From contig JAKMXF010000326.1 of assembly GCA_024704765.1 (NCBI GenBank), positions 186,001 to 250,000 on the forward strand: a stretch of 64,000 nt of DNA. Direction: 5' to 3'. Source of the DNA: Oopsacas minuta. Lineage: Eukaryota > Animalia > Porifera. A program made the position numbers and the translations under genes. Below the pieces are notes generated by a model, which saw nothing but the letters and a program-made list of their open reading frames with translations, made no database searches and was not told the DNA's origin. Shown piece by piece: positions 1-64,000 of this stretch; position 1 is the stretch's first letter; each line of letters begins with the position of its first letter.

Positions 1-1316
1 AAATGCGTATTGATTATCATTTCATAGAAAAGTAGAATAAATTATAAGTTAAGTGTCCTCTCTACCTCACTAAATATTTTTCTTAGAATTGTTCGAATTC
101 TTAGAATTATTCTAAGAATTGAGTCATATTCTAAGAATTTGACTTAAGAATTTTAGTTAATAAGGCCCCTGGACTATAATGATTAAAGAACTGGGCAACA
201 AACTGAACGTATAATTGAAAAATGTGGTGGAATATTTACATACAGTAAACTCCCGAAATAACCAATTCGGATATAGCGAAACTCCCATTAAATTGATTGT
301 CTCATTAACCACTATATTATGAGATTTGGCTAATTTTTAGCCGTGCGAACTCACGCTGCGCTACTTCGTGTTTTGTTGAGGCCGGCACTTCGTGCCTCGA
401 ATTAATTTAAATAGGAACAACAGTAATTTACATATGATTAAGATGAAAGTGCGAAATTCAGATCAGCATTATCGATTACCCCAGCATAACCTTTGAAACC
501 AAGTTTCTAAGAATATATAGAAATTAGTTTACTTTACCACCTAAACAACAAAAATATTCATAATATGTTGCTGATAGTATTATATTTGGAATCAGTATGC
601 TAGATTACACCATATTAGCCATTGAAAGCTCGTTTCAAGGACTAATTAGAAAGTTGTTTACTATATAGAAAAGAACAACAACAAATGTTCACGATAGGTT
701 ATTGCACCAGTTGCAAGATTTAGAATTATCGTACTCATTACCCCATAAAGCCATAATATTCGTTGAAACGAATTCTCTAGCCCTATTTTGAAACATCTTC
801 GAAAGGTATGAAAATATGATTAATGTTATGGCCACGAATATTCATCACATCTTGTTCATAATATCATATCCGGAATCAGCATAACCGATTATCCCAATGT
901 AATTCTTTTCAAAAACAATCGGCAAAAAAGAGAATGGTCACTATATCTATAGGTTCAAAAGTGGGTTCAACCAACAGCCCAGATAGTTTTATATTACTTT
1001 GAATCACAAAATACCTTTAAAAATATTAAAAACATAAGTGGCACAGATTAACGATGTTGGTATTTTTTAACATCCTGAATTTAAATGAACCAAAGTGGCA
1101 ATCACAGTGATTAAAGCATTTAGTTTTCGTAGCATTCCGAAAACCTAACTCAATTTCAAGAATCTAATAATTCAATTCTAACTAGTACTTAAGGTGAAGC
1201 CCGCGAAATGTAGACCGAATAGCGATAGTCTAGTCTAATATATAATGATATCCGAATATTAATTTTCCATCAAAAATTAAAAAAATAACAGTTAACTTCA
1301 TATAAATTCAAACTTA

Positions 1317-2192
1317 CTAGTCAGAAAAAAGCTGTGAATCAATGGGTTCATAAACTTGATGCAAAGATTCAAGTAAGTCTGCAACTTGTTTCAGATTACT
1401 GACGCCAACAAGCATTTGATTTAACAAATGTTCAGCTTCTATACCAGATATTCGAATTTTGGCACTAATGGCCTGGGTTTGTTCCTGATAAAATTCACGA
1501 AGAGAATGTTTGTTTTGACGCTTAAATCTGCTAAATTCTGAATTAAGTTTCTCAAATCGATTTTCAGCAAGAATCGCACGTTTATTTGCTTTAGCGAGGT
1601 GATCCTCTACATTGTGTATAACTTGTTCTAATGCCTTAGTTTCTTGAGAGTCTTTTAATTGCAATTCTTGGAGTTTCACGGATAAAGATAAATTTTTTCC
1701 CTCTAAATCTTGAATTTGACGTTTAAGTGAAAAATTTTCAATTTTCAAATCAGAATCCTCAGAATTAGGTTTCAAAATTCCATCTGATGAATTGAAAACA
1801 TTATTTTGAGTATTCTGAAATATATCGGAATAATCAACATTTGTTGATGCTAAGGGTAAAGCAGCTAGAGTTTTCGGTACGGAATATTGAGGTTGGATAA
1901 ACTTCTTATAAGAAAATGGATTATCTACGGAGTTAAATGTAGATTCAGGAGTAGCAAAATTATTGGCAGCTTCAGTAGTAGAAATTGATTTAAGCCTAGA
2001 AATATCTTTAGAGGATGCTTCTGATTCAGGCAAATGATCAAATTCTTTCTGATATAAATTAGGATCAGCTTTTTTACAAACAAATGATTGAAATGAAAAG
2101 GGATTATCTGAAGAAATTTGGTCTTCCAGGGTATCCGTGGTTATATTCGAGCCTTCCCTAATTATTTCATCAAGAACACTATCCATAGACAT
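1317..2192 (-). CDS. ENTR1: Endosome-associated trafficking regulator 1 (ENTR1/SDCCAG3)-like protein, single exon, 291 aa
   Basis: Uninterrupted ORF with two NPFS[FY]xxF motifs (DNPFSFQSFV, DNPFSYKKFI), a low-complexity middle and a C-terminal coiled coil (ENFSLKRQIQDLE...AKANKRAILAENRFEKL...AEHLLNQMLVGVSNLKQVADLLESL), matching my recollection of the ENTR1 layout. Confidence 0.75.
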   Translation of the reverse strand: MSMDSVLDEIIREGSNITTDTLEDQISSDNPFSFQSFVCKKADPNLYQKEFDHLPESEASSKDISRLKSISTTEAANNFATPESTFNSVDNPFSYKKFIQPQYSVPKTLAALPLASTNVDYSDIFQNTQNNVFNSSDGILKPNSEDSDLKIENFSLKRQIQDLEGKNLSLSVKLQELQLKDSQETKALEQVIHNVEDHLAKANKRAILAENRFEKLNSEFSRFKRQNKHSLREFYQEQTQAISAKIRISGIEAEHLLNQMLVGVSNLKQVADLLESLHQVYEPIDSQLFSD

Positions 2193-3699
2193 AAATAGCA
2201 GAATTAGTCGAAAATATAGAGTCCTGAAGAACAGACAAAATTGAAGTTAGAAAATGTAGGCTTACAAGGTACGAACGTAATTGGGCTAACGGCAGTGTTT
2301 CCCCCGAAGCGCGTTGAGCACATTCCACATTGAATGAGGCGCTTAGAATATCTAGCTGCGTTAAACTGAAAAGTATATGCTCAGGGTTTAGTGCATATTT
2401 AAGCGACAGACACGCCACACAATCCCCAAATGAGCGCTTTCCAAAAATACTGTTGAAACGCTGGCTACAGACATAGGGGTAATGCACCTATCATGATTGT
2501 CCCCACTATAGGCGGAACTAGGGCAATTTTGAGTGGGCACGTGCCCACTCAGATTTGACTACACCATCATACCAGAAGTTAAGGGCGGGTGGACATGAAG
2601 TCACCTACGCCCAGCGTAATGGTCCCTTCGTCCCCCGGTTCGGGCCTATATGGGTCAAAAAGGTAATGATTTGACACGAGGATTTTTCAAATTTCCAAAT
2701 CCTGGAGCATTTCAAATGTAAATGCCCATGACCTATGTAGGTCATCCTTGTGGCTAACTACGGACAAGTGAACGGTACACTTGTAATCCTATAAGTCAAG
2801 ATGTCAAATGCCCTCACAGACCCACACCTGGGGAAATCTTATCAATTCCTCCATACGTCCCCACTTATTGCAGGGGTTGGGGGAGCTGGGGACAACCATA
2901 TCATATTGATAGGTGCATGAAACCTGTGGTTTGAAACAATTTTTGAATGGTAAATGTAAACAATTCATATATTAAAAAGTACATTGTGCATGAGCTTCCC
3001 GTACTCTGTTCATAACTCAGCGCATGCAGATAATTTTGTATATTAAAATTACTAGAAAATTGATTTTTGTTTAGCAATAAACTACTTGCGTTATTTTACA
3101 ATTAATCAAGAAGATGAAATTCACACCGTTTGCCATTTCAATGATCGATCTATTGAAATTCACTTGAGGAGCGTAGTCCAATACAGTTAGGATCTTCGGC
3201 AAAAAAGATTTCAATAGAATTATCTGAACATGATTGTTACAACAGGTGGCGATGCGTCGAAAGCATATACTCGTAAAATGTATTCTGTCTTCAATTCTCA
3301 GGGTATACCAAAGGAAAATTGCATATAATTATCTGTGGATCAGTAAACTTTGGAATTCACAACTCTATTGCATCAAGAGTACTAGCAAAAAATGGTTTAT
3401 ATATTGTGATGTGCGCATGTCATTACTACATAATACAGCCTCAAGCTCTGCATTGAAATATGCTTGTACTGTAATCTTTGACATTTCTTCTGGTATTTAT
3501 AAAAATATTTATCAAAGTAAAAGAGAAAGACAAAATTAGGTGAACATTGTGTGAGTTCAATCTACGTAGAAAGAAGGGATAAATGCTATCTCGATAAGAT
3601 AAATAAGTTAGAGAAAGTAGTTCAACGTTTGCTGAAAATTATTATTGTTCTATATTCAAATTTTCGTAGAAACTATCCATGAAGAGAGGATCATGAAAA

Positions 3700-4900
3700 C
3701 CAAGAATAATTTTATCAACCCCATGGCTGAAATATATTTGCTCGTTTTCTAAGGTGCTACATTTCCACTCTTTACAAAATTGAATTTAATGTTTCAAAGA
3801 GCCGACCCTATAGTATTTTATTGCATCACCAGTTCAGTTCATTTCTTCACAATCTGCTCAGCTGTTACATTTCCTGTTCATATGTAGCCAGAAAATTATA
3901 TAAAGCACAAGGAGTATGAAATTGCAGAAATACAATATACAAATTATTGCTAACATTTACATTGGTTTGTTAACAAGATCTAAATGGAATACCATGAATC
4001 ATAGTGGCTTTGAGAAAAACTAGATATTTTCATTAATGAATTAAGTTCATTGTATGTATCTGCTAGGCAATACGCTATCTATCGTCTTCCTTTCGAAGAT
4101 GAAGTAATCAAATACATATGATTCAAAAAAAGATTGGGAGCTTGTTGTGCATAAGTTAACTAGTTTCTCATAATACCTAGATCTTCAAACTTTTAGCGAT
4201 ATACAATCCCAAGAAAAATTAGATTCAGTTTTTAGATTACCAAACGATGCCTAGTGATGCTATATCCGATGGTGTTAGCACTGAAGCTATCCTTTGTGGG
4301 AAATTGTTATGAAGAAGATTATACTAACAATTGGATATTTTGTGGGCTTTTTTGAGTTCATTAAGAGATAACTTAATGAATTAATTGCGGTTTTCTTTCT
4401 TGAATAAGCACAGTGGGCATTTGGGCCGAAATAGTCATAATTATATTATTCTAGACCTATTATTCAATTACCTTATTGAATTCAGTATCTTCAACCTAGA
4501 AATACCTAATTTGATCTCCTGAATAAACAAGTGTATTGGTTTTTCTGTTGATGAAAGCTAGCATATTTCTGGTGATCAGAATTTCGGTTCTGCTGTTTAT
4601 CAAAGTTGTTGAAGTTTCATTGTTGTATTTTAGCACTTGTAACTTAGAAAGATGAAATTATTGACCTAATATTTGCTATGATTAATCTCTTTTAGTTTCT
4701 TTCAACTGATTCTAGAGACCAAACATTTGTCTTGAAAGTGTTAAAAATGGATTATTTACACCAAACAAAATGAGATATTTCTCTCCCTTCCTGCCCGAGA
4801 TGCCATGTATCGATTGAAATTGATAGTTTGTGAATAAGCACATCTTATCATAACGTATTTGATGTACTGCACTAACTAGGGTGGAATTAGACACTGGAAA
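3700..4900 (-). pseudogene. Highly decayed transposase-like remnant, possibly MULE
   Basis: Stop-riddled minus-strand fragments such as IHGISGRKGEKYLILFGVNNP...MLAFINRKT weakly resemble the MULE D1 region. No TIRs found. Confidence 0.25.
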
Positions 4901-5409
4901 CTAGAACCCCCCAAATTTCCCCCTTGTTTCAAAAACTTTGATAAACTTAATGGGTTGCCTTTATTTACAAATTATATCACCATAAATATAATGTCTACCA
5001 TTATATCACAAATACGCCAAAACGTGTAAAATACTGCTAATACATAAAGTTTGATGTTCCAATCGATTTCATACTATCTAGTTGTTACAAATGTAATATT
5101 TGGCGTATGGCTATTATATGCATGCCTATTTCCGCTTAAAACACCCATTTATGCACATTGTGAATGAGAGCAAAACTAGTACAAGAAATCTGTTTACCAA
5201 CGATGGGACTCTTTCTAGTTTACTTGCCATTAAATTGGCCAAACCTGAGCCATCTTATAAGTTTGAGTCAAGTGGACTTGATAATACGACCACAGAAAGT
5301 TACAAAAGAATATAACGAGGAAGACTAGCTAGTATTCTCTTTTAGTATTAGTCTTGAATCAGTGAATGTATAATTTACCCCACATGCATTGATGCATAAT
5401 AGATAGTTT

Positions 5410-6040
5410 ATAATGTTAAATAAGCCTGATTGCGAACTACGTAATATATGACTGGAAACTAAAATAATTTTCTGGACCAGGGATAAATTAGAATTGAATC
5501 GTAGTTGATTCGAAGTCAATAACTCGTGATATTAGAAAGTATCCTGAGCTATAATCAAGTTTATGATATGATGAATCACGCATTCCACAAATAGAAAATA
5601 TTTTCAGGTTGACAAGACGTCATAAGATCGCCTAATAAGCTGATAAGTTGGAAAAATGATATCGCTATAAAACGGATATTTTGATCATGTTCTCAAGATA
5701 AAAGTCTGTATAAATATAATTCGAATATTAAATAATATAACTTTGAATTCAAAGATCAATAATTTGCGTATTATAGCGTTAGCATTTTCCAACATATCAA
5801 CCTATTAGATCACATGGCGTCATTTCGACCTGAAAATATTTTCTTCATGTGGAATATGCAGTTCATCACATCACATTTGTGAAACTTAATGGTAGCTTCA
5901 GAATAATGCTAATATTATGAATTATTGACTTCGAATCAAATTTACTGCATTTCGTATATATCCCTGGTCCAGAAAATAATTGTGGTTTCCAGTCCTTATA
6001 TCACGTGGTTCACGGCTTGATTTTTAGTATTTCTGCAAAT
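5410..6040. repeat. Diverged long inverted repeat (foldback-type non-autonomous element), about 630 bp
   Basis: 5440-5540 (gactggaaactaaaataattttctggaccagggata...gattcgaagtcaataa) is the imperfect reverse complement of about 5910-6000. Inner arms 5590-5670 and 5765-5845 also pair (gaaaatattttcaggttga / cgacctgaaaatattttc). The centre is near 5720. Confidence 0.75.
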
Positions 6041-7567
6041 TCTTTACCAAAAATAGATATGTGGCAAAGAATTATTGGCTGGAAGCTAAATCTAACCCTT
6101 ACATGTTGCTAAAAGGTTACAAACGTATATTTATAAGTACTTAACGCGTACTTTAGCGCCCTCACCTTTTCTACGCGCTGGAAACTTTTACAACTAAACT
6201 CGATATTTTCTTTGCCAACAACCAATTGAGGATTTTTTATCACGCTTTTCTTTTATGCATATCCACGTGCTTCCATCAATTAGATCCATACAATTGACCT
6301 ACAAACTGGAATTCACACTCAATTATATGATATTATCCGTGAAGGAAACCCAATCCGAGCACATTTTTCAGATTTGGTAACCTCTACGAATAATATCAAA
6401 TAGTTAGAAAGCGTGAATACACATTTAATGATTTTATACACAATAAATTACCAAAATTAACTTTCAAAATGGAAAAACAGACATCAATGAATAACAATAT
6501 AAAATATGTATTATTATACTTGTTATTATTACTCAAAGACCAAATAGATTTATTTTTAAGTTTTTGATTTCTATTTCTTTGAAAATCAAGGCTATTTTCT
6601 AAAAATTGGAGATCTATTTGGTGGAATCCAATTATCACCTATACCGTGACTTTAATCAAGACGAATCTGTAATTGATTTCCAGGCTTCTGAGGTCACCTT
6701 TTGTACCACCCAAGAACAAGAAGGTCTACCTCGGTCAACTGAAGTCAGGTATCCGATAAGATCTCCTTTTGTCTCTCCTTCCAATAGTTCACGTTCGATC
6801 AGACCGAAAATCCTCCACAATCCCCATCTCTTGATTCTCCTTCTGCATGCTCCGATTTATCTCCAGAGCAGTCTAGATCGGAGCTTCCACTTGCATTCTC
6901 CTCGCAGGAGTTATGTCCACAGCTAAGTACATTATGTGATACTTCACAGGGATTGGACTTCCCAATTCTGCGTAATTTGTTGTTCTTTGCACTATAAATA
7001 CAATAATGATCCACTTCCAACGAAGAAGTTAGCAACCAAATCGAAGAAAAATATATATTACAACCTGCACCGACAGCTTTGTTTATTAAATTCATTTTGT
7101 TTAAAAAGTGGCACTATTGATTGGAGGCACTATGAAAGGTCAGGTTTAATCCCAATGTACATAGTGCCCCACATTAATAGTGCCACATTTTAAATAAATT
7201 GAATTAATAGACTAAGTTGTCGGCACAGGTTGTAATTAAACTATTTCCCGAGCGGAGCGAGGATTTCCAATACATCAAACAATATATTTACAAATTACTT
7301 AGATTATCCAGCCCATAAAATGTTCAATTTGTTTGCGATACTTATCAGTTGTCTAAAAATATTAACAGAAGGGAATACTGGAAGATTCATCGGTACAAAT
7401 TCAAGAGTGTCAAATTCGGAATCAGCGTATTGAATTAACCCCCCTTTGCTGTTTAGTACAATCTTCTACGATTATTCAAAGGTTATATAATCGGGCATAT
7501 ACATGTCTTTCAAATTATCCATGGTTAGTTTGAAAAATATATTCATAAATATAATAGAAATAATTAA

Positions 7568-7895
7568 GGGGCACATGCATTAGTCCAAATTCGTATGAGT
7601 TTATTAGTCAAAATTTCAGATGTTTGCGTTAGTCCTAATATGAAACGGTTTTAGGCCAAATTTTTGGTGATCGAATAAATGAATTCACGGGGAAAATTCG
7701 TCGCAAGGAAATATTGTCATTTACTTTTGTTATTTTGGATCAAAATACTCTCAACAACTCACCGCCTGCTCCAGATCCAACTCACGCATATATCACCAAA
7801 AATTTGGACTAATGCCGAATTTGATATTTGGACTAACGCAAACATCTGAAATGTGGACTAATGCATAAATACGAATTTGACTAACGATGCACCCC
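7568..7895. mobile_element. MITE with long imperfect TIRs (GGGG...CCCC ends)
   Basis: ggggcacatgcattagtccaaattcgtat...tttcagatgtttgcgttagtcc pairs with ggactaacgcaaacatctgaaa...atacgaatttgactaacgatgcacccc. No TSD is evident. Confidence 0.7.
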
Positions 7896-10649
7896 CAAAA
7901 TTCAAGCTACCGTTAAATTTAGATTTTCAGTGAATCCATATTATATACAACACTAGGAGTACCTATTGTTGAACAATAAACATTTAACATCTTGAACAAT
8001 AGGATTATTACCGATGAGATAGTGCTATGTAATGAATATTTTTCATTTACTTTCAGCAAAAAAACTACAACCAAAAAAATTCTAGAAGAATAAGAAGGTG
8101 CATAAGTTTTTCTCTTTCGAAGTGTGTGAAAAGTTTGGCACGTTTCCTTTCGTAATTTTTTCCTAGAGGCCAGACAACAGTTTGACCAGTGTGAAGTAGT
8201 GGAACTTGATGTCCAATTGATTAGCAAGGGGAGGAGCACACCCGGCGAATATCTTCATTATTTATCACACCATATATCACCTTAATTCTATCCAGTTTTG
8301 GCTGCAGGGCTTTTATGGAGAAAATTAAAAAAAGTAATATAAGCACCCATTTCAGTACTGGCCCACTATACTACAGTATAGTCGGCACAATGAAAAATGC
8401 TCACTTCAATAGTTTTAACTTGTTATTTTCCGAAAGTATAGCGTTGGTGAATTACAATAATGTCATCAGAATTGAAAACATGTGTGATAACTTAGCACTT
8501 TATGTTTTGAACCTTAATGCAGTGGCATCATGTGGCTTTCAAGTCTGGTTTGCACAAATCAACTGGTGGGCAACAAGTTCTAGATGAGAGTCAATGGAGC
8601 AATAAGCAATCAGTAAGGTCCAGAAGCAAAACGCACCGCAAAAGAAGACGTTGGGTTTGTAATTGGCCCAGAAAGTTGAAATTTTTCGGATCCCTTGGAG
8701 TAATTGTGCCCTGGGGCCTCGGAGCATATTTATGGGGCCCCAGTCGCACATGCTATGACAACACTGATTACAGGTAAGGGGGAAGAGCAATTTCGGGCCA
8801 TTAGTGAACACTGGACCAAAGCTATAATATTAAAGTACTATAGGGCCCGAGAAACGCCCCCTCCACCGCATATTAAATTTCCAATACTGACTCAAGATGA
8901 TTAGTCAACCTCTTTTTGCTGGTCGTTTTCATGAACTATCTGGATTTTATGGAAATCCGTACATGTATTTAGATAATGCTATCGTAAGTTCTTTGGTATT
9001 ATATTCAAATTAATGCTGTACACTAGAACTCAGATATGAAGTACTCGGCTTATGTTAAAGCATAATTTCGGTTAGTACGTACTTTTCTCACTAACGGATT
9101 TCGATTTTGTACTATTTTTGTTTCTCCGATGGGTACATATTAACCTAGTTCTATTTTGGAGATTCAAAACCATATATAGCCCCCCGTTTATTCGGTCCTA
9201 GACTCCAGAGCATTTATCAAATATTATTGCTTAAATCTTGTAGATATCCTGATAAAAAACATTTATTATAATCAAATATACACAAACACCACTGTGTGAT
9301 AAAATACAATGTCAGGATAAGTTGGAATTCCTAATAATTTACTTATATGAAAGTTTAGATTTCAATATCTCTATGAATAGATACTTCAACATATGATGAA
9401 TAACCAGAATAGTAACTGTAATTGTGAAATCTCATTTAGAGTAAAACTAATGATTCCTTGAATGTCAATTATTAATCCATATTTTTTGAATTGTATAACA
9501 AATTAATGCCAAAATTGTTTAGATTTGTAACAACCTTCAGAATATTTTTAGTTATTTGCTGTAAAATATTCAATATATACAAAAATATGTTCGATTTGAA
9601 ATTTCTAAGGAAAAAGAATAAATACCATCTCCACCATAATGGCCTAACCTTGAGGGTTGTAGGCATATTAGCCCTCTATAGGTTGGTTGCTACCCCTTAG
9701 AGTGAAAGTAATTTGTGAGTCTCGTAGTAGACCGTAGTTAAATTGAGTGGAAACGAAATTCGAAAAGATCCAATGAGTGTATTTGTTTCTTAGAATGTTT
9801 TATGAGTAGTAGAATAGAATTTTAGTCTGAAATTATATATTTCTTCCCCTCATTCCCTTTTCCAAACATGCCCACTCTAAATGATAAATAGAGGTTAATT
9901 ATTGAGTATTGGTACAAGTGTTAGTATTGCTATATAAATAACATTACCCCTTGCCATTATTGAGATTTTTACTCCTCATTTCTTCATCTGTATCTGTATG
10001 TTTCTTCTTCATCGCTCTGCGACTATAATTACACGTAGCAATGCCTTTGAAGTAAGTACTTGTGATATATATAAATCAGGATCATCTCATGATAATTTAA
10101 TGTGACTAAGATAAAAGTATCAAATATGTGATTCGAATAAAAATGACATTATACGGATAAGTATTGTTTACTAACTATGGACTGAGAAAGGAATGTACAT
10201 ACAATTCCGTTAGTAGTAGTAGCAAGACAACAAGTAAATTATTTAATTTTTAAAATAAAATATTTCAAAACTTAATGAAGATTTAATGCGGAGCGGTGCG
10301 GTTTAAACAATGTTCACTTCGGACCGGGCTCGGGCCCACCACGCAGAGGCCTGTTATGTATACAAAGATAAGAGAGTCTGTCTAACTTTTCTTTGTAGTT
10401 CACGAGTATATCTATTTTTTATTTTTAATGCATTGATAAGAGTATTTCATCATATGCAATTTATCTCAACGGCTACAATTTCAACATTCTTTCACATTAC
10501 AATTATACGTAATTCGTATTTTGCACTATTTTGCCTCCCTATTACTTACATATAAGTAGAGGAATTATTTATACTACAGTATCAACATTATGCAGTATGG
10601 AAACTAACTATTTAGATAATTACTACTAATTACAATCAATCCCTAATAC

Positions 10650-11200
10650 ATTGTCTCGAACATTTAGCTACGTCCTGGTTCTTCTTCAATCTTCTCTATT
10701 ACTCAACTATATTTCATCTACAACCTAAATTCATTTATGACCGTATTAAACTAAAAGTATGCTTCTCAAAAAGATTCAGTCAAAGAGGAAATTATTCAAT
10801 TTGACACTCTACCGCACAAGTAGACTATTTCGTAGAACACAAATAATTAAAAGATCAAGAAGTATAATGAAATTGGTAAATAAGTTCATTTTATTGGAAT
10901 CTGATCCATCAACTCATCATTATTCTACTTGTAATGAAGCCATGACCATCAATCTTTGGACTTACGCCATACCTTCTAATACTGATCGTACACAATTTAT
11001 AGGAAAATTGTCAAAGCAGATAATTGATTTATGCAGTAACATATTTCTAAGAATTACTCAACAATTGATATTTGGTTTTTCAAATATACAACACTTGATT
11101 ATACTGGCTCTATATTGTTCATTGGCATCTCAAATAGATTGAATTGGTGATTGCAATTTGTATTCAGACGATAATATTTGAAAAATTCTGTAACAGTGTG
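10650..11200 (-). pseudogene. Decayed hAT transposase C-terminal (dimerisation domain) remnant
   Basis: The minus-strand translation across frameshifts resembles PNFIILLDLLII...S...ER.SKLN, followed by IVE(W)RRLKK. Confidence 0.35.
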
Positions 11201-11252
11201 AAATAGATCTAGAGTATTAAAACGCAATTATACTGTATGTATGTATGTATGT

Positions 11253-11353
11253 AAAGTAGACTCTCATTAATATGTACACCAAGGGACTGACATAATTCGT
11301 ACTTCTTATCCGGAGTTACACCTTAACCATGCTCGTATTAACGAGACTACTTG
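11253..11353. mobile_element. pogo/Tigger-like MITE
   Basis: aagtagactctcattaata / tattaacgagactacttg inverted ends in a TA-rich (TGTA)n context; related to the 26888 copy. Confidence 0.55.
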
Positions 11354-11689
11354 TATGTAAGCCCATTCAATGCAATTATAATGGACCATGAATAATCAAA
11401 TCTTAAATTTTCTGCTATTTCGATCCCAATAATAATAATCACTGTGATCGGGAGGTGTATATCTTAGAGTATTCATGCGGCCAAGATGTCTTAAGTACCC
11501 TAAGGTATCTATAGATACCATTACAACTGGTGCATAAAGCGACAGTAGAAAAATGTATATTATACTTACTAGTATGAATAATATTGATATTAAACACTCA
11601 GGATCTAATTAAATATTGTTTCTGGATAGATTATGTAGAAATATACGAATTGCATTATGTAAAAGTCTTAGTAACACATTTGTGCGGGC

Positions 11690-13555
11690 CCTATATTGGG
11701 CACCTCTAATGTAGATACTCGTACTGCTCCATCTAAATCAGTGAATGAATATTCCGAGTCTTTGGAGGGTAGGTATGTGTCTGCTTCCGAGGCGTGTTAT
11801 CGTATCTTTGGGTATGAGCTTCATGTCAATTTGCTTCCCGAGTTAAGGTTAGCTCTGCATATCAAATTCGCCATCCAGTATTTCTCAGAGCAGGATGATC
11901 TTGAAGATGTTTGAGTAGACAACATAATAAGACTCCGGCAGGATGGTTCCTTGCAAATCTAACTTCCGGCTGAAAATGATAAAACCTAGATGAATTTTCA
12001 AATAAGTTTGTTTGGGATACGTCTAAACACGTGTGGAAGGTTAGAAAGATAGGGTACCATGATTGGCGCATGTATACTTACATCATGAAGAAGGTGAGAC
12101 TCTTTATTTGCGAATGCTCCTGAACCATGTGAATGGATGCGAATTCTATGGGGATATTGGAACTTTGGCTGATGGTACCGACTTTAGTAGCAATAAGGAG
12201 GCCCCACGCAGACTAGGACTGTTAGAATATGATAAGGAATTTGATGATTAATTTACGGGTGTGGCTGCTCCTGCTAAGGATAAGCATATGCTAAATAGTG
12301 AGTTGTTGAACACGCAGGAGCGTCTGCAACAGCAAGGGAAGTCGTTAGCAGATTTTGAGTTATTTCCATGACTAGGATTCGTAACCTCGACGAAGAACCT
12401 CGAGTAATCCAGGATGAGCTTGAACTTTGTCTTGATGTTTGGTTGGAGGATGAGCTTCACAATGTTTATCTCCTTTATGCGGAACAAATGGGAATATTTG
12501 AAGCGGTTATGGAATGTATAGATAATCATAAGGTTTGCACTAGGGTGTTCTTTATTGATGGGCCTGGTGATACAGGTAAAACATTTCTTTACAATATCCT
12601 ATTAGGTAACCGTTCAATGGGAAAGATTAACCTAGCTATGGCTTCTTCTGGAATAGCAGCTCTCTTCTTAGATGGTGGTAGGATTGTCCATTCTTGACTG
12701 AAAGTTCCTTTCTCAATCCCTGAGCATTCTGTGTATATCATCACTAAGCAGAGCACTCTAGCTCAACTTATTCAGCGCGCAACTCTCTTGGTTTGGGATG
12801 AGGCTCCTATGGCACACAAACATGTAGCTGAGTGTATAGATCGTACATCATCGAATCTTTATTCTTCCGATTTACAATTCGACAGCAAGGTTGTAGTGTT
12901 TACAGGTGACTTTCGTAAAATCCTACCAGCAATTAAACATTGAGCAGAGTGAGGTTGTATCAGGCTGTCCTCGATCCCTTCTCTGGCGTTATGTAAGATT
13001 AACATGCGTCTGCGGAAATAGTCTTCTCTACTCTCTCGAAATAGTGAATTCTCTAACTTCTAACTGAGGGTAGGGGAAAACATGGAGGACGGAGCACAAG
13101 GATGGAGATCAAATAATAGTGACATCGTGAACAACTACCAAAATCATGAGTCAATCATGTCTCCCAAAAATAAGACCTCAGGTGCGGAAGATTTTCTAAT
13201 TCCTGATTCTGTGGATGATAATCAGGCATCCACGTACCCAACATAATTGTTTGAATACTTTGAGCTGATAGGTATGCCTTCTAATCGACTGATCCTTAAA
13301 CTGTACGGGCCCATCATTGTCTTGCGTAATCTTGATCCCACTCAGGGCTTGTGAAATGGCACTCGCTTAATCATGAGATCTACCAAACGTCTTTTTGATT
13401 CGAAGGTTAGTCAGGTAGTCAGGTCGGAGTACATGACTAACTGACTACCTAGAGTTTTCATTTTTCGCATACCACTCCTAACTTCGAACGATTCTGGCAC
13501 CCGTTTACTTCGGAGTGTAGACAGCTCCATATCCAGGCTGCTTTGAGCATCCTAT
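11690..13555 (+). mobile_element. Helitron RepHel remnant, 3' half (post-Rep region and PIF1 helicase), pseudogenised
   Basis: LEGRYVSASEACYRIFGYELH; LYLRMLLNHVNG; FFIDGPGDTGKTFLYNILL (Walker A); LLVWDEAPMAHKH (Walker B); VVFTGDFRKILP; IIVLRNLDPTQGL*NGTRL. Many stops and frameshifts. Confidence 0.92.
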
Positions 13556-13941
13556 TTTATACTAACTGAAAAATTACTTGTACACAACAAATACACAATT
13601 GTATTTCGTGGAAATACGAATAATATCGAAATATGCATACGATAATATAGTTGAAGGAACTATTTGATTGTGTTAGTTGACATTTTGCTCACTAAATCGA
13701 AGAATATTTTCGAATATCAAATTTCAAGCCTGATTTTACTCATTAAATACATTATGAGCTAGGAATATATTCTATTCCTAATTGTCAGCAATTCAAATGA
13801 GAATGAGCAATTCTAATAGCAGATTCGCAATCTATGGCCGTATATTACACCAGTAACAATTTTTGACCTGATTATAGCAAGTTTTGTTGACTTCTTGTCA
13901 TTTTCATATTTGTGTCACAAGTGGTAGAAATGGCAGACCGC

Positions 13942-16900
13942 CAGGGGCGTACCGTGCGGGGGGGTGTAACACCCCCCATTTTCGCTTATCTGGTCGGTAT
14001 TTCCTGGTCGTCGGTAAAACTGATCGATTAATCTCTAGTTTTTAAATAATTCACTAAAGCTTTAATTAGACTGATAGTCTCTGTCAATATGCCTCCACAA
14101 GAGCGGACAAACCGATTCAAGATTCGATGCCTACTATGTAATGTTGAGATGGAGTTCGATTACAAGACTAAGCACAATTTGAAGTTTCACAAACATTTCC
14201 TTAATACACGCAAGGTAATTCCTTATTCCGTACTCGGTGCACCAAAGAATACTTTCGAAGTAGCGACTGGCACGTCTTCAAAGTTTTCCAAGACCGAATT
14301 AAGTACTGAACGTCTTCAAACGACATCACTTTGTGATGGAGACTCTACATCACTAATGTGTTTAGATGATAGACAGAAACGAAGAAAGATTGACATTAGC
14401 GATATCGAAAACATAATAGTCATGGAAACTTCTCTAGCCCACGATGAAACTAGTAGTTCTTTAGACTGTGGAAGCTTATGTGATGATGGAAGTTGTATTG
14501 AGACGGAGAATGCAACCTGTCCAATGGTAAGTCATTATTAATTATCTCACTCATGAGTCATCCATGATTTTTGGTAGTAGTGGAAGTATTTATTTTTTAT
14601 ATTAATATAGATTGAACAACCACTGAATTCTTCGGCTACCAAAGTAGACTATGAAATAGCTGGCATGGTAGGAGATACCATTGAGTTATTAGAAAAGGGA
14701 AAAGCACTGTACGAATCATTTGAAGGTGAAGGTTACTGTGAAGTTATATTTATGTCGTCAGTTGAAGATTTTGCCTCAGAATTGAATGACAAGTCTCATT
14801 TTCTCCTCAGTTCAACTGAAAAAGCAATCAGTATTCAAGCAGAGAAAGTGAATGTTACGCCCTCGATAACGGCTGGAACTGAATCTTGTGTTATCAGCAA
14901 TGATCCAGCTGAACGTAAAGGAATCCAACTGAATGATCAACAGAAACATTTCCTGATATCCAAGGGATCTTATCAACCACTTTTTAAGGACTACCCGTGT
15001 AATAAAGCGATTTCCAAATCCAAGCAGAATTCATTCAGCTCGAAATGGTACGAGACGTTACCCTATTTAGAATACAGTCCCTCACTGGATAGAGCATTCT
15101 GTTTCGCCTGCAGTTTGTTTGGTAATAACCCACGATCATCATGTACAGAAACAAGCTGGTCACATGATGGAGTCAATCGTTGGGATAAGATGAAAAGCCG
15201 TGGTAAAAACAAAAAAGGTAAACTATTTGAGCACTTTAACAGCTCTTCTCATCGTTTAGCAGCCGAAAGATTGCGAAGTTTTAAGCTGGAAAGCACTCAT
15301 GTAGATGTGGTGATAAGTAGTGCTAGAAAGAAACAGCTTGCACAAGAGGAACAAGAACGTCTACAAAACAGAAAAGTTATAAACGTGCTTTTAGACTGTT
15401 GCCGGTATTTATCAAGACAGGCTCTAGCGTTTCGTGGTAGTGATAATGATATCAATGGAAATTTCAGACAAATAGTCAACCTCGTCTCACGTTGGATTCC
15501 ATTTATGAAAAATTGGATTGTTACTCCCCATTCCCGTCCATACCATGTTACCTACTTAAGTGCCAAATCACAGAATGAGTTTATTAGTATCTTAGGTAGT
15601 GAAACTCGCAAAATTTTAACTGAACAAGTACGTTCATCTGGCGTCTACGCAGTAATGGCCGATACAACGCCTGATATTGGTCACGTGGATCAAATTTCTC
15701 TAATACTTCGTTTCGTTAATGAGCAGTTTCAAATTGAAGAGCGACTTCTTATGATATCAGAGATAAACGACAAAACTGGAGATGGTTTTGCTCAAAAAGT
15801 GATTAAGATGTTGGAAGAATTACAGCTTCCTCTCACAAGTGTACGATTCCAGTGCTATGACACAACTGCTTCTATGTCTGGCGCATATAACGGAGCACAG
15901 GCTAAGTTAAGTGAGCATCTAGGGCGGACAATTCCCTACATAACGTGCATGGGCCATAAAACAAATCTCTGCGTCGAGCATTCGTGTAAAGTATCGTTGA
16001 TGATAGACGAGTTCTTTTTTACATTGTAAGATATATATAACTTTCTGACGAGGAGTACAAGTCGGTTTGGTAAATTGAAAAAGAATATTGAATCTTTGCA
16101 AGAAGGGCTCATAATGAAGAATCTTTCTAAAACGCGTTGGATTGGCAGAGCAGAGTCTATTAGAGCTGTGTGGATCAGCTACGAAATCGTAATTGACACC
16201 CTCGATGACATAAATAATTTTGAGGGCGGTGATCGTGATGCTCGAAGGACTTCAGTGAATCTGTTGGATAGGATCAAGTCATTTGAATTTTATTTAAGCC
16301 TATTATTCATGAAGAACATCATGTATAAAACGAAGATTGTCGTTCTTGAGGTCCAAGAAATTGATCAAGATATCCTAGCAAGCCTAGATGTGATGCGCCA
16401 TACAAGAGATGCAATGCTTCGTATACGTGAAGATAATGTTGGCCTAGATGGCATTATCTCAGCAGCTGCAGATAAATGCAAATCAGTTGGCATTGACGTT
16501 GATTACGAGTTTTTGAAGAAGCATCTTCGGCGAAAACTACCCATACGCTTTCACGAGAACACGGAGAATGCTAGTGCACCAGCACCGCTATTTAACCAGC
16601 ACTACAGACAGGAGATGGTTAAAGTAGTTGACCGTCTAGTTTCAGATATGGAAGAAGTTAACGAATATCTGACAAACATTGTCCTTCCTGTGACCATATT
16701 GCTCCCGAATAATATAGCAAAGTGCACAATGCAACAAGTCGAAAAGTTGTGCGCAACATTCCCTGATGATTTGAATAATCCGGATGCATTGTTAGCAGAA
16801 ATCGAAATGATGGGAAATGACATCGAGAAGAGTGATGCAAAGAATTTACGGGAAGCAGCGAAGTGTCTCCTCGGGTATAAACGTTTTTACCCTACCCTCG

Positions 16901-17442
16901 CAAAAGCTTATCAATTAGCGCTGACGATACCAGTATCTGTTGCAAGTAATGAGCGTTCCTTCAGCACATTAAGGCTGGTAAAAAACTATCTTAGATCAAC
17001 GATGAAAGAAAATCGTCTTGACGACCTAATGATTATATCCTCTGCAAAAGACATTTTGGACAACCTCGACTTAGATAACCTGGCTGGCTCATGGTTCATT
17101 TGCAAGACAAGGAAAATCAAAATTTTGAATAAAGATTCCTTTTTAGAACTTAATAAACCTTAATTATCTTTTACTTGATTACGCAGATTTACACATTTAC
17201 GAGCCGCTTCGCTGGCTCTCGCTGCGCGGTTTGTGAACGCTACGCGTCCGTCTAAGCCGCCCTTCGGGTGGCTCAACAGTATTACTTGCGATACATAAAT
17301 TCGACTCCTGCTCAATCCCTATTTCAGGTCAGGGAATTTGTGAAATATATGATGTATCTGCCTCCACGAATAGAGCATGTAAGTTCGTCGGTAAATCCAT
17401 GAAGTTACACCCCCCACTCAAAATGGTCACGGAACGCCCCTG
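13942..17442 (+). mobile_element. Full-length hAT DNA transposon, 3501 bp
   Basis: 15-bp TIRs caggggcgtaccgtg / caggggcgttccgtg (1 mismatch), perfect 8-bp TSD cagaccgc at 13934-13941 and 17443-17450, subterminal gtgtaacacccccc / gttacacccccc motifs, internal transposase. Confidence 0.97.
14089..17163 (+). pseudogene. hAT transposase (ZMYM1-like: TTF-type Zn finger, DUF4371-type region, C-terminal dimerisation domain); 2 exons, about 996 codons, one premature stop
   Basis: Exon 1 is 14089-14526, followed by a phase-0 GT-AG intron 14527-14610 and exon 2 at 14611-17163. Motifs: FSSKWYETLPYLEYS...FCFAC, LAFRG, MADTTPD, QCYD, CMGH, TRW, SVASNERSFSTLRLVKNYLRSTM. In-frame TAA at 16027-16029, after which the same frame continues. 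Confidence 0.93.
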
Positions 17443-17872
17443 CAGACCGCTAGATATTGGTACAAGAATTAAATACGCTATGAAAATCATTTTTAACTCT
17501 CTTAAACTGATTTTTAAATATTTCTATTGTTGGAAATAAGTCGATTTTTAAAACATAATAATGAACCTACGAAGAAGTGCACATATACTTAGAATGTGCC
17601 ACTTCTGCTGTTTGTGCACAAATGTGAAAATGCTAATAAGTCAACAAGATATGCTTCAAGCAGTTTGAAATATTCAAGCTAGGGTAATACACACCTATAG
17701 AATTCGAATATGCTATTAAAATTACTCCATCTCATTTGAATTATGTACAATTAGAGGTATGATATATGCCTAGCTCATTATCTATTTTATGAGTAAAGTC
17801 AGGCTAGAAAATATGTAATTCGGAAAATATTCACCGAATTTGTCAGAAAATGTTACCTATCCTAGTCAAATA

Positions 17873-18118
17873 CACTGCCTGGCCAAAAGTATTGGTACAC
17901 TGTTTACAACTTGTGCACAAGTGGCATTAGATGAGAATATGTTGAAAGATTCTATGGATATTGCAGAAAGTAGAACAATAACTTGTTATCATTCGTTTTA
18001 CGATGTTTATGTTCAACATTTATTGAAATCATCTTTAGCTTATACAACTATGGTAGCATACCCTTTGTTTCAGGTATTAATTGTGGCAGGGTGTTCCAAT
18101 ACTTTTGGCCAGGCAGTG
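17873..18118. mobile_element. Tc1/mariner-type MITE, 246 bp
   Basis: 28-bp TIRs cactgcctggccaaaagtattgg[t/a]acac (1 mismatch), flanked by TA on both sides. Confidence 0.92.
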
Positions 18119-19017
18119 TAGTTCTTTGAGGGATATTATCGTATGTTTATTTAAATATTCGCCATATTTCCAGGATATACATTGTATATGATGTCCTGTG
18201 GAAGTACTTGTGTTCGATTAGTATATGTTCCCTATTGACGGGCTGTCAAGTGAAGTCATTTGAAATTATTTCACCTGAAGAGACGGGTTCCTATTTATAG
18301 ATTTGAATGAGTTGTATTGCCAACAGTAATGAGTTGAATGAGTTAATATTCAACTTATTGAATGAATTAAATCAGTCTGAAGAGTTGTAAATTATGTAAT
18401 AGATCCAAATCATTTTCTTAAATGGGATGATTAGATCTCCTCGTATTTTTGAATTAGATTGTAAAACCGAAGTTCTAAAGGTCCAATCAAGCCCAAACGT
18501 TTCAATCACTTCCTTATAGACTATGTGGTATATGCGAAATTCTTCGTGGATTGTGAGAGAGATATTAGTATTAGATATAAGATGTACTGTCAACAGCACT
18601 TATCTTTGGCAACCTTGGTCAAGTTAGGTCACGTTTGGTCTAATTAGATCAATTACCCAGAGTAGATCAACTTGACCGAAGGATAAGGTGCCACCCAGGA
18701 ACCTATTTTGTGATAGGGATCAAAGATTTGGTGGGATATTGATATATTAGAACCTAGGCTGCTGGGATATTTGTATATTGCAACCTAAGTCGATTCTTAG
18801 AAAATACAAAAAGCTATTTGCATCAAATGGATGTGTTATACATTACTGAAAGGAGAGATCTGATACAATAGGTGTGAATGTAGGAAAAAAGCTTAATAAT
18901 TATCGAATTAGAGAAAATACCTATTTTAACAATCTGAGCATGCGCCAAAACACCCAATAAATCAATCAGTAGGTAGTGTGCATCAGAACAACATCTGGAA
19001 ACCTTAACACAAATCGG

Positions 19018-19052
19018 AGAAAATATCTGAAATATCTGAAATATCTGAAATA
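19018..19052. repeat. Short tandem repeat (AAATATCTG)x3
   Basis: aaatatctgaaatatctgaaatatctgaaatag read directly. Confidence 0.85.
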
Positions 19053-20399
19053 GAATCTAAATTTTGACCCAGTTACATCAAAATTATCTGCGAACTTTGG
19101 TCCCAGGAACATTTTTCCACATGGTAAATTTGCCCTAGGACCAAATGTCGGATCAAAATTTTGGAACCAATTTACCAATAACAGGCTTCTTAGTTCAGCC
19201 GTAGCAACTATTAAGCCCTTTAGAAGTATTTTTACGTTATTCATGGGCGCTAATCTAAACACAGTAGTCGCGCCATCTAGATGATCTTTCTTTTCCATAC
19301 ATATCTTGTTAAATTAATCTTTGCAACCACTATGCCATTTGGAATGTATTACTACCTAATGCATGGTGTGGTTGTCTAATCTTAGAAATCACTATGCCAT
19401 TTAAAATATATTTCTATATTACGTAACTAACTTGGAAGACACCTATACTAACTTATATGTACCTGAATTTTGGATTATCGGAGTATCCATAATCTCCTAA
19501 GTACTCCGTTTTTCAATGTTAGATAATTCTCATGAAAGATCCACTCCAATTCAGAAACAAATCAAATTTCGAAAGATATCACAATTCCAATATCGAAAGA
19601 TATTAAAATTTCAGGGCAAATTCCAATCTCGACATATTACTACATCAAATGCACTTATTATAACCACCCTGTGCAGAATTCCCATCTTCTAAACCAATGG
19701 GAATTTCCGAAAATTTAAATACGTTAAAACCACATTACGAAAGTCTACCTACAATGAAGTAACTATGCGTTCACTATATTTTGTACATTGTTTTGGTTCC
19801 TTCATGCGGGAGCTTCATAAATTTGCCACCATTTTTTGATATGCCACGCCCGATCGAGCATATGGCGCAATCATACCTCGATAAAATCGAAGACATAGTA
19901 AATATTGCTGTCTAAGAATCTATACTAGGTGCCGCTGATGAATTGGACCTAAGAGAGGATTCCACGCTATCACCAATCCCAAATTTACTCAATATCTTTA
20001 TGACTTATGTAGATCTTGGAAACACTGAGGCTTTTAATCTAACGTGAGTTTAGGTCAGCTAGTTTTGCCAGCACTAAAAAGGTTTAAAAAGATATATGTA
20101 CTCTACAATCGTATTGTGAGAAATGTAACAAATGATCTACTGAGTACAAAAATCAACATCCTGAAGAATACAGGATTAGTATGACAGCCATAAAGACAGT
20201 TTCATGAAAGGTTTTTAGTGAATCTAGTCAATAAATGGAGGCTGAAGCAGCTAAAGTGTGAGGCAGATCTTTTGTAAAAGCGCCACATTCATTGTCGACG
20301 GAGATTCTAAATGTTACACAGGTTTCTTCCATGAATCCATATAACTTTCTCCTCATCCATAAAGAAGAATGTACGTTGCATACTTCCAAAAGATTAAAG

Positions 20400-22270
20400 A
20401 AGACTCTCTGCAAAATCAAGAAAAACATAAAAATCAATCATAAGTTCATAGCAAACTTTCTGAGCCAAAAGTTGACTACATATTATCCAATTATTTCGAC
20501 CCTTGCTTACAAATAGGGCAAGTCACTCGCCGAGAAGCTGAGACCTATGAAAAGAGAGCTATTCGTTTTGAGAAACAAAAGAGAAACAGATATAACTGAG
20601 AGCGGTTCAATCTGATCAAGAGCATGACAGGTGCCACAAATATCAGTGTGCACACTAAGACACTCGGAGACAAAATGAGATCCAAGAAGACAGCTGACCG
20701 GTCGGACCATAACGAGGACATAAAGTTAAGCACAGAGAGATCGAGTCTGAAGCTGAAAGAGCCAGGCGCCCAGAAGGCAAAAGAAAATACAAGGCTTCTT
20801 CAAAGAAAACGAGACTGAAGGTGAGTGGAAGGTTCGTTTGCAATTACAGAAATTTGTATACTCAAAGAAGTAAATCACCACAATCTAAGAGCCATCTGAA
20901 AATTGCTTCTGGAGTAAGTTACAGTTTAGTCGATAAACAAACAATGGGTAGCATGACCTATAATTGTTCATTCTGTGACACTTAACTTAGGGAGGGAGAA
21001 AAGTTGTATAACTCCATTAGCTTCTAGGCACCATCTTACATCTAATGATACCAGAGGAAAGGTTTGAAGAATCATACAAAATCATACAACTCACGTCTGG
21101 CATTCTGTTCCCTTGAGGGAATATTGACAAAAAATTGGCGGACGCTAGGTGTGGAGTATAAACATTTTTCATTCAAGGAGTTGTATATCATTACATTGGA
21201 AGTTTGTTTGCAAATCATGACGAGATACCTGCTGTTGCACAAATCAATATTAACGACGGTACCGAAGAAGCTGAAGTTGAAATTCGATATCTGGAGGCAA
21301 AACTTCCTGAGATGTAGCTCGTGCAGCGTATGCTACCTCAAGTCTGTCAGTGTGTTTCTTACTTCAATAAACAGTTGATCTGATCAGAGAAGGGGGCAGA
21401 ATTGATATCAAGATGGCCCTCCGAGCTGCTAGCAGCCCAGATCCCCGCCGAAACAACCTTCCTAGTGCTCTGGAAATAGCAGTACTACTTCATGGCTCAA
21501 GATAATCCGAAGCTGTAGGGGACAGTGATATACGCTGCATGCTTATGGTGGCTGTATCAAACGTATAACAGAAACTCATTGGGCTTATGATTCTCTACAC
21601 TATGTTCTGTTCTTTCCAGAAGGAAGTCATGGCTGGGTGAAGGAACTGTTACTGCACTGGAGTTCTACATCTACCGGTTGATGATTAGGCCCGGCGCTAA
21701 CCACCTGCATCACTCTGGAAGACTTTTCCATCAGTGCATCGTAGACATGTAAAACAAGATTGTACAACAGAGACTAAACTATATCAAGCTAAATCAACAT
21801 AAGATACGAGTTGATCTCTAGAGCGGATTAGCTAATGCTGTAACGACAGTTAACACCAACGCAAAAGACTATGAGCGACTGTTATTCTTCCATCAAGTTT
21901 CACTAACTCTCCAAGACATGTTTCAACTTTATCAAGATCCAATGACAATAGTTCGAAATACCATAAGCCCGATTTGTTAATGAATTTTAACTGCAACCCA
22001 TTTTGGGATAATACTTTGAATCTTTTCCCCGATCAAAAAGCTACCGATCGACCAGATTTAATTGTAAGGGTCTTCAAACTTATGGTAAAAGAATAACTAA
22101 ATGGCACCCTGAAGAATCACATCCTAGGCCGACCTCTAGCTTATGTATACATAATTTCAGAAGCGTGTTCTCCCGCATGGACATATACTGCTTATTTTAG
22201 CTGATGATTGTAAGCGGTATGATTCATCTAATTATGATTAAATTGTGTTCGCTGAAATTCCCAATAAGAC
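20400..22270 (+). mobile_element. Helitron RepHel remnant, 5' half (charged N-terminus, Zn finger, Rep motifs 1-2)
   Basis: MGSMTYNCSFC; SYNSRLAFCSL; IRVDL*SGLANAV; PSSFTNSPRHMFQLYQDPMTIVR; KPDLL; RPDLIVRVFKL; RVLPHGHILLIL (HUH motif). Heavily frameshifted. Confidence 0.88.
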
Positions 22271-22908
22271 TCGATTATGACCAAGATGACCATATGTGAG
22301 AATTTCAATTTAGAAAACTTCCATTCCCGAGGTGCAAATCTCCGACAAAATATGTTACCAATTTCATGTTAATCGGACTGCTAGATTTCGCACGGCATCG
22401 CGAATGAACTTCATACACTGTTCATGCCATTAGGCATCTCCATATAGGAGCTACACTAATAATAAAAGGGATTAATATACTTTAGTCGTAAGTTGCGAAA
22501 AGTGATACGGCCATTCAGTTTTATCAGAGAATTTCTTAGAAATTGTTTGAACATGAACCATCTGGCATGCAAGAAGCTCCTCTCTTAGCTATACTATAGG
22601 GACCATGTATGATGCAATGTTTTCTATCTCATAACTTTTTGGTGATTCATATTTTCACACCTTCAGTGGAGTATTCAAATTATGCTAGAGATGAATTTAA
22701 GATTGGCCACAAAAGCTAGAATTCCTAAATAGTAGTAAAGTACAACTTCAATCAGTGGGGTCTATTGCGTAGGATTTTGACCCGCAAGTAGCAATTCCAA
22801 ATCAATTAATATCAACCTTTCATCCCTAGTCAGTGGTCATTGAGCATTCGTATTTATACTTGTGTGACTTCCTAAATGCACACACCAACATTTTACTTTG
22901 TTTCTAGA

Positions 22909-24450
22909 TTTCAACATTAACTCTTATATTTACCTTTGACATTTTTCATCATGGATGCGACAAAGCATGAAGCATTCGTGGATACCTCCAGACGAATATT
23001 ATCCCACCAGAAATCAAAAGAGATCGCTAAAGAAAAGAAGAATTTGTCAGAAAGTGCAAGGGGATTTACTTTCAAGAGAATAAGCTAATGAAGGTATATT
23101 CTTGAATGATATTTTTTATTTATACATATTTCCGGGACATAATTAGAAATCTTGAGGAACTATAACTAATTGACTCAGCCCATGATTACGTACATATAAA
23201 ACTAGCTGTGTTCTGTATTGATTCGATTAATACGTAATAGCAATCCTACATTTCACATATTTATTATGTATTTAGACTCATTGGATGATATATTGAACCT
23301 GGATACAATGGAAGAAACATTTAAAACACTGCAACAACACTCAATCTATGAAAATATCGACTCTGAGCTACTTCAATTGAAACCTCGAATACTATCAGCC
23401 CTTGTCAATAACACCTACTTAACCCAACTACATGAAAACTCGCTACAAAAGCTGCATCTCTAAGTTCATTGAATTTACTATATTCTTACCATTCACCCAA
23501 CGAACTAAATTTTTAGATTAAGGATAAACTTGCTGTATCAGCCGGTAATTGGTACACAGAATATCGTTCCTCCTATCCTACTGAAATACCTGAAGAGACA
23601 CGAAGAGATCTTGACTATCCAATTGCTGTTCTATTACCAGTAATAATTGAGTTAATATTCCCAACTGAGCATGTTCATGAGATCATTGAATACCAGAACA
23701 ATCTATACAAAATTCATCAGATCTTATCCCATATCCTAAATGGAGAGGAGAGTATAACAACATCGTGCAATCTAACACCTGTTCTATCGACAATATATTG
23801 GCTATTTTTAGTTCGAATAAAGCAACTATCATAGGCTCACTGAAGTTAATCGAAAGTACACATATTGAAGCTAAATTCCACTACATATTCCAATTGGCTG
23901 CTAATTGTGAATTTGGGAAACTTCGAGAATATGGTGCTACTAAAATTGGGCTTGAAGTTATTTATGATTCCTCAGGATTGATACGGTCTTACGATTTCTT
24001 TGGATCAGAGGGTAACATCATCAAATGTTTACGAACTGAAGATTTGTGTAACGACAAATATTTCACTATCTTCCAATGCCACCAATGCACTAATATCTTT
24101 GAGACACAATCCATGATTAGTAATATAGGAGGCGTTATTAAAACCTGGAATCATCTGTTAATCGAAGTCTCGTTCCTATTAAATGCACGTCTTGTGGATC
24201 AACTACTGCTGTCTTAGAGAGGATATCTGGTCAATTCAAGTCAATACCTGTCATGCTAACAATTGAAATCGGACATCTACCCGAATTGCCAGACATTTTG
24301 GCAAGTGATATTGACAAACACTCCACCATCATTCACACCAAAGGACACTTCACTACCAACTTGCTGGCTTTAGTATATTGAGTAATAGACACTTCTATTC
24401 AATCCTTTACCAAAACGGGCAATTCTATAAATATGACAGAATGAGAGAAC
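22909..24450 (+). pseudogene. Decayed spliced gene or TE ORF ending in a USP-like (papain-fold) cysteine-protease domain
   Basis: Cys box QSNTCSIDNIL (23765-), Zn knuckles CHQC and, after a frameshift, CTSC, then PVMLTIE, His box HTKGHFT (about 24335-24355) and FYKYD (about 24420-24440). Splice-like junctions at 22909 and about 23517. Confidence 0.5.
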
Positions 24451-25742
24451 CAATTATCCGACTTTGTGACTGTGACAATTTCATCGGATCACTCAATACT
24501 GTATTCTACCTCTGGCACTCTTCTGACTAATTCTTAGCGATTCACAACTCTTTTCCATCATTCGAAAGCGCTCAAAGGCAAGGTACATCGAACCTTGTGG
24601 GGACCTCTGCCCGAGGTTATTCAGGCAACGCAATCCCTATCATGGTGAGCCCAGATAATGGAAACGCGACCTGCAACAGCACATCCCCAGTGGCGAATAT
24701 CATCACTCTACCATCTAAGTATATTGCGAGAAAGGCAGCGCAACTGACGAGTCTACGCCGAGACGAAATACAGCATGGAATCAGATACAAGCGAGTTTCT
24801 TATCTATTTTTTATTTTTTATGTCTCCTTGTCTGTGGTCGTTCGGGGTCCGTTAGCTCCTCGCGTGTCTGTTAAATTACGATTTATTGTACGTATTCGTT
24901 TATGTTGCAGCTTAGAACCAAATTTGGTGTGATCGTAATCACATTAAACTCGCTCCAACACTGCACACATAAACAAGGTGAGGTTAACGTTAAACGTTTA
25001 GCGTTATGGGTGGCTGTAAGGGGAAGGAGGAGGCCACCGCAGCTGACTTGTTTAGTTTATAGAAATCTAGTGTTTTCCAGGAGTATGCAGCGTGCCAGAG
25101 ACTTGCGGTTTTCACCTCAACTCTATATGTGTACCAACCTTATACCAAGACTCCCGTAACAAATGCATAGTCTACGCTTGTCCAATGGATGACATATTTC
25201 AGTGGTATATTCCTTAAAGCTTGTTAGGAAGTATAGAGAAATGGGCAAAGATGAACTCACCTACAATTCGTACTTAAGATATTCCGAATATTCATTATCA
25301 TGCTAATGCTTGTAAAATTTTTGTTATTTGATAGAATGTATTGCAATATATAGATTTAACATGTTAAATTATATTGTTTATTATGAGTTATTAAATACAA
25401 TTATCAAATACCTACCACCTTCAGTCCAAGTAATATTATCACAAAATATTTATATACACTGTCTATTTTTGGCATTTTGGATAATTAAACATATTATAAA
25501 TTTGTTATACGTAGTGGGAACATAGTTTACATGTCATCAAACAAATTCACTACTTTCTAGAATCCGACTCTAAATTGACTTGTTTATTCAGTTACGTATA
25601 CATATAGCAAGTCTAAAGTTGAATTACTTTACGTACATTTAGTGGTAATTAGGTAATGAAAGTGTATGGAATTCGATAAAGTCAAATGATAGGGAAGTAA
25701 GATTACTTCAGAGTCAAAATCCTACGACAATAATACATTATA

Positions 25743-25792
25743 TGCGGGTAAGAATCCTACGACCATAATACATCGTAGGATTTTGACCCGCA
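25743..25792. mobile_element. 50-bp mini-MITE (TGCGGG...CCCGCA ends)
   Basis: 20-bp TIRs tgcgggtaagaatcctacga / tgcgggtcaaaatcctacga around a 10-bp loop. A partial tandem copy lies at about 25710-25740 and a solo end (cgtaggattttgacccgca) at about 22768-22787. Confidence 0.7.
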
Positions 25793-26887
25793 CCATGGAT
25801 ATGCTATTGAGATTTTGTATTGCGGGCCAAAGTCCTACACAACAGGTCTCTATAATTGGGGACACATCTAGAATTGGGGCAATATTGGGTCCACTCTGTT
25901 CACTTCTATTAAAATCGGGGAATTCGACGAAAATTTCTGGATTTATTTTGTGCTAAATTGTAAAATGAACGCATTTATGACTTTGATCAATAGAAATCTA
26001 TTCTAAAGAAAACTTTACTATCATTGAATACACACGAAGAGCTCTGGTTAAAGGACATTCTCAGTTGAAATTGCACATTATTCTCCATCCCGACCTCCTT
26101 CACTTAAGAGTTTGGCTGCACAAAGTTATGAATTATATACATGCTAAATTAACATATTTCATCGATGCACAAATACCTTTTATAGAATTCTTCAAAATTC
26201 TCAAATATGTTTGTATTCTGATGTCTTCTATCATTTCTTGAAATATTATTTACAGTACAGTCAACTTCCGTTATAGAAGCACCCAGGATGACCGTGCCAC
26301 ATTTATGAACCTGCTACGACCCTGAGTAGGAGTAGGATAGATAAAACTACACAATGGTTATTAGTACCTGATAATTCGTTTTGCTTAAGTATAGTGCTCA
26401 TATTAATGTTGAAATTTGTAGTACCGTTAGGGCAGTAAAATACCTGTGCAACTATGTTTATGAGGGCTATGATAGAACAATTACTTGTTTCCAAGCGGGT
26501 GAGATTGCTGGAAATGATCATAGCAACATGTAGATGAAGTATCGAATTTCTTGAGACGATAAATATTTCTGTGTGTGGGGCTTGTTATATGATATTCTCT
26601 TAAGAACTTCATTCCAACTTCCCTTATGTAATTAGGTTAGTGGTGCATCTTGAGAACCAACATATTACACTTATGACAAGGTTCGTTTCCAGAGTAATCG
26701 TCTTGGGTTTAACTAGCAGTGGTATTGCAACACTCCTTCTGCCAGGTAGCTACACTGTCCACTCACCAGGTTGAAAATTCTCATTGACTTCAATAAATTA
26801 TCGGTATGCATCTCCAAACTAATGTTTTTGGTACAGTTGATCAAACAAACAGATCTTCTGGCGTTGGATGAGGCCTGAATGTATGTA

Positions 26888-27054
26888 CAGTAGAACCTCG
26901 TTAATACGTACATCAGGGACTGTCGAGAATTGTACTCTTTATCCGAAGTACGTATTAACAGGAGCAAAAACAAGGGAATGTCCATTGTACGGGCTAAAAT
27001 TGTGTAAAATTCTGTTCGTCTTAACCGGAAATTCGTATTAACGAGGTTTCACTG
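26888..27054. mobile_element. pogo/Tigger-like MITE, 167 bp
   Basis: TA|cagtagaacctcgttaatacg ... cgtattaacgaggtttcactg|TA. Confidence 0.88.
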
Positions 27055-27299
27055 TATATATAGGATGTGTATGTGTAGCAGATACCGGGATTTAATTTCC
27101 CAAATTGGTAAATAGCAGGAGCAGAAATGTACAAATGCTTGTGTCAATTTTACAATTAACTTTAAGCGTAAGAGGATATAATCTAATTATTATCGGTGCC
27201 GACAGCTTAGTTAATTAATCAAATTGTTTGTAGTGGTGTTAATGATTGGAGGCACTATAAAATGTTAATTTAACCAAATATAAATAGTCGCTCCAATTA

Positions 27300-29926
27300 C
27301 ACTACGTAACAAATTTTTATGAAATCTTTGTTTGGCTTGATATTTTGATTGTTTATGGATAATTTTGAGGCGCTGATTCCGAAAATGCAATTAGCTTCTT
27401 TCTATCATCGATGGTTAACTTTCAGGAAGCCTATTTATATGAGCAGGTTACACGCTTAGCCAACCCAGCAAAAACGTACGTCACAATCAAAATCTTTTGT
27501 GCTATAACAATAAAGATAACAAACATTTTGCACTCCCTTCGCTGTCTCTTGTCTTTTAAGCTCTGGGAGACACTTAAAGTGTCTGCGAATGCACAGCTTA
27601 AACAGTATCAGAATTCCAGGGTGGGGTAGGATTGCAAAACTTAGAAATTTCGTTCTTGTGTATAGTTTATTTGCTATCCAGTACCTACACTTGGAAAGTA
27701 TTTACTTATATTAATACTATAAGCTACCAGCAGCTAGTATAAGCATAAGTATAACTGCCTTTAGCAGAGAGGCAGAAATAACTTGCTGGTTGTTCTTACG
27801 TTGAGTTAGTGTTTTTCAAATTTAGAAATTGCAATGGCTAGTAGACAAGGCAAGAATTCACCTGACTCATTTTGCTATGTTTGTGGATATCATGTTGGTG
27901 ACAAACATGTTTCAAATAAAATATCAAAATAAGCTAAGTATTGGGAAGCGTATAGACTGTATTTTGGGATGTCCATTGGGGATCAGGAAAAAGGCCTGGG
28001 CCCCACATGTGATTTGTGGCAGCTGTCGATCTAATCTTGAAGGTTGGTTGAGGGATTCCGCTAGAGTTATGCCATTTGCTATTCCAAGAGTTTGGAGAGA
28101 GCCACAAAACCATCATGATGATTGTTACTTTTGTATGGTAAATATTGCTAAGTACCGCAAGGTTAAGGGAAGAAGAGCACTGACTTATCCAAGTATACCT
28201 TCATCCATTGCACCTGTTCCTCATAGTGAAACTTTACCAGTTCCAAAACCACCAGCAAATGTAAGTAGTTTTATGTTTTATAATATAAGGCTACGCTAGC
28301 TTATATGTTGTAAGGGTGACCCACAATCTGCATCTTATGTTTTATTCTTGTCATTTTAGTTGGAGTTTAATACTGAATGTGAAGACTCAATATCAAGTGA
28401 AACTTCGGATGCTGAGGAGGAGTACCTCCAATCAACAAGTGCAGATCGTCATTATCCTTCTAAGAGAGAATTAGATGACTTAATACGAGATCTGCAACAA
28501 ACAAAATCTGCAGCAGAGCTATTGACGTCAAGATTAAGCGAGTGGAATTTGCTGCGTGATGATTGCAAAGTAACTGCTTACAGGAAGAGGCACTTGGACT
28601 ATTCTGTTTGCTTTGATGTAGTACAGGATCTGTGCTAGTGCAAAGATGTGAATGGTTTGTTTGATGCTGTTGGAATTGAACATGACCCTTCTCAGTGGCG
28701 ACTTCTTATTGACAGTTCCACCAAAAGTCTTAAAGGAGTTTTACTTCATAATGGGGACAAATATCCGTCAATTCCACTTGCTTATTCAATACAAATGAAA
28801 GAAGACTATGAAAATGTCAAGCAACTACTGCTTAAAATAAACTATGCTGAATTTAACTGGCAGCTCTGTGGTGATTTTAAGATGTTGGGGTTTTTGTTGG
28901 GACTGCAGGGTAGTTACACCAAATACTCATGTTTTCTTTGTTTGTGGAACAGCAGAGCTGATGGAGAGCACTACAAGAAGATTCAATGGCCGCCAAGAAA
29001 AGAATTAATGCCAGGAAAGTACAATGTCATCAAAGAGCCACTTGTATGCCGGGAAAAAGTTTTACTATCACCTCTTCATATAAAACTAGGTTTAGTAAAG
29101 CAATTTGTTAAAGCTTTGGATTTTGAAGGAGAATCTTTTCCAGAAATCCGTGCAATGTTTCCAAAATTATCAGATGCTAAACTAAAGGGAGGAATATTTG
29201 TTGGCCCCCAAATAACCACCATGTTAAAGTCAAGAACCCTGGAGGATAAAATGACCGAAACAGAAAGAAGAGCCTGGCAGGCATTTCGAGATGTAGTTAA
29301 TGGCTTTTAGAAAATAACAAAGATCCTAATTATGAAGAGATAGTGAATACTCTGATCACAAGCTACCAAAAGATGGGATGTCGCATGTCGTTGAAACTTC
29401 ATTTTCTATGCTCTCATCTTGACCTCTTTCAAGAAAATTTGGGGGATTTCAGCGAGGAACATGGCGAGAGATTTCACCAAGATATTCAGCTAGTGGAAAG
29501 ACTGTATCAGGGCCGCTGGGACAGTGCAATGATGGGCGACTACATGTGGTTTTGGATAAGGGAAGACATTTCTGGTCACAAAAGAAAAGCTCGTTTAACA
29601 GTTCATTTTTGAAGTATTTTAACTCTCTAACATTGAGTGTGTTTTGTTTTCTTTAGGACTTGTAATCAGCAATGTACTGTTTGGTAGTGATTTTCATGTT
29701 CAAATTAACCTATCAACACATCACTACGTGTTTAAATCTATTACAAGAGCTGTAGGTAAATTTGCATATAATGAACAACACAACTTGCTCCGAAAAAGCA
29801 AAAAGTGTAAATACGTCAAAAAGCATTGATGATATGGAAAAACTAACACGATTTTTAATTCAGCGACCCAAAAAACATAAGGGGACATCAAAAATTGAAG
29901 CCAAACAAAAATTGTGTTACTTAGTG
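27300..29926 (+). mobile_element. Chapaev3-type (CMC) DNA transposon, full length 2627 bp, transposase pseudogenised
   Basis: Imperfect TIRs cactacgtaacaaattttt / cactaagtaacacaattttt with 3-bp TSD TTA. ORF from ATG 27834 to TGA 29612 with intron 28261-28359. Motifs WAPHVICGSC, WREPQNHHDDCYFC, IDSS, CGDFK, YSCFLCLW, PLHIKLGLVKQFVKAL, MSLKLHFLCSHL, SEEHGERFHQDI. Stop at 28636 plus frameshifts. Confidence 0.88.
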
Positions 29927-30261
29927 TTACTAGTTGTACTTTAAACAAATGGAATCAATAGACTAAACAGTGGTAAAGACTGAGATTGTAAACTTTTTCG
30001 ATTTATCAAGTAATTATTAGTCAACTATGTTGACTATTGTCTTTTCAATTACAATCATGTTTGCAATTGTAATTGTAATTAATATTAGGATCTATCTTCC
30101 AAGTAATTAGAATTGTAATTGCAATTCTTATTATAATTGGAAAATATAATTGAACCCAACTCTGGTCAACATAGATGCAGAATTTCGGTTATGACCAGAT
30201 TGGATATATAATTATACATATCTCGGAGATTTTGTTCGGATTGTTTAGTTGAATTTGAATA

Positions 30262-30420
30262 CAGTCAAACCTCTCTATAGTGTACAGTCACATTAGCGGA
30301 TGTTTTTATTCGCTAACCAGAAATCAAATTATTGATTGGGAACATTGGGAAGCAAGGAATAGCATTAAATTTTACGAGGTGTTCACTGATCATAGATGTT
30401 CACTAACGGAGGTTTCACTG
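30262..30420. mobile_element. pogo/Tigger-like MITE, 159 bp
   Basis: TA|cagtcaaacctctctatagtg ... cactaacggaggtttcactg|TA. Confidence 0.8.
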
Positions 30421-30694
30421 TAGCTATATACTAATGAGAAACTTGAACATAATGAAATAATTAGTTTTACAATTTTGAGGGCCAAGGAAGTTCGAGACTA
30501 TAGCCTATAACCAGGATAAGTGATATAAGATAGAAATGCAATAGAAGGAGTAATCAAATGATTTTGTGACGAACATAAGGATACAAATTGTGTTTACAAT
30601 ATATATTGGGCAAAATAGTATCAAATTATCAATAACCAAACAATAGGATTAATCCAAATATACTTCAAATAAGAGATTGGATTGCCATCGAGAG

Positions 30695-31233
30695 TTAATC
30701 TATGCAAGGATTATTTTTGAAAAGAAATTCAGCAAGATAATCAATTGGATCATCAGGATTGCTTTTAGAAATGTTTACAAGGCCTCTAGTGAGAGTTGGC
30801 ATAACAAATGACATTAAATAATTGCGCAAAGGCATTGCTTGACACTCAAGATAATCAAACTTCTGTAATTGGATAGCATTAGTCTGAGCAGTCCATATTG
30901 CTTCATTGGTACATTTTCTAGAGGCTTCTTCCATTTCCCAGTTGAACTTCCTGGTGAGCAATTTTGTATTTAACAAAGACCTATTTTCATCCTCTTCTTG
31001 AGAAATTAGAAATAATTCCTCAGCAGTTGGTCCATAATTCTTAGGATTACCTATCATATCGATAATTTTATGAAGGATATAATCCGGTTTAACATTATCA
31101 AGATGAGTTATGTCAAATCTAGAAATAAATATCTCAAACTCATCAAAAAAATTCAAAACTGTTGTATCGAGAGAATACATATTTTGATAATCACTAAATC
31201 TTCGGAAAAAGCCTTCTTCGTTATTATGAGTAC
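30695..31233 (-). CDS. AK7: Adenylate kinase 7, final coding exon (end of AK domain, coiled coil, Dpy-30 motif)
   Basis: Acceptor tttttag|GT ACT CAT at 31234/31233, phase 1. GTHNNEEGFFRRFSDY...VLNFFDEFEI...IGNPKNYG...QAMPLRNYLMSFVMPTLTRGL...PDDPIDYLAEFLFKNNP matches the AK7 C-terminus. Confidence 0.93.
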
Positions 31234-32240
31234 CTAAAAAAGTTGAATGAAATAGACATACAACTGAGTGGATTATGCTTAAACAGTAATATCGGCTGAT
31301 ACAGACCACATTGAAGTATATACAAGAAGCTCCACAGTATTGCATAGCTTCTAACTTTCGAAAATAATAAAAATAACACATAATGAGTAATTTTATAAAC
31401 GTACTGAAATTATGAGACAATTATGACATAAGTGGCACAAATATTTATGAGTATCAACTCTAGGACGAATGACCAAAATTTAAGGAATTTTAACAACAGA
31501 TACAAATAATATCTAGAATTCAAAGCTGCATAAGAGATCTGATGTATCAAATCGTAATGGAAATTCACAGTCAATACGATATAATGAGGAGAGTTCAACT
31601 CAATGAACCGGTAACGGTAAAAACTGACAAATATTTTCAAGGTGACAAAGATTGAGAAAGCATAAATCCCCAAACTAAATCCATGAGATTGGTCCTGACC
31701 AACCTTAACAAATCAGAGCGGTCATGATTAGAAGTTAAATAGGGTATAAACTTCGTATATTATAATCAATAACAGGGATAAACATAATACTCTGGTTATA
31801 ACAAAATGATGATTCATTTATATATATCGATTAATTCGTTGACTGGAGATCAACAACAGTTAAGACCCGTAACTTCTGAGGAAATCAAAATCTCTTCTTG
31901 ATATTCTTGATAGAGAAGGATTAAGTTTACAGATGCGAATAGTAGGAAGGTACAATGAAAGAAAGTACGTTATTGCTCGGGTAAAGGAACTTTAGAATTA
32001 CCAGATCTTGAGTGAACTTCAAACTAGCATACAGGGTAAAGAATAAAAATTACCGAGATTGGGGAGATTCCCAAACCATAAATCATTTTTGCAAATTGAT
32101 GTAAATTATTACAAGTATTTTCAACAAAATTTCCAAATAACAGAGTGGTCTTGAGTTGTCTCACACGTTTTTAGGAACTAAAACGAGCAAAGACATGAAA
32201 TTCGCAAATGGTAAATCTCTAAATTTTATAGCAGAATCTA

Positions 32241-33549
32241 CAGGGTGGCTTTTAAGTCCTGACCATTATATATTTCATTGTCCACATTGCTGGACTATTC
32301 TTACATAGGTTTACTAATCGATAATTCAAACACATATTGGAACTAATTATATTTGATTGAATTATTCAATGTAGCCACCTTTCTTTGTAATTACTGCTCG
32401 TAGACGCCCTAGCACTGCCTCTACTGCGGCGCGCAGTGTTTCTTCTGGAATTCTAGCCCATTTACGAAGTAGATCCTTCTTTAAAGACGCAATATTAGCA
32501 TGAGCTTTGCGCATGCATTTTCTCCAATATCGCCCATATAGAGAAATCCATGTGATTTAGATCCGGACTAGACGGTGGCCATTCTTCTTTACTGATAAAA
32601 TCGGGAATATTTTCTGAAAAGCCAGGTCTGAGTGATACGAGCTGTATGGGCTGGAGCCCCATCTTGTTGAAACAAGAATCGATACCTGTTAAACATGTTA
32701 GCACCCAGGCCTTTCACTACAGGTTCTAAAATACGATCCTTGTATTCTGTAGAGTTGATTTTTACACACCGGGGGACAAATATCAGTTGTGTCCTTCCAA
32801 AACCGGAGATCCCTCCCCAAATCATCACTGAAAGTGGTTTTTGGACTCTCCGAACATAGCGGAGTTCTTCATTTATAGTGGAAGAAGTAGAAGATAAGAT
32901 CCTGTCGTTTTGAGAGTTACTGGCCTCCTCAATTGTGAATAATTTTCATCCGAATACAGAACATTATGATAGCCATGTTCTGCGAGCCGACTAAGAAGCT
33001 TTGTGCAACGAAGTAATTGTTTTTGTCGAATCGCAGTTGAGAGATAGTGTACCTTTCTTCGTTTGTAAGAAGATAGACCCAGGGAACTTTTCACAATCTT
33101 ATGAACTGATGTAGGCGATATTTTGAGTTCAAATGACATTTTTCTCATTGATCGGCGTGGATTTCGCCGAATTCTGTCTCTGATTATTTCTTCATACTGG
33201 TTGTGGTTACAGTAATTGGACGTCCACTTCTACTTTTGTCTTTGACACTACCAGTCTCAAGATAACGCTGGATAGTACTAAAGACAAATTTTCTCCGCTC
33301 TTTCGGGATATTCAATGATATCATAATGTCACATTGGTGCTTCCAATTCACAAATAATTCAATTATAGCAGACCGTTGTCTTTCCATCTGTGCAGTGAAG
33401 GGATCATGTAGAAATATCATTCAGTTCTAAGTAATAATTATGCTAGACTACATATATATACACCATATATAAATATCACAACCTAAGAAAGTATATTATA
33501 CTTGTTGTAAAACTGCAAATATAGGCGTCAGGACTCAAAAGCCACCCTG
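32241..33549 (-). mobile_element. Tc1/mariner element, DD37D (maT-type), full length 1309 bp, frameshifted transposase
   Basis: TIRs cagggtggcttttaagtcctgac / cagggtggcttttgagtcctgac with TA on both sides. Motifs RSGRP, VLYSDE, VMIWGGIS, FQQDGAPAH...WPPSSPDLNHMDFSIW; 37 residues counted between D2 and D3 across one frameshift. Confidence 0.93.
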
Positions 33550-36059
33550 TAATCGGATAGTTCATAAAGAGATCGCATCTCTGAGATACGGGCAAATTCT
33601 AAGATATGGGGACCTTCCAGACGAGACTGCCCAGATATGAGTTGAAGCTATAGAGAGACTGAGGTTATATCAGTTATGCTTAAATCGGAAGTTCCTTGGA
33701 TTGTAAAAGGGAGCTAAAGATTTCCTTCAGAGAACAAGTAAATTCCAACACCAAATGTTTTCGTTCATTCCAAAAATACCATTAAAACACTTAATACAAA
33801 ACTACGTAAGTCCATTCCATATATAGCAATAATAAATCCAATTATATGAGATATTAAAATTTTAATTTTCAAATTCCAATTCTAACATTAGTAGTGTCAA
33901 TTGTGAAACATATCACCTCTAATAGCTACTTCTTAAGTTGAAAGTTTCCAATCACTACCAACTTGTGCCACTTGTTCCCATCTGATATTTTGGTTGCAAT
34001 TGAAAAAAGTGGAAAATGGTGACATCAACACAGTATCGTATTAGGATTAATGCTTCTTCAATAGTACACTCGGATGCGTAGAATAAGATTCTCTTATCAC
34101 CCCCAACCTCAACTTAACCAAGCTAATTGTGATAAAATTCAAATCGGCTACAGTTTACCCTCGCTAATATGAACCCAGTTAATCCGAACAATGCTTAGAG
34201 CTTATACAATCGTCGTAAATTGTTTCCAACGTAAAATATAGACGAAATATATCCAATTCTACCACAGATCGATATCTAATACTATATTACGTATAATTGT
34301 AATTTTCTATGAGAAATTACGTCGTAAGATGTTTATAAAAGCCAAGATAGGTGATAATACAAGATACAAATTCGTTTTATTGGAGCTGAATGACCATTTT
34401 CGATAAGTTCCAGATGATGAATTATCCTCTATTGTGTGCAAAAGAAAAGAATTACGGTGGAAAAATATGCAGATGCTCAGTTTAAATGGACTTACTTTTC
34501 AATATCTTTCCGTTCTAAGTTATTTGTATAAATATGTGATGTTTTGGAATTTTTCATTTATAATGGATTTTCAATAGATTTGTCGCCTATTTAAAATTGG
34601 CTAAAGGATCAGGGGGGGCGGTTCTGAAAATAATTTTTAATTAAAGATAAAGTTATAAGGCTTTAAAATGTAACGTGAAATGCCTGCACAAGATAGCAAA
34701 CGATAATTTCGCGACTAAATTGGCTGTTTAAAAGCTTACTTAGCTCAATATGAACCAATAGTACAGTAGGGCCCTCCACAAAGGTACATACACAATACTG
34801 GGTTAAAAGATATATATGCACAAAATATAGAATATATATACTTGTCAAACTGATCAAATTTTATAAAGTAGGTACAGTTATAATGTACAGAGAGTCTGTT
34901 ATTGTATGGGTCATTTTCTTTAAGGGATGATTCACTTATAGCTGGTTTAATAATAATAGGGTTTGACTCTTCTCTTGAAAACAGGTAAAGAGGTAGAACT
35001 TCTGATTTCAAATGATAATTTAATATACAGAAATGCACCAGTACAATTGACTGAATTCCTGGCTAAGTTAAGCTTGAAATTAGGCACATATAGCTTTCAC
35101 AAGTAGTCTGTCCTTTCACCTATGGGCGAAACTATAGAGAGGATTAAAAATGTTTAGGACATACATTGGCACTGGTTCATGAAAAGCTTTGAAAGCCGTT
35201 TAAGTTAATTTTTCTTTGCAGTTTAGAAACTTTAGTTAAATCACGCACTGGACACCAGATAATAGAACATTGTCAAGTAAAGTTTATATGAATGAAATGT
35301 AGAAAATCCTTTTGTAAACATTGATAAATACCACCTTATTAATCTTAGAAGCGCAACTTTTACAGAATCTTTTGGATATACTACCAATGTGTTCTTTAAA
35401 ATCCAAATTGCTATCAACATTTACACCAAGGATCTTCAAACAGCTCAATCTTTCCAAACATCTTCAATCAAAATTTATACATAAATCGTTCCTTGTAATT
35501 CATTAGCTTTCCGCCTAGTTGTAACAAATATATAGTTGCTTTTGCTACTATATATAATTAACTTGTTTTGTTACACTAATTAAACATGCCGTCTAGATCA
35601 GTATTTAGCTTCTATTCTACAATATGAATCGTCTTTCCAGAAGTGTGCATAAATGTGTTATCAGCAGAGATCAACACTTGAAATTCCTGAGAGCGATAGG
35701 TAGAGAATTTTACATACAGGGTTCGTTAATTGCGGTAATCATATGATATAGGCTCTAACCCAGTGCAATTAGGATGCAATAGTTCCAAGTGAGCAAATTT
35801 TTCAAATTCCATCGTGTTAAACCTGTAACCATGTTATGTAACCCACTCCATTTCGGACTACATTGCATATTAAATATCTTTCGCAATCAGAAAATATATG
35901 AAAAAAACACTTGAACAAATATGTAACTATGTTTGTTAGTTGCTCTACGAAGTGACGCTAAAATTGATAACAGTTTGATCACAGTAACTGTATAAATATA
36001 GAATAATAAACATTCTAGATAATTTAAACACTTAAATTTACAACTTGACACATTTTACA

Positions 36060-39000
36060 TTCTTTGCATCACAAAAACGCCCCGAGGAAGAGAGTTAATG
36101 GGCTCAATGAAATCTCCAAGTAAGAGTCACTAGTTTTAAGAAACAGCTTCAAAACCAGCTGGCATATTTTGTTAGATAGAGTTCTTTTAACATACTATCC
36201 GTCTCGAGCGTCAACGAACACGATTAGAAAACGAGAACACAACAGAGCGGGCCGCCAGCCTAAAATGCCAGCTAGTAAGCCAAAATGTTCATTTTTGACA
36301 GCAAGAGCCTACTAACCGGCTTCCCGCCGAAAGCGTCAGTTAGAGTACGAAGTAGCTCAGGATGAAATTGAGAACAAGGGAGGAAGGAATTGCCCTACAG
36401 AGCTATCAGAGAGATTGCAAAGCCAGATTGAAAGGTAAAACGAAAATAATGTCCTAAAATCTGCGAGTTCTTATCTTGGGTCGGAAATTCTCGCTAATGT
36501 AATAGATGAATACTCAGCAGGCCTCATCAATTTTCTGTTCCCATGGTGGGGCAAATTTAGGGAGAACGAGGGAGAATGTGAAACTCTTCAGTAACATTAA
36601 AAGTGTTTCTAATTTTCACTGAGTTGTGGACAGGGATAGGTTGTTCTTCCTCCTTTAGCTCCATACCTTAGATGTTTAGACATCTACTGACTACTAATGA
36701 CAGTCAAGGGAAAGAGTTCAGACAACATATAAGAGCTTACAACTCGGCTCTTGCTTTTGCTTAAATCGGTGTAAACCTTGATAAAAAACTAGCTAACGCT
36801 AAACTTGGAGTTTACACTTTCCGTATTCAAGGATTTGTCCACCATTGTTCGGATAACTCAAACTCCGAGATGGCGAGGCGCCATCCTTTGCCCAAATATA
36901 TATTCATCAAGGAACATGTGATGGAAACTAGAGAACCGTCAGCAACATCTCTTTTAGAATTGAGAGAACTCCTAAATATGTTCCATTAGATCAGCGCTTA
37001 TTTCTCATATCTCAATCAAGGCACAGGTAGGATGAAATAAAATGGAGCCAGTGACGTAAGATGATTATCAGAGCTGATGATGTTCCAGATCCTAGCCGAT
37101 ATAATGCTCCTACTGTCCCGAGATTGCTGTCATAATGCCTAGAGACGGGTATACAAAGGGAGTAGCTACCAGAGACATAGTACTCCATGCATGTACAGGG
37201 GTTTGCAACGTATCACCGAGTGAAACTGTGCTTATGATTCTTTGTCACCTTCAGGAGATAATGGGTGGCACTTGAAAATACCTCACAGGCGAGGAGATGG
37301 ATATGTAACTCCCAAGGAGTTCTACTCTTATGGCATTATGGTTAGAGGAGAAGTAAACTATCTACTACTCTATGGTAGGCTCTACCATAGGCACCAGGCC
37401 TCAATTTGGTCAGGGTGGGTTAAATACATGTAAACCCCAAATATGTATTTAGCGAATTTGGATACAATTTATTGTGTTTACTAACAAATCTAATCTATAA
37501 AATAAATGATACTAACAAGTCGGAATATGCAAGAAGTTTTCTATATTTCTGGAATTGCGAAAGTTAATTTCCTCTGCTTATTTCCCTTATTAAATTTCTT
37601 CGTGGAACTTCTGCAGGAATTTCTTGAGAATTTCTTTATGAATATGACTGATCATAAGAGCACGCATTCGATCGTGACCCATTATTGTCCTCAAAACTGT
37701 TTTAGTCTATTAAATGTAGAAAAAGTTCACTCACATTCAACTGATGTTACCGACATTGTTTAATAGGATTCGGAGTAAAATAGATATCTGAGGACACCAT
37801 GCCACACTGTTATCCTTTAAAAGTAGTACTCTATTCATATTCGATAAACACTTGCCACATGACCTCAATAGATAATGTTAATAAAAATACAGCACTTACA
37901 TTTAGAAAACACATGTCTGGGGATAAATGTAAGTAGGGTAAATGACAAAGTGACAACCAATATTTATCTCGACAATGAGCAAATCAGAGTGGGTAAAACC
38001 AACCCAAAAAACGTCAGGGTGGGTCAAGGCAATGAAAAGCTCCCAGTGCCAGAAATACTACTTTCTCAAATTCTCAAATAAAATTGTGTTGGATACATCA
38101 TCATATGAATGGAAAGAAAGGAAAAGGGACATGGTACCATAATTGGCCGAGTATATTCTGCCATCCGAGTGAAGGGAAACGTTTTTACCTGAGAATACTC
38201 CTACACCATGTAACTGGATGTCGCAGTTACAAGGATATCCGAACGCCCCCTGATTGTACTATTTACAATACCTATAAGAAGCAGCACGTAGGCGATGTGA
38301 TTTAGAAGATGACAAAGAGTGTGACGAGTGTCTGACAGAAGCTGCTTCATCTTCAATGCGATCAGAATTACGTCAACTCTTTGTCACATTACATATATTT
38401 AACGAACCAACCGACCCATTTGTTTTATGGAATAATCATAGGCGTCATTGGCTGAAAATTTTATTTCCAGAGCTAGAATTATTTACCTTAACATTGAATT
38501 GGATGAACATATCTTCAACAGAACGTTGTTAGACGTTGAGTATCGGCTTGCAATGCAGGGAAAGTCTCTGTGTGACTTAGAGGGATGCCGCTCACCTTAC
38601 ATGATAGTAGTCCACATAATCAACCCATTAGAGTTTGAGCTATCTTTATTGATGGATCAGGCGGTATTGGAAAGGCATTCTATACAACATTCTATTAGCT
38701 AAAGTGCGGTCAGAAGGTCATATCGCATTAGCAATGGCTTGAAGAGACATAGCAGCCATTCTGCTTACTGGCGGAAGGATAGTTCAATCTAGATTGAAGG
38801 TACCGATCCCCTCGAATGGCTATCAGTTGATAACATGCCCAAACAGAGCGCACTAGCAGAACTGATGCACAGAGCAAATCTATTATTCTGGAATTAAGTT
38901 CCAATGGTACACAGAAATGCTGCTGAGTGTATAGATCTTAGTCTGAAAGATAATTGTCCCTGTGAGCCACAATTTGGAGGAAAGGGGACCCCATTTGCAG

Positions 39001-39840
39001 GTGATTTCTGCAAGATTCTGCTTGTAATTCGACATAGTACCAGTACGCAGGCAATATCAGCCTGTATCAATAAACCACCACTTTGACACAATGTAAAAGT
39101 GATGAAGTTGATCACAAACATGCGCCTACAGAATTTAGAGCAGCAGAACTCAGTAGAAGTAAGTAATTCCTTAGACTTCTAAATCCGAGAAGGAGAAAGC
39201 ACTTAACCTGAGACTGACTCTACATGATTCACTTAGAAGAAAAGTATGTAGTACGCGGTGAAACAATTAGAGACTTGGCCGCTAATATTTATGGTGATAT
39301 CAAGGAAAAAATATAATGATCGTGATTATATTACTTCACATATTATGATTTCTCTTAAATCGAAACAACTGAATACATCAACGATTATGTTATGAACCAA
39401 CTCCCTGGAGATACACATGGATTTTTGAGTATGGACTCAGTAGGACAGGCTCAGGCAGCTTTATATCCAACCGAATTCCTAACTTCTATTACACATCTAG
39501 CTTGCCTCCGCAACGACTTAACCTTAAGGTGAATTCTTCTATAATACTACTGCATAGTCTCGACCTTAAGCAAGGCAGGTGCAAAGGTTCTCGCTTGATT
39601 GTGAGAGCATTCTTAAATCATGTCATTGACGCAGAAAACGCCACATGCGCATATCGATGTAAGCGAGTGTTTATCCATCGCATAATGATGATGCCTTCCG
39701 AGAAATTCCTTGTGTTCTCAAATGGAAGCAATTCTCTATTCGCTCTGCCTTCTGTATCACCATCAAGAAATGGTAGGGTCAGAGTTTGGAGTCTGTAGGA
39801 ATATTCTACCATCTCTTGGTGCTACTTTCAGTCACGGGGA
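36060..39840 (+). mobile_element. Helitron RepHel remnant with large internal deletion, inside the AK7 intron
   Basis: RLERQRTRLENE repeat-like N-terminus; GVYTFRIQGFVHH; RYNAPTVPEIAVIMP; GDNGWHL; EGKRFYLRILLHHVTG; LSLLMDQAVLERHSI (frameshifted FIDGPGGTGK); QFGGK..FAGDFCKIL; YPTEFL; LPPQRLNLKVNSSIILLHSLDLKQGRCKGSRL. Confidence 0.9.
37540..37760 (-). pseudogene. hAT transposase dimerisation-domain fragment at the Helitron deletion junction
   Basis: The minus strand reads MSVTSVECE*TFSTFNRLK(T)VLRTIMGHDRMRALMISHIHKEIL. Confidence 0.75.
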
Positions 39841-39850
39841 AATATACATA

Positions 39851-41194
39851 CAGTGTACATAATGATAATGCACTCTAATACAAAGATATATATTATAGAA
39901 ATGTGTTATTAATAAGTAATAATTCATTTGCTTACATTTCCCCCCCTTTAGTTTAATACATTCTATTATGTGTTCTGGCATTCCTCTATACATTTGCCCC
40001 AAAATATCTGGTTGGATTGGCGACCAAGTAAATTTTCAGTTCTTGATCAGCATCTCTGTATTTGCTGAAGGTGCCATTGCATCTACCTCAGCTTGGAGAA
40101 TTGACGAGAGTTTCCCTGTTGGATTTAAATCCGGAGAGTTTCCAGGCCAAATACCCATCGCGCAAAAGCTTTCAGGTTGTTCCTGCAACATTCTTGGGTT
40201 ATTTTTGTGTGTTGCGGAGGAGCACCATCCTGTTAAAAGATGGATTTGGACATCTCAGTCAGCATTGCTTTGCTCAAAAAAATTACTAGTTTACGGTCTC
40301 TTCGCATTACAGAAGGAGGGAACTCTTCAAAATCCCTTCTACATAGTATTCTGCTGTTATGATTTGTCCTTTGGGAACAATATGTAATTCTGAGAGTGCA
40401 CGATATGACATCACGCCCCACAAGTGAATTTGATCGGAAATTTTACTTTCTTGACTGGGGTAATTTGTGACGAATATTTAGCCCAGATTCGATCGTTTTA
40501 TCGATTCCGAGGGTGAAAAATTTCAAATGTAGATTCATCAGAAAATAGTACACGTTTCCAGTCGTCAACTGTCTAATTTCTCCGTTCTTTACAGAAAAGC
40601 AGCCTGGCCGCAAGCTGTTTTTCGGTCAGTAGCAGGTGTCGTTGTCGTTTTAGGGTTTAACGTGAAGGGTCTTCTTCAAATATTTATGAACAGTACCATG
40701 AGTGATAGGAAATCCACTAGCAGTTGTTCTCTTGGCTAGTTTTCGAGTGGATTGGTCCCTTTTGCATATTAATTAGCCAAAATGATCTTCACAACTCTAG
40801 GGATGGATGATTTCGGTCCACGACCCGCTTTATTCTGAAGGGATTCCTCTTTCTTATACCGACTCTATCAGCGTCTGATTGAGCTAATATCTGCACCTAT
40901 TACCTTAGCTCACTTTGTTTTCGTAAATCCTGCTTCTAAAATCCCAATAGCTCGGTTTCGAGAAGATAGAAGATGTTTTTGACCATATATGATAGACTAA
41001 TTTTCCAGAATAATGAAAAGTTAAACTTTCGCATAATAAAGGCACGAGTTATATGAACTATTATTAAAGATTATGAGCATTGATTGCTAACAAGAACGAG
41101 AATAAAATACATTCACCTAGATTAAATAATACTAGAATATATATAAAGGGTATATAAGAATTAAAATATAGCGGATCAATCATTATACACTCTG
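39851..41194 (-). mobile_element. Tc1/mariner element, DD37E-like, about 1344 bp, decayed
   Basis: ATG at 40986. Motifs GRGPK, WKRVLFSDESTF, NDRIW, QDGAPPQH...WPGNSPDLNPTG, with 37 residues from D2 to the E position (now G). Degenerate TA-flanked ends tacagtgtacataatgat / tacagagtgtataatgat. Confidence 0.8.
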
Positions 41195-41389
41195 TAGCAT
41201 TGACTAGGGTACAGAACCCTAGAGGTTTAAAGCCGATGGTATGTGGGTGTAGCTACTCCACATCCGGAGATGTATGGGCTAGAAAAGTGTGTTATAGAGG
41301 GGTATTCTAAAACTAGCACAGAGTATTGGCCTAAATTGTAATGAAATATTATCTGCTAGAATAAATGAAACCCACCTTACAAATAGCAG

Positions 41390-41607
41390 CACAAGAATAT
41401 TATGTACCCCTGAATATAAGGTTGTCAAGGATATTTGGTCACAATATTAACTTATAACCAGTAATAGGTAACGGTAATTGCGTATGCCGAGCCTTCTTTC
41501 ATATTATTATAGGTACAGAAACATTGTATAACCAACAGTAAACTTAATACAGATGTCGGCAATTACATTTGAGCAGGAATTCTATGATCAAAATATATGT
41601 TTCGTAT
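41390..41607 (+). pseudogene. OTU-family deubiquitinase-like domain remnant
   Basis: PVIGNGNCVCRAFFHIIIGTE resembles the OTU Cys box (GDGNCLFRA). A frameshifted TDV.IITF.GIL.IKIYV resembles the WGxxxEI region. Confidence 0.65.
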
Positions 41608-42282
41608 CAGGGGCGTCGGAATCTGGTATTTCATGGGAGATTTAATGATATGAATGCATGAATAATAACACTCAATTTAGTAATCTAGATAGTCTAAATT
41701 AGAGCTTTGGCAATGTTCCAAACATCCCTTCACGGTGTACAGTATTTATGGACATTTGTAATTATTGAAAATATAAACTGTAGTATATTCATTGTTTATG
41801 TACTACTAGTGTAGTTTGTAATCAGCAGCCATCAAACAAATGGAAAATTACTTTTTAACAAGCTTTGTTGTTAGTAGTAAACTATTACTATATATGTCAG
41901 GTGCCAATATACAACTAGATAATATGAAGATATAACTCCAGCAGGCTTCAACCAATGACTGGATGTGTGAGATTTCTGTTAAAAATCTTCCCAACTGGCA
42001 ACAACATCATAATATGAAAATAACAATAAACAAACTACGAAGGGGGAGATAATACTCTCAAGGGGATAACCCACCATCGTAGTTGGTTCATAATTATTTT
42101 CAAACAAGTATCGATAATGCCGATCCGGGTGTAAATTATTGTACATTATATCCCTCCTAAATTGGCAGAATGTTCTAATAAATTCGATTGAAATTTAATA
42201 CTCATAATAATAGGGGGATTATCCCCTCTGTCAAAATCATGGGAAATGAGCACCCCCATCCCCCCCACTTCCGACCCCCCTG
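41608..42282. mobile_element. hAT-type non-autonomous element, 675 bp, interrupting the OTU remnant
   Basis: 14-bp TIRs caggggcgtcggaa / caggggggtcggaa; TSD degenerate (tttcgtat vs ggtggtat). Confidence 0.65.
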
Positions 42283-42712
42283 GGTGGTATCAAGTTCCCA
42301 GCTTATCGCAATTTATAGGGTTATTAGATTCATTCGCATCTATTATTCTCAAATTAGGCCTTAAGGGATTGAAGAACCATATAAAAAACCGGCACTGCGT
42401 CCCAATACGTCTATCATGTTTAGAAAAATATGGGCGCATGGATATAGGGGATCAAACATTCATTTTAGTTATTGGAATTTACGTGAAGATTTCGTAATAG
42501 TTTTCTCCCGAAGTTGAAAGTATTCGGTTAAATATAATAGTATTATAGTAATGCAAATAACGTTTTCATGCACCATGGATAATAATCGAAATGATAACAA
42601 TAGTTTCCCCATTATTCTATCACTCCTAAGCATATTCATAAGTTAACAACACGATTAGTATTCATCAATACTATGAAAAAGCAATTAAACTGTGTTTATG
42701 TATGTATATATA

Positions 42713-42873
42713 TGTTATGGGCAGTATGAGAAATTGGGCATTATGCATAATGCACAAGCAATATGCATAATGCTACTTTCTTAGTCAATATGCATAATGT
42801 CCAAGCAATATGCATAATGCTACTCTTGTTGAACAATATGCATAATGCCCAATTTCTCATACTGCCCATAACA
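42713..42873. mobile_element. 161-bp MITE with TGT...ACA ends, 37-bp perfect TIRs and internal repeats
   Basis: tgttatgggcagtatgagaaattgggcattatgcata and its exact reverse complement; internal repeated caatatgcataatg units; inserted in a (TA)n tract. Confidence 0.9.
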
Positions 42874-42879
42874 TATATA

Positions 42880-43400
42880 TATGTTTGTATTTCCAGAATT
42901 GATTGAAGAAACTGGAGGACAACTAGGGAAAGTTTTTTGTATTCAGGGGTATTTTAGGCCTGGTTCGGACAAGTTCGAGTCTTGGAAGAAAATTCACACT
43001 TATGACGAAATTATGACATCGTTGTCACCTTTTGGATTTTCGAAAGATCGCATTATTAACCCTGCAGCCAATACACATGATAGAAGATTGAAATTTGAAT
43101 CATAGGTACGCCGCAATGTGACAAATGTCCAGATGTCATGATTCTGACGAAAAGCTAACTCATCATTGGATTCTTACGTCATGATGACAATATCACAAAA
43201 ATCAAAATTATCCAAATTTTGCAAGATTCTGAATTTCTGAATACCTGATGAGGCATAAAGGATACAGATTACTAACCAAAAGCCACTTAGTAACTCCGAT
43301 ATTACCTCAGAAGGACATTTAATGGAATTGGATGGACCATGGATAATACAAAATGAAAATTTATGTAAAAGATTCCTAGGCACATATTGCCGAGTATAAC
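42880..43400 (+). repeat. 3' end of an unclassified DNA-transposon family (copy 1)
   Basis: An ORF tail ending DRRLKFES* is followed by non-coding sequence homologous by eye to the reverse complement of 57290-57560 (aatgtgac.aatgtcc, aaaagctaac, ccatggataata). Confidence 0.55.
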
Positions 43401-43477
43401 ACCCGGCGTAGCGACCTAAATTATCTAGAAATTTAGCTAGTTAATACTTAAGCTAATATGAGGTACTAAGCTTTCGT

Positions 43478-43507
43478 GCAGTGACCTAGCAAGCGAAGCG
43501 CGCTAGT
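43478..43507 (+). mobile_element. Possible Helitron 3' terminus (GC-rich stretch followed by CTAG|T)
   Basis: gacctagcaagcgaagcgcgCTAG|T. A second weaker candidate ends at 43440 and a third near 1233. Confidence 0.35.
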
Positions 43508-43898
43508 AAGTAACAATCCAGTTCCTAACCTAATAATAATTGCATGGAAAATTTTTCAAATATATATTATACTAGAATTGATATATCTCTATGATTTCAC
43601 GTATTAAGATCTGATGAAACTACTTTGAGTGCAATTTAAGTATAAGACTGTTCTATAAAGCCACCCTCGTGCCAGCGTGAATTACTTAGCAAAAATGGCA
43701 AATATGAATGAGAGGACGCATAACCTAGGAAACGATTAGAATTTAACACATATATGATCCCCTGGGGGATAAAATATGCTCATATACCAAAAGCTTTGAA
43801 GGAATTGAAGACCCGTGTATAATAGACAACTACCACTAACTGCGAGAATTTGCAAAGATGTTAATGTCGAATTGTTTAGATTATAACATATAGCTAAC

Positions 43899-44263
43899 CT
43901 TCTACCATACTTTGGGGGAGAGAAATAAGCCTGTGTCTTAAAAACTCTTCTGTCGAATCAAGCTGAATGATATAATTAGGAAGTATACCTTGTTCTTTGT
44001 GAATAAATTCTACTTCAAATGTATCTTGCATTTGAGAAGTATTTCCAAAGAGTTCTTGTGATTGTTTGAGAGTCTTAGGAAATCCGTCCAAAATGTAACC
44101 TTGATTCTGACAGGGCTTGGAATTTAATTTTGATTTAACAAAGTCAATGATAAAATTATCAGAATAACGGCCAGAATTATTGTTGGAATTTTCTTTCAAT
44201 GATTCAAGGAGATCTTTAGCCTGCTCTGCACGTGTTTCATAATCTTCTCCAACATCAGTTACA
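43899..44263 (-). CDS. AK7: Adenylate kinase 7, penultimate coding exon (AK domain)
   Basis: Acceptor ttcttag|T GTA at 44264/44263; donor GAA G|gttagc at 43899/43898, phase-compatible with the last exon (G+GT=Gly). AEQAKDLLESLKE...FIIDFVKSKLNSKPCQNQGYILDGFPKT...LPNYIIQLDSTEEFLRHRLISLPQSMVEG is diagnostic of AK7. Confidence 0.93.
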
Positions 44264-46499
44264 CTAAGAAAATATGAAGAGCAAAACAATTTACAAACTA
44301 ATCAAGTGTCCTAACACCACATTATTCAACTACAGTCAGGGTTGCCTATTATGAACATCCCCAGATAAAAACTAAGCCATGGGCTCCCAATAAAACCTTC
44401 CAAGGGATTAGCATTACATATTTCAATGAATATTAAGCCTCAATATTATAAGTAAAAGTATTAGCCGAGTCGGTAATCACAATAAGCGACCCTGATTGTA
44501 TGGGGATAGGCCAAAATAGCGGCATTATGAACAAGCAAACATGTCCATGTTTGAATATGGGCAGCCATAATATAGAAGCCAAGTTTATGTAATTAGAGTG
44601 GGATATGGACCCGACAGGTTTAATATGAGACAACGTTTTTGTGAAACTCACATAGAAGCACGAGTAATATCGCAAAATGGACCCCAGTTCTGATTTTGAT
44701 TTCTAAAATCTAGCGCAAATAGGCCGTTTCCACCATTAAGTTCTTAAATAATTCCATGATCATGTTTAGGGCTTGTACTTACTAAATATACAACTAATTT
44801 ATGATTCTAATCATCCAGGGCAATTTGATTCCTCTTCTAACATTTTCATGCAATGCACAAGCTCGCTGTCATGTTGGAGATCATAATCCATTTAGAGTTT
44901 GGCAAAAGTTGAAGACTGAACAATATGGCAAAAATGTTCTATCGAAACAGATAATAGTGAGTCTCAATTTTAGATGAAAGTGAAGAAGTACTAAGTATAT
45001 ATAAGAACTTTTTGTATAATGAATTATATGGGTTCAGTAAATTGCGTGTATTTGATTTCACTTAATTGAATGTTACGTAATTTACCAAATATGTACATCA
45101 ATCATGATGAAACAATAGTTTCATGAAGATAATTTTAGAGACGGGTTCTGGGAGATACAGTGTATGTATCCATAAGCTCGGGTTTGAGCAATATTAGTTG
45201 ACATATTTAAGCCAATAAGTGTTTGAATAGAATTAGAAAACAATCTGATATCGCCTTGAACAGAGAACATGGATGAAACCGGAAATTTCGTAATACAGGA
45301 ATCACAACTAACATGTTTTCATAGTACAATGAATGGCGAGTAGATGTCTATATTTCGAATATATCCCCAAACATGTTAACTATTTAAGATATGCCCATAA
45401 AAGTATAACCAACACATATAAATATGGTAATCGTGTACGCACTTGTCTTCTCAAAACTTTGCTATGTCATCATCTGACTAAGTAATAACCCTTTTTCATG
45501 TTTAGGAGTCGATTTCGAAGCTGTTTCAAGCCTGTAGTATGTAAGTTAGCCAGATCTTCGATATATATATATATATATATGATATCATGATATCATGTAG
45601 TTCTTCCAAATAAGTGGAATTTTGGTGAAGTATGATACATTCCTCTGTTGTTGTGCAAATGTAGAGGAACAGATTTTAGCCATATCTTAAACAATTGCTA
45701 CTGCCTATTCATCAATAATACAGACTAATTAACCGTTCAAGTTAGATGTCCCAACTGTATTATCATGAATAGGAAACAGCCTATTGCGGATACACTAGTT
45801 ATACGAGTAGATGTCTATCATTAATATTTTTCAGATAAGGCCAGAATCAGTTAATGAACATTTGCATAACAACAAAGGATTGTATCTGCATTCAATCTAA
45901 TTCCAGATTTTTGAAACAACTACATGACATTATGATATCCAAAAATATCGAAGATTTAACTTACTTTTTACAATGATAAAACAGCCTCGAAAATGAAATC
46001 CAAAACTGCTTATGACTTAGTCAGATGATAACAAAGCGCATACGAAGTTCCATATAGATGTGTGATGGTGATAAATTTATGTGGCAGGTCTTAAATAGTT
46101 CACCTATCTGGACCATATAAGGTTTGGAAAATATCGATATCGGTTAAAACCTCCGATAGGATAAAATATATCAGAAAATCCCCCGATGCTATAAATATCC
46201 GTTAGGTATTTCTAAAAATAGATCAATTCAGATGCAAGTGAGCTTTCAATTATACAATTCGTATTGCCTTCAAATTTCAATCTATCATCCACCACCGTAT
46301 ATACTTATAGTTAAGTAATACACTCCTACCTAACTTGTATTTCTTAGCTCTAGAATTATAGCTTGTATTCTTCCTAATCTTCATTGTAGCGTTAGTCATT
46401 TAAGTATAATCGCTGATATAAATGATATAAACAAATTAATATTAAAATTATTTATATCAGCTGAAAATACTTACACCATATTATCAGTTAAGCTGTGTC

Positions 46500-47280
46500 T
46501 GGTATCCGACCTCAGTTTACAAGCAGTTGACACGTCCAGGTGAACAAGGTGTAATACAATAATTGAAAGCCTGAAAAAGAGTAATTTGGCAAAGGAACTC
46601 AATTCAAACATGTAGGATTCAAGTATTTGACCAGGATTGGAATATATTGGAAAAATTCATCATAATGTTAGTACATCAGTGTGGCTTGAGACCCACTTCA
46701 AGCTGATGAATTAAATATGCAGAGACTAAAAGATTATTTCGAAAGCTTTCGAATTCATATACAATGTTTATTTCGGATGCTGAATTCGAGGACTCAGCAA
46801 CAGCTTTGATGGAAGATTTTCTGAAGAGATAATATATTTAGAGCACAGTTTCTCCCATATTTGTGGCATGTATATTGGAAACACTGAAAATTTCATCAAT
46901 CAGGTTAAGTTATTCAATTTCAGGCACTCGAACCGAGTGCAGCAGGTTATAAGACAATGATCTGTATAACTATTCCAATAAAATATAATTATAAACAACG
47001 ACATAATGCGACATAAAATTTCAGGTCAAAATTAAATAACAACAAAACCACAACAAAATTAGGAGCAATAATCAATTAATCGCAAGAAATTTCCGTGGGA
47101 ATCCCCATAGAAATCCTCATGGGAATCATCATGGAATCCTCACGGGGCTGTACCTAAGGGGTCCTGTTGTATGACAAAACAACTACCTTGTATAACCATA
47201 ACCTTGGATATTTCTGCTATGACAGAAAAACTACCTGTGACATTTCTACTACTTCCTGGATATGACTTACCACTTATTTA
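46500..47280 (+). pseudogene. Possible retroelement gag/protease remnant
   Basis: Fragments DYFESFRIHIQCLF.DAEFEDSATALMEDFLKR, an N/H/G-rich low-complexity stretch and LPVTFLLLPG; all frames interrupted. Confidence 0.3.
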
Positions 47281-47419
47281 CTTACCATTCCACATTTTTG
47301 TGTTACTATTACACAATATGTGTATATTTTTTTAACTATTAAGACAGTGTGGCACAGCTATCTCAAAATTGAAATTGATTTCAGAGATTTCATATAACAA
47401 TTTCGAACAGTGATTGGTT

Positions 47420-49720
47420 ATGAATGAGTTAGAATATTTCAACTTTGTTAACTTTCTGAAAAGTAGACAGCTTCATAAGGAGCCGCAACTAAACTCGACG
47501 AAATCTGAACGACAAAATTTAAAATACGTGCATCTTTCTATCAACTAGGAAAAGACAATCAATTCTTCAAGGTAAGCCCAATATCATATATTTTTTCAGT
47601 TCTATCAAGCCAGGTAGAGTAATATACACCAAACAATGGAACCGCCTAATAGCAATAATTTCCTAATATTTGTAGAGAATTTCTAAAGAATTGTAGAGGA
47701 GGCCATGACTACCATGGTTCCTACACTATCATATCAACTCAAATAAGTCCAAATAATTCAATTAAAGTTATTTCGTTATCTATATTATTCAATCTTAAAG
47801 ACATGTCTGTTTGTTTGTCAACGTTCAAAGGTTATGGTATGCTATTTAGATTCGAAAAAATAAATATTTATCTTGTTATCAAGAATCTATATTATCAACT
47901 TGCTGTTTGAGTGGAATGCTATTTTTTAGGTCCACAATCAAATGGAATAACAAGCTTGCTCCGTTGTCCTACATCAACGAGGTACCAAACATCCTACGAT
48001 TATACCATGACACAGAACATACTGGTGTGAATGCAACTACCAACATAATAATTAAAGAATATATTTGGAAGGGAATGCAAAAGAAATTCGTAAATATCTA
48101 AGTTGTATCAATATATCTCCTTTTCTAGAAGAGCAAATTTCTAAGTTATACTATATTTCCCTGTATGGGTAAATAGTTGTCATCAGTGTCAGATGATATC
48201 ATCCCGTTTAAATAAAGATTACACCCAATTCTAGCTTAGAAAAACCCTTGGCATCATATCTGTATGGACCTTGTTTGCGATTTACCATCTAATTCGGAAG
48301 GATTCAAACACATTCTCGTGATTGTTATTATTCGAGCAAGTTTGTCGCTGTGAGACCTTGTTTACGAAGACATCAAAATCAATTATTGATGTACTCTTTG
48401 ATATTTATCTCAGTCTTGGAGTCCTTGCAATAATACAGCATGACAATGGTCCATAATTCACTAGTAATGTGAGTGTATTTGCTGATATAATCAATACAGG
48501 TTACAATATTTAAAATAGTATTATTGCTAATTATACGAATGTCCCACGATTCCGTACATCTAGGCTGTCGTAACAAAGATAACCATACTATAGTCTGCAC
48601 AGTAAAAATTTACAGGATATTTCTTTACATTATAAACTGTATATATATAGGAATTCAAGAATTTCCACATACAATTGAATGTTGATGATCGCTCATAACT
48701 GCATCCATAAACTAATGGTCAGTGGAAGCGGATAATAAGATAATTAAAAGGTAACAATACCTCATATATTTATCTCTAGTAACTTAATTATTCTTTAATA
48801 TTTACTATATAGGAAATAGCTAAATTTATATCCGGCAAATACATAGAACGGACATAAACTTCAGCCTGCATGCCTATCCTAAAATATCCACAAAAAGAGA
48901 TCTACTCGTTATAGTGCCATTCCAACTTATGTTCGTGCGTGAATTTAACCACTTGTCTCTCCTTCATATTTTGAATATACCACTAGAGGAACATGAAGAT
49001 GAAGATACTACTATTGATGAGAATATTACTACTGCTGAAAATTTAACTGATCCTTATGAAGATATTACTGCTGATGAAGACTGGATATCAGATCTGAAAC
49101 ATCTCAGAAAGTCCAACGAGATTATGCAAAGTGCAACATAAGTATCAAGCAGAGTTATCAAAAGAAATCATATGACACGAAAGTTAAGACAAAGGGATAA
49201 GTAATGGTATATTCATTTACCTACGTATGTAATACTACTCGTAAATTTTGCGAATTATTTTTGTTCTAGTATATCATTTAAAGAAGGCGACCTATTTGTT
49301 GTACTTGATAAAAGAAAAGAAAGGAAAAGCCTGACATCAAAGAAAAGCCGATGTATAAACGACCATTTAAAGTGTTCAAGGTAACAGATAGCCATTTAGT
49401 TACTATCATCAACGACAAACCCACTAAATATCCTACACATTTAACAAAAGAATACAATCACCGTGAACTTGCGATAACTACTTGTGTATATGTATCTTGT
49501 CATGACATTACTAGTAATTCTGTCGTGATTTTACCATGCCTAATAGCGCACTAACAATTATACTTGCATTGATTTGTACTTTACGATTACATTTATAGGA
49601 AGATGATATTGCGAAATCGCAATCTCAAATAGAACACCTCGCTGAAAGAAAAAGGAAGCTCTAAAAAGAAAACCTAGGCCTGAAAAACAAAAAATACGCA
49701 AAAAAATAGAAAAAGGTATT
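47420..49720 (+). mobile_element. Ginger/GIN-like intron-containing integrase (DDE transposase) remnant
   Basis: N-terminus MNELEYFNFVNFLKSRQL...RASFYQL followed by gtaag; H2C2-type ILRLYHDTEHTGVNATT...YIWKGM; HDNGP*FTSN followed by gtgagt; HP*TNGQ; PFQLMF; FKEGDL...GPF/Y-like RPFKV. Several GT-AG intron-like spacers and no RT/RNaseH between the start and the integrase. Confidence 0.72.
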
Positions 49721-51462
49721 AAATTTAAGGAATTACGTACTTGTCATTGATCGATATGTAAGTTAATAGCTTACCAATTAATCGATTCACTAATCGGTCG
49801 GTACTAGGGAGCAAGGTCAAAGATATGTAGCCTTTGAAATTCTATTGTAACTTTTAGATATACGAAGGTGAGGCAAAGTGTACATCTAAAAGCACTCTTA
49901 AATGAATTATTTGCATTACAGGTGAGGCATAAAAATTTCTAGTTTACATTATTTAATATGGCATCTCGATATGCACGCACACTTTAGGCTGAGGTAATAA
50001 CACATATAAAGTACAAGACATATATTTCCAAACTACTCTAAGATCTTATTAACAGTTCAGGAAAAGATATTAGCTTATCAAAGTTAATCCTGCCGCATGT
50101 TTTGAAAGATTGCAGTCAATTTGAAATTGAATTTTATATATTTTTACTATCATTACAGGGCCTTGATATGTCGAATTTAAATTGCGAGAAGAAGTTTTGG
50201 GAATATTGCTTGACTGGACACGAACAGCATACTCTTGTATGAATGCGACACCCTCACTCAATCCAATTGACTATGTAAATCATAAACTATATGGAACTGT
50301 AAGTGTAAGACATAAACTGAATACTATTATCCAAAGGACTCAGGATGCATAACTGGACATTTAAGTCATTTAACAATAATTCTTTGAGACCAGCCCTCAG
50401 CAGCCAATTGGAAACTAATTATGATTTGTACATTGTTTTGACGAAAATGATCTTTTACAGAATTGGTCTAGGGCGATCATTTTGTCAAATTTACAGAAAA
50501 TGGTCCCCCTACGAAATTGATCCTCCTAATGCTTTTTACTATGAATTGTGTAATAAACTTATGTTATATCAATCTGGTATGACGCGTGCTGACCAAAATT
50601 CAATAATTTCGAAAACACAAAACCAGCACGTTGTGTAGCCATAGCGAAATGTGTTACAATTTTCCTGCTACTCTTCCCGCGTTGTACCAAATAATTTGTG
50701 CGTTGGGTCTGACCAGGCCCGACGGTTTTCTATTTATTTACATTAATTAAGCAAAAAGGTTTTCGTTTGGTAACATGTTCTTGTGCCTGCATCATGCTCC
50801 TAATGTCCTTGAGTTGTACCTCCCTATTTTCCAACTTGGTACAAGAACATATAAGAAATGGTTTCAGAGATTTCAAAACGCACTGATTTAGCCATGAGTT
50901 TCGTAAATTTTCTTACATAAATTACTGATAAAAGGCACACCTCGCTATTTAAATCAATTACTCGATTCTCTCATCAATTTCCGTTTTCCTAGTAAATTTA
51001 ACCGGAACCTACAGGAGCTCTCAATATTAGTAAAACTGTGCACAATGATACGCAAAACAACTAGACAGTATGAATTCGGATACCGACAATTCGCACCAAT
51101 TTGATATGGTATTAGTTAATTAATTTAATCTAAGTACACGTAAATAATTAATTTTCTAATAATTATTTCTGCACACGGAAGTCTTAATTGGATAGATAAT
51201 TCTAATTTTAGATGACATGACTCCATGAATTCATTTAATGATATGTATTCCAAAGATTGCTAAAGTAAGTATCAAGTAAACACACATGAAGTAAATACTC
51301 TTAGGGCTGTAATTGGTAAAGAGGAATGTAGTAAACAGGATGTGATCACCTGTGATATTTGCAATCCTCGGACATAAATAGAAAATGATCTAGTTCAAAC
51401 TCAGATTCGTTTTCTCATTACCAATCAACACATTTTGTCTTTGAAATTTTATAACTTTACTA

Positions 51463-52400
51463 ATGGCGAACCTCTTGATCAGTCGACCTTTAGGCTGATC
51501 AAGTCACAAAGAGGAGGAGACAAGCTGTCGGAGGATGGATATTTATTTGGAGTGCAGAGGAGAGTTGGAGATGTGACGCATTGGTTGTGTGAGCAAAGAG
51601 GGGTCTGCAAAGCTAGAGTTCATACCAAAGGGATGGTGATAGTCAAGCGCACGAATGAGCACTCCCATGGGCCTGACGAGCAGGCAGCGGACTGTTGTGA
51701 AGCGAAGGCAGGCATGAAGAGGAAAACACGGGAGTCCCAGGATAGCACACACCACATATGGGCGAGAGTTTGCAACAGCATCAGAGGGTACTGCTGCTAA
51801 ACTCCCCAAACTGGACAGCCTGAAGCGGACGATACAACGCCAACGTGCTAGTGTACTTGCAGCTCCAGCACAGCCTACCACTCTAGCAGAGCTAGCTCTA
51901 CCAGCAGTCTACCAGCAGACAGCCAAGGGAGAACAGTTCTTACTCTACGATTCTGGTGCAGACGATGTACACAGATTCCTCATCTTCGGGACACAACACA
52001 ACCTCGGGATGCTGCAGCAAAGCAAGATCTGGCTAGCTGATAGCACCTTCAAGACGCCACCTCCCCTCTTCGCCCAGGTGTATGTGGTGCATGGACTCCG
52101 TGGAGGAGATGATCCTATGAAGACTGGTCATCTGTTACCGAGCCTGTTCGTGCTACTGCCCAACAAGACGGAGGCTGCCTACCTGAGGATGTGGGAACAG
52201 ATCCGCCTACTGTGTCCACTTGCCCAGCCTCAACAGATGCTCCTGGACTTTGAGAAGGGCGTGATTACCAGCTTTGAGCATGTCTGGCCTAACACAGTAG
52301 TGAAGTGCTGCTTCTTCCACCTCACACAGAATATCTGGCGGCATGTGCAGTCTGTAGGGCTGCAGTCTGCCTACACTCATTACGAAGAGTTGGGCCAGCT
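51463..52400 (+). mobile_element. FLYWCH-MULE (Mutator-like) transposase, 3'-truncated, frameshifted
   Basis: KSQRGGDKLSEDGYLF...HWLCEQRGVCKARV...NEHSH (FLYWCH); LPKLDSLKRTIQR; WLADSTFKTPPPLFAQVY; LLPNKTEAAY; LLDFEKG; CCFFHLTQNIWRHVQ. Confidence 0.9.
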
Positions 52401-52461
52401 CAATGTGGGGAAATTTAAGAAAGATTTTCCATAGAAGAACAGCTTCAAATTGTATTATGAT

Positions 52462-52974
52462 CTAGGGTGCGACCCGTAAAGCCCGTGGTCAGTGGCCCGC
52501 TATCAAAGCCCGCGGCCCGCGGCCCGCTTATTTATTCCACCAGCCCGTGATTTAGGAAATTTGTTTATTTTATGGCACTGTTGGCTGAATTCGTGAATGT
52601 ATTCTCAAAGAATTAAGAATTCCTATAAATTCCGCGTTATAAGATGGGAGAAATCGTGTGCGCAAATAGTATATATATGAAACTTTATATATATGCAACA
52701 CTTTGATTGTTTCTTTAGTTACAGATAACACTGACATGATTCTACCTCTCTATGAGGATTATTAGATTAAACGAAAATAACATTTATAATACTTGTGATA
52801 CTTACATATACTAAAATAGTAATAATTTCAGGACCTAATTCTATAATTAAAGTATATTCATCATCTGTAAAATTGTTCTTTTTGACTCTTTTCAGCCCGT
52901 TTTGTGCCCGCGGCCCGTGGAAAAAAGCCCGCAGCCCGTGATTTACAATAAAGCCCGCACGGGTCGCACCCTAG
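52462..52974. mobile_element. hAT-type MITE, 513 bp
   Basis: 16-bp TIRs ctagggtgcgacccgt, perfect 8-bp TSD attatgat (52454-52461, 52975-52982), many subterminal gcccg[c/t] repeats at both ends. Confidence 0.93.
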
Positions 52975-54115
52975 ATTATGATAAATCCGGAATGATTTAA
53001 TTTATATTTTTTCCAAATGTATGGATAATTTCTTTGATCACAGATTGTGCAATCCATACTTTACTACTTGTACAGTTCAAAAATTCAACATATACAAGTA
53101 AGCTACTCTTCCTTGCGGTACGCGGTTGCGGATACGAAGCGTCCTCATTAAGCACCTTTCGAGCGCCTAGGTTACTCCTAATCAACCGATAATTTGTGTT
53201 ATGAATTACTAAGTATCCTATGTATGCTTTGAAAGTCACTCTCTAAGTCGAATATTCACGATATGCTATTCGAACACTCGATTACCTCTGTAGCCGTTAA
53301 AAGTATACGAATATTTTGAAATTTCTTTACTTTATGTACATAAATAACAACAAAATTGATCATACAATGCTAAAAACCATATTCAGAATCAATTGATCAA
53401 TCAAATTAGGTGCGAATTGTCGGTATTCCGTATGAATTAGTTCTATGAAATAAAACTATCAATAGACAACATGAATAATCTAAACTAGTGATTCCAATGT
53501 GAAGAATAAATTAAGGTGAAATTGTGTCGTAGTGTTCAACTACACATTGAGAAATAGACTAGCGCACTACAAGGGTCACGAAGATTTCCTGTCTGTATTC
53601 AGGCCTTCGGGTCTCTTATAGCAGGTGTGAAGGTGTATATTGTAACTAACAAGATCACGTGCTCTTTCCATCTTATAATACCTTAGTAATGGAATAACAG
53701 ATACACAAACAGCCAGCAATTGTGATTTAGTAAATATAGATATGAACATAAATAGAAATAGGAACAGACTATTACAATGAGAATTTGATTGTATACATAG
53801 AATGTTGGATAATGAAAATGGAAATATACTGGCTAATCAGGCTGAGTTGTGAAAGTGAATCCAATGAAATTCGTCATAGAGATTCCCATGAGGATCTACA
53901 CAGGGGAAAATTCATCCCCACTCCTATTCCCATCGAATGGAATGGGATTTCCAATCCCATGGCAACCATGTCATCCATAGTGAATAATAGTTAAGTGTAC
54001 TGTATTATGTAGTTCCCGATGAAACTGATTCAATATGTAGAGACTGATAGAATTCGAATATAGCAGCAACTTTGCTTAATCTCATTAGAAATTTGTGCAA
54101 GATGCAGTTTGATAG

Positions 54116-56297
54116 GCAGGCCAACAAAAATATTTCTGTCTCTTGGCTCAGATTGTTGGAGCGATTTTAGGGTATATTGACGTTGTTGAATGGGAAAATA
54201 CTATTAGTTTCGCTGAATTGGCTCTAGTTTTCAGGATATTACACAACATCAAATTTTGAGGTAATAATACAATTATATTCGATTTGTATGTCATATCAAC
54301 ATCCACAACAATTAGTTCACTCTATTTCCAGCATAGTAGAACCTTCTATGGATTCAAAGCGCATTGGACGCTGTTGTCTCAATGATGATCCTGATGTCTT
54401 TTGATATAGTTGCGGTGAATATATGGCAAAGGAACATTGTCTTAATGTTAGAGATGTGACCATAAGAGCTCATCAGGATTACTCTGGTATGAAGTTAGGC
54501 GATCAGGATATGTCATGGAGCCCTTACAAAGTGTGCCTATATTGCACAGAAACCCCCTGCCTATGGGTCCAAGTAAAAGCCAAATCCATGAAGTTTGGGG
54601 TACCAATGGTTTGGCGAGAGCCCAAGAACCATCACGATGACTGTTATTTCTGCATGGTTAACATGTCTGGATGGAACCGACAGAAAAAGAATTCGTGGCG
54701 ATATCTTGACATAGATTCTGCAAGAAGGCTAATTCTACAGTGCAGCGAAATTCAGGTGCCTGTTCTAAGCCCTTACCTGATGTAGTTCCTCATACTGCGT
54801 TAACTGAGGCAACTGATGAATCGTCGGACAGCACTTACAGCAGCAATAGCTGTAATGAGTTGTTACAGATAAGTAAAGCGGAGCCTTGTACACAGGGCAG
54901 CTCAACTACTTAGTGAGATTTAAGCTTGTCAAAAGATGCTTCAGAGATCCTGGCCTCCCGTCTCAGTAAATACCATGTTCTCCACAGTGAAGCTAAGATA
55001 AATTATTACCGACGCAGAGACGAAGAACGTATTCGCTATTTCAGTGAAGAAGGCGATTTCGTGTTTTGTAATAACATCCCAGGATTTCTCTCAGCAATGG
55101 GTCTGTCTCAATTGATTCCGAATGAGTGGCGTTTATTAATCGACAGCTCTAAACGGAATCCAAAGTGTGTGTTGCTGCATAAGGGTAACAAGTTTGCCTG
55201 TGTTCCGATCTGCCATTCAGTATTCTTGAACGAGTACTAAGCAACTGTGAAGATGGTCCCACAAAATCTATGTTATGATGAATATAACTGGATCGCGTCT
55301 GAGGACTTGACAATGGTCAACATTCTGTTAGGACAGCAAAGTGGTTACATTAAGTACCCATGCTTTCTTTGTTTGTGGATAGCAGAGCGGATGAGGTGCC
55401 CTGGGAAGAGAAGAACTGGCCCGTTAGTCAATAGCTTGCCTTGGGGGAAAAGAATATCATTAACGAGCCACTAGTTAGCCGTGACCGTATCGTCCAACTC
55501 CCACTACATATCAGGTTGGGACTGATGAAACAGTTCGTAAAGGCATTGGACAAGATGGTTCCTGCTTCAGCTACCTCTGCTCAGTATATCGCGATCTAAG
55601 AAGCGAAAGAGTAAGGCACGATTTTTGATGGGGCACAAATCAGAAAACTGATAAAAGATGAAGATTTCGCCTCACACATGACTGGAGTTGAGGCAGCCGC
55701 GTGGTATTCCTCTGTCGAAGTTGTAAAGGGATTTCTAGGCACCACTAAATAGTTAACTACAAGAATCTTGTCGAAGGCATGCTCAAGAACTTCCACAGTC
55801 TGTGAACCAGAATGAGCATAAAACTTCACTACTTCTATAGCCATTTAGAGAGATTCCCTGAAAATCTTGGTGATTTAAGCGAAGAACAGGGCGATGGATT
55901 CCACGAAGACATCAGAACTATGGAGGTACAGTATCAAGGAGATGGGACGCTCACATGTTGTCAGATTACTGCTGGAGCCTTATGCGTTATTGCGCCCAAT
56001 AACCTCACAAGAGGGATTCGTATAAGAGAAGTTCGTTCATGATTGATAAGTATTCGGATCATATTATATCTCAAATTATCTGCGTATTACGTACGTTCAA
56101 TTCTAGTTATAAGGTAATACATACATACTATATAGTATAAGTGAACACAGATTCACGGATACTGAATATCGCAATTTTACAATATCACAAAATGTAGAAC
56201 CAATTGACCAGAACGTGGCCATTTTTGAACTCAGTGACCCCGATATACCCTAGCAATAGTCTCAACTTATCAACCAAGAAAATGTTGTTGGACAGTG
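54116..56297 (+). mobile_element. Second Chapaev3-type element, older and decayed
   Basis: Right end gttggacagtg|tag with degenerate left end tag|gcaggccaac. Motifs WSPYKVCLYC, WREPKNHHDDCYFC, IDSS, YPCFLCLW, LHIRLGLMKQFVKAL, MSIKLHYFYSHL, SEEQGDGFHEDI. Confidence 0.83.
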
Positions 56298-57289
56298 TAG
56301 TAAATGAGAAAAATGCAATATTTCATAGAAATTGATTTCATTACTGTTGAATAATTGACTTAGCTTAATACTATTTTGAATCAACTTTTAGGGTGGACTA
56401 ATACTTTTGATAAAGGAGTGCATATGGTGTATATGATTGGTGCGTAGGTAATCGATGGTGCGAGCTGATTGTAGCCATCACAATTGAAGTAGAAATTGAT
56501 ATTAAGTGTATGTTCAAGGATTATGAAGTTGTACAATATATAAGAAAATGTGGCTTAATAATTGTATCTAAAAAAGCAAGGGAGAGTAACACCCCTCTGC
56601 ATGATATACGTTTTACTGATTCTTAAGATTAAATATCTAGTAACCGCATTCTAGTTTTGTGAGACGATACTCAATTTAAAACCTACCTGAAAATAGGATA
56701 GATCGAAATCCGAATGACTAGGGGTATAAATATTGCTGATACTAAGTGAATTAGACATATGTAAATCAATTATAATTATTAAGAATTAATTATTTGAATT
56801 GTTTTTGTCTTCTGAACCGTATTTAAGGGCCCAGAGAGGTCACTGGAGTACTTTGCACAAAATCAATGTGGAATAGCAAAATATTCAGTGGCCGGAAAAT
56901 CTAAACTCGGATTCAGTAATGGCCATTTAATGAAATTAATCGAGAACAACTGACGTAGATGTTAAATCAAAGTATATTTATTTTCGACCAAGATTTAAGT
57001 TTTTGGGAGCAAAGTTTACCAGGTTTCAGAGATAATCGATAACAAATGACACGAACTCAGGCAGAATATGTCAAAACAACATAAGATTTGAATTGGCAAT
57101 AAAGACAGCAACATAATTCAAACGCATTTAATCAATACTAGTGGGCTTAGCTTGCAAGGTTGCTGCGCGACAGCTCAGTACTCTAGGATATCTTAAGTAT
57201 TAAACAACAAAATATGTATTGTTATTGGAGGCTATGCAACAGAATATACTGGCCACTATTGCCTATAATTCACAAAAAAGTAAAACTTT

Positions 57290-57560
57290 TAAGATATATT
57301 ATCCATGGTGCATATAAATTAGATTGAAAGACTTTCGGTGGTGACACTGGAGATGCTATATCACTTTTGGTTTGTAATCTAGGAACTTCGTGCCTCTGGG
57401 ATTAAGTTATTCAGCATAATTAGTTATTCTTTAGAGTAATGATGACGTGATAATACCACAATCGGTTAGCTTTTGGTTAAAATCATAATGTCAGGACATT
57501 AGTCACATTGACGGATACCTGTAATTTAAAAATTCGCTCTTCTATGATGTATATAGCCTG
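57290..57560 (-). repeat. 3' end of an unclassified DNA-transposon family (copy 2)
   Basis: Diverged reverse-complement homology to 43070-43370. Confidence 0.5.
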
Positions 57561-58691
57561 ATCACTGGTAAATAATGTGAATTTCCGAAATCCAAAATGT
57601 GACAATGACGTCAAAATTCCGTCATGTGTGAACTTTCACCAAAGACTCGAAATTATCCGAGCTAGCCCCAAAATACCACAGTATGCAAAAATCAGCCCTG
57701 TGGCTTTCCTGTTTCTTCAGTCAATGCTGAACATAAGGTGGAAGCCGCTTAATCGGGACAGCTCGGAAGTCAAAGTTTTTCCCGGATAAACCGATTTTGA
57801 TATATTCAAGTACTCAAAACTAGTTTTCATAGTCGCAGATCAACACCAGAGACAAGTTATTAAACTACTAGAAAATCCTGATTTATCTAGGGAGTGAGCA
57901 AATTTAATATAATCTGGGTTTGTAATTGTAATAGATTCGTCGTCGCATTGTTATGGTAATAGAATATTAAAATTCCCACTTTTAAAAACAAACCACATTA
58001 CAATGATTCTGAATAAATATTCTATCGGTTAATCGGGATAAGAATTCCCTATTAACCGATTCGATATCCCAATTACCGATGATTTTCTATATAAGAAATC
58101 TGTTCCCAACCATTATCCCGTTTATGCGGATATCCCGATTAAACGGCTTCCACTGTGACAAACATACATATGTATACCTACACATATCTACAAAGATTCA
58201 TTACGTATTAATTGCATAGATTAGTGATTCTCAACCTGGGGTCCGCGGCCCCCAATATAATGAATCAAACAGGTCCGCGGAAGAAAAAGGTGAGAACCAA
58301 TGGTATAGATCATAACATTCTAATATGCATAAATGGGTAGGACCGGAATATGTTCTTGACTATGTTAACCCAATCATACCCAATTTAATCGCCCTATACT
58401 AATCTTGAGAATATATAGCTTTATATTAACTATTGTAAGGTAAAATTGCGAACAAATAACCAGTTCAACAATCACAAAAACAACATTAAACACCAACAAA
58501 AAATACACATCTATTATCTTCAATTGTAATGAGTAATGAGGTTAAGTACAGAATGCCATCTAGTATCGTTAATGAGTAATCACTTTAGTTAGTAGTTAGA
58601 AAACATCGTACACCGAGTATGTTGAGTGAAAAGTACACATATACGTAATATCTTTAGTGAAGGTAAGTACACATGAGGATATAGTATCCGT

Positions 58692-60364
58692 CACGGGTCT
58701 CTCAGAAAATCATATTGATCGAAAAAACGAGGTCCTTGAGATTTTTCATGATTCTTGTGTAGAATTTTGCGTAGAATCCGATTCTGTTGCCAAAAAAATA
58801 TTTCTCACACAAATTTTTGAGTTATTTTATATTTTTTTGTAAAAAAAAAATTTTTTTAGTTCCCATTTTTATATGTTGTCGGGTTGCTAATTTATCATAT
58901 TAGAATCATCGTTATCACTCATACATTGAATATAATACATCCATCAGTCACATATAGAATAAATTAAGTACTTATAAAATTAACGAAATTAATTTCCTTG
59001 ACAGCATTTAGTAGGTTTTCGCCGTAATTTTCTAGAGACTCGCTACATTGATAATTTCTCCAAACTTTGATGAATCGAGAATGAGCTGATTCAGCTGCCT
59101 GCTCTGAAACGGCGCCCAATCCCATACCAACTGGAAGGAATTTGGTGATAAATGGGATAACATGTCTGCACACTATATGGACTTTTGTTGAACAATTCAG
59201 CCCAGTTAATTTGAATGCTTCTTCAAATTGAAATATCGCCAGTTTGTAATCACCTTGTATCTTTTGCCCAAAACATGTCCTCACTACCTCTGAAAATCGC
59301 TTTAAAGCAATGCTGGATGAGTTGCTAATTGGAAAACCAATCTGCTCAACCATCAATGTAATTTTCCGCATTGCATTACCTTCAAATGCGCCTCCATGGT
59401 AAGAACTTCGAGATATGTTATTGTGCTTCAGTAATAATTCATGTGTAACTAACTCTTCTTCAGACATTGTAGCCACGATCGCATTGTACAACTTCTGACC
59501 AACCCCTAACAAAAGATGTAACTCGGGAATATTGAACATCTGCATGTAGTCAACCATCCATACACCAAGAGCCTCCATATCTTCTACACCATCACAGTCA
59601 ATCGCATGATTCTTTGAGTCGGAGTTATATTCTTCACACAATTTTTGGTACATCTCTGCATGATGTGCTGATGATCTTGATTTGAATTCGACATGATCCA
59701 ATCCACTTTTAGCATCCCATACACACCAAATGCATGGGTAACGTCCAAGCATAATACCCAGACAGAGAGCAGCGGCTTTGAGATCAAAGGTAAAAGATAC
59801 AAGGTGATTACAAACTGGCGATATTTCAATTTGAAGAAGCATTCAAATTAACTGGGCTGAATTGTTCAACAAAAGTCCATATAGTGTGCAGACATGTTAT
59901 CCCATTTATCACCAAATTCCTTCCAGTTGGTATGGGATTGGGCGCCGTTTCAGAGCAGGCAGCTGAATCAGCTCATTCTCGATTCATCAAAGTTTGGAGA
60001 AATTATCAATGTAGCGAGTCTCTAGAAAATTACGGCGAAAACCTACTAAATGCTGTCAAGGAAATTAATTTCGTTAATTTTATAAGTACTTAATTTATTC
60101 TATATGTGACTGATGGATGTATTATATTCAATGTATGAGTGATAACGATGATTCTAATATGATAAATTAGCAACCCGACAACATATAAAAATGGGAACTA
60201 AAAAAATTTTTTTTTACAAAAAAATATAAAATAACTCAAAAATTTGTGTGAGAAATATTTTTTTGGCAACAGAATCGGATTCTACGCAAAATTCTACACA
60301 AGAATCATGAAAAATCTCAAGGACCTCGTTTTTTCGATCAATATGATTTTCTGAGAGACCCGTG
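58692..60364. mobile_element. Rearranged Chapaev-type element with two inverted 3' ends (foldback), 1673 bp
   Basis: Arms 58692-59265 and 59792-60364 are reverse complements; the only difference I saw is A10 vs T9 in one tract. Termini CACGGG...CCCGTG with perfect 4-bp TSD ccgt. Confidence 0.93.
58964..59791 (-). pseudogene. 5'-truncated but stop-free C-terminal part of a Chapaev-type transposase
   Basis: FTFDLK...YPCIWC...PELHLLLG...FEGNAMRKI...STKVHIVCRHV...GAVSEQAAESAH has the same motif order as the two Chapaev3 copies. The first residues of the annotated ORF 59842 come from the inverted arm. Confidence 0.85.
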
Positions 60365-60699
60365 CCGTATACACATCTAGTATAGAATCTTGATAGTACT
60401 GAGGTAAACAGTGTTGGAATTAAGTGGGGATCTTATGAGTCTCATCAGGTCAGCTATAAGAGATAAGTACGATATAGTTTTTTAAGCTTTGTTTCGTCAG
60501 ACTTCGCGATTAATGTAATGCAATTCTTCACACTCGCTGATAGAATACAATTTGAAACAGTCATTACAAATTTATGTAAAATACCCCATCATCATACTCT
60601 AGAATCATATAATTGTCTCCATTTTCCAAATGTTACTCTTCAATTATTGACATACTTATGCGCAATAATAAACTTTGGCATGGGCCAATAAAATTTTTC

Positions 60700-63570
60700 A
60701 TAGAATTTTGAGGTGTCTATCTTCATAAATGTCTCGTTAATAACATTCACATAATCAATAACGGTAAGTGATGGAAACATAAGTGAACATCTATCAAACT
60801 CAACAAGTATATATTGATAAACAAATATCTAATAAATTCCAATAATTTATCAGTCGTTAAGAAATTGTAACAATTGCTGCATATATTAGTATTATTCATG
60901 TAGGAAAACATGGCATAACCAGCAACATAAGTAAGCATCCAAGTTGTGAAGGACTTTTCTGAATATTGGGAACATATTATAGTGTTTCCAAGATTTATTG
61001 AATTGATCAGAATTTGAGTCTTGATAACTTACATTTTAACAAAGGCATTCAAATAATTATTCAATGGAATTGGAACCTCTCAAGATGAAATTTTTAGGAA
61101 ACAAAAATTAGAATATTTGATAGGTGGAGTCTTCCTTCACCGTCTAGTATTTGAGTAAAGGTAATATGGTAGTGGCTGCCGGACATTTGTCTACAGAATC
61201 CGAAGTGATGTTCAAAGGGGTCGTTTTGAATTCTAGCAGTTAACAAGCATTGAAAATGCATTCACGTGTGAGTCGATTAACCATCAATGGTAATGTCATA
61301 CAGGTATGCCTAAAGCTAGTAAAAGTTTGCAGTGTTAATATCCAAATTTACCAGGTAGGGCATTCCAGCAATTTAGCCAAATTAGTACCTACCCAATAAT
61401 CTCTATAGGTGAATCGTACTGAAACAGAGTAATCATTATTGAAACTGATATTTACCCAACCCAGTTAATGTTAAAAACTCCCAAATATTACTTATTAAGC
61501 TTAGAAACTCACCGGTTAGACTATTTTCACTAAATTTCATTATCAATATTGAATGCTTTCGGTCCACAATATGTAGATTCAGGAAATATACTAAGTGGTA
61601 ACTTTACATTATGTCTTTCTAATTTTGATGACCAACAAGCTTTAGAAGTTAGACTAGGAGCCTTCTTTAGGATATTGGAAATGTCAGATTTGTATAATGG
61701 CATCAAATCCTAGATAGTAGGGGTGCAAACTCTGTAATATTTCGATGGGTTTTCTTGTGTTGACAATAAGATTTTTGATAGGAATAGAAACGCTGAAACG
61801 TCTTTTCATAATGTATCAAATTCAACCAATTGTTAAGCATGCATATTGTTATGTGAGCAATTTCAAACAATAAAATAAGAGTTTGGGTAGGGGTACAAGG
61901 ATGTGTGACTAAGGGTTGCGATGCTTTTGGTCACTAGAAAATAATGGAAATAAACTAACATTCAAAGGATACTTATCAGTACACAGAGCCTCAACGAATA
62001 AGTTACAAGCCTCAATATCGGAAATGATATGTTTGATTATGGGAAAAGAAGTTGGCTGACGAAGTGCCAAGTGGTATCAAACGAACAAGAGTCGAGAAAT
62101 TTTGGCAAGCTCGAAACCAATAATCGAAAATACAGTAGTCAGAGGATCTTCAGGGTTATTTATAGATCTGATAATTTTACCACTTTTAAAGCTCACATCA
62201 CTTAAGATATGCACTTCATCCATTTGAACAATTATGTGGCAGTCAATTTGGTCAAATGTTGTGGAAGTCTCCCTTAGAACTTTTAAGTACTAATTTTCTA
62301 ATCCGATAGGATTATTAATTTCAATATATTCCTTCGTGTGGTAGGAACAAGCAATTTGAAAATAGGATAAGTCAGAAATTGCAGGAGATTGCCCATAAAC
62401 CTGAGTCAGTATATTATAACAAAGATTATTTTCATCAGTGATTATATATTTCAGTTGGATTAAAAGTAAATTAAACAAAATTTTTATTGAACTACTGCAA
62501 ATATTAGTTTCAATAAATTCTTGATCATCACTATTAGTTAATAGAGCAGTTGCGCAAGTTTAGTTATGTTATCACGATTCATATATGAGCTTGTACTAAA
62601 ATGTTAGCGTCGGGAATTAGCGGTTGTAATGTATAAAATTCGATTTCAGATATAATGGGTTCTATTTCACATATGTCATTGATCTTGGATTCTGAGATCG
62701 GGATTGAGTGTTTTCCATGAAAAGCTTGAGTAAATATATTCTCGTCAATTTTTAGTGTCCTTTCAATGTATAGTATCTGACCTGATATGAGTATTTTTAG
62801 AAAAAAATTACATATATTTGGTGTCAGTGATAGTTCAGTCATTATTCAAATCAATTAAATCATTTTCATTTAACAAGTTTTGGAAGTTAGAATCCAAGAA
62901 TTCAACAACTTATTTCTCTGATCACCACTTCTCATCATAATTGCGTTCTGTAGCATCTCTTTCCCTAATCTCTAATTTCTTCGACCAGTCTGCTTTATCT
63001 GTTATGTAACTTGGGCAGTTGGGAAATATGGTTGGAACCGCAGTCTCCATCAAGGCCATCATCTCTCGAGGATTCACTTTCCATTCCACTCCATCAAAAT
63101 AGTTGATAATCCTCACAATGTCCTCTTCTCTGAAATGGTTGATGCATACCTAGACGACTAATTCAGTAACTAAGTGTGATAATTATCTACGTAGCTTGCA
63201 TTTAGAAAAAATAAGATGAAAATAAGAATCAATGAGATTATGTAATCAATCCAGTAAAATTGTAATTAATTTTAGAACAGTGCTGTCTATTTTGGAATTT
63301 CGATTTGCGTGGTATTTAGAATTCTTGTAATTCAATTCCACGTAGGGTATGTATAAGACTATAAGTGAAATAAATATTAAAGTAAGAATTGAAATTTGAT
63401 TAATTAATTAACTGACACGTAGTTTAGCAATTCCCTCATAATCCTCTCTCGGTCTAGAGATAGTCCCAAACCACCTCTCATACATCCCTTTATCTTTGGG
63501 AATGAAATGTTGGCGTATGGTGCTCCTGGCTCTGGAAATTAGAATTACGTGCCGGAACGACACAAGTCAT
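60700..63570 (-). mobile_element. THAP-domain P-element-like (THAP9-type) transposase remnant with intron
   Basis: THAP: MTCVVPA.NSNF...FPK..GMYERWFGTISR...LR|VCINHFREEDI...AVPTIF, with phase-0 intron 63150-63416. Core: LILLFEIAHI..LNNWLN; LYKSD..ILKKAPSLTSK...ERHNVKLPLSIF; C-terminal LTYVAGYA...ICSNC. Many stops. Confidence 0.85.
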
Positions 63571-63914
63571 CTTACTTTTGCATAAATTCAGAATTTCGTA
63601 ATACCTTGAGGCATGAAGAGCAGAGGCTACTAACCAATAGCGACATAGCACTGCAGTGTCACCAAGAAGGCCATTCAATGTAAGTCATTTCATGACAACA
63701 TTGTTATCATTGTGGTAAAAGGATTGTGGTCCTTTAGATTAACGACGAAAAAGTAACCCATGCCAGTTAATGCGATCCAAAATGATCCGGGGCACCACCT
63801 TTGATCGCCAAAACTGGTCGGGGTCAATTTATTATATTATTGTGTGCGTGATAAGCACTTGACCTGTTCAATGAGTTTTCTAATTCTATGAGATATTTGC
63901 CATCACAGGGTTAG

Positions 63915-64000
63915 TAGAGTTGGAGCGGTCAGGACCGGAAAGATCAGCAAGGTCTGTAATTTGAAAAGGTCGGTCTGGTCTGGCCCAGACCGGTGGGTCA
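63915..64000 (+). mobile_element. Probable left end of a hAT-type element running off the window
   Basis: tagagttggagcggtcaggaccgg followed by ggtc/gacc-rich subterminal repeats; the partner end is not visible. Confidence 0.4.

Follow-up and report, generated by a model that had tools for sequence, protein, structure and literature searches.

A foldback element with two Chapaev 3' ends in an AK7 intron of the sponge Oopsacas minuta

Does a palindromic transposon derivative that lies where a host gene may be transcribed through it silence its own family, or is it a by-product and passenger of that family? The question is raised by a stretch of the genome of the hexactinellid sponge Oopsacas minuta (hereafter the window, 64,000 nt, C326:186001-250000, on contig JAKMXF010000326.1). 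An earlier note on this DNA had described a very recently rearranged Chapaev derivative made of two 3' ends and had put it forward as a candidate hairpin silencer in the manner of maize Mu killer, which is an inverted partial duplication of MuDR (PMC3440606). The foldback was analyzed by repeat search, direct alignment and BLAST against its parent element, and whole-genome searches covered 365 contigs (61.46 Mb). Its features, in window coordinates, are as follows.

58688..58691, no strand: left TSD, CCGT, present as a single 4-bp site at the paralogous empty sites (L045-L047)
58692..59268, minus strand: left arm, parent 2834→2258, starting CACGGG, 99.8% identical to the parent copy L038
59269..59788, minus strand: loop, parent ~2257→1738, coding from just upstream of the second catalytic D
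59789..59800, no strand: rearrangement junction, 12-bp microhomology GGTAAAAGATAC / GGCAAAAGATAC, the full junction occurring at two genome sites only
59789..60364, plus strand: right arm, parent 2258→2834 inverted, ending CCCGTG
60365..60368, no strand: right TSD, CCGT, of which the empty sites carry a single copy
58964..59842, minus strand: residual frame of 292 codons, consisting of the C-terminal ~281 aa of the transposase and 11 codons from the right arm

The foldback is 1673 bp long (window 58692-60364, C326:244692-246364), is flanked by CCGT on both sides, and has the termini CACGGG at its start and CCCGTG at its end. Repeat search and direct alignment resolved inverted arms of 577 and 576 bp around a 520-nt loop; the arms of about 574 bp and the loop of about 526 bp given in the earlier note are the same structure counted without the 12-bp microhomology. 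Pairing was found at 574 of the 575 aligned arm positions, which excludes a chance origin of the arms, and the only differences between them were one A/T homopolymer indel and a G/A mismatch inside the junction microhomology. The repeat search found no direct-repeat families in the arms, whose unique sequence runs collinear with that of the parent 3' end.

BLAST against the parent placed foldback positions 1-1109 on parent 2834→1726 and positions 1098-1673 on parent 2258→2834. One arm together with the loop is an uninterrupted 1109-bp 3' portion of the parent, and the other arm is its last 577 bp inverted. The duplicated 577 bp hold 305 coding bases together with the 3' UTR and the 3' TIR, in agreement with the ~300 bp of coding sequence that had been assigned to both arms. 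The arms were 99.5-99.8% identical to the parent 3' end, as against 93-94% to the parent 5' TIR, and both are 3'-type beyond the shared terminal bases. This mapping supports the description of the locus as a Chapaev derivative built from two 3' ends, and the very recent date proposed for the rearrangement also counts as supported. At the junction, GGTAAAAGATAC (reverse complement, parent 1726-1737) meets GGCAAAAGATAC (parent 2258-2269), with 11 of 12 positions matching and 9 bp exact, and a check against 17 parent copies bore out the microhomology that had been noticed near 59792. The residual frame runs over 292 codons without a stop, as had been observed. It lacks the first catalytic D and keeps the second, together with the motifs C(2)C, LH, H(4)H and E.

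When the 1673 bp were searched against the whole genome, 16 parent-type copies of full-length type were retrieved; they matched foldback positions 1-1109 at 97.7-99.8%, and each had a second terminus ~2.8 kb away. The complete copy at L038:1001-3834 is 2834 bp long, with TIRs of ~165 bp that are 93% identical; within the first 56-78 bp its left terminus does not differ from its right. One intron-less frame of 664 codons encodes the transposase, which measures 661 aa counted from the first ATG, and the whole 669-codon frame was kept, at >=99% identity, in at least 9 of the 16 copies. The complete parent copies had 4-bp TSDs (ACTT, GATA and TAAG), except for one copy with 3 of 4 positions and one without a TSD. 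Over the whole family, rearranged copies included, the 4-bp TSDs were CCGT, TGCC, ACTT, GATA, CTTT and TAAG, and all copies begin with CACGGG and finish with CCCGTG. The nearest protein to the transposase was "hypothetical protein LOD99_14221 [Oopsacas minuta]" (99% identity). Judged from these sequences, the parent family is very young and is probably active.

Pfam gave no family for the residual ORF and none for the full transposase, and a PDB sequence search found nothing. An AlphaFold model of the transposase was built from a 12-sequence alignment and had a mean pLDDT of 58, with 70-93 in the core. When this model (mean pLDDT 58) was compared with the PDB by Foldseek, all matches at E <= 0.001 (48 of 48) were RAG1, BbRAGL (amphioxus RAG-like) or HzTransib (Helicoverpa Transib), with a best E value of 3.6e-8 and TM of 0.43-0.50. 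A language-model look-up agreed with the RAG1/Transib fold and is a lead only. The motifs PCIWC, PELHLL and VHIVCRH, read by eye, were conserved in the 12-sequence alignment. Chapaev transposons are said to go back to Kapitonov and Jurka in 2007, and the CMC group reportedly to Yuan and Wessler in 2011. The hallmarks of Chapaev are a 3-4 bp TSD, invariable 5'-CAC...GTG-3' termini and the C(2)C, LH and H(4)H motifs of the DDE transposase (PMC4079192, which gives these motifs citing Yuan and Wessler 2011), and Chapaev forms a clade with Transib/RAG1 (PMC4411706). The parent resembles Chapaev transposons in its CAC...GTG termini, its 4-bp TSD, its C(2)C/LH/H(4)H motifs and its predicted RAG1/Transib-fold core. 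Since TSD, termini and motifs are all present and are joined by the fold match, the Chapaev label is supported. Unlike the described Chapaev families, the parent is a new family from a hexactinellid sponge, and in the literature searched no foldback derivative was described as a Chapaev feature.

A genome-wide search for further copies of the junction with different TSDs, which the earlier note had proposed, yielded one. With window 59730-59850 as the query and 40 of 40 candidates scored, the full junction was found at two genome places only, the window and C99:463317-463437. The second foldback (C99:462279-463952, L002:1501-3174) is 1674 bp long and has a junction identical to that of the window copy, from which it differs by 4 substitutions and 1 homopolymer indel. 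Its TSD is a perfect TGCC, whereas that of the window copy is CCGT, and the flanks of the two copies are unrelated right to the termini. Because the second copy combines an identical junction with unrelated flanks and its own TSD, the foldback appears to have transposed as a unit, and the simplest account of the two sequences is that the two-3'-end element originated once and was then cut and pasted at least once. Segmental or haplotig duplication as the source of the second copy was excluded by the unrelated flanks and separate TSDs. With an incomplete transposase, intact termini and two sites that carry their own TSDs, the foldback has the appearance of a non-autonomous element mobilized in trans. 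The residual frame of the C99 foldback contains a premature stop, so this frame is not under constraint. A truncated, dominant-negative transposase was rejected because of this stop, and nothing suggests that the fragment has a promoter of its own.

The window copy has a left flank that is part of an older repeat family. In three paralogues (L045-L047) the sequences that match the left and right flanks adjoin each other and run collinear with the window if only one CCGT is retained. By this alignment they are paralogous empty sites, which confirm the 4-bp duplication at the window site, and the perfect ccgt TSD reported before agrees with all three. The repeat family that served as the insertion target (window 58292-58691 and 60365-60764) has ~25 copies at 69-84% identity, and the target itself is near-palindromic, GTAT(C/A)CGTATAC. 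Just upstream of the foldback, short inverted repeats with TCCCGATTAA...CGG motifs occupy window 57738-58153 and 58017-58067 and may be a small MITE-like element. For the C99 copy no paralogous empty site was found; its flank has weak partial repeats that stop short of the insertion point. Decayed Tc1-like fragments surround the C99 foldback. At a distance of 3.4 kb upstream there is an Itch/NEDD4-like exon that encodes WW domains (C99:458437-458874, L052:6159-6596); no HECT exon was detected on contig C99.

The earlier suggestion that two right ends are enough for mobilization holds for this element, but it is nearly trivial and weak as a general statement, because the parent ends are identical over at least the first 56 bp (56-78 bp) and 93% identical over 165 bp. 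What the element shows is that this Chapaev transposase does not require the left and right subterminal sequences to differ beyond ~78 bp. At position 286, A is present in every parent and in the window copy, whereas the C99 foldback has G, matched by the complementary C at its mirror position, 1389. This derived A-to-G change in both arms suggests arm-to-arm conversion, and it could also reflect mis-mapping of reads between the arms during assembly polishing; since it is a single site, we draw no conclusion from it.

Inverted-duplication products were found at 4 of ~19 family loci and stem from three independent events. The foldback at C122:609583-611892 (L032:1501-3810), an independent product of a 98% subfamily, also has two 3' ends. 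It consists of parent 2834→1305 joined to parent 2004→2834, has arms that are identical over 812 bp and a TSD of CTTT, and its junction lies at a microhomology of its own, GTTACAGCTTTT / GTTACATCTTTT. It is the same kind of snap-back product as the window foldback, from the same genome, with different breakpoints. At C155:569955-571774 (L037:1501-3320; TSD TAAG), an 85-bp terminus mini-foldback, made of 35 bp forward and 50 bp inverted, takes the place of the first 1097 bp and adjoins parent position 1098. These loci show, at the level of sequence, that foldback formation recurs in the Chapaev family.

To form the window foldback, a parent copy shed the 1725 bp on its 5' side and acquired its last 577 bp a second time in inverted orientation, joined at the 11/12 microhomology, probably by a strand switch during repair or replication. 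The template switching that had been proposed is compatible with this, the microhomology join fitting either template switching or snap-back. In one route, a nascent or resected 3' end would have snapped back on its own strand: a 3' end terminating in GGTAAAAGATAC would have looped back onto GTATCTTTTGCC, which lies 520 nt farther upstream on that strand, and from there primed synthesis to the terminus. In the other route, during gap repair after excision, both invading ends would have copied a 3' end and the nascent strands would have annealed at the microhomology; the identity of the two TIRs over at least 56 bp makes this possible. Both the snap-back and the strand-annealing route fit. RAG/Transib cleavage chemistry puts hairpins on flanking DNA. 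Since it acts there and would yield a loopless palindrome, a direct product of RAG-like hairpin chemistry was rejected. The two-3'-end product was then cut and pasted as a unit, probably by transposase supplied in trans from intact copies, to give at least two insertions with different 4-bp TSDs.

We examined the host gene of the window insertion by retrieving AK7-like full-length proteins with the window exon and mapping them to the genome, with the exons handled one by one. The whole-genome protein search placed five AK7 segments collinearly on the minus strand of C326.

C326:310565-311341, minus strand: AK7 residues 13-275
C326:299996-300172, minus strand: AK7 residues 258-316
C326:268983-269264, minus strand: AK7 residues 312-405, the P-loop exon upstream of the foldback, outside the window
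Window 43897-44265, C326:229894-230247 (protein map, residues 411-529), minus strand: AK7 residues ~411-537, the first exon downstream of the foldback intron
Window 30698-31270, C326:216698-217264, minus strand: last AK7 exon, residues ~518-706, including the Dpy-30 domain

The window exon 43897-44265 matched residues 429-546 of the AK7 PDB chain 9fqr_Xc at E 1.8e-27, and the Dpy-30 domain lies at window 30707-30832. A tblastn search of C326:250001-300000 did not find the N-terminal AK7 exons, which the whole-genome protein search located at 299996-300172 and 310565-311341. Upstream of the foldback, the exon ends with ...AACTAG and is followed by GTAATG, and the downstream exon is directly preceded by ...TTTTCTTAG. 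These are canonical GT/AG sites, and the reading phase, read by eye, is kept across the 38.7-kb intron between them. Because collinear exons on the same strand lie on both sides and have in-phase GT/AG sites, the window foldback, one of at least two insertions, lies inside this intron. For the same reasons AK7 extends past the foldback, which the earlier note had made a condition of its silencer proposal, and the AK7 pre-mRNA would cross it. The AK7 gene model is ~94.6 kb long (C326:216698-311341, window 30698-64000 and beyond) and has five large exons. Its introns of 10.4, 30.7, 38.7 and 12.6 kb are packed with transposon remains, and the gene as a whole is strikingly bloated for a compact 61-Mb genome.

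Either strand of the foldback is predicted to fold into a 576-bp arm-to-arm stem, with an MFE of ~-1100 kcal/mol. Transcription of AK7 would give an intron with a perfect 576-bp hairpin, whose sequence corresponds to the 3' 577 bp of each member of the family. Dicer-like frames (two, both long) and whole Piwi-domain frames (at least five) are present in the genome, and Dicer and Argonaute/Piwi gene products could process the AK7-intron hairpin. Piwi-domain pieces also occur in repeated sets on contigs C97, C31, C41, C113, C358, C335, C302 and C55. These sets cover model positions 100-167, 164-242 and 240-301, with several sets per contig and many of them with stops nearby. Either a family of Argonaute/Piwi paralogues, expanded or decaying, or a repeat carrying a gene of this kind could account for them.

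Palindromes are a known artefact of long-read sequencing, and a chimeric fold-back read could in principle have produced the structure. Yet the foldback is present at two loci on separate contigs that are 4 substitutions and 1 indel apart, each ending exactly at the element termini with its own 4-bp TSD, and both lie in the interior of large contigs (335 kb and 863 kb). The empty-site paralogues fit a true insertion, and in the asymmetric 520-nt loop the parent sequence runs on to a join at microhomology. An assembly or sequencing artefact is extremely improbable, and the two loci, their TSDs, the empty sites and the parent-continuing loop lend the assembled palindrome indirect support. If the palindrome is real, the window and C99 foldbacks might each have arisen in place from a separate full-length insertion, through gap repair that reused a favored microhomology. 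Sister-chromatid repair keeps flanks and TSD, the family yields foldbacks repeatedly, and the junction is the only derived character common to the two copies, all of which would agree with formation in place. However, the junctions of the two copies agree at every base, the T variant of the microhomology included, and the rearranged copies on C122 and C155 use other junctions, so that the breakpoint of an in-place event is not fixed. We consider separate formation very unlikely.

The reading that we prefer, with a probability of about 0.8, is that the element is a two-tailed, non-autonomous foldback from a young, probably active Chapaev family, chiefly a neutral by-product and passenger whose small-RNA output, if any, is incidental and has so far failed to stop the family. 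The competing reading is a trans-silencer like Mu killer, in which hairpin RNA from AK7 read-through would be diced and the small RNAs would repress the Chapaev transposase mRNA or mark the family. Much of the anatomy speaks for it: the foldback lies within an AK7 intron with coherent splice sites, its 576-bp stem is perfect, its arms are 99.5-99.8% identical to active copies, Dicer-like and Piwi-domain genes are present in the genome, and the arrangement parallels that of Mu killer (PMC3440606). On the other side, the family retains at least nine whole transposase frames at >=99% identity, and the foldback was mobilized after it had formed, so transposase would have been made in its presence. 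In addition, of the coding sequence the hairpin takes in no more than the last 305 bases, along with the 3' UTR/TIR, and intronic hairpins may be degraded or edited, not diced. The premature stop in the C99 frame, which speaks against constraint on the protein, likewise lends the silencer reading no support. Given the many whole frames and the later movement of the foldback, strong silencing of the family is not favored, and trans-silencing by this hairpin is unlikely. It is quite unlikely that the foldback in the AK7 pre-mRNA works as a hairpin that supplies small RNAs and restrains an active, RAG1-like Chapaev family, as a mobile silencer of the Mu killer type in a sponge. Such a silencer, if real, would spread with the family it represses, because the foldback can itself transpose, and the A-to-G change in both C99 arms would then be an arm-to-arm correction that keeps the stem perfect.

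Taken as a passenger derived from two 3' ends, the foldback by itself is not a new kind of element. Internal-deletion derivatives of P, Ac/Ds and Mutator elements arise by abortive gap repair at microhomology. Like these, the foldback has lost the transposase gene and kept the termini, has a microhomology junction and normal TSDs, and would be mobilized in trans. Unlike them, it carries an inverted 3' copy in place of the missing 5' part, so that both ends are 3'-type, and is a palindrome with a 577-bp stem. Foldback transposons of the FB/NOF type have long arms of tandem subrepeats that do not derive from a coding 3' end, whereas the arms of the sponge foldback are unique and collinear with the parent 3' end. 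With Mu killer, the foldback shares a partial inverted duplication of a transposase gene, two copies of one TIR and a position where host read-through could make long hairpin RNA. In Mu killer, however, it is the 5' end of a Mutator element that is duplicated (TIRA and the 5' part of mudrA), in contrast to the 3' end of a sponge Chapaev. Mu killer acts in a plant with RNA-directed DNA methylation, where silencing is genetically proven, whereas the silencer role of the foldback is putative. The foldback further differs from Mu killer in having a 520-nt loop and in having, on the evidence of its second copy, itself transposed. In maize, inverted Ac/Ds duplications made by alternative transposition start siRNA silencing (bioRxiv 10.1101/2020.01.07.897926). 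They resemble the foldback in that a DNA transposon has been rearranged, parts of it are duplicated in inverted orientation, and the product is a proposed source of dsRNA against its own family. In the Ac/Ds case the ends of different copies react and flanking DNA is involved, whereas the foldback has an internal microhomology junction that fits a strand switch or snap-back.

The foldback offers a clean natural case, in an early-branching animal, of how a cut-and-paste family, probably still active, gives rise to palindromic derivatives. The parent is identified, the breakpoint is mapped to the single base, a second independent event is at hand, and the rearranged element appears to have still moved. 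It also provides a locus at which to ask whether hairpin-triggered transposon silencing, proven so far in plants, may start in the same way in sponges.
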